A stretch of DNA of 64,000 nucleotides from Candidatus Acidiferrales bacterium (lineage in GTDB: Bacteria; Acidobacteriota; Terriglobia; Acidiferrales; UBA7541), in NCBI GenBank assembly GCA_963722985.1, contig CAVROZ010000010.1, positions 14,341 to 78,340 on the forward strand. The letters are read 5' to 3'. The translations under genes were made by a program, and so were the position numbers. Below the pieces are notes generated by a model, which made no database searches, was not told the origin of the DNA, and worked only from the letters and a program-made list of their open reading frames with translations. Below are positions 1-64,000 of the stretch, in pieces (within the stretch, counting starts at the first letter, position 1; each line of letters opens with the position of its first letter).

Positions 1-510
1 GACCCAGGCAGGCTTTGCTTTTGTCGCTTCATGGGACAATCGATTGACATCCTCGATTGCCCGGGCAATTAGACCGCTCGCGGCTCCGCGAATACCCGTG
101 CCCAACAGAGCGTCTACAATGACTTCCGCGCTCGAGACTCCGGCCCAGGCCTTATCCCAGTCATCGGCGTCTTGCACTGACGTCACGTCGCCCAATTCGC
201 GCCAGAGATCGAAGTTCTTTGCGGCGTCACCCCGCAATTCTTGCGGGCTTGCAAACAGGTACACGTGGACCTGCCCGGCTTCTTCTTTGAGGTAGCGCGC
301 GACGACGAAGCCGTCGCCACCGTTATTTCCCTTTCCGCATAGCACGGCGACGTGTCCAGGAGCATCGGACATCTTGTAGCCGTATTGTTCGAGAAAAACT
401 TCCGCGACGCTTTTTCCTGCCGACTCCATTAACTGTTGACCGGTGATGCTGAAACGCTCCGTCGTCAGACGGTCGACTTCCTGCATTTCGGCGGCTGTTA
501 GCGCTTTCAT
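1..510 (-). CDS. nnr: NAD(P)H-hydrate epimerase/dehydratase (YjeF_N/Nnr), N-terminal part; runs off the window edge
   Basis: Manual translation from ATG 510: MKALTAAEMQEVDRLT..LMESAG..VLCGKGNNGGDGFVVAR..IVDALLGTG, which are YjeF_N motifs. Absent from the ORF track. Confidence 0.9.
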   Translation of the reverse strand, partial: MKALTAAEMQEVDRLTTERFSITGQQLMESAGKSVAEVFLEQYGYKMSDAPGHVAVLCGKGNNGGDGFVVARYLKEEAGQVHVYLFASPQELRGDAAKNFDLWRELGDVTSVQDADDWDKAWAGVSSAEVIVDALLGTGIRGAASGLIARAIEDVNRLSHEATKAKPAWV

Positions 511-556
511 ATCCGCGGACCTAGGTTGCTACGAAAAGCAGATTCCTCGCTCCCGT

Positions 557-1300
557 TCAGAGCATCCAACCGCCACTTACGTTGACGACTTGGCCCGTCA
601 CGTATTCAGCTTCTTCGGAGGCGAAGAAGGAAACCGCGGCCGCGACATCGTCCACCGTCGGGGGCCGGCCGATCGGATAACGCGCGTCCTTTAACTTTCG
701 TGCTTCTTCGAGCGTCAAATCTTTTTCGTCAATGCTCGAAGGATTCACGACGTTCACGGTGATGCCGTTTTTGGCTTCCTCGAGAGCCAGGGAGCGCGAC
801 AGGGCGACAACCGCGGCCTTTGCCGCGGCGTAGGCGGAGATTTTGGCCTGCCCGAAAGCGCGCTCGGCGCCTACGGCACCGAGGTTGACGATGCGGCCCC
901 AGCGTCCTTTGCGCATCAGCGGCAGCGCCGCGCGGCACATGTAAAAAACCGTGGTGACATTGGAATCAAAGATGCCAGTCCATTCTTCGACGGAAGCCTC
1001 GGCCAGCGTTCCCCAGCGAAATTCGCCGACGTTGTTTACCAGGACGTCGACCCTGCCATAACGGTCCGCCACTGTTCTGATCAGTTGTTCCGCGCGTGCC
1101 GGCTCGGCGATGTCCGTTTCCACAGCGACGCAATCCGCCCCAGCCGTTTGCAACTGACGCAGCGCCATTTGTGCGGCGGCTTTATTTGCGCGATAGACCA
1201 GGGCGATTCTCGCGCCTTCGCGCGCCAGTCCTAGGGCGATGCCCTTACCGATTCCCCGGGTACCTCCGGTGATTACCGCAACGCGGTTTCGCAACGACAT
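557..1300 (-). CDS. SDR family NAD(P)-dependent oxidoreductase (FabG-like)
   Basis: TGGTRGIG Rossmann motif, NNVG, YAAAK catalytic motif, C-terminal VTGQVVNVSGG. Confidence 0.9.
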   Translation of the reverse strand: MSLRNRVAVITGGTRGIGKGIALGLAREGARIALVYRANKAAAQMALRQLQTAGADCVAVETDIAEPARAEQLIRTVADRYGRVDVLVNNVGEFRWGTLAEASVEEWTGIFDSNVTTVFYMCRAALPLMRKGRWGRIVNLGAVGAERAFGQAKISAYAAAKAAVVALSRSLALEEAKNGITVNVVNPSSIDEKDLTLEEARKLKDARYPIGRPPTVDDVAAAVSFFASEEAEYVTGQVVNVSGGWML

Positions 1301-1437
1301 TCGTTATGATCCTCGGAAAACGTGCCAGTATAGCCCACCCTGTCTGCTTCCACCACCTCACCTCTATTCCGTCGGCCATGACTGAATGGCAAACCGTGCG
1401 GAATAAAGTCAGGCGCAGGGGACTGATTCGATACGTC

Positions 1438-1939
1438 GACTGGGTGGTGCGCTACAACAATCGCCATTTTCAAATTACGCCGCAGAGTAGCCACTACGCA
1501 CCAGCACGAGGCAAAGTGGTGGTGTGGGAATGGCCGCATGGCACGATCACCATCGAGTACCGCGGACGCGCGCTGCAGTGGCGGGAAATTCCGGCGCCGG
1601 TGGGACCGCGCGAGCGCGATCCGGAGTCGACAGCGGAACGGACCCGCCAGGGGCCGTGGCCCCTGGTGAAACGGCGGTGGGTGCCGCCAGCACACCATCC
1701 GTGGCGAGAGGCTGCTCGCCGAGCCATAGAGCAGCGAGCGAAGCACGCGCCAAACAACGCCGCGGTAGCACGACCATTGTTGACCAGTCCCTCTGCTTCG
1801 CCCTAAACACTCCGCCCTACGGGCTCCGCAGGGCTACGCTCCGGGCCTGGTCAACAACTCAGGCAGAAACGAAAAACAAAACAAAAAGGGGACATTTTTA
1901 ATGAGCTAAGAAAGGGGACATTTCTAATGAGCTTTGACA
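1438..1939 (+). mobile_element. Truncated IS remnant (ISNCY/IS1202-like): transposase C-terminus plus right end
   Basis: DWVVRYNNRHFQ..GKVVVWEWPHGTITIEYRGRAL..WVPPAHHPWR resembles ISNCY transposase C-termini. Subterminal direct repeats AAAGGGGACATTT(T/C)TAATGAGCT at 1885-1907 and 1911-1933, and a terminus TGACA ending at 1939. No catalytic domain or left end found. Confidence 0.7.
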
Positions 1940-1941
1940 CT

Positions 1942-1967
1942 CCGGCTTTCCACGCCGGCTTTCCACG
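1942..1967. repeat. 13-bp tandem duplication CCGGCTTTCCACG x2
   Basis: Exact copies at 1942-1954 and 1955-1967, just outside the IS end. Confidence 0.9.
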
Positions 1968-1968
1968 A

Positions 1969-1997
1969 TTGACGCTCTTTCGTAATACTGCTATTTT
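1969..1997 (+). promoter_or_regulatory. Putative sigma70 promoter for the downstream secreted repeat protein
   Basis: TTGACG-17 nt-TATTTT with an extended -10 TG at 1989-1990. Confidence 0.5.
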
Positions 1998-2152
1998 ATT
2001 CGCCGATCATCGGAGCCGACAAGACTCCGTGAACCGCCCTCTTTCTGTTTTTGTACATCCTGAATGGCTTAGATCGACCTTCGATTGTCTTCGCGACAAA
2101 CCCGCAGCCATTCGCCGGAATTGAAAGGGGCCGTCCATGAATAAGCGCGTGG

Positions 2153-3076
2153 TTGTTTTTTCGAATCAGTACCCTCCTCGCCTGCACGGTTTTTCTTTCT
2201 CTGCCTACATTCGCTCAATACTCGAATGGCGTCCTGCCGGGACCCGGCTGGCAAGTAATGAAGGCCGACTGGGGCTCCGGCAACCGCTGGATAGACGTGA
2301 CCGCGACGGTCCGCGTGCTTTTGTCTGGGAACGGCATGGTGAGAGTGAACAATCAGAATTTGGGAGGAGATCCGGCGGTTGGCGCGGACAAGACTCTTCG
2401 CATCCAGGCCAGGAACAATCAAGGGCAATCGCGGCAATTCACGTTTAAGGAAGGCAGTTCGATCGACGCCAGCCAGTTCTACAGCTATGGCGGGGGAATT
2501 GGCCCGGGCAATCCCAGCAATCCTGGTTGGCAGGTGATGTATGCCGACTGGGGATCGGGCAACCGGCGGGCCGACGTGACGCAACGCGTGCGCACAATGA
2601 TCTCTGGAAATGGCATGGTGCGAGTGAACAACCAGAATTTGGGAGGCGATCCGGCGGTCGGTGCCGACAAGGTACTGCGAATCTCTGCCCGTGATGGTCG
2701 AGGCCAAGTGCAACAGTTCTCTTACAAGGAGGGAGCAAGCATTAACGCGAGCCAGTTTTATAATTACGGCGGATATCCGGGCGGACCGGGCTACCCGGGT
2801 CCCGGGCCGGGTCCGGGGATACCTCCAGGGCCTGGTTATGGCGGCCTACAAATTATCCGGGCTTTCTGGGGCCTCAACAACCGTACCGGCGACGTCACGC
2901 AGATTTTGCGCAATCAGGTTCAGCAGAACGGCACCTTGATGATTCAGGTGAACAATCGGAACTTAGGCGGCGACCCTGCGGTTGGCGCCGACAAGGTCTT
3001 GACGGTGACTTATCGTGTGAACGGAAGAGAGCAAACTGCGACGGTGAAGGAGGGGAATACGCTGCGGATTCCCTAG
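2153..3076 (+). CDS. Secreted protein with three tandem ~75-aa repeats (DUF3395-like) and a Gly/Pro linker
   Basis: Signal peptide ending TFA-Q. The core NNQNLGGDPAVGADK (third copy NNRNLGGDPAVGADK) occurs three times. Start is ambiguous (TTG 2153, or ATG 2137 across a T6 run). Confidence 0.8.
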   Translation: MFFRISTLLACTVFLSLPTFAQYSNGVLPGPGWQVMKADWGSGNRWIDVTATVRVLLSGNGMVRVNNQNLGGDPAVGADKTLRIQARNNQGQSRQFTFKEGSSIDASQFYSYGGGIGPGNPSNPGWQVMYADWGSGNRRADVTQRVRTMISGNGMVRVNNQNLGGDPAVGADKVLRISARDGRGQVQQFSYKEGASINASQFYNYGGYPGGPGYPGPGPGPGIPPGPGYGGLQIIRAFWGLNNRTGDVTQILRNQVQQNGTLMIQVNNRNLGGDPAVGADKVLTVTYRVNGREQTATVKEGNTLRIP

Positions 3077-3141
3077 CCGAAGATGCCGGCCTGAGGGCGC
3101 GGTACTAAGTTTTGAGTGGCTCTTATTCGGCAGTGGACCGC

Positions 3142-5133
3142 CTATTTTAATTTGGCGACGATGACGGTCATGTCATCGGCTTGTTCTGCGGTGCTGGCCC
3201 ATTCTTCGGCCGCAGTCATTAGCGACTCGGCGATTTTGCGCGGAGAGGCTTGGCGGACTCGTTGGGCGGCGGCTTCCAGACGGGAGACGCCAAATTCTTC
3301 GCCGTAAGCATTTTCCGGCTCCACGAGACCGTCGCTGTAGCCGATCACTACCGCATTTGGCGGTACCTCGACGCAGCCTTCCTTGTAATCGTAGTCATCC
3401 ACGATGCCTAGCACGATTCCACCCACGTCGAGATGCTGCGGCTTGCCCTCGGACAGACAAAAGCCCGGTAGGTGGCCGGCATTCGTATAGCGTAATTTGC
3501 GGGCGGCGATGTCATAGATCGCGATCAGGAACGTGGCAAAGCGATCGTCGCCGGTGTTTCGGACCAGGTGTTTGTTCAGACGCGATACCAGTTCCGCGGT
3601 GCTGATGTTCTCGCTGCCTGCGGTGAGCAACTGACTGCGCAAAGCCGCCTGCAAGCTGGCCATCAGGAGAGCGGCGGAAATTCCCTTTCCCGAAATATCG
3701 GCGATGGCAATCGCGACCTGCGTCGGGCTGAGTTGGATGAAATCGTAGTAGTCGCCGCTGACGCCGCGCGCGGCTTTACAAATGGCTTCGATTTCCACGC
3801 CCTCGACGTGAGGCAGGTGCTCTGGAAAAAGCTGATCCTGAACCTCGCTGGCGATGGAAATTTCGTTTTCGAGGCGCTGCAGGTGTTTCTGCTCGCTGAT
3901 GAGCCGACCGATGGAGCCAGTCATGTTGTTAAAGGATTCGCCAAGCATGCCCAACTGGTCGCGGCGCTCAACCGGTACGCGCGCGGATAGATTGCCGGCC
4001 TGTACGGCTTGCGTAGCGCGTGACAAGTCGGAAATGGTGCGCGTGATGGCGCGAGTGAGGCGAACACCTATGACCAGCGCGGCCAGTTCGATAAACAGGA
4101 AAATTACGCCAATCAATTTAAGTTCGAATCCTTTGGCGCCGCCCAAATCTCCGAGTGAGGTAAAAATCCGGTGAGTGAGTTGTGATCTTCGGGCGTTGAA
4201 GAATCCGAACACCGGATGATTGCGGCTGAGAACACGGTCCCCGTCCAAATATGTCGCGTTTAGTTGTGAAAAGCCGTCAACAATCGGATCCATCCACCAT
4301 TGCGCCGACAATAAGGACCTTTTCTGTGTTTTGACCCTGGCGATAGCACGGTAATACTGTCGGCCGATCGGCACGGCCAATTGCGCCTGATCGGCGCCCA
4401 CAGTGGACCAGAGAGTGAAGGAGACAGGGCCGAGGTCGGGGGCCAGGCCTTCCAGAAATTCCGCGGTGACTGGTACGTTCAGATCGATGAATTGAACGCC
4501 CCGCGGGGAATCTACTTCCCTCATAGCAATAAGGCGAAGCTCCGTGCCTTCTTGCACCAGGCCGGTGAAGGACATCGCATCTTTTCCGGCGACTTCGCGA
4601 AAGTATTCCCGATTGGCTCCGAAGTCCACGACGAGGCCGGGCAATTCCTTTTCTTCGGCGTATAGAACCTGGCCAGCCAGCGCGCGCTCTAGCGTCGCTT
4701 GATCGATGTTTGCCGGCATGGTCGATTCCGCAGCAGCGATCGCTTCCGCGGAATTTCTCAACATCTCAAGGCGGTCTTCCACATCGTGGAATAGAAGATA
4801 GGCGCCCAATTGAGAGTAGATAATTTGCGCCAGTAGGCTCGCGAAGATTAGCAGCAGGATGATGGGGACTACGGCGATAAAGAGATAGGCCACGATCAGA
4901 CGGTTGCGCAGGCTCCACAACAATGGATTGCGCCAGCGGGTCCAAAAGCGGTAAAGGAGATAAAAGCCTGCCAAGATTCCAATGAGCTGGATCAACCCGA
5001 TGCCGGGGATACCAAGCAGATCGTCTCTGCGCCACCTGACTACTAGGCCGAGCACGCACAAGACGACGGCCGCCCAGTCCAGCTTGGACAGGCCCTTCCA
5101 GAATGAAATCTGCTGGTTTTGTATCCCAGTCAT
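3142..5133 (-). CDS. Membrane PP2C/SpoIIE (RsbU-like) phosphatase with extracytoplasmic sensor and HAMP domain
   Basis: N-terminal TM helices, HAMP (RRDQLGMLGESFNNM), and PP2C motifs VSGDYYDF, IADISGKG, YSDGL, DDMTV. Confidence 0.9.
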   Translation of the reverse strand: MTGIQNQQISFWKGLSKLDWAAVVLCVLGLVVRWRRDDLLGIPGIGLIQLIGILAGFYLLYRFWTRWRNPLLWSLRNRLIVAYLFIAVVPIILLLIFASLLAQIIYSQLGAYLLFHDVEDRLEMLRNSAEAIAAAESTMPANIDQATLERALAGQVLYAEEKELPGLVVDFGANREYFREVAGKDAMSFTGLVQEGTELRLIAMREVDSPRGVQFIDLNVPVTAEFLEGLAPDLGPVSFTLWSTVGADQAQLAVPIGRQYYRAIARVKTQKRSLLSAQWWMDPIVDGFSQLNATYLDGDRVLSRNHPVFGFFNARRSQLTHRIFTSLGDLGGAKGFELKLIGVIFLFIELAALVIGVRLTRAITRTISDLSRATQAVQAGNLSARVPVERRDQLGMLGESFNNMTGSIGRLISEQKHLQRLENEISIASEVQDQLFPEHLPHVEGVEIEAICKAARGVSGDYYDFIQLSPTQVAIAIADISGKGISAALLMASLQAALRSQLLTAGSENISTAELVSRLNKHLVRNTGDDRFATFLIAIYDIAARKLRYTNAGHLPGFCLSEGKPQHLDVGGIVLGIVDDYDYKEGCVEVPPNAVVIGYSDGLVEPENAYGEEFGVSRLEAAAQRVRQASPRKIAESLMTAAEEWASTAEQADDMTVIVAKLK

Positions 5134-5227
5134 GGCAGAAGGAGTTGCAGAAATACTTTACCCGATTCGTGGACGAGGCACGAGTGTGGTCGGAAAAGAT
5201 GGAAGCCTTAGGCGCTGCAGCCTATTT

Positions 5228-5289
5228 GTAGCACGGATCAGATTCCGCTCTACAGTTGCAGCCGACCGCCCTCAGGAGGCGGTCCCTAC
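5228..5289. repeat. REP-like palindromic doublet (GTAG family)
   Basis: GTAGCACGGA..TCCGCTCTAC at 5228-5253. The reverse complement of 5261-5289 reads GTAGGGACCGCC-TCCTGAG-GGCGGTC. Confidence 0.5.
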
Positions 5290-5332
5290 CCGGCATGGCT
5301 TCCGGGTACAGGCGGTCTAGTCGAGCCAGAAA

Positions 5333-6931
5333 TTATTCTTCGCGGAGTTGAGGATTTCGGACGCGGCTGTGGTAGCGGCCGTAAGTGAAGTAGATGACCA
5401 GGCCGATGACCAGCCAGATGATCAGCCGAGCCCAGTTGATCCAGCCGAGTTTGTACATCATGTAACCGTTGAAGGCGATCCCAAGCAGGGGCACAACCGG
5501 AACCAACGGAGTGCGAAAAGGCCGGGGCTGATCCGGATTTGTGTTGCGCAAGATCATTACCGCGATGCAGACAATGATGAAGGCAAGTAACGTCCCGATG
5601 TTGACCATTTTTCCGATGTCATCGATGGGGGTGATGCTGCCGACAATGGCTGCGAGCAAGCCCACGAGGATCGTGTTTTTGTAGGGAGTGCGGAATTTCG
5701 GGTGGATGGCGGCAAAAAACTTGCGAGGCAAGAGGCCGTCTTTCGCCATCGAATAGAGCACGCGTGTTTGCCCGAGGAGCATGACCAGCATGACGCTGGT
5801 TAAACCAGCCAGAGCGCCGAGAGTGATGATGTGAGAGGCCGTCGACAGGCCGCGATCTAGAAATGCGCGCGCGACAGGGGCTTCGATGTTCACATCCTGC
5901 CAGTGAACCATTCCAGTGAGCACGCCCGCCACCGCTATGTAGAGGATGGTGCAGACCAGCAGCGAAACGATGATGCCAATCGGCAGGTCGCGCTGCGGAT
6001 TCTTGGCTTCCTGTGCCGTAGTGGACACGGCGTCGAAACCGATGTACGCGAAAAAGATGTAGGCGGCGCCGGCTCCTATTCCTCCAAAACCCATGGGCGC
6101 GAAGGAATGCCAATCGGTGCCCCAATTTGCGGTGTTGATGTAATGCGCTCCGAGAGCGATGACGAAGAGCACAACGGCCACCTTGATTACGACGATGACG
6201 GTGTTGAAGCGCGCGCTCTCTTTGATGCCGACGGCGAGGATGATGGTGATGATGATGGCCACGAGGAAGGCCGGCAGGTTGAATCCGATCTCCGTGCCAA
6301 GGATTTTTGGGGCATTGACGAGATCGTGGGCGCGCTGAAGGAGTTCGGGAGAATGAACCGCTAGGATAGCGTCCGCTTTGTCGAGGAATGCTTGCGTCCC
6401 CGGCAGGAGCGACGGGTCCGCCGCTCGAGCCATTTCGCGCGCCACCGATTTTTGCGCAGTTGCTAACGCCGTCCAGTGGTCATAGGCCAGCCACAAAGGC
6501 ATTTTGAGATGGAATATGTTGAGCAATTCGATGAAGTGATTGGACCAACCCGAAGAGACGGTGCTTGCACCCATGGCGTATTCGAGAGTGAGGTCCCATC
6601 CAATGATCCAGGCGAACAGTTCACCGAGCGTCGCGTAGGCATAGGTATAGGCGCTGCCCGCGAGTGGGATCATGGCGGCGAACTCCGCGTAACAAAGAGC
6701 GGCGAAAGCGCAGCCGAGGCCGGAGATTACGAAGGAGAGCATTAAGCCGGGCCCCGCGTAGTGCGCGCCCAGGCCAGAGAAGACGAAGATTCCGGCACCG
6801 ATCACCGCTCCGACACCCAAGGCCGTCAACTGGAAGGGCCCGAGCGTTTTTTTCAGGCTGTGTTCGCCGGACTCCTTGGCTTCAGCAACTAATTGTTCGA
6901 GCGATTTAGTTGCGAAGAGCGGGTTGCGCAT
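5333..6931 (-). CDS. APC-family amino acid permease (CAT/YfnA-like)
   Basis: GAVIGAGIF, CYAEFA, GFDAVSTTAQEAKNPQRDLP. ATG 6931 has a GGAGGAG RBS. Confidence 0.92.
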   Translation of the reverse strand: MRNPLFATKSLEQLVAEAKESGEHSLKKTLGPFQLTALGVGAVIGAGIFVFSGLGAHYAGPGLMLSFVISGLGCAFAALCYAEFAAMIPLAGSAYTYAYATLGELFAWIIGWDLTLEYAMGASTVSSGWSNHFIELLNIFHLKMPLWLAYDHWTALATAQKSVAREMARAADPSLLPGTQAFLDKADAILAVHSPELLQRAHDLVNAPKILGTEIGFNLPAFLVAIIITIILAVGIKESARFNTVIVVIKVAVVLFVIALGAHYINTANWGTDWHSFAPMGFGGIGAGAAYIFFAYIGFDAVSTTAQEAKNPQRDLPIGIIVSLLVCTILYIAVAGVLTGMVHWQDVNIEAPVARAFLDRGLSTASHIITLGALAGLTSVMLVMLLGQTRVLYSMAKDGLLPRKFFAAIHPKFRTPYKNTILVGLLAAIVGSITPIDDIGKMVNIGTLLAFIIVCIAVMILRNTNPDQPRPFRTPLVPVVPLLGIAFNGYMMYKLGWINWARLIIWLVIGLVIYFTYGRYHSRVRNPQLREE

Positions 6932-6968
6932 GCAACTCCTCCTTTTTTGCACTGCCGAGCAGAGGAAA

Positions 6969-8507
6969 CTAGGCCCTGTCTTGCGCGGAACCACGCCGGT
7001 GCCACAGCCAGTACACCGGCAAGCCGAGCACAACGATCACCATGCCCATGCCCGCGGTCTGAGTTTCGTAGAGCAGCAGCACGACCATGATTCCCGTGGC
7101 CGCCACTATATATAAGAGTGGTACCAGCGGATAGCCGAAAGCTTTGTAAGGCCGCTCAGCATTCGGGCGCCGGCGGCGCAGCACGAAGATTCCGACGATG
7201 GTCAGGGCATAGAACAGCAGCGCCGCGAAGACCACGTAATCGAGAAGATTGCTATACAAATTGCCATACGTGCCGTCGGGCTTGCGCGTGCGTAACAGAA
7301 TCAGCAGAACAATCCAGACGCCTTGATAGGCGAGAGCGATTCCCGGAACGCCGCGGCTGTTCAGTTTCCCGGTAGCCTTGAAGAACAAACCGTCTTTGGC
7401 CATGGCATAAGCAACGCGGGAACCTGCCAGGATCAAGCCGTTGTTGCAGCCGAAGGTGGAGATGATGATCGCCACAGCCATGACGATAGCGCCTTTGGCT
7501 CCGAAAATCGCAGACAGAGCGGCCGTGGCGACGCGGTCGTCCGGCGCATTCTGGATTTGATTGAGAGGGAGAGCGCACAAATAGGCGAGATTCGCGAGGC
7601 AATACAACGAAATCACGATGATCGTGCCAAAGGCCATCGACAAGGCCACATCGCGCTTGGGATTTTTTACTTCGGCGGCCGTGAAGCCGATGTTGTTCCA
7701 GGCATCGGCAGAGAAAAGCGAACCAACCTGCGAAACACCGAGGGCAAGTATCAATCCGAACCAGCCGCTCGCGGCGGTGACAGTGGGCAGAATTCCGCGG
7801 AGGAAGCCAACCCCGGGCGTAATCGTGCTGGCGCCCCGAACGGCCCACATGTGAGTGAAGTTGTCGGCAATGGCTGAAGCGTTCCTGCCGACAAACAGGC
7901 AGAGAAGAATCAAGCCGAGCAGCGAGAGAACCTTTGCCGAGGTGAAGACATTCTGAATCCATTTTCCCAGGCGCACGCCACGGGTATTGAGGAACGTCAG
8001 AAAAAGGATCATCAGCACGCCGACGAGTTGTTGGACCGAAAGGCTCATTGCAAACCTGGAGGAAAAGTTGATCGGTGGGATAATCCAAGTATTTGGCGAA
8101 ATCGACGGAAACAAAACGCCGAGGTAACGCGCGAATCCAACAGCGACGGCCGCGATCGTCCCGGTCTGAATCACCAGAAACAGCGTCCAGCCATACAGGA
8201 AGCCCCAGAGCGGGGAGAAAGCCTCACGCAAATAGACGTACTGCCCTCCTGCGTGCGGAAACAATGCCGCCAATTCTCCGTATGACAGCGCCGCGGTGAT
8301 GGTCAAAAGGCCGGTCAGGATCCAAGTGAGCAGAAGACCACCGGCCGAACCGGTTTGGCGGGTGATGTCCGCAGCCACGATGAAAATTCCGGAACCGATC
8401 ATGGAGCCGGCGACGATCATCGTGCCGTCGAACAAACCGATGGCGCGCACAAATCCGTGTTCCGTTTTTTCCGTGGGCAATGGTGGGACGCTGATGGAAT
8501 CCGCCAT
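6969..8507 (-). CDS. APC-family amino acid permease (LAT-like)
   Basis: GSMIGSGIF, SYGELAA, DAWNNIGFTAAEVKNP; about 12 TM segments. Confidence 0.92.
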   Translation of the reverse strand: MADSISVPPLPTEKTEHGFVRAIGLFDGTMIVAGSMIGSGIFIVAADITRQTGSAGGLLLTWILTGLLTITAALSYGELAALFPHAGGQYVYLREAFSPLWGFLYGWTLFLVIQTGTIAAVAVGFARYLGVLFPSISPNTWIIPPINFSSRFAMSLSVQQLVGVLMILFLTFLNTRGVRLGKWIQNVFTSAKVLSLLGLILLCLFVGRNASAIADNFTHMWAVRGASTITPGVGFLRGILPTVTAASGWFGLILALGVSQVGSLFSADAWNNIGFTAAEVKNPKRDVALSMAFGTIIVISLYCLANLAYLCALPLNQIQNAPDDRVATAALSAIFGAKGAIVMAVAIIISTFGCNNGLILAGSRVAYAMAKDGLFFKATGKLNSRGVPGIALAYQGVWIVLLILLRTRKPDGTYGNLYSNLLDYVVFAALLFYALTIVGIFVLRRRRPNAERPYKAFGYPLVPLLYIVAATGIMVVLLLYETQTAGMGMVIVVLGLPVYWLWHRRGSAQDRA

Positions 8508-8519
8508 TGGTCGATTGCC

Positions 8520-9164
8520 TCAGTGGTTGGACGCGTGTTTCGCGGCGTCCAAACGCTCGATGAACTGCCGGGCTCGCTCCGCCGGGTCTGCGGCAGCGAA
8601 GATATCGCTAATCACGGCGACAGAATCGGCCCCGGCTTCGATGACTTCTGCAGCACGTTCCAAGCGGATTCCTCCAATCGCGACGATGGGCTTTTTCGTC
8701 AATGGCCTTAACTGACGAAGAAGTTCCGTTCCGACCACGGGATCGGGGTTCGCCTTGCTGGTTGTGGCGAAAATTGGTCCGATGGCAACATAATCCGCTG
8801 AAGTGGGGGTAGCCTGCTCAAATTGCTCGCGATTGTGTGTCGAAACGCCTACCCAGCGGTCCTGGCCAACGATGGTTCGCGACTGTTCCACGCTCAAGTC
8901 GTCCTGTCCGACGTGCACTCCATCGGCGCCTGAGAGATAAGCCAAGTCGGGGCGATCGTTCACAAAGAAATTCGCTTTTTCTCTTCGCGCCAGTTCCGCG
9001 ATTTGCCGGGCGGTCGCCAACATATCGCGCGGCTGGAGATTCTTGGCGCGATATTGCAGCAGACGCACGCCCGCCAGGACGAGTTGTCTGGCAATTTCGG
9101 GTGCAGGTCCACGAACCAACTCAGCGTCTAATATCACATAGAGCCTGGGCATCACAAGGCGCAT
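8520..9164 (-). CDS. thiE: Thiamine phosphate synthase
   Basis: QYRAK, VNDRPD, GVHVGQDD, STHN, GPIFATTSK, AIGGI. Start placed at ATG 9164. Confidence 0.92.
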   Translation of the reverse strand: MRLVMPRLYVILDAELVRGPAPEIARQLVLAGVRLLQYRAKNLQPRDMLATARQIAELARREKANFFVNDRPDLAYLSGADGVHVGQDDLSVEQSRTIVGQDRWVGVSTHNREQFEQATPTSADYVAIGPIFATTSKANPDPVVGTELLRQLRPLTKKPIVAIGGIRLERAAEVIEAGADSVAVISDIFAAADPAERARQFIERLDAAKHASNH

Positions 9165-9171
9165 GGATCGC

Positions 9172-10521
9172 TTATTTCCCGTTGATACGGAGAACCTTTT
9201 CGATGAAGTGAGTATCCATCTTGCCGGCAGCAAAATCGGGATGTGCCAGGATGCGGCGGTGCAGCGGGATGGAGGTCTTGATGCCTTCGATGACGAACAT
9301 TTCGAGGGCGCGCTTCATACGGCTGATGGCTTCACCCCGGTCGCGGCCTTTCACCACCAGCTTGGCGACCATGGAATCGTAATAGGGAGGAATGACCGCG
9401 TCCGAGTAGGCGGCCGAATCGACACGAACTCCAGTTCCTCCGGGCGCCTGAAAGGTGGTGATGCGTCCGGCGGACGGGACAAACGTTTCAGGGTCTTCGG
9501 CATTGATGCGGCACTCGATGGAGTGGCCGTTGAAACTCACTTCGCCCGCGGCTTCCTCGAGGCGTTCGCCCGCGGCAATTCGAATTTGCGCTTTGACGAG
9601 GTCCACACCGGTCACAAATTCGGTCACGGGATGCTCGACCTGAATGCGGGTGTTCATTTCGATGAAGTAGATCGACCCGTCTTCGTCCATGAGAAATTCG
9701 ATGGTGCCCGCGTTGGTGTAACCGATGCCTTCCATGGCTTTGACGACTCTGGCGCCCAGTTCTTTCCTTCGTTTGCCATCGATGACTGGAGAAGGCGATT
9801 CTTCGAGAAGCTTCTGATGGCGCCGCTGGATGGTGCATTCGCGCTCGCCAAGGTGAATGACCTTGCCGTGCTGGTCACCGAGCACCTGAAATTCGATGTG
9901 TCGGGGGTGCTCCAGGAATTTTTCCATGTAAACATCGGGCGTGCCGAAGGCCTGCTGGGCTTCGCTGCGCGCCGTCTGGTACGCGCCGAGGAGTTCGTCG
10001 TTGCTTCGGACCATGCGCATGCCGCGGCCGCCACCACCCGCGGCAGCTTTCAGGATCAGCGGGTAGCCGATGCGCTTAGCTTCTTTCGCAAGATGCTCTT
10101 CGCCTTCGACCACGCCGTCGCTGCCCGGAATGGTGGCGAGGCCGGCGGTTTTCATTTCCCGGCGGGCACGATCTTTTTCGCCCATCATTTCGATTACTTC
10201 GGGCTTGGGGCCGATGAAGGTGATCTCCGACGCTTCGCAGACCTTCGCAAAGTTGGCGTTTTCAGACAGAAAGCCATAACCGGGGTGGATGGCGTCGACG
10301 TTGGTGATTTCCGCGGCGCTGATGACGTGGGGAATGTTGAGGTAGCTTTCGCTGCTGCGCGGCGGGCCGATGCATACGGCTTCGTCGGCAAAACGAACAT
10401 GCAGGGCATTGCGATCGGCCTCGGAATAGACGGCGACAGTGGCAATGCCGAGTTCCTTACACGCACAGATGACCCGCAGGGCGATTTCCCCGCGATTGGC
10501 TACAAGAATCTTTTGGAACAT
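9172..10521 (-). CDS. accC: Acetyl-CoA carboxylase, biotin carboxylase subunit
   Basis: [46 protein letters not shown]. Confidence 0.97.
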
Positions 10522-10536
10522 AGTCGCGTGGGCCGC

Positions 10537-11067
10537 TTACCGTTTCCGGCTGGGCCGAATGCCGAACAAGGGCTGGCCGTATTCGACGGGCTGGCCGTTT
10601 TCGACGAAAATTCGCAGCACTTCTCCGTTGGTTTCGGATTCGATTTCATTCATCAGCTTCATGGCTTCCACGATGCAAAGCGTTTGTCCGGATTCGACGT
10701 AGCTGCCTACCTTCACAAAGGGCTCCGAGCCTGGGCTTGGCGACCCGTAGAAGGTGCCCACGATCGGCGATTTCACGAGAAACAGGTCGTCGCCGCCCCG
10801 CGTGTCGGATTCGGGAGCCGCTTCGGCGGCGCGCGAAGACGTGGCCGGCGCCGCCGCCGGCACGATAATCTCCGCCGGTCTAGGAGCCGCGGTTAGAACC
10901 GCTGTCGTACCGGGCTTTTTCAGGCGGATGCGCAAATCGCCGCGCGAGTACTCGAATTCCTCGAGATTGTGCTCGCTCATGAAGCGAAGCAATTGCTCGA
11001 TCTGCCCCATCTCCGGGTTTGCAAACGACCCACCTTCATCCGCTTTCGACGGTTTTTTCCGTTTCAT
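10537..11067 (-). CDS. accB: Acetyl-CoA carboxylase, biotin carboxyl carrier protein
   Basis: SPIVGTFY and the EAMKLMN biotinylation motif; Ala/Pro linker. Confidence 0.96.
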
Positions 11068-11074
11068 GCCTGTT

Positions 11075-12157
11075 TTAGATTTCGATGAGATCCCGCGTGA
11101 CGCGGGTCAAAACTTCCCTGCCCCGAATTCCCACTGCCACATCGTCTTCAATGCGAATGCCACCGAAGCCTTCGACGTACACACCAGGTTCTATGGTAAT
11201 CACATTCCCCGCTTCAAGTCGAACCGACTGGCCGCGCGCGATCCGCGGCGATTCGTGCACTTCGAGCCCCAAGCCGTGTCCGGTGCTGTGTACGAAAAAT
11301 GTATCGAGGCCATTCTTCTTCAGGACTTCGCGCGCCGCTCGGTCCACTTCGCCGCAAGTCACTCCGGCACGGACTGCCACGGTCGCCGCCTGGTTGGCTT
11401 GCAGCACAGCGCTGTAAAGCTTCCGGGCGCGCTGCGAGGCTCGGCCCACATAGACGGTGCGCGTAATGTCGCTGCAATAGTGGGCGAGTATAACACCCAG
11501 GTCCAGCACCACAAACTCATTTTTCCTCAAGCGCTTGGAGGTGGGACGCGCGTGGGGCAGAGCGCTTCTTTCTCCGAAAGCCACGATGGTTTCAAAGGAC
11601 GGACCGGCAGCGCCTTCCTTCTTCATCTGATATTCGATCTCGGCGGCAATCTCAGTTTCCCGAACTCCCGGCTTAAGCAGCTTGAGCGCACCCTCCAGCA
11701 CTTCTCCGACCAGGATGGCGGCCTTTCGCATCACGGCGAGTTCCTGGGCGTCCTTTTTCATACGCAAGCACTCGACCACTCCCGCAATTTCGATTGTGCG
11801 GCATTTGACGCCGCTGGCCTGCTGGAGCGCCTTCAGGCGCGCCACGGTCCATTGATCCGGGTCATAACCAGCGCGGCGGACGCCGCAGTGCTTCAGCCAT
11901 TCCCCAACGAACGGATAGAGCGCGCCCTTTTGCAGCTCCAGTCGAATTCCCGGCGACTCTTCGCGTGCCTGGATAGCGAATCGGCCGTCGGTGAACAACG
12001 TGGTTTTTCCGGTTCCCACCAGCAGGACGCCGGCATCTCCGGTAAAACCCGTCAGGTAATACCAGTTTGCGGGATGCGATACGAGCAGGCAATCCAGTCC
12101 CCGCCGCTTCAGTTCCCGTGCTACACTCCGCCGGCGTTTTGCGTAAATATCGCTCAT
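11075..12157 (-). CDS. Xaa-Pro aminopeptidase (M24B)
   Basis: Creatinase_N domain plus [34 protein letters not shown]. Confidence 0.93.
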
Positions 12158-12191
12158 AAAAAAATCGAGGAGACTGTGAGTCTCCTCGATT
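12158..12191 (-). terminator. Intrinsic terminator downstream of pilQ
   Basis: Perfect 13-bp stem (12163-12175/12179-12191), 3-nt loop, and a U7 tract on the minus strand (12158-12164). Confidence 0.75.
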
Positions 12192-12236
12192 CCAGTTTAC
12201 CTGAAGCTTGAGAGTTCTCTAAATTCGCCTCGAATC

Positions 12237-14264
12237 TTATCCAGGGATAATTCGCGGCGTGAGGAAGAACAGGAGCTCCGAAGAGCTGATGGTTACATTC
12301 TGTTCGCGGAAGAGTCGGCCAATCACCGGAAGATTCCCGAGAACGGGAACCTCGGTGATGCTCGTTTGTTGTTGAGTGACGATGATGCCGCCGATCACGA
12401 CGGTACCGCCATCGGCGACGAGGACTTTCGTCTCCGCAGACTGCGTGTCTAACGCAGGAATGCCCTGCACGCGGGGAATACCGTTGTCGATCTGGGTGTT
12501 TTCCACCAGCACATCCATGAACACCGTGCCCTCGGCAGTAATCTGCGGAGTCACTTCCAGCTTGAGCACCGCGTCGATGTACTGCACGGAGATGGTGTTA
12601 TTGATGGTCGTCTGAATCGGAATCTTCGTACCTTGCTTGACGGTGGCCTTTTCGTTGTTCTGCGTGATGACCTTCGGCTTTGAAAGCAGTTTGCCGACGC
12701 CCTTGGCTTCGGCAGCCGTGATGTACAAGTCCACCGCGAAGTTCGGCGAGCGATGGCCAAAGTAGAAACCGCTGGTCGGCGCGCCTGCGGGCAGGTTGAC
12801 GTTAAAAGGAAGGCCCGTACCGGTGCTGCCGCTGCTGGTCGAGGTGGCGATGAGCGGAGGCTGTGGCAATCCAGCGCCCGTCGTGATCGGGCTGATGCCG
12901 GTTTGCGGAGTACCGCCGAAAATCGTGCGGCCGCTGGTAGTTGTTCCCGCAAAACCCCACTGCACACCGATGTCCTGGCTGAACGACCGCGATGCTTGCA
13001 CGACCCGGGCTTCGATTTCAACCTGCTGCGATTTGCGATCGAGCTGGCGCATCAGGTTGTCGAGAACCGGCAGGTTCGAGGGTATGTCGCGGATGATCAA
13101 TTGATTCGAGCGATCATCGGAGAAAATGTCGCCGCGCGCGGACAGGAACTTCTTGAGCGTGTCGCGGACCGTCGAAGCCTTAGCATAGCTGAGGACGCGG
13201 GTCACCGTAACAGGAGCCACGGCTTCTGCCTGCGCCTTCTGAAGGTCACGGGCAGTCTCGGCTTCCTTCTTGAGGGTGTCCTTGGTAGCGACGCGAAGGA
13301 CGTTGCCGTTGAGTTGCTTGTCGAGGCCATTATTGATGAGCACGATGTCGAGAGCCTGATCCCATGGAACTTCGTCGAGCACGATCGTCAGCGTGCCCTT
13401 GACGTTCGGATCCAGGACCACGTTGAGGCCGCTGATTTCATGGATTAGGCGGAAGAAATCTTTCAGGTCCACGTCCTTCAAGTTCACAGAGATGGGTTCG
13501 CCCGTGTAACGGCCGGCCGGGGCCGGTGCGGCAGAGAGCTGTTGCGCCGCTACAGTCGACGCAGCCGTGCTTGCCTGCTGCACAGCTTGTTGTGCCGCCT
13601 GCTGCGCGGCGTCTTCGGACGGCGCCGGCTGAGCGGTTTCGTTCACTGCCGCCAAACTGGACGAGGGCTGGGTCAGTTCGTTCGGTAGAGGAAAATGAGA
13701 AGAGGACGTGTCCGCAGTCTTTATGCTGGCGGCGCTCGCCTGAGAATCCGTGGCCGGGGCATCCGCTTCTTTCTTGGTCTGACCTGCGGCGGTGGACTTC
13801 ATGGCCGCCTGAGCCGTCGCGTTGGCATCCTCCGGTTGTACTTGCAGATAGACGACAATCGCGTCGCCTTCATGGGCAACCTGGTAAGGAGCCGAGCCGG
13901 TGAGGTCAATCACCACGCGGGCCACATCGGGCCGGAACTGGCCAAGGCGCACCTCGCGGACGGGCGCCGAAACTCCTGGAATCGTGGTCTTCTGAACGTT
14001 GAGGTGCGCACCGGAAAAGTCCAGCACCAGACGCTCCGGATTCTGCATGCGCACGGGATGCACGTCGAGACGTCCCGCGCCTTCCACGCGGACAGCGGCG
14101 CGTTGCGTATCCTGCGTGATGGCCACGCTCTTGATCACCGCCGTAGCCGAGGGCGCGCTCGCGCCAGCGGACTCCTGCCCGCGAACGAGTGCCGGGGTCT
14201 CGCCCAGCATTACGCTCGTCAATATCAGGCAGCCACACCGAAAGGCCCGCCAGTTCGTGGTCAT
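12237..14264 (-). CDS. pilQ: Type IV pilus secretin with AMIN domains
   Basis: Two AMIN-like N-terminal domains, YTGEPISVNLKDVD, QQVEIEARVV, LEVTPQI, ELLFFLTPRI. ATGA overlap with the upstream gene. Confidence 0.95.
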   Translation of the reverse strand: MTTNWRAFRCGCLILTSVMLGETPALVRGQESAGASAPSATAVIKSVAITQDTQRAAVRVEGAGRLDVHPVRMQNPERLVLDFSGAHLNVQKTTIPGVSAPVREVRLGQFRPDVARVVIDLTGSAPYQVAHEGDAIVVYLQVQPEDANATAQAAMKSTAAGQTKKEADAPATDSQASAASIKTADTSSSHFPLPNELTQPSSSLAAVNETAQPAPSEDAAQQAAQQAVQQASTAASTVAAQQLSAAPAPAGRYTGEPISVNLKDVDLKDFFRLIHEISGLNVVLDPNVKGTLTIVLDEVPWDQALDIVLINNGLDKQLNGNVLRVATKDTLKKEAETARDLQKAQAEAVAPVTVTRVLSYAKASTVRDTLKKFLSARGDIFSDDRSNQLIIRDIPSNLPVLDNLMRQLDRKSQQVEIEARVVQASRSFSQDIGVQWGFAGTTTSGRTIFGGTPQTGISPITTGAGLPQPPLIATSTSSGSTGTGLPFNVNLPAGAPTSGFYFGHRSPNFAVDLYITAAEAKGVGKLLSKPKVITQNNEKATVKQGTKIPIQTTINNTISVQYIDAVLKLEVTPQITAEGTVFMDVLVENTQIDNGIPRVQGIPALDTQSAETKVLVADGGTVVIGGIIVTQQQTSITEVPVLGNLPVIGRLFREQNVTISSSELLFFLTPRIIPG

Positions 14265-14773
14265 TGCTGTTCTCCTACACTGGAGTAGATTCTCTTGTTC
14301 ACTTGCCGTTCTACGGGCTTGCCAAAAGCGTCTTTCCCAACCTCGTGGAAAGACACCCCATCGAGAGCGATCTTGTCTACCTTGCCGTCATACAGCTGGT
14401 CGCCTTCCCTCAGAAAATAGGTTCGCTGCTGAGGATTGGTAACCACGGCGATCATTCCGTTTGGCGCTTTCACAATTCCGTCGAGCCGCAGAGAAGCGAC
14501 TTGCAAGCCCGCCTTGCCGGGGGGCAAATTCGCTGTCACCCTCGAGGCCGCCTCTTGCCGGCTGGTTAAAGACTCAAAGGGGTCGCGACGCGCGATCTTG
14601 CCCTCGGGCGCCGCCTCAGAACCGTCCGCCGACGCCGCCGGAGCTTTCTTGGCAACCGACTTGGCCTTCTGCTTCACCGCGGGGTTTTTGGGAGCCGACG
14701 CAGTCTGCGCCTGCACGCTGAACGCCGCCGCTGGAAGCAACATTCCGACTAGCAGTATTTTCAATCGACGCAT
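14261..14773 (-). CDS. PilP-like pilus assembly protein
   Basis: Lies between pilO and pilQ. Signal peptide, RRDPF motif, LDGIV..A.V..YFLREGD. No lipobox seen. Confidence 0.7.
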   Translation of the reverse strand: MRRLKILLVGMLLPAAAFSVQAQTASAPKNPAVKQKAKSVAKKAPAASADGSEAAPEGKIARRDPFESLTSRQEAASRVTANLPPGKAGLQVASLRLDGIVKAPNGMIAVVTNPQQRTYFLREGDQLYDGKVDKIALDGVSFHEVGKDAFGKPVERQVNKRIYSSVGEQQ

Positions 14774-14790
14774 AGCTCGCTCATTCCTGC

Positions 14791-15447
14791 TCACGGTTTT
14801 CTCCCGGGCGCTGCTGGTGCTTTTGTACCGCCCGTCGTTGCCGGAGCCGTATCCGCCGGCTTAGTGAAGAATGTGGTGATCGTAAAAATGCCTGTTACCG
14901 TTTCGCCCGGACGCACCGCGTACTTGACGCCCTTCGCCGTGGTCCCAGTCGGATCGTCAAACTGCAAATCGCCCACGTTGATGATGCGCGAGAGGCGGCT
15001 CAGCCGGGAGAAGAAGTCCAGGACGTTGAAGTAGGCGCCGTCGACTTGGGCTTCGAATGGCATTTCGTAATGGAAGTCTTTCGGCACGATGTTCTGCGCC
15101 GTCAGCCGCCGCAACTGCACGTTCGATGCGCTGGCCGCGCCCTGCACCTGACGAATGAATTCGTCCACTTCTTTTTCTTCGGGGACGATGGTTTTCAAGG
15201 TGTCGAGCTGTTTGTTCAGCGCGTCCATCTGTTGCTTCAATTCACCGTATCGCTGCTTGTAAACCTGCAACTGGGTGACTTCCTGATTGAGTTTGGTCCG
15301 CTGCTGCACGGCGGCGTCGTAGGCCGATCGCTCCTGCGCCACCGGAGAGAACGGCAAGTACAAGCCCACGAGAACTAGAATGACTGCAATGGCCAGGGCC
15401 ACCAGCCCCTGCATGATCACCGACATATCGCGGAAAGGATTCGCCAT
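14791..15447 (-). CDS. pilO: Type IV pilus assembly protein PilO
   Basis: N-terminal TM, coiled coil, VPEEKEVDEF, GAYFNVLDFFSRL..RIINV; operon position. Confidence 0.9.
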   Translation of the reverse strand: MANPFRDMSVIMQGLVALAIAVILVLVGLYLPFSPVAQERSAYDAAVQQRTKLNQEVTQLQVYKQRYGELKQQMDALNKQLDTLKTIVPEEKEVDEFIRQVQGAASASNVQLRRLTAQNIVPKDFHYEMPFEAQVDGAYFNVLDFFSRLSRLSRIINVGDLQFDDPTGTTAKGVKYAVRPGETVTGIFTITTFFTKPADTAPATTGGTKAPAAPGRKP

Positions 15448-15456
15448 GGCTGTCCG

Positions 15457-16101
15457 TTATCCTTTCTTCGCCGGTGCCGCACTTGTTGGGGCACTCTGAG
15501 AACTGGCCGGCTTGGCCTGCGGAGTCGCGTCCGGTCCAGTCGAAGCGATTTCGGCGTTGATGGTGAATAAGAAAGTTTGCACGGTGGTGTTCTTATCGTC
15601 CTGCTTGGATTCCTTGATCTCGATCTTTTGAAAGTAACCGGAACGCTTCAGCGCGGTGATGAAATTTGCTACCGAGTTGATCGAGGCGGCGGCGCCTTCT
15701 AGGGTAACTTCGGACCCTTTCTTGGTCATCGAAGTCAGCCAAAGATTCTCCGCGCGGGATACCGTGTTGGCAACCTGATCGAGAAGCTCCTGGCCGCCGG
15801 TGCGGTCCTTTTGCAGTTGTTCGATGGTGTTGACCCGCTGCATCAGCACTTGCTTCTGCTTCTCGAACGATTCCACCTGCAGCTTGATCTGCTCGAGTTC
15901 CGTCTTCTGGCTCTGCAACTGCTTAATTCGGGCGTTCTCTTCGTTCAGTTGGGTCTGCCAGGAGTGGTAAAAGTAGAAAAGGAACAAGCAACCCAGCAAT
16001 AAACCGGCACCGATGAACACCAGCGGCATGGCCGCTCCGGTGTCTACGGGCCTTCGTGCGGCCTTTGGCCGTATTTGTCCGAGTAAGTTTATGCGGATCA
16101 T
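15457..16101 (-). CDS. pilN: Type IV pilus assembly protein PilN
   Basis: MIRINLL (PilM-binding INLL motif), TM, coiled coil, LWLTSM..LEGAA. Confidence 0.92.
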   Translation of the reverse strand: MIRINLLGQIRPKAARRPVDTGAAMPLVFIGAGLLLGCLFLFYFYHSWQTQLNEENARIKQLQSQKTELEQIKLQVESFEKQKQVLMQRVNTIEQLQKDRTGGQELLDQVANTVSRAENLWLTSMTKKGSEVTLEGAAASINSVANFITALKRSGYFQKIEIKESKQDDKNTTVQTFLFTINAEIASTGPDATPQAKPASSQSAPTSAAPAKKG

Positions 16102-16103
16102 GG

Positions 16104-17156
16104 CTAGTCGAAGCTCCTCAGTGCCAATCCCACCGCGACTACCAACCTGGGCGCTAATTCCCGGATCTGATCTTCACTATGCTTTCCCGGGTTGATTAAC
16201 ACTTTACGGAATGGATTCAATTCTTCCACTGGCATCGCGAACTCTTCGCGCAGCAGGTCCACCAGGCCGGGCACACGGGCGGTTCCTCCGGCGACCATGA
16301 TGCGCTGTATGTTTTCTCCGCTCGCCGTGGCGCGGAAGAAGTCGAAAGTTTTTTGAATTTCGAGAGTCAGGATGTCCGAAACGCTGCGGAGAATCTGTCC
16401 CTTTTGCTCGTCGGTGACGGTTGGCAGAGTCTCGCCCTTCTTCAGCTTCTCGGCATCGTCGAAACTGAGGTCGAGCTCTTTTTGCAGCGCGTCGGTGTAC
16501 TGGTTGCCGCCGACGCTTACGTCGCGGGTAAACAGCGGAATCCCGCCGCGGACAATATTTATGTTCATGACGCTCGCACCGATATTCAGCAGCGCCACGG
16601 TTTGGCCGGCGTCAGGCTCGTAATTGACTTCGAAGCAGTTCTGCAAGCCAAAGGCGTCGATGTCGACGATTACCGGCGTTTTTCCAGCCTGCGCCAACAC
16701 GTTGGTGTGATTCAGAATCTTGTCCTTCTTTACCGCTACCAGCAGGACATCCATCTGCGAATCCATTGCTTCGAGCAACTGGTAACTGAGATTGACGTCA
16801 GCAATATCGAAGGGAATGTGCTGGCTCGCTTCGGAGGGGATGCGGTCGTAGAGTTCTTCCTCGGTCATGAGCGGCAACGGCACTCGCTTGACGATCACGG
16901 AGTGGCCGGATACTGACGTGGCAACGCTTTTGGTCTTGATTTTTTCGAGATCGAAAATCTTGGTGATGGCGTTGGCGACTTGCGGCGCATCCATGATCGC
17001 GCCGTCGACGACGGTGTCTTGCGCCAAGGATTCCATGCCGTAACTGACAAGCTCATAGCCGGCCTTGGTCGATTTCAACTCCACGGCTTTAATGGAGTTC
17101 GAACCGATGTCCAAACCGACCAACTGCCTGCTTTTCCTGCCCCCGAGTAACCACAT
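16104..17156 (-). CDS. pilM: Type IV pilus assembly protein PilM (actin-like)
   Basis: VGLDIGSNSIKAVEL, LNIGAS, VAGG, AVGLALR. Confidence 0.96.
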   Translation of the reverse strand: MWLLGGRKSRQLVGLDIGSNSIKAVELKSTKAGYELVSYGMESLAQDTVVDGAIMDAPQVANAITKIFDLEKIKTKSVATSVSGHSVIVKRVPLPLMTEEELYDRIPSEASQHIPFDIADVNLSYQLLEAMDSQMDVLLVAVKKDKILNHTNVLAQAGKTPVIVDIDAFGLQNCFEVNYEPDAGQTVALLNIGASVMNINIVRGGIPLFTRDVSVGGNQYTDALQKELDLSFDDAEKLKKGETLPTVTDEQKGQILRSVSDILTLEIQKTFDFFRATASGENIQRIMVAGGTARVPGLVDLLREEFAMPVEELNPFRKVLINPGKHSEDQIRELAPRLVVAVGLALRSFD

Positions 17157-17189
17157 ATCGCGGCCTCTTTCCCTCACGCTTCGGTGAAC

Positions 17190-17387
17190 TTAGCGGCGCC
17201 TTGTCGCCACCTGGCTCATCTTGCGTTCCATCCAGCGATCCAGGATCGTCTTCCTAAGTTTCCAACGATTCCCGAGCTTGAACGCAGGTATTTCGCCCTC
17301 TGTGATGTACCGATACAGGGTGTCGGGACTGATCCCAAGATACTGGGACGCCTGTCGTACGTTCATCACTTCGCGCGATTCGCTCAC
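17190..17387 (-). CDS. Small excisionase/BldC-like helix-turn-helix DNA-binding protein
   Basis: 65 aa; MNVRQASQYLGISPDTLYRY..IPAFKLGNRWK has the HTH_17 pattern. Confidence 0.85.
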   Translation of the reverse strand: MSESREVMNVRQASQYLGISPDTLYRYITEGEIPAFKLGNRWKLRKTILDRWMERKMSQVATRRR

Positions 17388-17543
17388 GAGGAACGCCCAT
17401 CCTCACATGCCCCAGTTTCGGACATGCACTCGCCCGATGGGCACCCGGACACAGGGTTCCTTCGGGCTGACCTTGTTCCCGTTATGTCATCGCGAACGCC
17501 CGACCGTCAAGCCTTTCTCTGCCGCAGTTGTCCTAAGAACATC

Positions 17544-17608
17544 GGCAATCTTAGGCAATTGACCTGTTATTGTAGGCAGGTGTCACTAGCGCTAGTAGGG
17601 TTATTGTA
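17544..17608. promoter_or_regulatory. Repeat and palindrome cluster upstream of HTH-pilMNOPQ
   Basis: GGCAAT at 17544 and 17554; GTTATTGTA at 17566 and 17600; perfect palindrome ACTAGCGCTAGT at 17585-17596. Confidence 0.45.
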
Positions 17609-17858
17609 TCAGGACTGCTATTACTTGTATTGGCTCGACATGGCGGCCTGTCCCCCGGGACGGTAATTCTTAATCCGCATTCGCAAGCACCGATGCCCCT
17701 GGCCTTTTGATCGCCCGGAAAAACGAATCGCTTTTTTGGCGTTTCGAAAAAATCCGCTCCTTATCCATCGTAGCGATCCGTCTTCGGCAGACGAATCGGC
17801 ACGCCGAAGCTATACTGTTCGCGCTAAGTTCCATGGTCTGTTTTTTCGGAGGTTCCCG

Positions 17859-18836
17859 ATGAAGAGTTTGCTTCTGATTTGTGGGGTTGTCCTGCTGGCG
17901 CCGTCGCTACCTGCGCAGAATCTCTTTGTGGCCAATCAAGGCGAGCACGCGCTGCTGGTCATCGATCCGACTACGCGAAAAACCCTCGCGGTGGTTGGAG
18001 TCGACATCAACGGACACGAGGTCATCGGGTCCCCGGACGGAAAGCTCGCCTACGTGCCGATTTATGGGAACTCCGGCGTCGGAAAACCCGGGACCGATGG
18101 AAGCACCGTAGAGATTATTGATATCGCCTCGGGCCGCGCGATGCACATCATTGATTTGGGCAAACGCGTGCGGCCACACTGCGCCAAGTTTGGACCTGAC
18201 GGAATGCTGTATGTTTCGGCCGAGCTTGCCAAAGCGTTGTACGTGATTGATCCGCGCACGCAGAAAGTTGTCGCCGAGGTTCCGACGGGACAGAACGATT
18301 CGCATATGTTTGTTATCACGCCGGACGGTTCGCGCGCGTACACCGCAAACGTATTTGCCGGCAACGTCAGCGTTTTGGACTTGCAGAAGCATTCTCTCGT
18401 CACAACGATTCCCGTTGCCGGGGAAGTGCAACGCATTTCGATATCGCCGGACGGCCACACCGTTTACACGCATGATCAACAAAAGCCACGGATCGCGGTA
18501 ATCGACACCTCGAAGAATGTGATTGCCAAGTGGTGGGATGTGCCGTCAGTGGTGTATTCGTCTGCCGTCACGCCGGATGGTCGCTGGCTTGTTGCGAATG
18601 CTCTTTCCGGGAAGATCTTTGTGGTCGATACGTCGACGGGCAAAGTGGAGCACTCTTACGATATCCCGGCCGCGTCCGGTGAGGCGATTGTGGCGCCCGA
18701 TGGAGCTCGTGCATATGTGAGTTGCCCGCAAGCGGGAACGATTGAAGTGCTGGACCTTAAGAGCTGGCAGTTGGAAAAGCCCATTCAATTGACAAAAGGC
18801 GTTGACGGGTTGGCCTTCGCAAAAAGCGGCGAGTGA
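17859..18836 (+). CDS. Secreted YncE/YVTN-like beta-propeller protein
   Basis: Signal peptide, repeated SPDG/TPDG blades. ATG 17859 has a GGAGG RBS. Confidence 0.88.
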   Translation: MKSLLLICGVVLLAPSLPAQNLFVANQGEHALLVIDPTTRKTLAVVGVDINGHEVIGSPDGKLAYVPIYGNSGVGKPGTDGSTVEIIDIASGRAMHIIDLGKRVRPHCAKFGPDGMLYVSAELAKALYVIDPRTQKVVAEVPTGQNDSHMFVITPDGSRAYTANVFAGNVSVLDLQKHSLVTTIPVAGEVQRISISPDGHTVYTHDQQKPRIAVIDTSKNVIAKWWDVPSVVYSSAVTPDGRWLVANALSGKIFVVDTSTGKVEHSYDIPAASGEAIVAPDGARAYVSCPQAGTIEVLDLKSWQLEKPIQLTKGVDGLAFAKSGE

Positions 18837-18968
18837 TCGAGTGGCGAGAAAGACCTGATGATTTTCGCCTTGCTTGTAGGGAAAAGCCTCGGGTCTAAAA
18901 GGCTTGAGCCACCGAGAACTGACAAGCAGGTTCCTCGCTTCACTCGAAATGGCAATTTTCTTGAGATA

Positions 18969-20441
18969 TCAGATGCCTAGAGTTTTCCAAAAGGAATCCA
19001 CTCGTTTCCTCGTGGCGTCGTCCATCAGAATTTCGTCGGGCCACGGGCGCGTGAAACCTTCCGATGGCCATTTGCGGGTGGCGTCGACGCCCATTTTCGA
19101 ACCGAAATCCTGGAGACGGGCGGCGTGATCGAGCGTGTCGACCGGGCCCAGCGTAAACTGCACGTCTCTTTCCGGATCTAACGTGCAGAGCGCTTTCCAG
19201 ACCACTTCGCGGTAATCGTGCACATTCACGTCGTGATCCACCACGACAATAACTTTCGTGAGCATCGCTTGTCCGAGCGACCAGATCGCGTTCATTACTT
19301 TTCGCGCATGTCCGGGAAAGGATTTGCGGATGGAGACGATCATCAGGTTGTGGACGATGCCTTCGGCAGGCATGGAGACGTCCACAATTTCCGGATGAGT
19401 CATTTTCATGAGCGGCAGAAATATGCGTTCGATCGCGTAGCCCATGTAAAAGTCTTCTTGCGGGGGGCGCCCCACGACGGTGGTCAAGTAGATCGGGTCT
19501 TTGCGGTGGGTCAGGCACTCGACGTGGAATACGGGAAATTCGCCTTCGAGAGAATAAAAACCAGTGTGGTCTCCGAAAGGGCCTTCGGTGCGCATTTCAT
19601 CGAGACTGATGTAGCCTTCGAGGACAATTTCCGCGTTGGCCGGCACTTCCAATTCGTTCGTTTCGCACTTCACGAGTTCGACCGGCTCCCTCTTGAGAAA
19701 ACCACTGAACATCATTTCGTCGAGATCCGGAGGGATGGGCAAGATTCCTCCGAGCGAGGTCGCCGGATCGGTGCCGATTGCTACACTCACAGGAATTCTT
19801 CCTTCGGGATTCGCCGCCCGGGCGCGCCGGAAGTGTTCGGCACCATGCTTTTGCGTTTGCCAGTGCATGCCGGTAGTGCGCTCGTCGTACACATGCATGC
19901 GGTACATGCCCACGTTACGCTTGCCGGTGATAGGACTTTTCGTGAACACCAGGGGAAAGGTGATGAAACGTCCGCCGTCCTGGGGCCAGCATTTTAGAAT
20001 TGGGAAGTCGAACAAATTTATGTCGTTTCCTTTGCGAATGATTTCTTTGCAAGGTCCGTCTTTGACGGTTTTTGGGAAGAAGGAACCCAGCTCCAACAGC
20101 TTGGGAAGCATTTTCATCTTGTCGAAGAGGCCTTGCGGCGTTTGCATGTCCATGAAACCGCGGATGCGCGCGGCGACGTCATCAAGTTTGTCGACGTCAA
20201 AGGCGAGTTCCGTGCGGTGTTCGCTGCCGAAGGCGTTGATGAGCAACGGATGGCGCGAGCCTTTCGGGCGTTCGAACAGAAGAGCCATTCCGCCCGGCTT
20301 TCCCTTTGGTCCAGCTTGCGCTTGCGCGCGCTGGACGACTTCGACGATTTCAAGGACGGGATCGACTTCCGCCTTTACACGACGCAGTTCGCCTTCCCTT
20401 TCCAGGCGCTTTATGAATTCACGCAAATCCGCGTATCCCAC
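18969..20441 (-). CDS. UbiD-family decarboxylase (probably the menaquinone-pathway type)
   Basis: DLREFI..GEL, NVGMYRM, EGPFGDHTGFY, DPERD, SKMGVDAT. Confidence 0.92.
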   Translation of the reverse strand: MGYADLREFIKRLEREGELRRVKAEVDPVLEIVEVVQRAQAQAGPKGKPGGMALLFERPKGSRHPLLINAFGSEHRTELAFDVDKLDDVAARIRGFMDMQTPQGLFDKMKMLPKLLELGSFFPKTVKDGPCKEIIRKGNDINLFDFPILKCWPQDGGRFITFPLVFTKSPITGKRNVGMYRMHVYDERTTGMHWQTQKHGAEHFRRARAANPEGRIPVSVAIGTDPATSLGGILPIPPDLDEMMFSGFLKREPVELVKCETNELEVPANAEIVLEGYISLDEMRTEGPFGDHTGFYSLEGEFPVFHVECLTHRKDPIYLTTVVGRPPQEDFYMGYAIERIFLPLMKMTHPEIVDVSMPAEGIVHNLMIVSIRKSFPGHARKVMNAIWSLGQAMLTKVIVVVDHDVNVHDYREVVWKALCTLDPERDVQFTLGPVDTLDHAARLQDFGSKMGVDATRKWPSEGFTRPWPDEILMDDATRKRVDSFWKTLGI

Positions 20442-20987
20442 TACGTGCCTCCAGAAGAGCTCGCTTCACAGGTTGCAACCGCACACACTAACATGCCGAT
20501 TGTTGCAGGCGCAAAAGAATGAAAGCTGGACATCGTGTATGTCGCGTTCAGCATCGGGGCATCCTAGGGACGCGCCTACAGCGCTTGCGTGGACGCGGTA
20601 CGCGGGATCTTTTCCCGGAAGAATTTCTGAGAACCGACCCGCAAGCTTGCATCGCAGAACACCCCCTGCGAGCTCGACTGCGTCCGAAGCGTCAATTTTC
20701 TTCATTGATGACGGGAAAATCCGTCTTGAAGAGTTGCCAGGCTTCGGTTTGAGTTCTGTAATTGATGAAGGGGAAAAGGCGAAATGATCCTGGTTCTTTA
20801 CATGCGGCCCAAGTACGAGATCAAAGGGACGCTTGGCCAACGGCGCTTGCGGAAAGAAACCTAGCGCCGGAAGGTCATTTCGATACTCTTTCGGGTCTTT
20901 GCGGGTTTCCGGTGCGCGACACACGGGTTGTAGGGAGAGGCGCGCCATTCATCGCGGAAATGGTTTATCCTGAGATGCGGCGGTTTC

Positions 20988-22169
20988 ATGCGCGTCTACC
21001 TCGACCACAATGCGACGACCCCGGTTGACCCTGCGGTCCTCGAGGCCATGCTGCCCTATTTCTCTCTGGATTTTGGCAATGCATCCTCGATCCACACCTT
21101 TGGACAGCGGGCTCGAGCTGCAGTCGAGATCGCGCGGGAGCAGGTGGCGACCCTATTAGGAGCGCGGCCGCAGGAAATCGTCTTTACCAGTGGGGGCACG
21201 GAGTCGGACAACCACGCCATTTTCGGGATCGTCCAGCCGGTGCTCGAGAGTCAATCGGCCGCGCATGTCATTACTACGGCGATCGAACACGAGGCCGTGC
21301 TCAACACCTGCCAGGCGCTCGAAAAGCGCGGCGTCGACGTTACTTATCTTTCGGTTTCTCGGGACGGGTTGATCGACCTTGAGGACCTGCGGAGGGCCGT
21401 GCGACCCGAGACGGCGCTTATTACCGTCATGCATGCCAACAACGAACTCGGCACCGTGCAGCCGCTTGCGGAGATTGGCCGTATCGCGGCGGAGCACGAC
21501 ATTTACTTCCATACGGACGCGGTGCAATCGGCGGGTAAGATTCCCGTGGACGTGAAGGCTTGCCAGCTCGATTTGCTTTCTCTCTCCGGCCACAAGATTT
21601 ACGCGCCGAAGGGTGTTGGCGCGATTTACATCAAGGGTGGCACGCGGCTTCGACAGCTTCTCTATGGCGGGCACCATCAGCGAGGATTGCGACCCGGGAC
21701 CGAGAATGTGGCGGGAGTTGTGGGTCTCGGCAAGGCTGCCGAACTTGCTCGCGTTGCGCTTCGGCAGGACGCCGCGCGCATTTCGAATCTACGAGACCGC
21801 CTAGAAACGGACTTGCTCGCGCGCGTACCCGATGCGCGGGCCAATGCGGTTGGAGCGCCGCGCACGCCCAACACGAGCAACTTCACTTTCCAGGGAATTG
21901 AAGGGGAGGCTCTGATCATTGCACTCGATCTGAAAGGCGTTGGTTGCTCGACGGGAGCGGCTTGTTCGTCGGGGGCGGTCGAGCCGTCTCATGTATTGAC
22001 GGCGATTGGCCTGAATGCTACCGAAGCGCGGGCGAGCATTCGATTCAGTCTTGGCCGGCATACGAGCGCCGCAGAGATCGATGCCGCGCTTGAGATTGTT
22101 CCGACGGCTGTGGCGCAACTGCGGAGACTGTCACCGACGTATCGCGCTTTAACACAGACGCCGGCCTGA
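20988..22169 (+). CDS. iscS: Cysteine desulfurase (IscS/NifS class I)
   Basis: YLDHNATT, GNASS, FTSGGTESDN, HTDAVQ, SGHK (PLP lysine), STGAACSSG. Confidence 0.93.
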   Translation: MRVYLDHNATTPVDPAVLEAMLPYFSLDFGNASSIHTFGQRARAAVEIAREQVATLLGARPQEIVFTSGGTESDNHAIFGIVQPVLESQSAAHVITTAIEHEAVLNTCQALEKRGVDVTYLSVSRDGLIDLEDLRRAVRPETALITVMHANNELGTVQPLAEIGRIAAEHDIYFHTDAVQSAGKIPVDVKACQLDLLSLSGHKIYAPKGVGAIYIKGGTRLRQLLYGGHHQRGLRPGTENVAGVVGLGKAAELARVALRQDAARISNLRDRLETDLLARVPDARANAVGAPRTPNTSNFTFQGIEGEALIIALDLKGVGCSTGAACSSGAVEPSHVLTAIGLNATEARASIRFSLGRHTSAAEIDAALEIVPTAVAQLRRLSPTYRALTQTPA

Positions 22170-22230
22170 CCCTTCAAAGCTCGGGGCTCGAAGATACAAA
22201 GTCGCTCAAAAAGCCGTTAAACTAGAAGAG

Positions 22231-23391
22231 ATGTCGACCCAAGTCCAACTTGACTGTCTGCCTGCAGTCGCTGAGCTGCGGCCTGGCCTTGTCGCCGTTG
22301 CCATGTCGGGCGGGGTGGATTCTTCCGCGGTGGCGGCTTTGCTTCTTCAGCAACGCAGGCCAGTTGTAGGATTGACGATGCAGCTTTGGAATCAGCGACG
22401 CCTGCCGGAACTGCAGGGCGACGGACCAGCGCAACACCGGTGCTGCTCGCTCGATGACGTATACGACGCCAAGCGCGTGGCGCAGCATCTGGGTTTTCCG
22501 CATTACGTGGTGAATTTTGAAGAGCAGTTTGAGCAACGGGTGGTGCGTCCTTTTGTCGAGCAATACCTTGCAGGCCGTACGCCCATTGCGTGCACGAACT
22601 GCAACACGGACGTGAAGTTTGCACCTCTCTTGCGCATGGCGCGGCAGATCGGTGCCGAGCGCCTGGCCACCGGACATTACGCGCGGATCCACAGAGACGA
22701 GGGTAGCGGGCGCCATCAACTTTTGCGTGCACGCGACGATTCGAAGGACCAATCGTATTTTCTCTGGGGGCTGACGCAGGAACAGCTTTCGCGCAGTGAA
22801 TTCCCTCTTGGGGAACTCACAAAGGAAGAAGTCCGCCAGGTTGCGCGCGAGGTCAACCTTCCCGTGGCCGAAAAGCCAGAGAGCATGGAGTTGTGTTTTG
22901 TCCCGAACGGCAATTACGTGCAGTTCATTCATGCGTACGCGCTCGAGAGTGGCCGGCCACTCGACGAGAAGGAAGGCGACATCATTACCGAGGACGGTGC
23001 CATCCTCGGGCGGCACTCTGGCGTGCACAATTACACCATCGGGCAGCGCAAAGGATTGGGATTGACGACCGGAAAGCCGATCTACGTTCTGGCCATCGAT
23101 CCGGAGAGGAATCGCGTGATTGTTGGGGAAGACGGTGCGTTGCGCGCGATTACATTGGAAATTGAGAATGTAAATTGGCTTTCGATTGACGAGCCGGCCA
23201 CACCTTTGCGGGCGCAGGTGAAGATTCGACACAAGCATCAGGCGGCGGATGCGACCGTCGAGGCACGGCCTGGCCTTCGTGCGCGGATTGTGTTTGACGA
23301 GCCGCAACGGGCGATTACGCCCGGACAGGGGGCGGTGGTGTATGCGGGAGATATCGTTGTTGCGGGCGGATGGATTGGAAAGAGCGGTTAG
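22231..23391 (+). CDS. mnmA: tRNA-specific 2-thiouridylase
   Basis: AMSGGVDS PP-loop, CTNCN, ATGHYA, KDQSYFL, TIGQRKG, AITPGQ. Confidence 0.97.
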   Translation: MSTQVQLDCLPAVAELRPGLVAVAMSGGVDSSAVAALLLQQRRPVVGLTMQLWNQRRLPELQGDGPAQHRCCSLDDVYDAKRVAQHLGFPHYVVNFEEQFEQRVVRPFVEQYLAGRTPIACTNCNTDVKFAPLLRMARQIGAERLATGHYARIHRDEGSGRHQLLRARDDSKDQSYFLWGLTQEQLSRSEFPLGELTKEEVRQVAREVNLPVAEKPESMELCFVPNGNYVQFIHAYALESGRPLDEKEGDIITEDGAILGRHSGVHNYTIGQRKGLGLTTGKPIYVLAIDPERNRVIVGEDGALRAITLEIENVNWLSIDEPATPLRAQVKIRHKHQAADATVEARPGLRARIVFDEPQRAITPGQGAVVYAGDIVVAGGWIGKSG

Positions 23392-23437
23392 GACTTGGCG
23401 TAGAGCCCACAGTCGAAGGCAAGGAAGCTAAACTACG

Positions 23438-23956
23438 TCAGATGAAGAGTTCGTCTTCCTGCTCCATGGTTTCGTGGAGGGGCTCTTTTTGGCTGCGGCG
23501 GGAACGCAGAAAATCCAGGCCGATCTTGATTCCCTGCACGACTGCGGATGCTTTTTGCACCGGGCGCAGAAAACTCCGGCGGACTTGCGTGCCCGCGTCT
23601 TCGACAGCTTCGAGCGTTCCGGTTATGATCCGGTCGGCACGGACCAATTGACCGCGCAATCTGTCAGAGGCTTCGGTGAACACTCTGTCCATTTTTTGCG
23701 CTTGGGCCCGCGCCAGATAAACGACCTGCGAGGCATCTTCGACAAGGTTCGAGAGTTTCGGCTGTGTGTCTTCGAGCAGAATCTGGGTGCGCGTCAGGAT
23801 CGGGCCAACACGGTTGTGGAGGTCGTTGATCATGCGGTTGATTGATTCGGTGGTGCGCTTCAATTGCAGGAACAATCCGATTAGGATTGCCACCTGAACC
23901 ACGAGCGCTACGGCCGCGACAATGCTAAAGAACTCCATCCAGAATTGCATCCACAC
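23438..23956 (-). CDS. Hypothetical membrane-anchored coiled-coil protein (DUF948-like)
   Basis: N-terminal TM then a helical region; paired with YtxH as in ytxGH-like loci. Confidence 0.65.
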   Translation of the reverse strand: MWMQFWMEFFSIVAAVALVVQVAILIGLFLQLKRTTESINRMINDLHNRVGPILTRTQILLEDTQPKLSNLVEDASQVVYLARAQAQKMDRVFTEASDRLRGQLVRADRIITGTLEAVEDAGTQVRRSFLRPVQKASAVVQGIKIGLDFLRSRRSQKEPLHETMEQEDELFI

Positions 23957-24004
23957 CCCATCCTTTCCGTCCTGTGCACGGAACGCCTTGCGGCTCCGGA
24001 AGGC

Positions 24005-24292
24005 TTACGACTTGGATTCGCGCAAAAACGCTTCGCGACCGGCTTCAACGGCCGCCGACAAAGAATCCCGCTTCCGCGAGGCTACGTCCTTGCCGCGCTC
24101 AATCAGCTCATCGGCGCGATCCCGGAGTTCGCGTGCCTTTTTCTGGGCAAACTCCCGGCCGTCGTCCGCGCGCTTGCCGAGAAATTCGCGCGTTTCGTCG
24201 CCGGACTTTGGCGCGAAGAGCACGCCGAGGAGCGCTCCGATGCCTACGCCAACAAGGAAGAAACTCACTTTGGACCCGACATTGTCTGCCAT
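24005..24292 (-). CDS. YtxH domain protein
   Basis: FLVGVGIGALLGVLFAPKSGDETR signature. ATG 24292 has a GGAGG RBS. Confidence 0.9.
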   Translation of the reverse strand: MADNVGSKVSFFLVGVGIGALLGVLFAPKSGDETREFLGKRADDGREFAQKKARELRDRADELIERGKDVASRKRDSLSAAVEAGREAFLRESKS

Positions 24293-24369
24293 GTTAACCT
24301 CCACAAAAAACGTAGCATAGCAGGCAGGAGGTGGCAATACAGTGTAACCGCTCCGGTGAAGAATAACGG

Positions 24370-26205
24370 TTAAACGTTGGTGTCGGGCTTTTCATAATGC
24401 TCGACGATCTTTTCCGCGCTTTTTCGAGTAACGATGTGGCTTAGTTCCTCGATCGTAGCCCTTCGAAGGTTCGCGATGCTCCCATACCTCTGCAAGAGCT
24501 TTTGGGAAGTGCGTGGGCCGATGCCGGGAATGTCCAGCAACGCGGTGTGCGTCTGACGGGCAGCCCGGCGCTGGCGGTGGAAGGTCACGGCGAAACGGTG
24601 GGTTTCGTCACGAATCTGCTGAATCAGGTGCAAGACCGGAGAATGGCGGTCGAGGACACAGGGTTCATGCTCCTGGCCGAGCACGTAGAGGATCTCTTCT
24701 TTCTTGGCGATGCTGGCCACGGGTTGATTGATGATTTGTAGTTCGTCGAGGGCCTTCGCCGCGGCGTGCAATTGGCCGAGGCCGCCGTCGATCAGGATAA
24801 GGCTTGGCATCGGCTTTTGCTCCTCGAGAAGACGTTTGTAACGGCGAGTCACGGTCTCGTGCATGCTGGCAAAATCGTCGTTTTCGCTGCGCGGTCTTCC
24901 ACCGGGACCGGCGTCGCCACGAATGATGAACTTGCGGTAGTCGGATTTTTTCATTTTTCCGTTTTCCCACACAACCAAAGAGGCCACTGTGTCGGTTCCC
25001 TGGATGTGGGAAATGTCGAAGCTCTCGATGCGCTTGGGCTCTTCGGGCAGGCTCAGGGCATTTTGCAGGGCCTCAGCAATGGCTTTGGACGTCGGTCGCA
25101 TAACCCGAAAGCGTTGTTCGAACGAGTGCTTTGCGTTGCTTTCGACCAACTCCAGAATGGCGGCCTTACTTCCCCTTTGTGGCGTGAAGATTTCCACCTT
25201 ATACCCGGCGCGGTCACTCAGCGTTTCTTCGAGCAGGGCGCGCTCTTCGAAATCGATCGGCACGTGGATTTTTTTCGGAAGATATTCCGCTTCGAGGTAA
25301 AGCTGTTTGAGCAGCGAGGGCACAAATTCGTGCGGGTCGAATGCTTCCAGGTCTTCCCAGTAAAATTCGCGGCGGTCGACGATTCGCCCGCCGCGCAAGT
25401 GAAATACATTGGCGGCAACGAGTGGCGGCTCACCATAGTAGGCAACCACGTCGGTGTCGTCGCCTTGCGTTGCGGCGATTCTCTGGCGCTCTTCGATGTC
25501 TTCCATGGTCCTCAGCAGGTCGCGATACGACGCCGCTTCCTCGAAGCGTTCCTGCTCGGCTGCAGCCATCATGCGTTCTTCGATACTTTTCATCAGATCG
25601 TGGCGGCGGCCTTCGAGAAACATGCGCACATCGCGCACCGCTTCCGCGTAGCGCTCGTCGGTGGTGAGTCCGGCAACGCAGGGGCCAAGACAACGCTTGA
25701 TATAGAACTGAAGGCACGGCCGTGGATGGGCCTTCGCAAGATCCACAAAACAGGATGGGATCAGAAATCGCTTGTGAATGAAATGGAGGATGCGCCGCGC
25801 CAGGCCGGCGGGGAAGTATGGGCCGAAATAGAGCGCGCCGTCGTTTTTCACTTTCCGCGTGAAATAGACGCGCGGAAATTTTTCGCCCATGGTCAATTTG
25901 ATGTACGGGTAGGTTTTGTCGTCCCGGAGCATGACGTTGAACTTGGGCTTGTAGCGCTTGATGAGGTTGTGTTCGAGCGCCAGGGCTTCGCGCTCGTTGT
26001 CCACGACGATGGTTTCGAGATCGGCAATTTCGCGGGCCAGCGAGCCGGTCTTGGCATTCACCCAGCTCGATTCGAGAAAATACGAGCGCACGCGGCTGCG
26101 CAAGGACGCGGCTTTGCCAACGTACAGCACCGTTCCACCCGCGTCTTTGAACAGATAGACGCCGGGCTTTTCCGGCAGTTGCGCGGCTTTTTCTTTGGGT
26201 TCCAT
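24370..26205 (-). CDS. uvrC: Excinuclease ABC subunit C
   Basis: GIY-YIG domain (PGVYLF..YVGKA), RIESFDISH, LILIDGG, RDETHRFA, HhH IPGIGP. Confidence 0.97.
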   Translation of the reverse strand: MEPKEKAAQLPEKPGVYLFKDAGGTVLYVGKAASLRSRVRSYFLESSWVNAKTGSLAREIADLETIVVDNEREALALEHNLIKRYKPKFNVMLRDDKTYPYIKLTMGEKFPRVYFTRKVKNDGALYFGPYFPAGLARRILHFIHKRFLIPSCFVDLAKAHPRPCLQFYIKRCLGPCVAGLTTDERYAEAVRDVRMFLEGRRHDLMKSIEERMMAAAEQERFEEAASYRDLLRTMEDIEERQRIAATQGDDTDVVAYYGEPPLVAANVFHLRGGRIVDRREFYWEDLEAFDPHEFVPSLLKQLYLEAEYLPKKIHVPIDFEERALLEETLSDRAGYKVEIFTPQRGSKAAILELVESNAKHSFEQRFRVMRPTSKAIAEALQNALSLPEEPKRIESFDISHIQGTDTVASLVVWENGKMKKSDYRKFIIRGDAGPGGRPRSENDDFASMHETVTRRYKRLLEEQKPMPSLILIDGGLGQLHAAAKALDELQIINQPVASIAKKEEILYVLGQEHEPCVLDRHSPVLHLIQQIRDETHRFAVTFHRQRRAARQTHTALLDIPGIGPRTSQKLLQRYGSIANLRRATIEELSHIVTRKSAEKIVEHYEKPDTNV

Positions 26206-26248
26206 CGGTTGGTGCGGCGGGCCATCTTAGCAACCCGTCTCTTTCATC

Positions 26249-26737
26249 TTACGGCGACTTTCGATTCGATGCGACTCGAGGCGCTACGAGGCACTTCGCT
26301 GGATGAACGCCGTGATGTTGTTTCCGAATCGTGAAAGAAACCCCACGAAAAATCGTACCTGGACACTGGCACGACCAGTTGCGGGCGGCTTCGAAGCGCA
26401 CTCGTGTCAGGGCGCCGATGGGTGGGCGGCCGCGAACTCGGGCACGCTGAAGAATCGAACGAGGGTGGTCGAACAGCGGTTTTTCGACACTTGACAGCAC
26501 CAGGCGAACTTCGCCGCAACCGAAGAAAGCCATGCCACCTGTGGTAAACAGCCGGAAATCCGAGCCCGCCACGGCGCGATCGGTATTGGTTTTGCATGCA
26601 CCAAGATCGCTTGGCGAACTGGCGTAGGCAGAGCAGGTACGGCCGCCCACCATGAGCCGCATCGCCCCGGGCTCGAGCGCGCCGTCAGGCGACTGAAGAC
26701 AAGCGGCGAGTGGAATCTTTGGCGGGAGCGGTTGCAT
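26249..26737 (-). CDS. Hypothetical Cys-containing protein
   Basis: Fills an otherwise empty ~600-bp gap, co-oriented with uvrC. No recognised motif. Confidence 0.35.
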   Translation of the reverse strand: MQPLPPKIPLAACLQSPDGALEPGAMRLMVGGRTCSAYASSPSDLGACKTNTDRAVAGSDFRLFTTGGMAFFGCGEVRLVLSSVEKPLFDHPRSILQRARVRGRPPIGALTRVRFEAARNWSCQCPGTIFRGVSFTIRKQHHGVHPAKCLVAPRVASNRKSP

Positions 26738-26895
26738 CTCTTTCGACAGCAGAAAGAGAGCAACTCAGCGACTTCAGCGAACTACTCGGCCAGATCGTCC
26801 GAAAGTTTCTAGCCCGCGCTTGTGGACGTAAGTTGTATATACTTTGAGGGGCCGTGCCCCGCGGCTTAACCACTTCAGAAAAGAGGACATTTTCC

Positions 26896-28971
26896 GTGAA
26901 AGCAATCTTCGTTGTGCGGCAGGCTTCGGCCGCGCTGCTGGCTGCAGCGCTTCTTTGTCCCGCGATACCGGCAGACGAAGGGATGTGGACCTTCGATAAT
27001 CCGCCGACTAAGCAGCTGCAAGAAAAATACAAGTTTACGCCCACGCAACAATGGCTCGATCATCTGCGGCTCGCGTCCGTCCGATTAAACGACGGCGGGT
27101 CTGGTTCTTTCGTCAGTCCCCACGGGTTGCTGCTGACCAACCACCACGTTGCACTCGGTCAGCTTCAGAAGAACTCCAGCGCCGAGCACGACTATGTACG
27201 CGACGGTTTCTACGCTGCGCGACCGGAAGAGGAAATGAAGTCGCCAGACCTTGAGGTGAACGTTCTGGTAGCGACGGAAAATGTGACGAATCGGGTGAAT
27301 GACGCGGTGAGTGCGGCAAAAACCCCCGAGGAGGAATTCGCCAAGCGTAAGGCAGTGATCGCCGATATTACGCGGGAAAGCACCGAGAAGACCGGTTTAC
27401 GCTCAGACGTTGTCACGCTGTATTCGGGAGGCGAATACTGGCTCTATCGCTATAAGAAGTACACCGACGTGCGGCTGGTGTTTGCCGTTGAGCAGCAAAC
27501 GGCGTTCTACGGCGGCGACCCCGACAACTTCACTTATCCGCGCTACGACCTGGACATGGCGCTGTTCCGCGTCTACGAGAATGGCAAGCCTATCGACAGC
27601 AAGGATTATTTGAAGTGGAATCCCAAAGGCGCGGGCGATGGCGATCTGGTGTTCGTCTCGGGAAATCCCGGGGGCACAGAACGTCTGGTCACCTACGCGT
27701 ACCTCGTCAGCCTGCGCGATGATACTTTGCCCAACATCATCGAATTACTGAAAAACCGTATCGCTGTTTTGAAAGACTACGCCGCGCGTGGCCCGGAGCA
27801 ATCTCGGCAGGCTACGACTCTCATTTTTGGACTGGAGAATAGCCGCAAGGTGTTCGAAGGGCGGCGCGACGGTCTTCAGAACAAGAATTTGATGGAGAAA
27901 AAACACAAGGAAGAACAGGACTTTCGAGGGAAAGTTGATGGCAACCCTGAGTGGAAGAAGGATTACGCAAGCGCTTGGACCATGGAAGAGGAAGCGCTCG
28001 AAAAACAAAAACCGCGGATCAAAGAGCAAATCTTTCGAAGCACGGATTCTCAGTTGTCCGCGCTGGCAGTGCAAATCGTGACCTATATCGCCGAGATCAA
28101 GAAACCCGATGGAGAACGCCTGCCTGGTTTTCATGACTCTCAATTGGATTCTTTGAAGCAACGGTTGTTCTCTCCGGCACCGATTTATCCGCAACTGGAG
28201 ATCGCCCGCATGACCGGCGCTCTCGAACTCGATTTGAAGGAACTCGGGCCGAACGATCCTTTCCTCAAAGCTGTGCTCGATGGGCGCTCTCCCCAGGATG
28301 CGGCCGAGTATCTCGTCAAAGGCACGAAGGTGGGTGACCCTGCTTTCCGCAAGTCGATGATCGATGGCGGGCAGGCTGCCGTGGATGCTTCGACCGATCC
28401 GTTCATCGCCATGGCGCGGCGTATCGATCCGATTCGGCGCGAACAAATCAAATGGCTTGAAGACAACGTGCAGAGCGTCGACGAGCGAGCCGGCGAACTT
28501 CTCGGCAAAGCACGCTTTGCGGCTTATGGCAAAAACACATATCCGGATGCGACGTTCACGCTGCGGCTATCCTACGGCCAAGTGCTGAGCTATCCAATGA
28601 ATGGAACCATCGCGCCGCCCAAAACGACCTTTTACGGACTGTACGACCGTGCGGCTAGTTTCGATTACAAGGCTCCGTTTGATTTGCCCAAGCGATATGT
28701 AGACGGGAAAGACAAGCTGGATCTCTCGACGCCGTTCAATTTCGTCACGACGAACGACATTATCGGGGGAAACTCCGGGTCGCCCGTGGTCGATCGCAAT
28801 GGGGACATCGTCGGATTGATTTTCGATGGCAACATCGAGTCGCTGGTTGGGGATTTTGTGTATGACTCTTACCAGAACCGCGCAGTAGCGGTGCACACCG
28901 GAGGCATGACCGAGGCAATGAAGAAGCTTTATGGGGCGCAGAAGTTAGTCGACGAGCTCATGGGGCAGTAA
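26896..28971 (+). CDS. S46 family dipeptidyl peptidase (DPP7-like)
   Basis: Signal peptide then DEGMW, GSFVSPHGLLLTNHHV, GGNSGSP. FDG at the S1 position matches DPP7, whereas DPP11 has FDR. GTG 26896 with RBS. Confidence 0.93.
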   Translation: MKAIFVVRQASAALLAAALLCPAIPADEGMWTFDNPPTKQLQEKYKFTPTQQWLDHLRLASVRLNDGGSGSFVSPHGLLLTNHHVALGQLQKNSSAEHDYVRDGFYAARPEEEMKSPDLEVNVLVATENVTNRVNDAVSAAKTPEEEFAKRKAVIADITRESTEKTGLRSDVVTLYSGGEYWLYRYKKYTDVRLVFAVEQQTAFYGGDPDNFTYPRYDLDMALFRVYENGKPIDSKDYLKWNPKGAGDGDLVFVSGNPGGTERLVTYAYLVSLRDDTLPNIIELLKNRIAVLKDYAARGPEQSRQATTLIFGLENSRKVFEGRRDGLQNKNLMEKKHKEEQDFRGKVDGNPEWKKDYASAWTMEEEALEKQKPRIKEQIFRSTDSQLSALAVQIVTYIAEIKKPDGERLPGFHDSQLDSLKQRLFSPAPIYPQLEIARMTGALELDLKELGPNDPFLKAVLDGRSPQDAAEYLVKGTKVGDPAFRKSMIDGGQAAVDASTDPFIAMARRIDPIRREQIKWLEDNVQSVDERAGELLGKARFAAYGKNTYPDATFTLRLSYGQVLSYPMNGTIAPPKTTFYGLYDRAASFDYKAPFDLPKRYVDGKDKLDLSTPFNFVTTNDIIGGNSGSPVVDRNGDIVGLIFDGNIESLVGDFVYDSYQNRAVAVHTGGMTEAMKKLYGAQKLVDELMGQ

Positions 28972-29142
28972 GAGCAGCCGTAAAGGAGGGCACGGGCAAC
29001 TTGCCGGTGCTGATTTGCAATCGGACAGAGGAGCAGGGTTGTGGGCAGACTGCCAGCCAATTCCTCAGGGGCTAAAACCGACGGTGTGCCGGTCGTCAGG
29101 GTCCGAGCGAAAGCTCCGACATCCTTCGGCCCTGTGTTGAAG

Positions 29143-29619
29143 ATGGCTGGCGTCCGCGCGATGGCACTTTGCTTCGCGGCGTTTCTGTCCGCGACGGCGC
29201 TGCTCGCGTTTCAGCAGGACCCGCCTGCTGCTCCTCCACCTCCCGCTGCAAAGCCTCAGGATCAAGCGAAACCCAAACCGAATACGGATAACGCAGCGCA
29301 ATCGGCGCCGGATCAACCGAAATGGGATCCGCTGCGCGCGGATAAAGATATTGAAGTCGGGAAGTATTACATGAATAAAGGCGACGTTGATGCCGCGATC
29401 GACCGTTTCACGGACGCGATTGACGCCAAGCCGGGTTTCGCCATTCCCTTTCGCTATTTAGGCGAGGCGTACGAGAAAAAGGGGCAGAAAAAGCCCGCGG
29501 TCAAGGCCTACCAGCGCTACCTGGACCTTTATCCGAAGGCCGAAGACGGCGAGAAGATACGGAAGAAAATCGAAAAGCTGCACAAAGAGATCGATAAGGA
29601 AAAGGCGGAAGGCGGCTAG
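29143..29619 (+). CDS. Secreted tetratricopeptide repeat protein
   Basis: Signal peptide, Pro-rich linker, GKYY..GDVDAAI..F and YLGEAYEKKG TPR helices. Confidence 0.82.
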   Translation: MAGVRAMALCFAAFLSATALLAFQQDPPAAPPPPAAKPQDQAKPKPNTDNAAQSAPDQPKWDPLRADKDIEVGKYYMNKGDVDAAIDRFTDAIDAKPGFAIPFRYLGEAYEKKGQKKPAVKAYQRYLDLYPKAEDGEKIRKKIEKLHKEIDKEKAEGG

Positions 29620-30335
29620 CGGTCGAAGTGGTCGAGAAACTTTCGCGCAACGATGAAATGCGCGAATCGCTTTTCTTCCGCCCGAAATTCCGGAGAATGA
29701 GACAAGAGTGAGCATCCCGAGCGGCGCGTGGGGTGCTTGACGTGTAGCATTTCATGGTAGAGCACGTACTCCACGACGAATTTTGGGACTCCGGGACGGT
29801 CCATCCGGCGATTTAGCACGATCTGATTCGGTCCCGGATCGTAGCAACCAAACTGCCTGCGCCAACTGCGCGTGCTCCAGCCGATGTGCGGCTTTTGAAG
29901 TCTTCCTTCGAAATATTGCAGGTTCAATGTTTCGAACAAAGTTGCCAGATCGTGGTGCCGCCCCTGCGCCGGCGTGACGGCGCGGCGCACGCGGCGGCTT
30001 CGCATGCGGTCAACTCGGCCGCGGACGCGTTTTGAGCGCGCGTAAGCCAGATAATGTTGCACCATGGCGCGAGGCGCCTTTCGCCGGTAAACCTTGGACA
30101 GCAGCAAGGCCGCCGCGCCTTCCAGCACCTCGAGCGGCGCGCGCTTCAGCAAATCGGAAAAACGAACATACACGCGCTCTTCTCGCCGGCGGATGGTTAG
30201 GACCAGACTGCTGTATGGGTAGAACTCGACTTGAAAGTGCGGCGGGCGTCCGTCGCAGCCGATGCGGGTGAACATTCTTTGCAGCAGGGCCTCACCGCCC
30301 GGCACTTGCGTCGGATTACGAGGGCGTGGCGTCAA
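29616..30335 (-). CDS. SprT/YgjP-like zinc metalloprotease domain protein
   Basis: LNLQYF, IGWS..FGCY, YVLYHEMLH (HExxH), HSPEF. TTGA overlap with the upstream gene. Confidence 0.82.
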   Translation of the reverse strand: MTPRPRNPTQVPGGEALLQRMFTRIGCDGRPPHFQVEFYPYSSLVLTIRRREERVYVRFSDLLKRAPLEVLEGAAALLLSKVYRRKAPRAMVQHYLAYARSKRVRGRVDRMRSRRVRRAVTPAQGRHHDLATLFETLNLQYFEGRLQKPHIGWSTRSWRRQFGCYDPGPNQIVLNRRMDRPGVPKFVVEYVLYHEMLHVKHPTRRSGCSLLSHSPEFRAEEKRFAHFIVARKFLDHFDR

Positions 30336-30865
30336 CTCTTGCGCCTCACCGGCGGCGGCGCGGCTTTCTTCTTTGCCTTTTCGGCATCATTCAACGCGTC
30401 CTGTGTTCCCTCGATGGCGTCATCCAGATTGTCTTTGTAAAGCTCTACGTCCGGGCCAGCGCTCTGGATTTTCTGCAGTACCGTTAAAAATTCCTTTGCT
30501 TTAGCGGTCATTTGGTCGATTCCCTGACGGATATTCTCCTGTTTTTCAATCGACAGTTGGATCAGGTCGGCGGCGTCGTCGATGCAGCCGCCGTAAGAAT
30601 TCATGAGGTAGTTGAGCATTTCCCTGTGCTTGTTCGGAGAAGGATGCTCCAACTCGTACTGGAATTTTTTCAGGCGATCTTCCGCGAACGTCAGATATAG
30701 ACTGACGCGCTCGTTTGGCGTTTCGGCATCGCGAATCTTGTCGGCCTCGAGGTCGGACAAATAGTCCTTGTCCGGACGCTGCGCGCAAACTGGCAGAGCT
30801 GTCGCCAGCGCTGCAAACAGCAAGAGCGCACTTGCCCAAATTGCAAAGTCGGTTCGGCTGTTCAT
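30332..30865 (-). CDS. Hypothetical secreted alpha-helical protein
   Basis: Signal peptide; start and stop codons overlap both neighbours. Confidence 0.75.
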   Translation of the reverse strand: MNSRTDFAIWASALLLFAALATALPVCAQRPDKDYLSDLEADKIRDAETPNERVSLYLTFAEDRLKKFQYELEHPSPNKHREMLNYLMNSYGGCIDDAADLIQLSIEKQENIRQGIDQMTAKAKEFLTVLQKIQSAGPDVELYKDNLDDAIEGTQDALNDAEKAKKKAAPPPVRRKS

Positions 30866-31368
30866 GGCTTCGCCTCCGGTACGGCCGGCACTTTCTCCGG
30901 ATCGGGCGTCCGCTTCGGGAATAGCAGGCGAATCAATTCGTCGTCCATATCCAAAATATCCTTGCGCACAATCTCGAGCGGCGGCCGCACATCTGGAGGC
31001 GCGGTTACCAGAGTGTCCTCTATTTCACGGAGGCCCCGCCGCGTCTGCATCTCGAGCCGGCGATAGTCGTTGGGATGCCGGTCGGCATCCGGTTGCTGCT
31101 TTTTGAGAAGCTCCAAGCAGGCTTGCACGTTGTCCCGGTACTTCTCAAAAATGAGCCCCGCGTTGATGTAGTCGCCCGCAGCACTGGCCTTGCGGGTTTC
31201 GTCGAACTGTGCGTCGGTCACCTTGTCGAGGGCTTTTACTTTGCCAGAGGCACGAGTTTCTTTGTCAAAGCGCGCTTGCAAATCGCTGATTTTGTCGACC
31301 GCGGCAACCGAAGCGGCGAACAGCAAAATCGCGGAAATCGCCGCACACCATCCCCATGGTCTGGCCAC
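30862..31368 (-). CDS. Hypothetical secreted alpha-helical protein
   Basis: GTG 31368 lies just after the TPR gene stop. Signal peptide AISAILLFAASVAA; ATGA overlap downstream. Confidence 0.7.
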   Translation of the reverse strand: MARPWGWCAAISAILLFAASVAAVDKISDLQARFDKETRASGKVKALDKVTDAQFDETRKASAAGDYINAGLIFEKYRDNVQACLELLKKQQPDADRHPNDYRRLEMQTRRGLREIEDTLVTAPPDVRPPLEIVRKDILDMDDELIRLLFPKRTPDPEKVPAVPEAKP

Positions 31369-31372
31369 GCCG

Positions 31373-32671
31373 TCACTTCTTCTTTTCCATCTTTTCCAGC
31401 ACATGGATTCGCTGCGTCGCCTGCCAAACCTGATCGGGATTCTTGTTCGCATCGAGCTCCAGGAATTTCTGATATGCGTCAAGGGCGGGTGCAACTTGAT
31501 TGAGTTTATCGTAACAAAGTGCGCGGATAAACCAGGGACCAGCACCAGGTGTCTCCACTTTCGCGATGACATCGAGCGTCGCCAGGGCTTCCGCGTAGTT
31601 TCCCCCCAGGTAGTAAGTCGAGCTTAGATCTTTCCAATACGTAAGATTGTTGCGGTCGAGATTCAGAGCAGTCTTCAGTTCTTTTTCAGCATCCGCGAAA
31701 TCGCGCGTCTGGAGATAGGTCCGGCCCAAGCCACCACGCAGCTCGGCGTCGTTCGGGGCGATGGCAACAGCCTGTTTCAGAGTGACGATCGCTGCATCCC
31801 ATTTCTTCTGGCCGATTTGAATGTCGGCTTTGAGCTTCAGGGTTTCGATCGACGGCGGCCGGCCGGCTGCCGCCTTGTCCACTTCCGCCAGGGCTGCGTC
31901 GTATTGTTGTTGCTCCATGAGAAGGCGGACGAGCCTTGCGCGCATAGCGCTATCCTGCGGCTGCACGGCGAGGTAATCGCGATAGGCATCGACGGCCGCG
32001 GGTTTTTTCTGGGCATCCAGGCTCAACGCCAATCCTTGCAAGGCCTCTGGCGCTTTCGGTTCGATTCCGAGCGCAGCACGAAATTTCGATTCGGCATCCG
32101 CGGCGCGATTCGTTTTCGCATAGATGCGGCCCAACTCGATCAGCGCACCCGCATCTCTAGGATCCAGGCGCGCGGCTCCTTCGAACGAATCTGCTGCACC
32201 TTTCAGATCGCCGGATCGCTCTTGCGCCAGGCCAAGCAAGTACCTTGGCCGGCTTTGCGCGGGCAGTAATTCCACCGCTTTGCTGAGTGGCGTCACGGCC
32301 GCGGTTCGATCCGTCTCGAGCAATAAAATACCCAGGTTCAGCTGTGCTTCCGGCATTTTTGGATCGAGGGATACGCACTTCTCATATTCCGCGCGCGCTT
32401 CGTCAGGACGTTTTAGTGCCGTGTACGCATAGCCGAGTTGAAAATGCGCGTAGGCCACGTCCGGTTTTTCAGCAATGAATTTCTGCAACAGAGGGATTGC
32501 GGCGTTGTAGTCATTCTTGTCCAGCGCTGCCTGGGCTTCGTCCAGGAGGTCATTCAGGGGGTTGCGGACCTTTTGCTTGCTTGCCGGAGCTTGCTGGCTC
32601 TGCGCCGGGCGCGCGGTGGAATTCGAAAAACACAGCGCAGTCAGCAGCAAAAGGTTGCGTGCGCCGATCAT
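31373..32671 (-). CDS. Secreted multi-TPR protein
   Basis: Signal peptide and about 10 TPR repeats; ATGA overlap with the uvrA stop. Confidence 0.9.
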   Translation of the reverse strand: MIGARNLLLLTALCFSNSTARPAQSQQAPASKQKVRNPLNDLLDEAQAALDKNDYNAAIPLLQKFIAEKPDVAYAHFQLGYAYTALKRPDEARAEYEKCVSLDPKMPEAQLNLGILLLETDRTAAVTPLSKAVELLPAQSRPRYLLGLAQERSGDLKGAADSFEGAARLDPRDAGALIELGRIYAKTNRAADAESKFRAALGIEPKAPEALQGLALSLDAQKKPAAVDAYRDYLAVQPQDSAMRARLVRLLMEQQQYDAALAEVDKAAAGRPPSIETLKLKADIQIGQKKWDAAIVTLKQAVAIAPNDAELRGGLGRTYLQTRDFADAEKELKTALNLDRNNLTYWKDLSSTYYLGGNYAEALATLDVIAKVETPGAGPWFIRALCYDKLNQVAPALDAYQKFLELDANKNPDQVWQATQRIHVLEKMEKKK

Positions 32672-35607
32672 GCTTCGTTCGATGGCCGTTTTCCCACTGC
32701 AGGTTTCACGCCGTTGCGTCTCGGCTGGCCATTGCCGTTGGCCAGCACCCGCGCCAGAAATCGTCCGGTGTGAGATTGCGCATTCCGCGCGACCTGCTCC
32801 GGCGTGCCAGTAGCGACGATTTTACCGCCTTCTTCGCCGCCTTCCGGGCCCAAATCGATCAGCCAGTCGGCGGATTTGATCACGTCCAGATTGTGTTCAA
32901 TCACCACCAGCGAGGCGCCGGATTCCAGCAGCTTGCGGAAAGCCGCAAGCAGTTTGGCAATATCGTCGAAATGCAAGCCAGTGGTGGGCTCATCCAAAAT
33001 ATAAAGGATGCCCTGGTTTTCGGTGCGGGTCAGATGCGCGGCCAGTTTCAAGCGCTGCGCCTCGCCGCCGGAAAGAGTGGTGGCCGACTGTCCCAAGCGG
33101 AGATAACCCAAACCGATTTCATTGAGCACGCGCAGTTTGGAAACAACTTTTGGCACATTCACGAAAAATGCCAGCGCTTCACGGACCGTCATCTGCAGCA
33201 CATCGTGAATGTTTTTCCCGTGATAGCGCACGTCCAACACGCCGCTCTTGAATCGTTGTCCGCGGCATTCCTCGCAGATCAACTCGACGTCGGCGAGAAA
33301 CTGCATTTCCACCGTGACAGTTCCGTCGCCCTGGCAGGTTTCGCAGCGGCCTCCGGGCACGTTGAACGAAAAATGGCCAGCGGCAAAGCCGCGGCGCTTG
33401 GCGTCGGGCGTTTCCGCAAATATTTCACGGATGGCGTCAAACGCCTTCATGTAGGTGGCTGGATTCGAGCGCGGGGTCCGGCCGATCGGAGATTGGTCGA
33501 CGATGACAACTTCGTGAATGCTCTGATCGCCTTCCAGGCGATCGCAAAATTCCTTGATGCTGGCTCCATTTCGTTTGGCAGCCAGGGCACGGAACAGTAC
33601 GTCGTGCACCAGGGTCGATTTTCCCGAGCCGCTCACACCCGTGATGACGGTGAGCGTGCCGAGGGGCAGCATCAAGTCCAAATTCTTGAGGTTGTGCAGC
33701 GTGGCGCCGTAGAGACGCAGAAATTTCCCTGCAGGTTTGTGCCGTGTTTGCGGCACAAGGATTTTCGTTTCGCCGCTCAAGTAGCGGCCGGTTAACGATT
33801 TTGTGTCCTTCAGAATTTCTTCATAGGAACCGGAGAAGAGCAGCTTGCCTCCGAGTTCGCCCGCACCGGGCCCTAAATCCAGAATACGGTCCGCGGATTG
33901 GATCGTGTCCGGATCATGTTCGACGACCAGCACTGTGTTACCCAGGTCCCGCAGGGATTTCAAGATGTCGATCAGGCGCTGCGTGTCCCGGGGATGCAAG
34001 CCGATTGAGGGTTCGTCCAGCACATAGAGCGCACCCACCAAGTGGGAACCGAGCGATGTTGCCAGTTGAATGCGTTGCGATTCTCCGCCAGAGAGAGTCG
34101 ACGTGAGGCGTTCAAGCGTCAAATAGTCGAGCCCCACTTCATCCAGAAATTGCAAACGGGTGCGAATTTCGTGGAGAATTTTGTCGGCAACCTTCGCCTG
34201 GCGCTCTGTGAGTTTCAACTCCGCAAAAAACTTGCGCGATTCCTTCACGGTCAGTTTGCACAAATCCGTGATCGACCGGCCCGTAATCCGCACGGCGCGC
34301 GCTTCGGCGCGTAAGCGCGTTCCGCCACAGTCGGGACAGGTTGCATAGCCTCGATAGCGACTGAGGAACACGCGCACATGCAGTTTGTACTTCTTGCGTT
34401 CTAGCCAGTTGAAGAAGCCTTTTACGCCGTCGTAGTTGTTGGCTGGATCGCCTTCGAGAACCAGGCGCCTCTGTTCGGCGGCGAGTTGCCGCCATGGGAT
34501 ATTGGTCGGAATGCCCTGAGTACGTGCCCATTTCCGGGCGTCTTGCATCAGCACGCGGTAGCGAGGCTTGCTCCACGGCTCGATGGCACCATCATCGAGC
34601 GATTTGCTTGGATCCGGCACGACCAAGTTCAAATCAAAATCGATGGTGTTTCCAAATCCCTGGCAACGGGGACACGCGCCATAGGGATTGTTGAACGAGA
34701 ATAGCCGCGGCTCTGGCTCCTGATAGAGCGTGCCATCGTTCTTGCATTCGAACCGTTCGTTGAAGGTGAGCCGTTCCGCCGTATTCCCTGCCGCATCGGG
34801 GAGGAATTCCAGAATTGCTTCGCCGGCTTCGCGGTAGCAAATCTCAATCGAGTCCACTAGTCGCGCTCGTGATTCTGGATTCACCGACAAGCGGTCGACA
34901 AGCACCTGAACGGGTTTCGCGAAATCCACATCCAGCAGTGTTTCGGGAGAGGAAAATTCGTGGATCTTTTCGTCCTGATAGAGCCGGTTGAATCCTCGCT
35001 TTTGCAGTTCGAGAAGTGCGGGACGTAAGGCGTCTTTTGGCGGCACTGAAGCCTTCTTTTTCGCGGCTTTTTTCGCAGTCGCCGTCGCTTCCAAGCCAAC
35101 TACTTTCAGCGTATAGAGCACATAAAAGCGCCGCCCCGGCTGCAGCGCCAGAATGCGGTTCGCGATTTCATCCGGGGAATCGCGCCGTACTTCGGCACCG
35201 CACTCGGTACAAAAGGTCTGGCCGCAGCGGGCAAAGAAAAGCCGCAGATAATCGTAAATTTCCGTAGATGTGGCCACGTTGGAACGCGGATTGCGAGTGG
35301 AATTTTTCTGGCGGATGGCTACCGCTGGCGCAATTCCTGAAATCTCGTCGACATCCGGCTTTTCCATGCGCTCCAAGAATTGGCGAGCATAAGCCGATAA
35401 GGATTCCACGTACCGCCGCTGCCCTTCGGCGTACACCGTGTCAAACGCGAGGGAGGACTTTCCGGAACCGCTGACGCCCGTGACCACTGTCAAGGCACTG
35501 TGCGGAATTTCGACGGTAATATTTTTCAGGTTGTGCACGCGCGCCCCGCGGACAAGGAGCACCTCTTGTTGCGTGGGCGAGGGAGTGATGATTTCGTTCG
35601 TGGCCAA
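32668..35607 (-). CDS. uvrA: Excinuclease ABC subunit A
   Basis: Two ABC ATPase halves (GVSGSGKS twice; LSGGESQR and LSGGEAQR), Zn-finger CxxC pairs, EGQRRYVESLS. Confidence 0.96.
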   Translation of the reverse strand: MATNEIITPSPTQQEVLLVRGARVHNLKNITVEIPHSALTVVTGVSGSGKSSLAFDTVYAEGQRRYVESLSAYARQFLERMEKPDVDEISGIAPAVAIRQKNSTRNPRSNVATSTEIYDYLRLFFARCGQTFCTECGAEVRRDSPDEIANRILALQPGRRFYVLYTLKVVGLEATATAKKAAKKKASVPPKDALRPALLELQKRGFNRLYQDEKIHEFSSPETLLDVDFAKPVQVLVDRLSVNPESRARLVDSIEICYREAGEAILEFLPDAAGNTAERLTFNERFECKNDGTLYQEPEPRLFSFNNPYGACPRCQGFGNTIDFDLNLVVPDPSKSLDDGAIEPWSKPRYRVLMQDARKWARTQGIPTNIPWRQLAAEQRRLVLEGDPANNYDGVKGFFNWLERKKYKLHVRVFLSRYRGYATCPDCGGTRLRAEARAVRITGRSITDLCKLTVKESRKFFAELKLTERQAKVADKILHEIRTRLQFLDEVGLDYLTLERLTSTLSGGESQRIQLATSLGSHLVGALYVLDEPSIGLHPRDTQRLIDILKSLRDLGNTVLVVEHDPDTIQSADRILDLGPGAGELGGKLLFSGSYEEILKDTKSLTGRYLSGETKILVPQTRHKPAGKFLRLYGATLHNLKNLDLMLPLGTLTVITGVSGSGKSTLVHDVLFRALAAKRNGASIKEFCDRLEGDQSIHEVVIVDQSPIGRTPRSNPATYMKAFDAIREIFAETPDAKRRGFAAGHFSFNVPGGRCETCQGDGTVTVEMQFLADVELICEECRGQRFKSGVLDVRYHGKNIHDVLQMTVREALAFFVNVPKVVSKLRVLNEIGLGYLRLGQSATTLSGGEAQRLKLAAHLTRTENQGILYILDEPTTGLHFDDIAKLLAAFRKLLESGASLVVIEHNLDVIKSADWLIDLGPEGGEEGGKIVATGTPEQVARNAQSHTGRFLARVLANGNGQPRRNGVKPAVGKRPSNEA

Positions 35608-35653
35608 AGGGAAGCCCAGTCAGCGCGCTCCGTGCGCACTGCCTAAACTTCAA

Positions 35654-35682
35654 AGTATACGATGCTCAAGAGAGGCGAGCAA
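35654..35682 (-). promoter_or_regulatory. Putative sigma70 promoter of the uvrA operon
   Basis: Minus strand TTGCTC-17 nt-TATACT, about 47 nt upstream of the uvrA start. Confidence 0.5.
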
Positions 35683-35726
35683 ATTGCGTCGATCGCAAGG
35701 TAGCAGCAAATGGACAAACCTGCGCT

Positions 35727-37616
35727 TCAGGGAGCAGGCGGCAATAATCCGAAGACCGCGACGCTATTGGATGTGCCGATGTAGACGTAGCCGTTGATCG
35801 CCAAGGGCGTGATGAACTTGTTGTGATCGAACTGGTCCCGATTCTTGGGAGCTTGGGCGGAATCGTAGAGTTCCGTGGCAAGATTCGATGCATCGTAGGC
35901 GTAAAGCACGGCCGTGGTGCCGGTGGGTGGTCCGTTGTCAATGCCCCACAGGATACCGTTGGCGGTGCCGTTGGCCGAAATAGCCGGCGTCGTACCGGGA
36001 TAGGAAAACTTATTCGAGGTCTGGGATTGAGGCGCGGTGGCCAACTGGGCGTTGGTGACCGGGAAGGCCTTTATTGCGTCGCTCGAAGCCCCGAAATAGA
36101 CGGATCCGTTAAAATACACGGCTTTCGAATAGACGCCCCCAATGAATGCCCCGGAAATCTCCTGATAGTTGCTGTCTGATTTTCCGTTGAATTTCCCGAG
36201 ATTATCCCGATCGAAAACGTAGAGATTCACGCCCTTGGTCCCGCTCACCGCCAAATGCTTCGTATTTCCCTTGGAGTCTTGAACGTCCGGCAACAGCAAT
36301 GGGCCGCCCGATCCAAAGTCTTGGTCGACGGCAGACTCGGAAACGGTATTTGCGGGAGTGAAGTAGTCGAGAAGAGCGAGGGGCGGGGTTGAGGAAATTT
36401 TGACGAAACAGTTTCCGCAGTCTCCCTTGGACGGGAAGCTAGTCGAATCCAAATCCGTGTCGAATGTACCGTTCCCCACGGTTATGAAAATGTTTCCGTT
36501 CTCATCGGCAGCCGGCCCACTGCCAGACTCCCAAATACCCCCGTCGCTGCCGTTGGGGACGAGGTTAAGAACGCCTGTTTGTTGGAGAGTAGACGCGCTG
36601 TAGGCGATCACCCAAGAGGTGTAAGCCCCAACATCGCAATGAGACGCCCAGGTCGTGAAGATCGTGCCGTTCACCTCGAGCAGAGCGGCACGTTCGAGGT
36701 AGTGCTTGGCTAAAAAGGGCACAATCCCATTGGAGCTGCTTACACCCGCGCCCGGATAGCTCGCTGCGACGGTCGTGGGTCCGCCGAATAGTTCCTGGCC
36801 GGTCGTTAAGTCCAAGGCATGAAGACGGGCGTAGTAATTTCCCGCGCCATCTTTAGAGTACGCAACAACGTAAATGGCACCCTGGGTGCGATCGATGACG
36901 GGTGTGGAAGTTATGCCAATCTCGGGACTGACGGCAGTGCAACCGCGATCGTCGCTAGAGGTTTCGCCAGTGGGCAATGCTGAGGTCATCCAGAGATATT
37001 TGCTGGTGTTCCCACTGGCACTGTCCGCATCGAAGGCGAACACACTATCATGCTCGGTGACGACATAGAGGACATTTTTCGGGCCCACATTGGGAATATT
37101 GACGTTCGAAAGATAGAGAGGTTGGCCATCGACGCGCCCATCCACTGTAAACGTGCCCAGCAGGCCGAATTTCTTGTAGCTGACTAAGGTCTTGAGCAGC
37201 ACCTGTTCGTTGGCGTTCACGCCTGATCGCATATTGTCGTAATGATAGGTGGGTGCATCCGAACCGGGAACGACCGTTAAGGTGGCGGGATCGCTGGTCA
37301 CCTTTCCCTTAATATTGGTCACCGTGACCTGGAACTTGGCGCCATTGTCCGCCATTGAGACGACCGGGGTCGTGTAAGAAGAGTTTGTGGCGCCAGAAAT
37401 GTTCGCTCCATTTTTCTGCCACTGATAACTGAGGTCTCCACCCCCGGCGGCCACTTGAAAAGAAGTAGTCTGTAATGCATAGGCGGTTCGGTCGGCAGGC
37501 TCCGTGTGAATCGACGGGACCGAAATCCCCGCGCAACCAGAGGAAAGCGAAACCAGCGAACTTACAAATAGAAAAAGAGATAGCCTGCACAAGTCTGGAC
37601 GGGCGGTATGATGCAT
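35727..37616 (-). CDS. Secreted/lipoprotein Ig-like (I-set) plus PQQ-like beta-propeller protein
   Basis: SSGC possible lipobox; LSYQWQKNG..GAKFQVTV Ig domain; TYHYDNMRSG, VDGQPLY, GITSTPVID, DFGSGG. Confidence 0.85.
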   Translation of the reverse strand: MHHTARPDLCRLSLFLFVSSLVSLSSGCAGISVPSIHTEPADRTAYALQTTSFQVAAGGGDLSYQWQKNGANISGATNSSYTTPVVSMADNGAKFQVTVTNIKGKVTSDPATLTVVPGSDAPTYHYDNMRSGVNANEQVLLKTLVSYKKFGLLGTFTVDGRVDGQPLYLSNVNIPNVGPKNVLYVVTEHDSVFAFDADSASGNTSKYLWMTSALPTGETSSDDRGCTAVSPEIGITSTPVIDRTQGAIYVVAYSKDGAGNYYARLHALDLTTGQELFGGPTTVAASYPGAGVSSSNGIVPFLAKHYLERAALLEVNGTIFTTWASHCDVGAYTSWVIAYSASTLQQTGVLNLVPNGSDGGIWESGSGPAADENGNIFITVGNGTFDTDLDSTSFPSKGDCGNCFVKISSTPPLALLDYFTPANTVSESAVDQDFGSGGPLLLPDVQDSKGNTKHLAVSGTKGVNLYVFDRDNLGKFNGKSDSNYQEISGAFIGGVYSKAVYFNGSVYFGASSDAIKAFPVTNAQLATAPQSQTSNKFSYPGTTPAISANGTANGILWGIDNGPPTGTTAVLYAYDASNLATELYDSAQAPKNRDQFDHNKFITPLAINGYVYIGTSNSVAVFGLLPPAP

Positions 37617-37923
37617 CAGGTTCTAGGCCCCTGAGATTGGATTTTATCTTCTCTCGACTAGCGAGCTACTTTAGCAACTTCCCGACCTAATCGAAAAAGG
37701 TTCCCTTTCGGTAATGCTAACAATTTCCTTTCGGAAGGGTAAGGCACTTAGGACATCAAACAAGACCTCCTGACGAGTACCATTACGGGGCAGTACCATA
37801 ACCTTTTTTTGCTCATTTTGGCACTAGCAAAATTTTCTTTCTGATTGTTACACCCTCGTTGCTTTTCTAGAATTGCATGCAACCAAAACTTCAGCCTCGG
37901 GTTAGTAAGGGTCGAAGAATACG

Positions 37924-39579
37924 ATGATTCAACAATACTTCAATTTCCTAGGCTTGCGGGAAGACCCTTTTCACGTGTCTCCGGACCCTCGTTTTTACTT
38001 TTCCACAAGCGCTCATGAATCTGCACTGGTTGAGCTCGTTTTCGGAATTGAAACGCGGCAGGGCTTTATGGTTCTGACCGGCGAGGCTGGAACAGGCAAG
38101 ACCAGTCTTCTGAACCAGATTATTGGCTGGCTGCACCGGCGTGGGCGCTCGAGTGCGTACATTTTCCACAGCCATCTCGAACCGATTGGGCTCTTGCGAT
38201 TTATCCTGAACGATTTCGGCGTGCCCTGTGAGTCCCGATCGAAAAGCGTCCTCGTCAGAGCTCTCCACATGTGGCTTCAGAAACGCTACGCCGCCGGGGA
38301 CCAGCCGGTCCTTATTATTGATGAAGCGCAAGCTCTTCCAACACACACTCTTGATGAACTTCGGCTACTTCTCAATCTCGAGAATCCACGGGGCAAGATG
38401 TTGCAGATCGTTCTCTCTGGCCAGCCGGAATTGGATGAGAAGCTGCGCTTACCCGCCCTTCGCCAGTTACGCCAGCGCATTATGCTCCATGCCCACTTGC
38501 CACTGCTAAGCCAGAAGGAAACGGCAGCCTATATTTCCAGTCGTTTGGCAGTCGCGGGCAGTTCGGATTCCCCGCTGTTTCCCGATGAGGTAGTGCAGGA
38601 TATTTATAAATCTTCCCACGGCATTCCGCGGGTCGTGAACCTGCTTTGCGAGCACGCCCTTATGTCCGCGTACTCAGAGCGCCAGCCTATCGTTTCTCAA
38701 GAGATGGTCCGGCGGATTGCCATGGACTTTGATCTTGTCGCCAAGCCTCTATCTGTTAACGATACAGAATTGCGGCCGCAACGTGGTGTACGGTATCCGA
38801 GGATGCCGCTGATCGAAGAGCAAACGAAGGCGTCTCTGGCCAATCAACGTGTAGCCGCTTGCGGCTGGGAACAGATCGATTTTCATATCCTCAAGAACGC
38901 GCCGAGCGCGGCCTACAAACAGACTGAACCTGACGAGCAGGTCGAGCCGGCGTTGAATGAGTACGCCCTTCCGGCCGTTCCGCCCGCGCCCGCAGAGCCT
39001 CTGAAGTCTTGGCGAAAACGCCAGTCGCCTTCGAGCGTGGCCGCGTTTACGCGGAGTTCAGTTACGTCGATGCGGCGGTTCTGGCGTATCTTTGCCGACC
39101 AAATGGCTGACTGCGCCAGCGTCTTGCGCGACACCCTGTTTGCCGTCGTCGAAAAATTCAGCCGGCATAACGCATCGACTGAGACTACCGTCAAAGTGGA
39201 TCGAGGTCCGGCTATTCCTTTCGTTACCACTATCGAACCGGTAAAGTCCGGACGCGACCGGCAATCTCTTTCGCGGTCATCCGTGTTCCAAAGCCGTTGC
39301 GAAGCGGCCTCCCGCAATGCCTGGCGCCGAATTGTGCATCCGTCAGCACGCTATGTTCGTTCGGTTGTCTTGTCGTTCGTTCGCGATTGCCATGGATTGT
39401 TCCATTCTTTCACCCCACCTACGCCAGCTCTCGAAACCGGCTCTTCGGCAAACGGCAGCAACGGAAAGTCAGTCATTCAAAATGCACTCGCGCCGTTGGT
39501 CCATTGGCTGCGCCAACCGATGACACCGTCGAATGGCTCCGGCGATCGTTCTTCGGCAGAATCCAACCACCGTAAATAG
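37924..39579 (+). CDS. ExeA/GspA-family AAA+ ATPase with a long unrecognised C-terminal extension
   Basis: FLGLREDPF..PDPRF, GEAGTGKT, IIDEAQ, LSGQPEL, GIPRVVNLLC. Confidence 0.88.
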   Translation: MIQQYFNFLGLREDPFHVSPDPRFYFSTSAHESALVELVFGIETRQGFMVLTGEAGTGKTSLLNQIIGWLHRRGRSSAYIFHSHLEPIGLLRFILNDFGVPCESRSKSVLVRALHMWLQKRYAAGDQPVLIIDEAQALPTHTLDELRLLLNLENPRGKMLQIVLSGQPELDEKLRLPALRQLRQRIMLHAHLPLLSQKETAAYISSRLAVAGSSDSPLFPDEVVQDIYKSSHGIPRVVNLLCEHALMSAYSERQPIVSQEMVRRIAMDFDLVAKPLSVNDTELRPQRGVRYPRMPLIEEQTKASLANQRVAACGWEQIDFHILKNAPSAAYKQTEPDEQVEPALNEYALPAVPPAPAEPLKSWRKRQSPSSVAAFTRSSVTSMRRFWRIFADQMADCASVLRDTLFAVVEKFSRHNASTETTVKVDRGPAIPFVTTIEPVKSGRDRQSLSRSSVFQSRCEAASRNAWRRIVHPSARYVRSVVLSFVRDCHGLFHSFTPPTPALETGSSANGSNGKSVIQNALAPLVHWLRQPMTPSNGSGDRSSAESNHRK

Positions 39580-40018
39580 AGTTTTCCGCCTACTTTTTTC
39601 CTTGGCATGCATGCCCAAGCCGTTTTGAGCGGCCCACTCCTTTAGGGCTTAAGGGCACGCACAAGGCGGGTGCACACGACCGTTCAAGACCTGAGCGTGC
39701 CCCTCACCTCGCTCGGATGACGAATTTGTGGAAAATCAACTTTGATCCCGCGTTAACCTGTCGTGCCTTCGACCGACCGTGGATCCTGACTGCAGTCGAT
39801 CACCATGACGGGCATGCCGAGCTTTCCCTTCGCCAGTGCGTCATGGTTGAATGTGGTCGCTGTTGGGACGATACGAGCGAACAAAAACGTGGGCCATGTG
39901 GGCAGACCTGGTTGCAGCTCCGGTCTTTTAGCTTTGAGGTTTGACCCACCGGACCGACCGTTTACCCTTGTAATAGAAGGCCTCACGGCTGGAAGGGATG
40001 AGCTACAGACGAGGTCCT

Positions 40019-41818
40019 ATGAATCGCAGAACATTTTTGAAGAGATCAGGATCGGCGTCGCTTTTGCCGATCTGGTCACGCGGATTATTTAGCGACTCGG
40101 GGTTTCGCCGCGTGCGCCCTACCGATGCGGGGTGGCCGTCGAAAGAAGCCTGGAAGCGGCTCAACGATACGGTTGGCGGAAATCTGATTCCGGTAGATTT
40201 TCCGATTCAAGCATGCACGGCGGCACCGGCCACTGCGCAGTGCACGGAACTTTTCAAAAGCCTCAAGAATCCGTACTACATCGGCGACCAACCGGGCGTT
40301 ACGCAGACGCTCGGCTGGGTCGACGCGTGGGCCACAAAGCCTAGTGTTTATGCGGTTGCAGCAAGAAACGCCGAGGACATTGTGGCGGGTGTGAACTTTG
40401 CTCGCGAAAACAACCTGCGTCTTGTGGTAAAAGGCGGAGGGCACAGTTATCAGGGCACGTCGAACGCGCCCGATTCGCTGCTAATCTGGACGCGCCACAT
40501 GCATGACGTGACGATCCACAACGATTTCGTTCCGCAGGGATGCGGGGGAAGGCCCACGTCACAAAGAGCCGTGACACTGGGCGCTGGGGCGATCTGGATG
40601 CACGCTTATGACGCGGTGACGACCAAAGGCGGCGCCTACGTGCAAGGCGGCGGTTGCACTACGGTTGGCGTCGCCGGGCTTATTCAAAGCGGGGGCTTCG
40701 GAAGTTTCTCGAAACATTACGGAAGCGCTGCGTCTGCATTACTCGAAGCCGAAGTCGTCACCGCCGACGGCAAGATTCGCATCGCAAATGCGTGCACAAA
40801 TCCGGATCTGTTCTGGGCGCTCAAAGGCGGTGGTGGAGGGAGCTTCGGCGTGGTCAGCAAATTGACATTGCGAGTGCATGACCTTCCGGAATTTGCGGGC
40901 GGCGCCAATTTCACGGTCAAGGCGGCGACGGACGATGCTTACCGGCGCCTCATTCGCCAATTCGTCGGTTTTTACCGGGAAGCGCTCTTCAACGATCACT
41001 GGGGAGAGCAGGCGCATTTCGAGCCGGACAATACTCTGGAAATCAGTATGGTTTTCCATGGATTGGAGACCGAACCATCGCGAAGGGTTTGGCAGCCGTT
41101 TCTCGATTGGCTGGCAAAGTCTCCGGGCACTTACACGATTGAATCGGAACCCAGCATCGGCGCCATGCCAGCCAGACACTGGTGGGATGTAGATTGGCGC
41201 AAAGAGCATCACCATTCCGTTTTCAAGACTGACACGCGCTCCGGCGCCAGCGCAAACGACGTTTGGTGGACGGGAGACGGGGGACAAGTCGGTTGGGTGA
41301 TTTACGGATTTGAATCGCTGTGGATGCCGGCTTCGTTGCTTGAAGATAACTCCCAGGAGCGGTTGGCTAACGCGTTGTTCGCTGCTTCCCGTTATAGCGA
41401 AGTCGAGCTCCATTTCAACAAGGGCATTGCGGGAGCTCCGCCGGAGGCGATCGAAGCTACGAAAAACACGGCTACGAATCCCTCGGTGTTGGACGCGTTT
41501 GCGCTTGCGATCGTTGCGGACGGGCAGCAAGCAGCCTATCCCGGCGTGGCTGGTCATGAGCCTGACATTCTAAAGGCCCGAAAAGCCAAGGAGAGGGTGC
41601 ATCGTTGTATGGGTGAATTGCGAAATGTGGCCGGCGACGGCGGAGCCTACGTGTCGGAAAGTAATTTCTTCGAAGAGGGCTATCAGCAAGCGTATTGGGG
41701 ATCTAACCACTCGCGCCTTGCGGAAATAAAGAAGAACGTTGATCCGAGCGGGCTGTTTTTCGTGCACAACGGCGTGGGTTCCGAAGAGTGGAGCGCGGAC
41801 GGGTTTACCAAGATCTGA
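40019..41818 (+). CDS. Tat-exported FAD-linked oxidase (berberine bridge enzyme/VAO family)
   Basis: MNRRTFLK twin-arginine signal, KGGGHSY, GGCTTVG, DLFWALKGGGGGSFG, and the C-terminal BBE motif (AYWGSN..L..K..DP..F). Confidence 0.9.
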   Translation: MNRRTFLKRSGSASLLPIWSRGLFSDSGFRRVRPTDAGWPSKEAWKRLNDTVGGNLIPVDFPIQACTAAPATAQCTELFKSLKNPYYIGDQPGVTQTLGWVDAWATKPSVYAVAARNAEDIVAGVNFARENNLRLVVKGGGHSYQGTSNAPDSLLIWTRHMHDVTIHNDFVPQGCGGRPTSQRAVTLGAGAIWMHAYDAVTTKGGAYVQGGGCTTVGVAGLIQSGGFGSFSKHYGSAASALLEAEVVTADGKIRIANACTNPDLFWALKGGGGGSFGVVSKLTLRVHDLPEFAGGANFTVKAATDDAYRRLIRQFVGFYREALFNDHWGEQAHFEPDNTLEISMVFHGLETEPSRRVWQPFLDWLAKSPGTYTIESEPSIGAMPARHWWDVDWRKEHHHSVFKTDTRSGASANDVWWTGDGGQVGWVIYGFESLWMPASLLEDNSQERLANALFAASRYSEVELHFNKGIAGAPPEAIEATKNTATNPSVLDAFALAIVADGQQAAYPGVAGHEPDILKARKAKERVHRCMGELRNVAGDGGAYVSESNFFEEGYQQAYWGSNHSRLAEIKKNVDPSGLFFVHNGVGSEEWSADGFTKI

Positions 41819-42016
41819 TCGATTGAGCCAAGCGAAGCCGAGATTCAATTCCCCGCTGGGGTGCACCTGGTGCTAAAACCCTATGTTGGCGGGCCGCACC
41901 CCTTCGTGCCTCAGGGCAAGCAGAACGCGGGCCCAAGATGTTGGAGCTGACGTGAGAAAAAAACCGGAGGGCTTGCGGACTTGTCTGTGCCAGGCAGGCT
42001 CGGCTTGCGCTACAGG

Positions 42017-42973
42017 TTATTCTTGTTCGAGTTTGATGTGGCCAATGCCGCCTTCGACGGTGAGGTGGATTGTGTTGGGAGATTTGCCGTAGGCATCGTT
42101 GGTGTATTGGCCGTCTTCTTCTTTCAAGCCGTGGACATCGACCGATCCCAGGCCGCCGTGAACGCTGGCCACGACTCCCACAGTCTTTGGGAGGAGAATG
42201 ATTGCTTCGCCGACGCCGCCGTGGATTTCGGCTTGCAGATCTTTGGCTCGCTCGCCAGTTAGATTCACGTTGGCTTGGCCGGCGCCGATATTCAATTCCA
42301 GGCGCGTCAGATCGACATTCGCTAAATTCAGATCGCCCCGACCTGCCCCTACATCAATTTCCAGCTCGAGCGGCACGTGATTATTCACCTTTAGCTTCCA
42401 GATGTTGTCGGAATTGGTCATCAACTGATTGGCGCTCTGTTGATTGATCGAAAGTGTTCCAAGCCCGTTCTCCACGGTGTATTCCACGGCGGGCGCGGCC
42501 CATGACGCGCCCTGCGAAAAATCGCCCTCCAGCAGCCGCTTGGCTCCACCCTCAATGTGAAGTTCTCCCGCGGGCATGTTCACCGTCATGCGCACGGCTT
42601 TGGCATCCTTCAGATCAACTGTCTCGGCCTCATGGGAGTGGCGCCCGGTGCCGGCAGAGACATGCATCCAATCATGGTGTGATGGTCCGCGCCAATGCCA
42701 AATCAGCAGGCCCAAGACCATGATGAAGAGCAACGTGCCGATGGTCGAACCAACGGGAAACAGCGGCGCGCTCTCGGGGTTGCTACGCCTTTGAGCGCTA
42801 TCCCAAAACATTCCAGCGCCGACCAGGATCAGTAGCAACGGCCAATATTTCCAGAGTGCGGGCCATGGATCGAATTCCGGTAGCCAGCGAGTCATCAGAA
42901 AAAGCACGCCGATTCCGATCAGGAGAAGCGGAAAGACCACGGAAGTGCTTCGCACGCGGTTGTCTTGAGCCAT
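42017..42973 (-). CDS. Membrane protein with LiaI/LiaF-like TM region and toast-rack (DUF2154-like) domain
   Basis: LLLIGIGVLFL..WKYWPLLLILVG TM region, followed by beta-solenoid repeats (VGAGRGDL, IGAGQANV, GGVGEA, GGLGSV, GGIGHI). Confidence 0.8.
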   Translation of the reverse strand: MAQDNRVRSTSVVFPLLLIGIGVLFLMTRWLPEFDPWPALWKYWPLLLILVGAGMFWDSAQRRSNPESAPLFPVGSTIGTLLFIMVLGLLIWHWRGPSHHDWMHVSAGTGRHSHEAETVDLKDAKAVRMTVNMPAGELHIEGGAKRLLEGDFSQGASWAAPAVEYTVENGLGTLSINQQSANQLMTNSDNIWKLKVNNHVPLELEIDVGAGRGDLNLANVDLTRLELNIGAGQANVNLTGERAKDLQAEIHGGVGEAIILLPKTVGVVASVHGGLGSVDVHGLKEEDGQYTNDAYGKSPNTIHLTVEGGIGHIKLEQE

Positions 42974-43175
42974 GCTTGCCCCTTCTACCCTTTTCTACGT
43001 AGGAAAACAGCCAAATGTTCCACCTGAGGGCCGACTGCGCCCATCGTAGGCTCGATTCTTCGGGGCGTCAAATTCCCACTGCGACGGGCGCCATGCTAGA
43101 GTGCGAAAAGCCCCAATCTTCGAACCCCCGAGATACGCCCGTTGCCTGAGGGCTGACAATCGCGTGCGGATTAGG

Positions 43176-43194
43176 GTTCCAGCAGTGCTGGAAC
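43176..43194. promoter_or_regulatory. 19-bp palindrome GTTCCAGCA-G-TGCTGGAAC upstream of deoB
   Basis: Perfect 9-bp inverted repeat ending 33 nt before the deoB ATG, in a divergent intergenic region. Confidence 0.45.
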
Positions 43195-43227
43195 TCGACG
43201 AAGAACGTCTCAGGATAGAGGTAAGCT

Positions 43228-44403
43228 ATGGCGATGTTTAACCGCGTCATTTGGGTTGTACTGGACAGCGTCGGGATCGGGGCGTTACCCGATGCGGCGG
43301 ATTACGACGATGCGGGCCGTAGCACCTTGGGGCATATTGCTGAGTCGCGGCGTTTGCGGCTTCCAAATCTTGTGAAGTTGGGCTTGGCCAACATTGCCCC
43401 GCTCGCCAGTCTTCCTCCGCCTCTGGATCCATTGGCATCGTTCGGAAAAGGCGCTACACGTTCACCCGGGAAAGACACGACGACCGGTCATTGGGAAATG
43501 GCAGGAGTGTGGCTCGATCAGGCGTTTCCCGTTTACAAACATGGGTTTCCACCGGAAATTCTGGATGCGTTCGAAGCGCAGATCGGACGCAAAACGATTG
43601 GCAACAAGCCCGCTTCCGGCACGGAAATTATCAAGGAACTCGGTGAAGAGCACGTCCACACGGGAAAGCCGATCGTCTACACTTCAGGCGACAGTGTCTT
43701 TCAAATTGCTGCCCATGAAGATGCGATTCCTATCGGCGACCTGTATCGCATGTGTGAGATTGCGCGGAAACTGCTCGACGGGAAGCATCGCGTTGGCCGC
43801 GTGATTGCGCGCCCGTTCACTGGAACGGCGGGACATTTCACGCGGACGTCACGCCGTCATGATTACGCCGTCGATCCGCCGAAGCCCATGCTTCTCGACA
43901 TTCTTGACGAAAAGCATGTGCCGGTTTTTGGTATTGGCAAAATTCACGACATCTACAATGGCAGAGGCGTAGGTGACTACGTCACGACGAAATCCAATGC
44001 CGACGGTATCGAGCAACTGACCACGGCGACGCGCGAACGGAAGAACGGGCTCGTTTTTTGCAATCTTGTGGACTTCGACATGCTATTTGGACACCGCAAG
44101 GACGTGGAGGGCTTTGCTCGGTCTCTCGAAGATTTTGATGAGGCGCTGGCTGTGTATCTACCGCTGCTAGGACCGGGGGATCTTTTGATTCTCACCGCCG
44201 ACCACGGGTGTGATCCCGATCCGCGATGGGAAACCACTGACCATTCGCGCGAGTATGTACCGATTCTGGCGTATTCTCCGGCGCAGAAAATCGGGAAGTA
44301 TCTTGGAGTGCGATCGACGCTTGCCGATATGGGGCAGACCATCGCCGAGAATTTTGACGGACGGATTCCTCACGGCGAAAGCTTTCTGGCCATGCTTCAG
44401 TAG
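43228..44403 (+). CDS. deoB: Phosphopentomutase
   Basis: VLDSVGIG, GKDTTTGHWE, YTSGDSV, RVIARPF, NLVDFD..GHR, TADHGCDP, HSREYVP. Confidence 0.97.
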   Translation: MAMFNRVIWVVLDSVGIGALPDAADYDDAGRSTLGHIAESRRLRLPNLVKLGLANIAPLASLPPPLDPLASFGKGATRSPGKDTTTGHWEMAGVWLDQAFPVYKHGFPPEILDAFEAQIGRKTIGNKPASGTEIIKELGEEHVHTGKPIVYTSGDSVFQIAAHEDAIPIGDLYRMCEIARKLLDGKHRVGRVIARPFTGTAGHFTRTSRRHDYAVDPPKPMLLDILDEKHVPVFGIGKIHDIYNGRGVGDYVTTKSNADGIEQLTTATRERKNGLVFCNLVDFDMLFGHRKDVEGFARSLEDFDEALAVYLPLLGPGDLLILTADHGCDPDPRWETTDHSREYVPILAYSPAQKIGKYLGVRSTLADMGQTIAENFDGRIPHGESFLAMLQ

Positions 44404-44534
44404 ACCCTTGCTCTCTGAAACAACGAGAAACCTGGCGGCATGGTTCACGTTTTGCGGACACGGGTCCAACAATGCGGGACTCCTGGACGGAAGAAGAACG
44501 CCGATCTGCCCGGGGCCGGGGCTACAAGGAAGGA

Positions 44535-45518
44535 TTACTTGCCGGTGGCCGTGGGCCCACCGGCAGGGGCGTAGTAGCCGTTCCGGGTGCGGGCTACGAG
44601 TTTGCCGTGGCCTCGGGGCGGGATGACGTCAACGTGCACGCTGCGGAAGCTGCCATCCCTGGTGGTATTCGAGGGATAGTAGGCCAGCGTGTATTGATGG
44701 CGGATGTCATGGGCCACTTGTTCGCAGATTGAGTGCACGTCCTCGACATTTTCCGGGAAGAAGGCAACACCACCGGATGCCTGGGCAATTTCCGTGAGCG
44801 CTCTTTTCGCGTTCTTAGCACTCTTCTTACTTTCCTGGCTCAGTAGGCCGATTGTGTAGATGACGGTATCGGTCTTTTGAATTTCGCGGATGGTTTTCTC
44901 GAGAGAGTTGCGGCTGGTGTTGTCTTCACCATCGGTAACAATCAGCAGGACCTTCTTCTCTTTGCTGCCCTTCTTCAGGTGATCCAGGGAACCGATGATG
45001 GCGTCATAGAGAGCGGTGCTGCCGCGGGCATCGATGCGCTCAAGTGCTTCTTTTAGTTCCGGTATGCTGCTCGAGAAGTCTTTGTCCAGATCGAGATAGA
45101 AGTCGTCGTTGAAATTCACGACAAAAGCTTCATCCTGGGGATTGCTGCTCTGGACGAGTGTCAAGGCAGCTTCGTTTACCCGTGGGCGTTTATCTCGCAT
45201 GCTGCCACTGTTGTCGATGACCAGTCCCATGCTAACGGGAATGTCCTCTCGCTTGAAGACAGAAAGCTTCTGTTCCACTTTATCTTCGTAGACGCGGAAG
45301 TTTTCTTCGGTCAAGCCATCCACGAATTTGCCGCGGTCGTCGAGTACGCTGGTATGCAGCACAACCAAGTTGACGTTCAGCGCGATTCTTCCCTGCTTAT
45401 TGTCAGGAGTATTCTGGCCGGGAGGAGGCGGTGGTGGTGCCGGCGCCACCGGAACTTGCGCAAGCGCAGTTCCTGCGCGCAGAACAAACACAAGAAAAAA
45501 AAGTGTGGCGAGTTTCAC
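44535..45518 (-). CDS. Secreted VWA domain protein (acidobacterial VWFA type)
   Basis: GTG 45518 with signal peptide; MIDAS DNSGS, GSTALYDA, TDGED, YTLAY. Confidence 0.9.
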   Translation of the reverse strand: MKLATLFFLVFVLRAGTALAQVPVAPAPPPPPPGQNTPDNKQGRIALNVNLVVLHTSVLDDRGKFVDGLTEENFRVYEDKVEQKLSVFKREDIPVSMGLVIDNSGSMRDKRPRVNEAALTLVQSSNPQDEAFVVNFNDDFYLDLDKDFSSSIPELKEALERIDARGSTALYDAIIGSLDHLKKGSKEKKVLLIVTDGEDNTSRNSLEKTIREIQKTDTVIYTIGLLSQESKKSAKNAKRALTEIAQASGGVAFFPENVEDVHSICEQVAHDIRHQYTLAYYPSNTTRDGSFRSVHVDVIPPRGHGKLVARTRNGYYAPAGGPTATGK

Positions 45519-45540
45519 GCAGGCTGACGAGTGTGGCTTG

Positions 45541-46629
45541 TCAGTGCGCGGGCGCGTAATAGCCGGTCTTGGAGTAGACCGAAAGAGGCGGAAGGCCTTT
45601 GGGCGCGCGCAGTTTGATTTTGATTTTGCGCCAACGAGCGTCGTGGACGTGATTGCTTGGTCGGTATCCCAGTACATATTGATTGCGCAGCTCCATGCCG
45701 ATCTTGGACGCGATGTCCGGCAGATCATTTAGATGCTCGACGGCGAAGACACGACCACCCGTGAGTTCGGTTACCTCGGCGAGCAGCGAAGGCCCGTTGA
45801 GCTCTTCCGGTGTACGATTGCGATATCCAAGCGGGTCGTAGATTCCGATGGCATAGAGCTGGGTATCGGCTTCCTTTACCAGCCGCTTGATATCGTTCTC
45901 GTTGTACCTACTATGATTATCCCCTCCATCGGAGAGGATGAGCAAGGCGCGCTTTGCGTTGTGTGCACCCCTCATTTGACTTAGCCCGAGGTAGATGGCG
46001 TCCAAAAGAGCGGTTCGGCCTTTTGGAGCGGTGAGCATCATCCGGCTCTGGAGGTCTTCCACACTGTTTGTAAACGTGCTGGTGAGCTCGGCGCGTTCGT
46101 TGAAGCTGACAAGGAAAAACTCATCCTGCGGATTGGCGGTCTTAAAGAATTCCAAAGCCGCCTCGCGTGCTTTGTCGACCTTATTAGCCATGCTACCGCT
46201 GAAATCGAAGATCACGCCGATCGAAATAGGAACATCCTCAGAAGAGAACGAGACAATCTCCTGCTCAATGTTGTCTTCAAATACGCGGAAGTTGTCTGGC
46301 TCGAGCCCAGTCACCAGCCGATTGTAGGGATCCGTCACCGTCACGTTGACGAGCGCCAAGTCGACATCGGCCTTAATGATTTTCCCCGGTTTGATGAGTA
46401 CAGATGGCGTGTTTCGAGAGGCGTCAGCCGGCGGTTTCGGTGCGCTGTCCGGCACCGGTGTCACCATGATTGCAGCAGGCGGTGGTGGCGCGGAGATTTC
46501 CGGTGGATCAGGGGCAGGAGGATCCTGCGCAAAGGTGGGGATTGCAACACAGAGAGCGATCAGGCACGCGACGGGACCGGTTTTCGCCAGCCAATGAGCT
46601 ACAAACGACTTGCACCAATCGCGCTTCAC
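45541..46629 (-). CDS. Secreted VWA domain protein (acidobacterial VWFA type)
   Basis: GTG 46629 with GGGGA RBS; DFSGS, GRTALLDA, SDGGD, QYVLGY. Confidence 0.9.
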   Translation of the reverse strand: MKRDWCKSFVAHWLAKTGPVACLIALCVAIPTFAQDPPAPDPPEISAPPPPAAIMVTPVPDSAPKPPADASRNTPSVLIKPGKIIKADVDLALVNVTVTDPYNRLVTGLEPDNFRVFEDNIEQEIVSFSSEDVPISIGVIFDFSGSMANKVDKAREAALEFFKTANPQDEFFLVSFNERAELTSTFTNSVEDLQSRMMLTAPKGRTALLDAIYLGLSQMRGAHNAKRALLILSDGGDNHSRYNENDIKRLVKEADTQLYAIGIYDPLGYRNRTPEELNGPSLLAEVTELTGGRVFAVEHLNDLPDIASKIGMELRNQYVLGYRPSNHVHDARWRKIKIKLRAPKGLPPLSVYSKTGYYAPAH

Positions 46630-46829
46630 AGTCCCCCATTTACCCGGTTCTATCGGACAGCCGCGCGGTGAACTCATGATAGCACCGGCGCACCGGAAGG
46701 CAAGCCCCTTCGTCATCGTCTTTCGCGAGCGAAGGCTCAACGTCGTGCGTTTGTTGCTGGCACGTGATCTTCCAAATGGCGCTGCTGTGTTAGCATCGCA
46801 AAGATGTTTCTTCGGGAGAAACAGCTGTC

Positions 46830-47588
46830 ATGTCCGATCCCCTTGTCGTCGTTGTGATTCCCGCGCGCTTCGGATCGACGCGATTACCAGGCAAGCCGCT
46901 TGTGACTTTAGGCGGAAAACCCATGGTCCAACACGTTTACGAACGGGCCAAGCGGGCGCAAACCGTACACAAGGTGCTGGTCGCCACGGACGATCAACGG
47001 ATTTTCGATGCGGTGCATTTGTTTGGAGGTGAGGCGCGTATGACTCGCCCCGATCATCGCACCGGGACTGAGCGCGTTGCGGAGGTTGCGGTTCACGAGT
47101 CTGGCGATATCTTCATCAACGTGCAAGGGGACGAACCCCTGATTGATCCGGTGTCCATCGACACTGCGGTGGCCGCGTTACTCGAGGAGCCACCGGCACA
47201 AATCGCAACCGTGGCCACGCCCATTCGGCACGCCAACGAGATCATGGACCCGAACGTGGTCAAAACCGTCCTTGATTTTGACGAAAACGCTCTCTATTTC
47301 TCTCGAGCGCCGATTCCCTGGATTCGGGACACGCAGCAAAAAATCCACGTCAAATATTGGAAGCATCTCGGGCTGTATGTTTTTCAGCGAGACGCCCTTC
47401 TCGAATACCCGACGTTGCCGCAGGGAGAGCTCGAGAAAATCGAGCAACTCGAACAGCTTCGATGGCTCGAAAACGGCTGGCGCATCCGCGTCGTCGAGGT
47501 GCCACGGGATGCGGTGAGTGTTGACGTGCCTGAAGATATTTCGCGGGTGGAAAAACTGTTGAGAGAGGAAAAACGCCCGGAGAGCTAA
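46830..47588 (+). CDS. kdsB: 3-deoxy-manno-octulosonate cytidylyltransferase
   Basis: IPARFGSTRLPGKPL, TGTERV, NVQGDEP, ALYFSR, LEQLR. Confidence 0.97.
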   Translation: MSDPLVVVVIPARFGSTRLPGKPLVTLGGKPMVQHVYERAKRAQTVHKVLVATDDQRIFDAVHLFGGEARMTRPDHRTGTERVAEVAVHESGDIFINVQGDEPLIDPVSIDTAVAALLEEPPAQIATVATPIRHANEIMDPNVVKTVLDFDENALYFSRAPIPWIRDTQQKIHVKYWKHLGLYVFQRDALLEYPTLPQGELEKIEQLEQLRWLENGWRIRVVEVPRDAVSVDVPEDISRVEKLLREEKRPES

Positions 47589-47611
47589 GCTGGTTCGATC
47601 AGAAACTGCGT

Positions 47612-49183
47612 TTATTGTTGGTTGACCGTTCCCGCCATAGTGCGCACACTGTCCGAACAAATCATCAATACTTTACCCGCATTCACAAAATAGGCCTGGA
47701 AGTTCAAGGTGACCGACGGGCTTCCGGACAGGCCATATTTATAGTGATTATTTGCCGTGCCATCGCCGTTGATTGTCAGCGTCCCGGCCAGACCCACATC
47801 GGTATAGACGGTTTTTGAACTCAGCCCGACCTCGGTGTAGTCGGCAATTCCCGAAATGTTACTGGCGTTCGTGTTCGCCAGCGCGTATTGCCCGATACCA
47901 TCTTCCGCGAACGGGACAATCGTTGAGGACCCTAACTGCACCCCGTTCCAACTCGCCGCATAATCCCCCGCGCTTAGCGCGAACGGTCCGGCGGCCTGAG
48001 CATACATCGGGCCGGTTCCGATGATGCCTTTTGTTGTTTCGAGCGCCACTCCAGCCATCGGCGAAATCAAATAAAACACATCGGCGAACGTTCCCACGCC
48101 GGAATCCTTGAAAGTGAATGTGCCTCTGCCGCTCCCAGAATTTGTCGTGTCCATCGCATAGGTGGCCGCAGAAATATTCCCACCCTGCGACACGTGCGTG
48201 TAACTGCCGTCGTTGTTGTCGTCCAAAGAGATTGCGCCCAAGTTGCCGTTTCCGTCCGTCGTGAATCGCGCGACTCGCGTGATTTGCGCCTGCGGTCCGA
48301 GAATCGATGCGCCGGCGATCAGATAGACAAAACTGCCAGTGATTTGCGAGTTCTCGGTTGGGATGGTTCCGGTTTGCTGCAAGGCTTCGCCAGCACTGCC
48401 GCCCAAAGTGTCTTCCTCGACCATGTTCAAGCGCGTAGAATCGACGATATAGAAAGCGTAGGTCCGCCCATTGAAGGTCATCATGCCGCGCCCGAAGTTG
48501 GTGCCGTTCCCGTTCGTGTCGAGCGCGTACGTTCCAGGCGAAACGGCTGTCGCCCCGGACGAAGTGCCCACGTTACCGTCGTTCGTGTCCATGACTCCGC
48601 CCGTGATGTTGCCGTTGCCATCTCCGGCGAACTGACCTGCCAGGGCGATCGGCGCAGCCTTTTGCGCCGTAAGGGAAACGCCATAGAGACCGAAAACGTA
48701 GGAGTGCGCCAGCGCAGAGTTGGCAAAATCGCCGCTGGTTTGCAAATTGAAGGTGCCGCTGGTGGCGGCGTTCAAGTCCGTTTCCACCATGTTTCCCGTG
48801 CTCGCCGACAGCAGGATCAGGTTGAACGCTAGGTCGCCGCTCGCGGCATTCAGTGCGATCTGTCCCCGGCCGTTCGACTCGATCTGATAGCTGCCACCGG
48901 TGAAGGGGATCTGCGAGGCCGGCTGTCCCAGGCTTAAATTAAGCATATCCTCTAGACCGCCGGTGATAGTTCCGGTTCCGTCCGCGCTAAAGGAGCCCAC
49001 GCGAGCAAAGTACGCGCCGTTGACGTCAACGCCAGCCATCGAGAAAGCATATTGGCCCTTTAAGCTTGCGTCTGAAAACGGACCCGAGGGAGGCGGTGCG
49101 GGACTCTTGCCGCCACAAGCCGCGAGACCGAGGGTGAGGACGGTGATGGCGAACGCCAAGCAAGGTTTTCGACACACCCGCAT
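47612..49183 (-). CDS. Lipoprotein with four beta-rich internal repeats
   Basis: Lipobox LAAC. Repeats start SLKGQYAF, ALAHSYVF, QITGSFVY, LSAGDYAA; recurring DGxG.I and GRG motifs. Confidence 0.8.
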   Translation of the reverse strand: MRVCRKPCLAFAITVLTLGLAACGGKSPAPPPSGPFSDASLKGQYAFSMAGVDVNGAYFARVGSFSADGTGTITGGLEDMLNLSLGQPASQIPFTGGSYQIESNGRGQIALNAASGDLAFNLILLSASTGNMVETDLNAATSGTFNLQTSGDFANSALAHSYVFGLYGVSLTAQKAAPIALAGQFAGDGNGNITGGVMDTNDGNVGTSSGATAVSPGTYALDTNGNGTNFGRGMMTFNGRTYAFYIVDSTRLNMVEEDTLGGSAGEALQQTGTIPTENSQITGSFVYLIAGASILGPQAQITRVARFTTDGNGNLGAISLDDNNDGSYTHVSQGGNISAATYAMDTTNSGSGRGTFTFKDSGVGTFADVFYLISPMAGVALETTKGIIGTGPMYAQAAGPFALSAGDYAASWNGVQLGSSTIVPFAEDGIGQYALANTNASNISGIADYTEVGLSSKTVYTDVGLAGTLTINGDGTANNHYKYGLSGSPSVTLNFQAYFVNAGKVLMICSDSVRTMAGTVNQQ

Positions 49184-49347
49184 GTATTCATGCTCCCTGG
49201 GAATGACCCCGTCCAGCATAATCGTTTCTGGTCGTCCTGCAAACTCACGCCGACACGTGTGTTTGTCGAACAAGACGGAACATTAGGTGTCGGGATCCGT
49301 GTCAGCGGAGAACCGAAATTCCGATGAGTTGATCCCAAGACTTTGCA

Positions 49348-49376
49348 TTGACACCCTTCGGCCTTCCGAACATAAT
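49348..49376 (+). promoter_or_regulatory. sigma70 promoter of pyrG-kdsA-kdsD
   Basis: Near-consensus TTGACA-17 nt-CATAAT. Confidence 0.75.
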
Positions 49377-49409
49377 TGTATGTACGTCAATCCTGCGGAG
49401 GTTCGATAA

Positions 49410-51131
<1,722 letters not shown>

Positions 51132-51193
51132 GAAGGAAACCGCTATTGAGGGTTTGTGGCCTGCCTTTGGGTTCTCGCCTTGTGGTATCTTCA

Positions 51194-52042
51194 ATGTTTC
51201 CAATGACTCATACACGTGAAATCGCGATTGGTTCACTGCGCCTTGGTGGCAGCAATCCACTGTTCCTGATCGCCGGTCCGTGTGTCATTGAGTCCGAATC
51301 TCATGCCCGCATGATGGCGGAGCGCGTTGCAACAATTGCCGCAGACAAAGGCGTGCCTTATATCTTCAAGGCTTCCTACGACAAGGCGAATCGGTCTTCG
51401 ATCAAGGCATTCCGGGGACCGGGGCTCGGCGAAGGGTTGCGCATTCTCGGCAAAATCAAAACTGAGACCGGGTTACCTATCCTGGTCGACATTCACGAGA
51501 CTGCTCAGGCCGCTCCTGCCGCGGAGGTCGCAGACATCCTGCAAATTCCGGCTTTTCTTGCGCGGCAGACGGATCTGCTTCTTGCCGCGGCGAAAACCGG
51601 ACGCATCGTCAATATCAAGAAGGCGCAGTTTCTTTCGCCGTGGGATATGGGAAACGTCGCGGAAAAAGTCGCTTCCTGCGGCAATCGCAACATTATTTTC
51701 ACGGAGCGTGGCGCTTCCTTCGGTTACAACAATCTGGTCGTTGATATGCGCTCGTTTCCCGTCCTTCAGAAATTCGGCTATCCCGTTGTGTACGATGTCA
51801 CCCATTCGGTGCAAACTCCGGGCGGCTTAGGTCACGCGAGCGGTGGGCAGCCGGAGTTCATAGAAACGCTTGCCCGGGCAGGTGTTGCAGCCGGTGTCGA
51901 CGGCCTGTTCCTTGAAACTCACGACAATCCTGCGGCAGCCCTCTCCGATGGTGCCAATGCCTTGCCGCTCGCGGAACTGCCGCAACTCCTCTCGCGCGTA
52001 AAGGAACTTTCCGCCCTTGTTCGCCGCTGGAGCGTAGCGTGA
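51194..52042 (+). CDS. kdsA: KDO-8-phosphate synthase
   Basis: [45 protein letters not shown]. Start may be 51203. Confidence 0.97.
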
Positions 52043-52172
52043 GCGTTTCAAGCTTCGCAACCCGCCTTCTCTTGGAACTACGCCCCTGGGCGATTGCGAT
52101 CGAGCCGTGCTGGGCCCCCAAAAGGAGTGGGCCGTCTGGAGTCACTTGTCATGAGCGACCGGTGACGTCTCG

Positions 52173-53135
52173 ATGAGTCTTGATTCTGCTCGTCGGGTGT
52201 TGCGCATTGAAGCAACAGCCATTGCCGATCTTCTTGCTCGTCTTGACTCTTCGTTCACTCGCGCCGTTGACTTGTTGTACGGGTGCAAGGGGCGCGTCGT
52301 GGTCACCGGGATGGGCAAGTCCGGACTGATTGGCAGGAAAATTTCCGCGACGCTTTCCAGCACGGGCACGCCTTCCTTTTTTCTCCATGCTGCCGAGGCG
52401 TTGCATGGAGATTTAGGAATGCTGGCTCGCGGCGATTCCCTTCTGGCCATCAGCTACGGAGGAGAGACGCCCGAGATTCTCAATCTTCTTGAGGCTCTCA
52501 AGCGATTTGAAGTCCCGATCGTCACGATGACCGGCAATCCCAAGTCGACGCTTGCGGGTGCCAGCGAGGTCGTGCTGGACGCCAGCGTCAAGGAAGAGGC
52601 TTGCTCCTTGAATCTCGCTCCGACGGCGAGTACTACCGTTGCCATGGCGCTTGGGGATGCGTTGGCGGTCGCTCTGCTCGAGCGCAGGGGATTTCAGACT
52701 GACGATTTCGTCGCGCTTCATCCCGCCGGCAGGCTCGGCAAGAAGCTGCTTCGTGTCGAACACTTCATGCATGCAGGCGATGCGCTTCCGCGAGTCTCGC
52801 CGGAAACGCCGATGCCGGCCGTGTTCCATGAAATGTCGGCGAAGAAACTTGGCATGACGACCGTGACGACTGCCGACGGAAAGCTCGCGGGTATCCTCAC
52901 CGATGGTGACCTTCGGCGACTCATGGAAAAACATGGCGGCGCCACGCTCTCCATGGCGGCCGGCGACTGCATGGTAAGGACGCCACAGATCATTGGCCCC
53001 AGCTTGCTCGCGAGCGAAGCTCTGAACCTAATGGAAAAGAAAAAGATTACTTCCATCGTCGTGGTCGATCCTGCTTCGCAAAGAGTCTTGGGCGTAGTCC
53101 ACCTTCACGACTTGTGGACGCTGGAACTCATTTAG
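52173..53135 (+). CDS. kdsD: Arabinose-5-phosphate isomerase (KpsF/GutQ; SIS + CBS)
   Basis: TGMGKSG, EALHGDLG, APTASTT, HPAG and a CBS pair. Confidence 0.96.
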   Translation: MSLDSARRVLRIEATAIADLLARLDSSFTRAVDLLYGCKGRVVVTGMGKSGLIGRKISATLSSTGTPSFFLHAAEALHGDLGMLARGDSLLAISYGGETPEILNLLEALKRFEVPIVTMTGNPKSTLAGASEVVLDASVKEEACSLNLAPTASTTVAMALGDALAVALLERRGFQTDDFVALHPAGRLGKKLLRVEHFMHAGDALPRVSPETPMPAVFHEMSAKKLGMTTVTTADGKLAGILTDGDLRRLMEKHGGATLSMAAGDCMVRTPQIIGPSLLASEALNLMEKKKITSIVVVDPASQRVLGVVHLHDLWTLELI

Positions 53136-53179
53136 CAGGCGAAGAGCCGCGCCCGCCTGCAGCGTATGCTGTTCTAGCG

Positions 53180-53460
53180 GACGAGTTTGTGGTGGCTGTT
53201 TCGACGGCCTTCTGGCTGAACGCTTCGATTTCCGGCGTCGCACGCGAAGCGGCGCGGGCGGGCCGTTGGCTCGGTCTGCAATCATGGCTTTTGGGCCATG
53301 AAGAATCTCCGCGTCGCCACCCGGTAAAGTCTTCCATCCGCTTCTCCCAACGGTCGGCGAGTTCCTGCGCCTTCGGACCCGCGGGATCTTCGCGGAGGGA
53401 TGCTTCGACCTCCGCGTACAGATCGCATGAATCCTTATTGGCTTGTTCGAGGGATTCCGG
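53180..53460 (-). pseudogene. Decayed TipAS (MerR/TipA C-terminal antibiotic-binding) domain
   Basis: EQANKD..LYAEVEASLREDPAGPKAQELADRW..FTG, then a +1 shift near 53321 to GDAEIL..AMIADRAN, then a return to the first frame with ATPEIEAFSQKA. Confidence 0.6.
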
Positions 53461-53596
53461 GGAAAGCTGATTTCTGCGCGCCGCGACCAAGATGCCAGGC
53501 GCAAGCCGTGTTGCCACGAAGTCTGGAAGAATGGATGTACCCGAGTGCCACGGCATTCCTGCTAAACTTTACGACTTGCTTGCACCGGAGGGTCAC

Positions 53597-54154
53597 TTGG
53601 CTAGTAGCCCGAAAGTTTCTCCTGCTCTTAAGAAACGCGCCGCCCAGATCAAAGTCCTTTTGATGGATGTCGACGGAACTATGACGGATGGAGCGGTTAC
53701 GCTGCTGTCGCAGCGTGATGGCTCGGCGCTCGAAATCAAAACGTTTGACGCCCATGACGGCCAGGGGCTCACCCTCGCGCACACTGCAGGGTTGCGAACC
53801 GGGTGCATCACGGGGCGCGAGAGCCCCGCACTGCTTCGCCGCGCTAACGAAATGAAAATGGAGTTTATCTACATGAAGCAGGCGGCCAAGATACCGGCTT
53901 ACGAGGAAATCCTCGGCAAAGCGGGCGTTTCCGATTCCGCCGTAGCTTATGTGGGCGATGATCTTCCCGACCTGCCTATCCTGCGTCGCGTCGGACTTGC
54001 CGTCGCCGTTGGCGATGCTGTTCCGGAGGTCAAAAAGGCCGCGCACTTCATCACTCCTTCGGCCGCCGGGCGCGGCGCCATTCGAGACGCCATTGAGCTC
54101 ATCCTCAAGTCGAAGGGCATCTGGGAAGAGATGATCGACAAAGCCCGTGCGTGA
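53597..54154 (+). CDS. kdsC: KDO-8-phosphate phosphatase (HAD)
   Basis: DVDGTMTDG, DGQG, YVGDD.PD, GRGAIRD. TTG 53597 with GGAGG RBS. Confidence 0.93.
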   Translation: MASSPKVSPALKKRAAQIKVLLMDVDGTMTDGAVTLLSQRDGSALEIKTFDAHDGQGLTLAHTAGLRTGCITGRESPALLRRANEMKMEFIYMKQAAKIPAYEEILGKAGVSDSAVAYVGDDLPDLPILRRVGLAVAVGDAVPEVKKAAHFITPSAAGRGAIRDAIELILKSKGIWEEMIDKARA

Positions 54155-54157
54155 TTC

Positions 54158-54520
54158 CTAGGATTTCTTGCCCGCCCGGAAAACACCAAAGGGAATGCCT
54201 TCGGGATCCTGCAGAATGCTGACTTCATCGCCGCTGGGGATCAGTTGCGGAGGAAAAATGACTTTGCCGCCCGCCGATTCCACACGCCGGACATAAGCCG
54301 CTACATCATCGACGCGTATGAACAATTGCACCATGCTGTGTCCTTCCGCGGGAATCTGCCAGATCGCACCAGGGATTCCTTCGGCGGTCCCGGTTTCCAC
54401 GGCGCGGCTGCCGAGCGCATCTGGCGGCCAGACATTCCAGTCAAAAATGGAAGCGTAGAATTCGGCGAGTTTCGCCGGTTGCTTGCTGAGGATTTGCCAG
54501 TACATTACGGGTTGTCCCAT
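54158..54520 (-). CDS. VOC/glyoxalase family protein
   Basis: FYASIFDW, FIRVDDV..GG.V, DPEGIPFGV. Confidence 0.85.
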   Translation of the reverse strand: MGQPVMYWQILSKQPAKLAEFYASIFDWNVWPPDALGSRAVETGTAEGIPGAIWQIPAEGHSMVQLFIRVDDVAAYVRRVESAGGKVIFPPQLIPSGDEVSILQDPEGIPFGVFRAGKKS

Positions 54521-54719
54521 TCCGCTTTCCCCCTGTCTGATCCGGCTCTAGCACTCTCATATCACGTCTGCGTCGTGTCGATGGAGAGGTTTTTTGGTCG
54601 TTCTTGGTTCTACGGTAGAGGGAAATCCTGAGGCATGAAGATCTTGAGCTACGGCTTGACTTCCCACGACTGTGGTTACAGACTCTGCGGCACTAGCGCT
54701 AAACAGGAGAGTATCCTTC

Positions 54720-55130
54720 ATGCGAATTAACTACTTGGCTGTTTTCGTAGCTGCTATCGCTTACTGGATTCTTGGGGCGCTCTGGTATGGTGTGGCCTTC
54801 AGCAAGCCTTGGATGGCGCTCGAACACATGAGCGCCGAGCAGGCGCAAAGCATGAATCCGGTGCTTCCTTATATCATTACGTTCTTGCTCAATCTGGTGA
54901 TTGCGGCTGCCATCGGGTTGATTTGTGTTTGGCGCAACGCGAACACGTTTGGTCGGGGAGCGTCGGTCGGCGTCCTTCTTTGGATCGGAATTGTTGGCCC
55001 GGTGACCTTCACGACCTATATGTATGAAATGCGGCCGTGGCAGCTCTTCGCCATCAATGAGTTCTACCCATTGTTTGGATTCGTGTTGATGGGAGCCATC
55101 CTCGGCGCGTGGACGAAGAAGATTGCCTGA
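54720..55130 (+). CDS. DUF1761-like membrane protein
   Basis: INYLAVFVAA..GALWY..F.K.W; four TM segments; AGGAG RBS. Confidence 0.82.
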   Translation: MRINYLAVFVAAIAYWILGALWYGVAFSKPWMALEHMSAEQAQSMNPVLPYIITFLLNLVIAAAIGLICVWRNANTFGRGASVGVLLWIGIVGPVTFTTYMYEMRPWQLFAINEFYPLFGFVLMGAILGAWTKKIA

Positions 55131-55207
55131 GTTTCTTGTGCTTAGGTTTTCCGGAGCTCTCAGGCGATAATGGACGGGTACAAATTCCGTAGCGAGGCCC
55201 CGACCTG

Positions 55208-55756
55208 ATGCACCCATGGCACGACGTTTCACCGGGGAAAGAACTGCCCCGTGATTTTCAGGCGCTGATCGAAATTCCGCTGGGCTCGAATGTCAAATAT
55301 GAGCTGGACAAAGCCAGCGGTTTGTTGAAAGTCGACCGCATCATTCATTCAGCCGTTTACTATCCTGCAAATTACGGTTTCATCCCGCAAACGTACGCAG
55401 AGGACAATGATCCTCTCGATGTGCTGGTGCTGTGCCAGGAGGCCGTTCAGCCGCTTGCTCTGATCAAGGCACGGGCGATTGGCGTCATGACCATGATCGA
55501 TTCGGGCGCGAGCGACGACAAAATCATCGCCGTTGCCACCAACGATCCCGAATATAGCGAATATATCGAAGCGCGCGACCTGCCTCCGCACCGGCTGCTG
55601 GTCGTGAAGCGTTTCTTTCAAGACTACAAACAGCTCGAAGGCAAGCAGGTTCAGGTCGAGGACATTCGTCCAGCCTATGCTGCCATCACGGTTATTGAGA
55701 AGGCTCTTTTGCGGTACAAGGCGCTGCGCGACGACCTCCGCGCCGCGCATATCTGA
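55208..55756 (+). CDS. ppa: Inorganic pyrophosphatase (family I)
   Basis: HPWHD, KYELDK, YPANYGF, DNDPLDV, DDKIIAV, FFQDYK. Confidence 0.96.
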
Positions 55757-55766
55757 TCCGAAACCT

Positions 55767-56471
55767 ATGCCGATCGCCCTCAAATGGACTCTGATTTCAC
55801 TGGGCTTGTCTCTGGTTGCCCTCTATGCACTGCTGAGCTGGATGGCGGGCGGACCGAAAGACGCGCTTTACATGATCCGGTACGCCTTGCCGCACATGAG
55901 TCGTGGCAAGCTGAAGGTGGGCGAGCAGGCGCCGGATGCGCGACTGGTGGCGCTCGATGGCTCGACGAGGTTCCATATTCGCGAAAGAACGGCTCGAAGG
56001 CCGCTGGTGCTGGTCTTCGGCAGCTTTACTTGACCACCCTTCCGTCGCCAGGTTGGTGACATCGAGCAACTCTACACTGACTACAAGGACCACGTTGATT
56101 TCTTGACGATTTACATCCGCGAAGCACATCCGACCGACGAGTGGATGATGAAGTCCAACGAAAAAGGGAAAGACAACGTTTGCTATAAGCAACCGAAGAC
56201 GATTGCAGATCGTGTAGCCATCGCGAACGATTTTACGCAGCGTTACAAATTCACTGTTCCGTTTGGCATCGATGAGATGTCCAATGCCGCGAATGACGCA
56301 TATGCGGCATGGCCGGAACGGCTATATGTGATTGACGAGAACGGGCAAATCTCCTACAAAGGCGGCAATGGGCCATTCAAGTACGATCCGAAGGAACTTC
56401 GCGCGTGGCTTGCGAAGCGCTACGGCGAAGTAAAGCACCCGATGCCCGCAACTACGGAGAAGAAAAGCTGA
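55767..56471 (+). CDS. Iodothyronine-deiodinase-like selenoprotein (UGA = Sec at codon 89; 234 aa), N-terminal TM anchor
   Basis: ORFs 55677-56033 and 56103-56471 are in one frame, separated only by TGA 56031-56033. Readthrough gives RPLVLVFGSFT-U-PPF..DFLTIYIREAHPTDEW..AYAAWPERLYVI..YKGGNGP..ELRAWL, which are DIO-family motifs. Confidence 0.88.
56044..56060 (+). promoter_or_regulatory. Bacterial SECIS hairpin
   Basis: GUCGCCA-GGU-UGGUGAC starts 10 nt after the UGA. A G-led apical loop 17 nt from the UGA resembles the E. coli fdhF SECIS (GCAGGUCUGC). Confidence 0.75.
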
Positions 56472-56477
56472 ACAGAT

Positions 56478-57296
56478 TTGGCTTTTGTTCGCAGTTATAG
56501 TCCATTCGATGCGGTTGTGAAAAAAAACAAAAACATTTCGCGAGGTCGCTCAAGCGCCAAACCCGTGGGAATGGCACGGGCGCTCTCAAAATTCGGCTAC
56601 TGTTCGCGGTCGCAGGCGGCCCGGCTCGTTCGCGAAGGACGCGTGCGTCTGAACGGCGCGGTGACGAAAAATCCGGAGGCTCCTGTTCGTCTTGCGAAGG
56701 ATCGTATCCATGTGGACGGGCAGTTCCTCGGAGCAGCAGAGAAGATCTATCTCGTGTTGAATAAGCCTCGCGGCATCGTCACTACCGCGTCCGATGAAAA
56801 AGGCCGCGACACGGTCTATTCCCTGTTGCCTTCGAACCCTCCGTGGATTTCGCCGGTCGGTCGACTGGATCAAGCCAGCGAGGGTTTGCTGCTCCTCACC
56901 AACGATTCCGAATGGGCCGCACGTATCACCGATCCTGCTTCGCGTCTCGACAAGCTATACCATGTTCAGATCGGCGCACTAGCCGATGACCAAATGTTGC
57001 GAGCTCTCGAACGCGGAATCGAGGTCTTGAAGGGCGAGATGCTCAAAGCGAAGCGCGCTACGATTCTGCGTTCCGGAGAAAACCATTGCTGGCTGGAAAT
57101 CATCCTCAATGAGGGGAAGAATCGACAAATTCGGCGGGCGCTCAAGGCGCTCGGAGTCGAGGTGCTAAGACTGATTCGGGTTTCGATAGGACCGGTGACC
57201 TTGGGTGAGCTGGCGAAAGGGGCTCATCGAGTTCTTCGCGCCGAAGAAAAGGCGGCGCTTGACAGCGTTTTGCGGCGGGTGCGCACGACTCTGTGA
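56478..57296 (+). CDS. rRNA pseudouridine synthase (RsuA/RluB family, S4 domain)
   Basis: CSRSQA S4 domain, LNKPRG, VGRLD (catalytic Asp), GLLLLTND, EGKNRQIRR. Start uncertain. Confidence 0.93.
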   Translation: MAFVRSYSPFDAVVKKNKNISRGRSSAKPVGMARALSKFGYCSRSQAARLVREGRVRLNGAVTKNPEAPVRLAKDRIHVDGQFLGAAEKIYLVLNKPRGIVTTASDEKGRDTVYSLLPSNPPWISPVGRLDQASEGLLLLTNDSEWAARITDPASRLDKLYHVQIGALADDQMLRALERGIEVLKGEMLKAKRATILRSGENHCWLEIILNEGKNRQIRRALKALGVEVLRLIRVSIGPVTLGELAKGAHRVLRAEEKAALDSVLRRVRTTL

Positions 57297-57340
57297 AGCG
57301 AGGCACCCCTCAGCAGAGCATCCCTTACAGAGAATATTCG

Positions 57341-59509
57341 CTATTTTTCGAGTTCGCTGGTGCCGTAGATGGGAGAGTCCTTGGGGATGGGTTCATTCCA
57401 GATGTAGTGATTGAACCAATCCAGATTCGACTGTGCCAGGGCGCGGATCGACTTCGGCTTGTTCACACCGTGTCCGAAGCCCGTATAGAGCACCATGCGA
57501 GATTCGACGCCCTGGTCCTGCAATCCGCGATATAGCTCGTAGCTGTCCGGCACGGGAACGCGCTTGTCGTTACTTCCCTGCTGAATCAATGTGGGGGTTT
57601 TGGCCTGTTTGATGGTGGTAATGGGCGAGGTCTTGGCGTAAATCTCCGGATCGTCCCACGGCGTTGCGTGGAGATACTGCTGGGTGAACGGCGTGATGTC
57701 CGTGTTGACGTAGTAGGTCATCCAATCACTGATACCGGCGCCCTCGGAAATAGCTTTGAAGCGGTCCGTATGCGTGGTCAAGAACGAGGAGATGTAACCG
57801 CCTTCCGACCAGCCCATTGCGCCCATTCGATTCGGATCGACCACGCCTTTGGCAATCAGGGAATCCACACCGCTCATCACGTCCCACGTGTCGCCAATGC
57901 CGAGGTTCCGCACGTTCAACGCCCGAAATGCTGCGCCATAGCCGGCGCTGCCACGGTAATTTGGCTCGAGCACGAGCGCGCCTCTTGCGAGGAACTGTTG
58001 CAGCGGATAGGCATAGTTGGCAGGAGCGAGCCGCGGCTGTGAGGTCCCCGTGGGCCCGCCATGAATCATCACTAGCAACGGATACTTGCGCGACGGATCA
58101 TAGTCGGCCGGTTTGTAGAGTACCCCTTCAATCTCTGCTCCATCCGTGCTCTTCCAAGAGAGCACTTCCGATCTTCCTAAGTTCCAATCTTTCACCTGTG
58201 CGGTCATGTCGGTCAGCTTCTTCGGTGAGAAGTTAGCTACCGAAGAGACAAATAACTCGCGCATGTGCGTTGGATCTTCGATCATGAGGGCCACTGTCTT
58301 GCCATCCGGCGTGAAGGAAGCCTCTTCGACGAGCAGCGCGTCGGGCGAGGTGATGCGCTGTATTTCGCCTGTTTGCGAATTAATGCGGAACAGGTGCGAG
58401 TTGGTCCTTTGCTCAGCCGCGAAATAAATGCCGTCTGGTCCCCAATTCATCGCGTAGGGGTCCTCGTCGAATTTCGTGGTCATGTCGCGAACGTCCGCGG
58501 GGGTACTGGCCGGTTTGCTCAAGACGGTGGCTATGTCGACGACGGCGATGTGGCCGTTCGCGTAATAGAAATACCGCTGCGCGAGGGCCGTCTGAAAGGC
58601 CAACGACTTTCCGTCCGGAGAAAAGATCGGCGAGGAATCAGGCCCGGCGAGCGCAATAATTTTCTTGAAGGAATCGTCCTTCGCAAGATCGAGGAGATAA
58701 ATATCCTGATTGCCGGCGAACGAGAAGAACGGGTTGTTCGAGGCGCTGAAGGCGATTTGCTTCGAATCAGGAGACCAGGCGAAGCTGGTGACGTTCAGAG
58801 AAAGGTCCGTCATCAGACGCTTCGCCGCTTGCGGCAAGTCGTTTTTCTCCGCTTCCGTGACGTCGACCGACCACAATTGATTCTGCCGGTAGTCTTTCTC
58901 GAATACATCGTAGTCGCTGTACTTTTCCTTGCGATCCTTGCTGGCTTTGCTTTCCGGAGCATTGGCCGTGAACGCAATGTATGTGGAATCCTTCGACCAA
59001 TGATATTCGCCAATGTCGGACTCTGATTTGGTCAGTTGCCAGGCCTCTCCACCTTCGGGCGAGATCAGCCAGATTTGCGTTCCTGCCGGTTTGCCTTCTC
59101 CTTCTTTCTTGTCTTCCTTTTTCTCGTCCTTCTTTTCGTCTTTTTTCTCTTCCGGTGGCGCTGGTTCGATTGCAGCCGGCTCCCGTTCGGTCGTGAACGC
59201 CAGCCACCGCCCGTTTGGAGACCAGTCCGCTCCGCCCGCCGATTTCTTGCCATGGGTGAGCTGAATGCTTTTGCCTGTGGCGACGTTTACCAGCCAGATC
59301 TGGCTGACGAATTCGTTGTCTTTCCAATTCGCTTGTTGCACCTGGTAAGTGACGAACTGGCCGTCGGGCGAGATCTTGGCATCGCCGATCGACTTCAAAC
59401 TCAGCGTCTCTTCGATTGTCGGAGTGTGCTTCGCTTGCCCGCGCGCGATTCCGGGCAGAATCATTCCCGCCGAAGCCATGATCCCCGCGACGAGCATTCC
59501 TGGTTTCAC
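57341..59509 (-). CDS. Secreted S9 family peptidase (acylaminoacyl/dipeptidyl peptidase-like)
   Basis: PD40/WD-like propeller (WSPNG, WSKDS, WSPDS), IHGGP, NYRGS.GYG, GWSEGG, D..VP, GH. Confidence 0.93.
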   Translation of the reverse strand: MKPGMLVAGIMASAGMILPGIARGQAKHTPTIEETLSLKSIGDAKISPDGQFVTYQVQQANWKDNEFVSQIWLVNVATGKSIQLTHGKKSAGGADWSPNGRWLAFTTEREPAAIEPAPPEEKKDEKKDEKKEDKKEGEGKPAGTQIWLISPEGGEAWQLTKSESDIGEYHWSKDSTYIAFTANAPESKASKDRKEKYSDYDVFEKDYRQNQLWSVDVTEAEKNDLPQAAKRLMTDLSLNVTSFAWSPDSKQIAFSASNNPFFSFAGNQDIYLLDLAKDDSFKKIIALAGPDSSPIFSPDGKSLAFQTALAQRYFYYANGHIAVVDIATVLSKPASTPADVRDMTTKFDEDPYAMNWGPDGIYFAAEQRTNSHLFRINSQTGEIQRITSPDALLVEEASFTPDGKTVALMIEDPTHMRELFVSSVANFSPKKLTDMTAQVKDWNLGRSEVLSWKSTDGAEIEGVLYKPADYDPSRKYPLLVMIHGGPTGTSQPRLAPANYAYPLQQFLARGALVLEPNYRGSAGYGAAFRALNVRNLGIGDTWDVMSGVDSLIAKGVVDPNRMGAMGWSEGGYISSFLTTHTDRFKAISEGAGISDWMTYYVNTDITPFTQQYLHATPWDDPEIYAKTSPITTIKQAKTPTLIQQGSNDKRVPVPDSYELYRGLQDQGVESRMVLYTGFGHGVNKPKSIRALAQSNLDWFNHYIWNEPIPKDSPIYGTSELEK

Positions 59510-59739
59510 TTTTCCTCCTTGCGTTGCCGGTTCGAGTCTACCCGCAAAGCGCTAACGGGTGATACGAAAGCCATTTTCCATAGGTTTCCTCGCTCGCGCG
59601 TTTTCTTACAAACGATAGAGCGGTTTTGAACGCCCCCTCATGGCCGAAGCGAGCGGGACTTTGACCTGTTCTTTTTGTACAAAGGCTCACCGATTTCACA
59701 CGCATCTTCTCAAAAACCTGTTAGAGTAGGTAATTGACC

Positions 59740-60606
59740 ATGAGCTTCCTTTCTTTCCTGAAACAAGACAGAACTTTTTCTCAACCCGTCAATTGGGGCG
59801 TAACCACCATCATGATCGCGCTGCATCTGTGCGCGCTCGCGGCCGTTTTCTTCTTCACATGGAAAGCATTTGTCCTGTGTATCGCGATGTGGTGGGTTGG
59901 CGGCAGTTTGGGCATTGGCATGGGCTACCACCGCTTGCTCACGCACCGTGGCTACAAGACACCGAAATGGATGGAATATTTCCTTACCACGTGCGGCACG
60001 TTGGCCATTGAAGGCGGTCCAATCGCGTGGGTGGCGACTCACCGCATCCATCATCAGAACACCGATAAGGAAGGCGACCCACACTCGCCACGAGATGGAG
60101 GCATCTGGGCGCACATGGGTTGGATTATCACGGGACGCGCGATGCACCGGGACCGCTCAGAATTGCTACCTTACGTCCCCGACCTCCGCAAGGACAAGTT
60201 TCATCTGTGGATCAGCAAATGGCACGTCATTCCTTCGGTCGTGCTTGCCATCGTTTTTTATGCGATCGGTGGCTGGCCGTGGGTCTTTTGGGGAGTTTTT
60301 GTACGCACCGTAATGAGTCTGCATTTCACCTGGCTGGTAAATTCCGCCACGCATATCTGGGGTTCGCAACGGTTTGATACCGGCGACACTTCGACGAACA
60401 GCTTGTGGGTCGCGATTCTGACCTTCGGCGAAGGCTGGCACAATAATCATCACGCTCAGCCGCAAGCAGCCCGTCACGGTCACAGATGGTATGAAGTGGA
60501 CATGAACTGGTACGGCATCTGGACTTTACGCACGCTTGGCCTGGCCTGGGACATCAAGATGCCGAAACTTCAGACCGATACGAGCCCAGGACGCTTAGCT
60601 GCCTAG
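59740..60606 (+). CDS. Acyl-CoA/acyl-lipid delta-9 desaturase
   Basis: His boxes HRLLTH, HRIHH and HNNHH; GEGW; DPHSP. Confidence 0.95.
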   Translation: MSFLSFLKQDRTFSQPVNWGVTTIMIALHLCALAAVFFFTWKAFVLCIAMWWVGGSLGIGMGYHRLLTHRGYKTPKWMEYFLTTCGTLAIEGGPIAWVATHRIHHQNTDKEGDPHSPRDGGIWAHMGWIITGRAMHRDRSELLPYVPDLRKDKFHLWISKWHVIPSVVLAIVFYAIGGWPWVFWGVFVRTVMSLHFTWLVNSATHIWGSQRFDTGDTSTNSLWVAILTFGEGWHNNHHAQPQAARHGHRWYEVDMNWYGIWTLRTLGLAWDIKMPKLQTDTSPGRLAA

Positions 60607-60700
60607 TCCCAAGAAATCTTCAGAATCTCCTGAAACTTCAGCAAGAACATTGTGTCCTAAAACAGCAGTAGTCTTCCGCACTTTGTGGTGGAGAGGGGCT

Positions 60701-60953
60701 ATGGTATTTTTTGTGCGCATACTGTTTGCGGCCGCGTTCTTCGGTCATTTCGGGCCTGCGGCGTGACTCAGACGAGGACGGCGCCAGCGGTGACGCAGGC
60801 AGCAACCTCCTCTCCTCTTTGGCGGAGTTCTGGTGCTGCCAAAGCGCATTTTCCAACGGCGAACCGATCGCTTCTGACCTAGAGTTCACATTGCGGGTTG
60901 ATCGGAAGGCGCTCCAATTTGAGCCTCGCATCGCTCGCCAAACAACTTTGTGA
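60701..60953 (+). pseudogene. Possible frameshifted remnant of a secreted protein
   Basis: Strong RBS and signal-peptide-like MVFFVRILFAAAFFGHFGPAA stop at TGA 60764. The +1 frame continues DSDEDG. Confidence 0.3.
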
Positions 60954-61052
60954 CGACCGCCATCTGGGTCCGGATCTCCAGAACAATCAGCTGATTTCTA
61001 TTGGCTTTTGCTGCGACCGACTTAAAGCCCGCGGACGCTGACCCGTCTCTCG

Positions 61053-61475
61053 CTAAGGCTTCGGAGGAGCGGGGCGCTGGTGGATGATCATCCAGGATGT
61101 GCCGAATTTGTCCCTGAGCATACTGAAGCGAAAGGCGAAGAAAGTTTCTTGCATGGGCATGAAGATTTCACCTCCCTGCGAGAACAGAGAGTGTATCCGT
61201 TCCGCTTCTTCGTTGCTGCCCACGGCTAAGGAGAGATACACGCTGCGCATCGGCTGGAAGCGGTCCGCGGGAACGTCGCTGGCCATAATTTCGTTTTCTC
61301 CGATGATCATATGGGCGTAGAGAATTTTTTTCTTCCAGCTGTCCGGGATGTTGCTCGGAGTGGGCGCCTGCTCGTGGGTCATCATGAAGGTCACCTTTCC
61401 GCCGAGATGCTGTTCGTAGAAGCGAAACGCTTCCTCGCAGTTGCCGCCATAGTTCAAATAAGGATTCACTTTCAT
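61053..61475 (-). CDS. VOC family protein (PhnB/YjdN-like)
   Basis: PYLNYGGNCEEAFRFY, MASD, GGEIFMPMQETFFA..DKFGTSW. Confidence 0.92.
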   Translation of the reverse strand: MKVNPYLNYGGNCEEAFRFYEQHLGGKVTFMMTHEQAPTPSNIPDSWKKKILYAHMIIGENEIMASDVPADRFQPMRSVYLSLAVGSNEEAERIHSLFSQGGEIFMPMQETFFAFRFSMLRDKFGTSWMIIHQRPAPPKP

Positions 61476-61646
61476 GTGCTTGGTCCTTTCGAAAATTGCC
61501 GTGCACAGGAAACGATAGCATATCACTTGCATATTGCAAGTGATATTGTTCCGGTTCGATCTAAAGCGATCGTGCGAACATAAGGCGCAGGAGCCCGGCG
61601 CCTCAACAGCACAGAACCAGGACCCGGTGCGATGGGTTTTGCTCGA

Positions 61647-61853
61647 TCAGTCTTTTTCGAGCATGACTTCGGTGGATTTGATTATGGCGGAGACTTTGTC
61701 GCCGACTTTCAGCTTCATTTCTTCGACGCTGCGCTTGGTGATGACGCTTTCGACGATGTTCTTTCCAACCTGCACGACCACATGCGCCATGACGCCGCCG
61801 AATTGAATTTCAGTGACTTTGCCTTCTAGGCGATTCCGCGCGGATAGAGTCAT
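61647..61853 (-). CDS. Stand-alone TOBE/Mop molybdate-binding protein
   Basis: SARNRLEGKV, ESVIT..S..M.LKVGD.V.AIIKST. Confidence 0.92.
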   Translation of the reverse strand: MTLSARNRLEGKVTEIQFGGVMAHVVVQVGKNIVESVITKRSVEEMKLKVGDKVSAIIKSTEVMLEKD

Positions 61854-61923
61854 GGCACAGAGGATACGCCTTCCGGACCGATGAGTCCAGGGAGCTACTT
61901 TGCTACTTTGCATTGACAGGGAG

Positions 61924-62805
61924 CTACTTTGCGGACGCCGACCTGCGGAGGCTGTTCAATTCGGCTTCGTCGAGCTTCAGCCCGGCCGCCGCAATATTTT
62001 CCTCGAGATGCGGGACCTTCGAGGTCCCTGGAATCGGTAGCATTACCGGCGAACGCCAAAGGAGCCACGCCAAAGCCACTTGTGATGGAGTGGCGTTCGC
62101 GTTCGCAGCGGTGTGACCGACAGGACTGCTTGGGCCGGACAGCCGGCCTGCGGCCAGCGGGAACCAAGGAATGAAACCGATCTTATGCTGATCGCAATAA
62201 TCCAGGACATCTTCCGACCCGCGATCGGAAAGGCTGTAGCGGTTCTGCACGGTCACCACATCCACGAGTGTCTGGGCGTGCTGCAGTTGGCGAACGCTCA
62301 CCTCCGACAGACCAATGTGTTTGATCTTCCCCTGGGTTTGCAGATTCTTTAGTGTGCCGAGCTGGTCCTCGGCCGGCACTTTTGGATCGATCCGATGTAG
62401 CTGATATAGGTCGATCCGATCCAAGCGCAGGCGCCTCAAGCTGCCTTCACACGCGGAAGTCAGATGCTCCGGCCGTCCGTTTTCCACCCAGCGGTCAGGA
62501 CCGGGTCGGTCGAAGCCGCCTTTCGTTGCGATCACCAAGTTTGTGGGATACGGATGCAGTGCCTCCGCAACCAGCTGTTCGCTGACGTCTGGACCATAGG
62601 AATCGGCGGTATCGATGAAATTTACGCCCAATTCCACAGCTCGCCGCAGGACGCAGATCGCTTCGGCTCGATTGGGCGGTTCGCCCCAAACTCCCTTCCC
62701 CGTGATGCGCATCGCGCCAAAGCCCAGGCGAGTGACGCGAAGATCATTGCCGATGCGGAATTCTCCCGCTTTCGCGGCAAGCTGTTTTGCAGATTCATGG
62801 TTCAT
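61924..62805 (-). CDS. Aldo/keto reductase
   Basis: RLGFGAM, FIDTADSYG, IATKGG, IDLYQLH, IGLSEV, PIPGT. ATG 62805 with RBS. Confidence 0.94.
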   Translation of the reverse strand: MNHESAKQLAAKAGEFRIGNDLRVTRLGFGAMRITGKGVWGEPPNRAEAICVLRRAVELGVNFIDTADSYGPDVSEQLVAEALHPYPTNLVIATKGGFDRPGPDRWVENGRPEHLTSACEGSLRRLRLDRIDLYQLHRIDPKVPAEDQLGTLKNLQTQGKIKHIGLSEVSVRQLQHAQTLVDVVTVQNRYSLSDRGSEDVLDYCDQHKIGFIPWFPLAAGRLSGPSSPVGHTAANANATPSQVALAWLLWRSPVMLPIPGTSKVPHLEENIAAAGLKLDEAELNSLRRSASAK

Positions 62806-62917
62806 GTTCTTTTCCCTCTTCCCTGCTGGGGAGCCGCGCACCCACGGGGCTCGTGAGACAATGCTTTTCGAGACCGGTGCAACAGTTATCAGAAGCCTCG
62901 TCGATGCCGAGCCCGAA

Positions 62918-63163
62918 CTACTGTTCGTAATTCTCAACAATTTTGGCCGGGCGGACTTTTGCCTTGTCCGGGTCGTCCCCAAACTCGCGGAGCGCCCGCC
63001 GCTGACGCAAGAGGTCCCAGCATCGATCCAGCTGAATCTTTACTTTGTCCAATCGTTGTTGGTCATCGCCCGTCAGTTCGTTCTTTGCGTACAAGCCCTC
63101 TTCTTCCTTCACCAGTTTATCGATGTGGCTCAGCACGTTCTGGTCTTCATTCTCGATTGCCAT
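62918..63163 (-). CDS. DUF2630 family protein
   Basis: LDRCWDLLRQRRA..GDDPD..RP..VENY signature. Confidence 0.88.
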   Translation of the reverse strand: MAIENEDQNVLSHIDKLVKEEEGLYAKNELTGDDQQRLDKVKIQLDRCWDLLRQRRALREFGDDPDKAKVRPAKIVENYEQ

Positions 63164-63396
63164 AGTGATCCCCCTTACCAACAAGGCTCTGCTCAAAAAG
63201 TGAGCAGCAGTTAGATGCCTGGGGGCAACCAGAAGGTCAAAGAATCGAAAGGAAAGAACCGTCGCGCCTGCCCATTGGGACGGTAATCAAGTCGCGAGCG
63301 CGCCAGGCCATGACCGCTTTCGGCGCCGTTGCCAACCAGTAGAATAATTAGGATTTGTTGTGCGGACCCTCTCGGGCTCAATTGCAAAGGACGGCC

Positions 63397-64000
63397 ATGA
63401 CCATTTCGTCTCCCCCAGAAGTAAACCCCAAAAGTGGTGGACTCCCAGCAGCGAAAGCGCCAGTTACACCGTCGAACGACCCACCGGCTACCGACGCGCC
63501 TGCGACGGCACCGGTCTCGCGCACGCTCAAGTTGATCACGGCAATGATGAAGAGCAAGCCGAATATCAGCGACCTGATCTTTTCGCCGGGCCGGCTGCCG
63601 CAGGTGGAGGTGGACGGCCAGTTGGTGGAACTGGCGTTCGGCGGATTGAACCGTTTTAGCCCCGACGACACCATGTCGATTGCACGGGACTTGATCGGAG
63701 ACAGCCAACACCACATTCGACAGTTAGAACAGAGCGGGTCGACCGATCTTTCTCATGGAATTTCGGGTATTGGGCGCTTCCGGGTCAACATCTTTCGGCA
63801 ACGCGGGACGTGCGCGATTGTGATGCGCGCGATCCCCAAGTCGATTCCCAACTTCAACGACCTGGGATTGCCGCCGGTGGTCCAAGAGATCGTGCACCTG
63901 CGAAACGGGCTGGTGCTGATGACGGGTCCGACAGGTTCGGGAAAGTCATCGACGCTGGCGGCTATTGTCGGAAGGATGAACGAAGAACGAGCGATTCACA
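63397..64000 (+). CDS. pilT: PilT/PilU-family type IV pilus ATPase, N-terminal part; runs off the window edge
   Basis: Manual translation: ..ISDLIFSPG..RFRVNIFRQRG..MRAIP..GLVLMTGPTGSGKSSTLAA. Absent from the ORF track. Confidence 0.9.
   Translation, partial: MTISSPPEVNPKSGGLPAAKAPVTPSNDPPATDAPATAPVSRTLKLITAMMKSKPNISDLIFSPGRLPQVEVDGQLVELAFGGLNRFSPDDTMSIARDLIGDSQHHIRQLEQSGSTDLSHGISGIGRFRVNIFRQRGTCAIVMRAIPKSIPNFNDLGLPPVVQEIVHLRNGLVLMTGPTGSGKSSTLAAIVGRMNEERAIH

Follow-up and report, generated by a model that had tools for sequence, protein, structure and literature searches.

Two neighbouring open reading frames in the 64,000-nucleotide stretch of DNA analysed here (the window) together make up a single intact gene from a soil acidobacterium (Ca. 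Acidoferrales/Ca. Acidoferrum), which very probably encodes a genuine, Sec-decoded member of the deiodinase family (Table 1). The internal UGA that separates the two frames would be decoded as selenocysteine (Sec) by the genome's own SelA/SelB/SelD/tRNA-Sec system, with the hairpin that follows it recruiting SelB. We put the probability of the full explanation, including the catalytic proposals discussed below, at roughly 0.85, a figure that refers mainly to the Sec-decoded gene.

Frame 1 of the gene contains exactly two TGA codons, the internal one at residue 89 and the terminator, which confirms by translation the original prediction of two frames split only by the first of these; all of the peptides that it quoted are found in the translated frame. 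The ATG start matches that of full-length calls for homologues (e.g. MHPILKW... in P0002). Alignment to Dio3 (PDB 4tr3) places the internal codon precisely in the column of the catalytic Sec/Cys of the deiodinases, where it had been expected to lie. TGA occupies the same column in 93/93 Sec-form relatives, down to about 40% identity (about 90 relatives with 93 counted, all of them soil MAGs of Ca. Acidoferrales/Ca. Acidoferrum). The Cys-form relatives, a congener locus (L044) and 11 further proteins, have TGC there and are continuous reading frames; homologues thus carry U or C at this position, as the prediction had required of them. This is the pattern expected of a bacterial SelB-dependent selenoprotein, an in-frame UGA aligned with the Cys of homologues at a redox-active site. 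Contigs from four independent metagenome runs (four samples, three studies) carry the TGA without a single difference, and soil metatranscriptome contigs run across it. Variation among relatives is dominated by the third codon position in the same frame on both sides of the TGA (0.22/0.17/0.54 at the three positions upstream, 0.11/0.09/0.48 downstream), and purifying selection acts on the two halves in a single frame.

The machinery on which this decoding would depend, and for which the prediction had called for a search, is complete in the genome. Profile searches identified selA (545 bits), selB (357 bits) and selD (341 bits), all above cut-off, and tRNA-Sec was called by ARAGORN with an Rfam score of 61.4 bits; among 35 high-quality relatives, 34 have selA too. 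The genome has a second selenoprotein gene, encoding a formate dehydrogenase of the FdnG type (ARV-U-HGPTV), whose hairpin GGUCUCA-AGUU-UGGGACC begins 14 nt after the UGA. The hairpin GUCGCCA-GGU-UGGUGAC noted previously in the deiodinase-like gene was located after a 10-nt spacer; with the first base of the UGA numbered +1, its loop G and U occupy +22 and +23. Its predicted geometry is near-identical to that of the FdnG-type element.

Its interpretation as a bacterial SECIS element is borne out by a small apical loop with G (U), by its place directly downstream of the UGA, by conservation and by one compensatory pair. Among 80 unique sequences the stem is paired in 94.8% of cells, compared to 18–75% with slid partners, and a C-G to G-C compensatory exchange, which costs a Gly to Ala substitution, occurs in 2/80, while a U-A pair of the stem is broken in 24/80. 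Synonymous change on the stem is suppressed, a constraint at the nucleotide level: the codons at +5 (CGC, 29/29) and +6 (CAG, 24/24) are invariant, and that at +8 is confined to GGC and GGU. The Cys form L044 lacks the hairpin, and a His-containing subgroup may adopt an alternative hairpin fold. The 60-nt fold (-11.3 kcal/mol) is no more stable than expected by chance (shuffle mean -11.85, z = 0.2); support for the hairpin therefore rests on position and conservation, and folding energy was dropped as an argument. An Rfam scan of the gene region (E ≤ 10) returned a chance snoRNA only, and no bacterial SECIS family.

Table 1. Features of the deiodinase-like selenoprotein gene and its flanking genes (positions in the window)
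Feature	Position	Strand	Basis or remark
Inorganic pyrophosphatase ppa, upstream	55208..55756	+	Pfam PF00719, E 7e-56; TGA stop 10 nt before selenoprotein start
Deiodinase-like selenoprotein gene, complete	55767..56471	+	ATG 55767; true stop TGA 56469-56471; 234 aa + stop
N-terminal transmembrane anchor, residues 9-27 (LISLGLSLVALYALLSWMA)	55791..55847	+	Hydropathy, AF2
Deiodinase-type thioredoxin-fold domain, residues 48-218	55908..56420	+	Pfam, Foldseek; loop-D insertion about residues 121-145
In-frame UGA, selenocysteine 89 (predicted) in FGSFT-U-PPF	56031..56033	+	Sec170 of mouse Dio3 by alignment
Bacterial SECIS-type hairpin GUCGCC(A)-(A)GGU(U)-(U)GGUGAC	56044..56060	+	Fold, position, conservation
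Glu119-Ala120-His121 codons	56121..56129	+	Dio3 Glu200 and His202, invariant catalytic core of the family (4tr3 alignment)
Cys139 (TGC), loop-D	56181..56183	+	Only Cys of soluble domain; candidate resolving cysteine for Sec89
RluB/RsuA-type pseudouridine synthase with S4 domain, downstream	56478..57296	+	Pfam PF00849, PF01479

Assignment of the read-through product to the deiodinase family, as originally proposed, is supported by concordant Pfam, PDB and fold matches. Residues 48–218 match the Pfam family PF00837 (T4_deiodinase) with E 3.3e-45 and 154.7 bits, far above the gathering cut-off of 27 bits, and a six-frame search of the genome with the same profile gave 147.9 bits with one TGA inside the match. 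The best PDB sequence matches are mouse Dio3 (4e-31) and Dio2 (1.3e-27). In an AF2 model (pLDDT 86.6) the protein has a thioredoxin fold with the loop-D insertion specific to deiodinases, and Foldseek aligned it to Dio2 (9h48, TM 0.84) and Dio3 (4tr3, TM 0.81, rmsd 2.2 Å, 38% identity); these folds scored about 1e-16 versus 1e-9 for generic ResA/TlpA proteins, seven orders of magnitude apart. The DIO3 motifs that the prediction had cited, FGSCT(U->C)PPF, IYIEEAHPSDGW and ERLYVI..YQGGRG, are all present in the 4tr3 alignment. The hypothetical equivalog NF038285 (deiodinase_rel) of NCBIfam aligned in its catalytic domain only, over profile positions 177–337 of 347. Its score of 192.5 bits is below the 250-bit cut-off and its N-terminal region of roughly 170 residues is missing here, so that PGAP would not name the protein by this model.

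The protein belongs to the bacterial "deiodinase-like" selenoprotein family, which was catalogued in 2005 from the Sargasso Sea (Zhang, Fomenko and Gladyshev, PMC1088965) and covered again in the GOS survey of 2008 (PMC2398784) and in reviews (PMC9312934, PMC13188914). It shares with that family a bacterial PF00837 domain, Sec at the catalytic position with Cys homologues in existence, and, directly after the UGA, a SECIS hairpin whose small apical loop contains G. The examples on record are reads from marine metagenomes, whereas the present clade is terrestrial, from soil and peat MAGs; it also differs from them in being near-universal in its genus, and in its N-terminal transmembrane anchor, its ppa-dio-rluB gene order and its lone Cys139, which tracks Sec. 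The recent reviews (PMC9312934, PMC13188914) list UxxC as the family motif, while the table in PMC2398784 lists none, and in this protein, as in the 150 clusters closest to it, the motif is U/C-P-P-F with no second Cys at +3. To treat the absence of UxxC as a distinguishing difference would be over-reading, given the 2008 table without the motif and 150 closest clusters that all lack it, and we rejected this.

The catalytic core of the deiodinases is retained. Residues S86, T88, U89, Y116, E119, H121 and W126 align with Dio3 S167, T169, U170, Y197, E200, H202 and W207, and among family representatives the Glu is kept in 130/131 and the His in 128/131; residue roles are taken from structural papers on Dio2 and Dio3 (PMC11592359, PMC12025243). 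Overall the protein shares with vertebrate Dio1-3 34–38% identity, the fold including loop-D (TM 0.81–0.84), the FGSxT-U-PPF motif, the Ser, Thr, Tyr, Glu, His and Trp residues as well as Glu259, a single N-terminal transmembrane helix, and Sec as the presumed nucleophile. In contrast to the vertebrate enzymes, whose SECIS lies in the 3'-UTR, the element here is bacterial and inside the coding sequence, and several thyronine-type residues are replaced: Arg275 by Asn (N201; Met also occurs in the clade), His219 by Pro (P143) and Asp211 by Ser (S130). The animal resolving cysteines differ as well, with Cys168 replaced by Phe or Tyr in the clade (F87 in this protein, the Phe that had been pointed out beforehand) and Cys239 by Val (V164), and a different candidate resolving cysteine, Cys139, lies in loop-D. 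With thyronine-binding, relay and resolving residues missing, the protein is a family member and not an iodothyronine-type enzyme, and thyroid hormones are not expected in an acidobacterial habitat.

Cys139 is found in 91/93 Sec forms, the remaining two being truncated loci that are unscorable, and is the sole Cys in 85/93. It is also present in P0003, a Sec form with its TGA translated as Trp, while position 139 is Val, Ile or Leu in 12/12 Cys-form relatives (11 aligned, including the L044 product). Among deeper clusters Cys139 occurs in 3/7 hidden-Sec versus 3/112 Cys forms (Fisher p = 0.002), an association that is partly phylogenetic. Because of this co-occurrence with Sec we propose a resolving role for Cys139, and we give a Sec89-Cys139 redox pair about even odds.

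The predicted N-terminal transmembrane helix is supported by hydropathy (mean Kyte-Doolittle 1.98 over 19 residues, compared to 2.1–2.8 in 13 homologues) and by a helix at residues 3–27 in the AF2 model. The further claim that it mirrors the topology of animal deiodinases holds only for the presence of an anchor; positive-inside counts in 14 proteins found positive charge on both flanks of the helix and favour neither orientation. The flanking genes have housekeeping functions. Upstream, ppa is found in about 23/30 congener loci, and the pseudouridine synthase lies downstream in most congeners; the true start of the latter is more likely ATG 56571, and the spacer at 56472–56570 is AT-rich. A scan across ppa, dio and rluB detected neither promoter-like sites nor a terminator between the genes, an outcome that taken alone says little about co-transcription. 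The 10-nt gap after ppa, the lack of a terminator and the order conserved in most congeners make the suggested co-transcription of the three genes plausible. With ppa and a pseudouridine synthase as its neighbours, the gene has no context related to dehalogenation.

For the reaction itself we propose that Sec89 would act as nucleophile, held in the core formed by Ser86, Thr88, Tyr116, Glu119, His121 and Trp126, and would take an electrophilic atom from the substrate. The preferred candidate is the halogen (X+) of a halogenated phenolic compound, removed by the mechanism of the deiodinases to give a selenenyl halide; Cys139 on the mobile loop-D could then resolve the oxidised selenium to a selenenylsulfide, to be reduced in turn by a thiol reductant. 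A halogenated aromatic substrate is a tentative assignment, to our minds somewhat short of an even chance. Iodothyronines are unlikely substrates, because Asn201 stands in place of the carboxylate clamp Arg275, and Pro143 in place of His219. The more ambitious proposal that the enzymes of Acidoferrales are selenium-dependent reductive dehalogenases of natural iodinated, brominated or chlorinated phenolics of acidic organic soils, working through a Sec89-Cys139 selenenylsulfide cycle on the mobile loop-D and ancestral to the activity of the animal deiodinases, is speculative and we regard it as unlikely.

The main competing account of function accepts that Sec is decoded, but holds that the protein is no dehalogenase. 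It would instead work at the membrane as a thiol-disulfide oxidoreductase or as a peroxidase of the peroxiredoxin or GPx type, with lipid hydroperoxides as one conceivable substrate. Oxidation would turn Sec89 into a selenenic acid, Cys139 would resolve it and a thioredoxin-type partner would reduce the product. The Pfam profiles Redoxin (36.6 bits) and AhpC-TSA (29.8 bits) do score above their cut-offs, but are overlapped by the far stronger deiodinase match, and ResA, TlpA and peroxiredoxin proteins are the next-best folds, while true deiodinases lead the sequence and structure matches widely, including the deiodinase-specific loop-D. ResA, TlpA, CcmG and the peroxiredoxins share the N-terminal anchor and thioredoxin fold as secondary fold and profile matches, at 12–20% identity, but the present protein lacks a CxxC motif and has, unlike them, the deiodinase insertion and the Glu/His/Trp core, which is invariant and deiodinase-specific. 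The S-x-x-U of RPLVLVFGSFT-U-PPF resembles the T/S-x-x-C motif of peroxiredoxins, yet there is neither the Pro at -7 of the peroxidatic PxxxT/SxxC motif nor a Cys at +3 that would make a CxxC or UxxC. The describers of the family preferred a redox role, thyroid hormones not being expected in bacteria (PMC1088965); housekeeping neighbours and near-universal presence in the genus would fit a constitutive protective function, and the thyronine-specific His219 and Arg275 are missing. Against this, the animal deiodinases, the sole members ever assayed, are dehalogenases. No assayed bacterial PF00837 enzyme was found in the searchable literature, where a review on the gut microbiota speaks of "bacterial deiodinase-like enzymes" but presents no primary data for them. 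We consider the peroxidase or oxidoreductase account a serious contender, with a probability somewhat below one half.

It is far less probable that the TGA is a genuine stop, leaving a nonsense pseudogene or two genes, one for an 88-residue membrane peptide and the other for a separately initiated C-terminal fragment. Public gene callers do report C-terminal fragments of 129–165 aa for most relatives, and the stability of the hairpin is unexceptional, but the fragment starts in public records differ between relatives, and such a fragment would be without the catalytic residue, strand beta1 and helix alpha1. We rejected this reading because 93 genomes keep the TGA in the same column, purifying selection acts on both sides of it, the Cys forms are continuous and the Sec machinery is complete. 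A UGA read as Trp, Cys or Gly through code reassignment or near-cognate suppression has the least chance of all and was likewise rejected. The W given for this codon in database entries P0002, P0003, P0013 and P0090 is a caller artefact, and Trp as nucleophile would be inactive. Elsewhere TGA works as an ordinary stop, ending both ppa and the selenoprotein gene itself, so that the genetic code is standard. The codon lies in the catalytic Cys/Sec column ahead of a SECIS-type hairpin, in a genome equipped with tRNA-Sec and selB.

Pending assay, the protein counts as one more representative, in no way exceptional, of a family already on record. As most public calls are truncated or carry a spurious Trp, the selenoproteome of Ca. 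Acidoferrum, a dominant soil lineage, is under-counted. Among bacterial families, this one alone corresponds to the thyroid-hormone deiodinases. The Acidoferrales clade offers a compact target within it: a single-domain protein of 234 aa, relatives that naturally have Cys, and a Sec-Cys pair that lends itself to testing. If the dehalogenase proposal is true, the reductive dehalogenases that act on aromatics in bacteria would gain a third class, one that needs neither cobalamin nor flavin; dehalogenation by these enzymes would tie selenium to the cycling of halogens in soil and would bear on the origin of thyroid-hormone metabolism.

The deiodinase-like gene occupies one reading frame whose only internal TGA is the proposed Sec89 codon, as the original prediction had observed. 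Read-through gives 234 residues that include every peptide quoted in that prediction (RPLVLVFGSFT-U-PPF, DFLTIYIREAHPTDEW and AWPERLYVIDENGQISYKGGNGP), and its interpretation as a deiodinase-like selenoprotein is supported. It is the only copy of PF00837 in the genome. The internal TGA showed zero differences in the covering contigs of four sequencing runs, which came from four samples and three studies, and is thus not an assembly error; TGA is also the normal stop of both ppa and the gene itself, and the genetic code is therefore standard.

Coordinates of the selenoprotein gene, its elements and other features (window positions unless a contig is named)
Feature	Position	Strand	Remark
DUF1761 membrane protein	54672–55130	+	upstream of ppa; syntenic in closer congeners (L019–L026, L046)
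ppa (inorganic pyrophosphatase)			5' neighbour; stop 10 nt before selenoprotein gene
Deiodinase-like selenoprotein gene	55767–56471	+	
Fragments in table-11 ORF listing	55677–56033; 56103–56471		
Internal TGA	56031–56033	+	Sec89
SECIS hairpin	56044–56060		10 nt past UGA
Terminal TGA	56469–56471	+	
AT-rich spacer	56472–56570		GAAAAAAAACAAAAACA at ~56519–56536
S4-domain pseudouridine synthase	ATG 56571		3' neighbour; probable start, rather than TTG 56478 opening the listed ORF
FdnG-type molybdopterin formate dehydrogenase (L128)	contig C8, ~2140597–2142333	−	outside window; second selenoprotein gene

All four components of the selenocysteine machinery were recovered from the 6.9-Mb genome: selA (545 bits), selB (357 bits) and selD (341 bits), each above its curated cut-off, and on the same contig a tRNA-Sec (UCA) called by ARAGORN and scoring 61.4 bits with Rfam RF01852 (threshold 47 bits). 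Among 35 high-quality relatives, 34 have selA. The formate dehydrogenase gene has its in-frame TGA at the canonical site (ENQARV-U-HGPTV), and its hairpin GGUCUCA-AGUU-UGGGACC, starting 14 nt past the UGA, almost equals the SECIS of the deiodinase-like gene in position and loop.

Homologs are present in 36 of 61 related genomes, all but one with a single in-frame TGA. The column to be checked for U or C (FGS[F/Y]T-U-PPF) holds TGA in 93 loci (29 strand-corrected and 64 further named loci) and TGC in L044, the sole congener without TGA, whose product is one of 11 Cys-form metagenome proteins, all continuous. Variation by codon position is 0.22/0.17/0.54 on the 5' side of the TGA and 0.11/0.09/0.48 on the 3' side in the same frame, so that third positions hold most of it on either side. 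The genome carrying L044 (G024) had no selA match, which would be compatible with Cys having replaced Sec once the Sec trait was lost, although this MAG, only 82% complete, is too incomplete to tell. In some MAGs the gene is frameshifted, either through assembly indels or true decay: in L110 (CAWCTJ010000012.1) the middle part translates out of frame, while G003:C12:471873-472537 and G021:C10:60532-61201 each appear as two overlapping or adjacent matches.

The downstream hairpin GUCGCCA-GGU-UGGUGAC is present as described. Across 80 unique sequences its six proposed stem pairs are formed in 94.8% of cells, compared to 18–75% with slid partners, and in two loci (L062, L073) one pair has changed doubly from C-G to G-C at the price of Gly to Ala. 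CGC stands at codon +5 in 29/29 sequences and CAG at codon +6 in 24/24; elsewhere, Arg and Gln columns vary without restriction. Only GGC and GGU occur at codon +8, their last letters being the two able to pair with the opposing G, and the loop has GU in every sequence. The hairpin is lost in the Cys form L044; the one in L112, a distant Sec form from Planctomycetota, is unrelated and has the loop GGUC. Against shuffled sequence the hairpin showed no excess stability, 24 of the 80 sequences fail to form one of its pairs (U-A), and an Rfam search of the gene region found no model matching it. Alternative hairpins can fold in the RRHVGDVV subgroup (L029, L030, L032, L035, L045, L103, L105), where a His codon (CAC) in place of Gln (CAG) and a Val codon (GUG) in place of Ile (AUC) yield a perfect 7-bp CCACGUC-GGY-GACGUGG a few nucleotides further 3'; the SECIS register may have shifted in this lineage.

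Contigs from two soil metatranscriptomes, 95–99% identical, cross the UGA and hairpin with the codon unchanged, a weak sign of expression. Taking machinery, conservation, SECIS and expression together, a pseudogene, split gene or reassigned codon is very unlikely.

The product matches Pfam T4_deiodinase over residues 48–218 (E 3.3e-45), with far weaker overlapping matches to Redoxin and AhpC-TSA. Its closest sequences of solved structure are mouse Dio3 (4e-31) and Dio2 (1.3e-27), in which the TGA column aligns with the catalytic Sec (Cys in those crystallised mutants). An AlphaFold2 model from 32 sequences (pLDDT 86.6, pTM 0.79) is likewise closest to Dio2 (TM 0.84) and Dio3 (TM 0.81, rmsd 2.2 Å, 38% identity), both with E ~1e-16, followed by ResA/TlpA/Prx folds (E ~1e-9, 12–20% identity). 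NCBIfam NF038285 'deiodinase_rel' reached 192 bits (cut-off 250), with only its C-terminal half matched. Residues 9–27 form a strongly hydrophobic helix in the product and 13 homologs, but its orientation cannot be called because charge counts are positive on both flanks.

The gene is a further member of an already known bacterial selenoprotein family. A 2005 study of the Sargasso Sea (PMC1088965) described bacterial 'deiodinase-like' proteins in Sec and Cys forms, together with SECIS elements of the bacterial type. GOS (PMC2398784) counted them anew, and catalogues of prokaryotic selenoproteins from 2022 and 2026 include them; at E ≤ 1e-10 the family comprises 1,525 clusters (50% identity), most close ones with a [C/U]-P-P-F motif. 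The clade described here differs in being terrestrial Acidoferrales, near-universal in its genus with fixed gene order, and membrane-anchored, and its association of Sec with Cys139 is a new detail. Named relatives are almost all soil and peat MAGs of Candidatus Acidoferrales, Ca. Acidoferrum/Ca. Acidiferrum and other Acidobacteriota, and the metagenome runs containing the stretch are from soil and sediment. Four homologs (67–78% identical, same SECIS sequence) lie on contigs labelled Eremiobacteraceae, Limnocylindrales, Verrucomicrobiia and Dongiaceae (L066, L067, L073, L104), more likely mis-binned or mislabelled Acidobacteriota than horizontal transfers. Public gene calls mis-annotate homologs: 11 proteins (P0002, P0003, P0013, P0090, P0141, P0143, P0153, P0191, P0246, P0254, P0264) read the Sec codon as Trp (FGSFT-W-PPF), presumably from contigs called with a TGA=Trp table, and most other relatives in metagenome gene calls are C-terminal fragments of 129–165 aa.

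The order ppa – selenoprotein – pseudouridine synthase is kept in most congeners and no terminator-like sites were found between the three genes. Co-transcription is plausible from the sequence; these neighbours say nothing about function.

Dio3 residues, their roles (PMC11592359, PMC12025243) and counterparts in the product
Dio3	Role	Product
Ser167	proton relay	Ser86, kept
Cys168	candidate resolving Cys	Phe87
Thr169	proton relay	Thr88, kept
Sec170	nucleophile	Sec89, kept
Tyr197	proton relay	Tyr116, kept
Glu200	proton relay, loop-D anchor	Glu119, kept
His202	substrate 4'-OH binding or stacking	His121, kept
Trp207	stacks on His202	Trp126, kept
Asp211	halogen bond to 3'-I	Ser130
His219	proton relay	Pro143
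Cys239	candidate resolving Cys	Val164
Glu259	near Arg275; may recognise substrate amino group	Glu184, kept
Arg275	substrate carboxylate clamp	Asn201

The shared core is a family feature, since among 131 representatives Glu119 is kept in 130 and His121 in 128; 102 of them have Pro at position 143. Thyronine-specific residues are absent from the product, which makes iodothyronines unlikely substrates as judged from residue comparison.

Cys139, on loop-D (the Dio-specific insertion), is found in 91 of 93 Sec forms, the two exceptions being truncated loci, and in 85 the soluble domain has no other cysteine, whereas every Cys form examined has Val, Ile or Leu there. In deeper clusters it occurs in 3/7 hidden-Sec forms compared to 3/112 Cys forms (Fisher p = 0.002). 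By analogy with the resolving cysteines of atypical 2-Cys peroxiredoxins, we infer that Sec89 and Cys139 could form a selenenylsulfide. For the first half-reaction we tentatively prefer halogen abstraction from a halogenated phenolic (probability roughly 0.35–0.4), as assayed members are all dehalogenases and the product keeps both loop-D and the Dio-specific core. It is almost as likely that the product acts instead as a peroxidase or thiol-oxidoreductase. If dehalogenase activity or the Sec–Cys139 cycle were demonstrated, the interest of this gene would grow.
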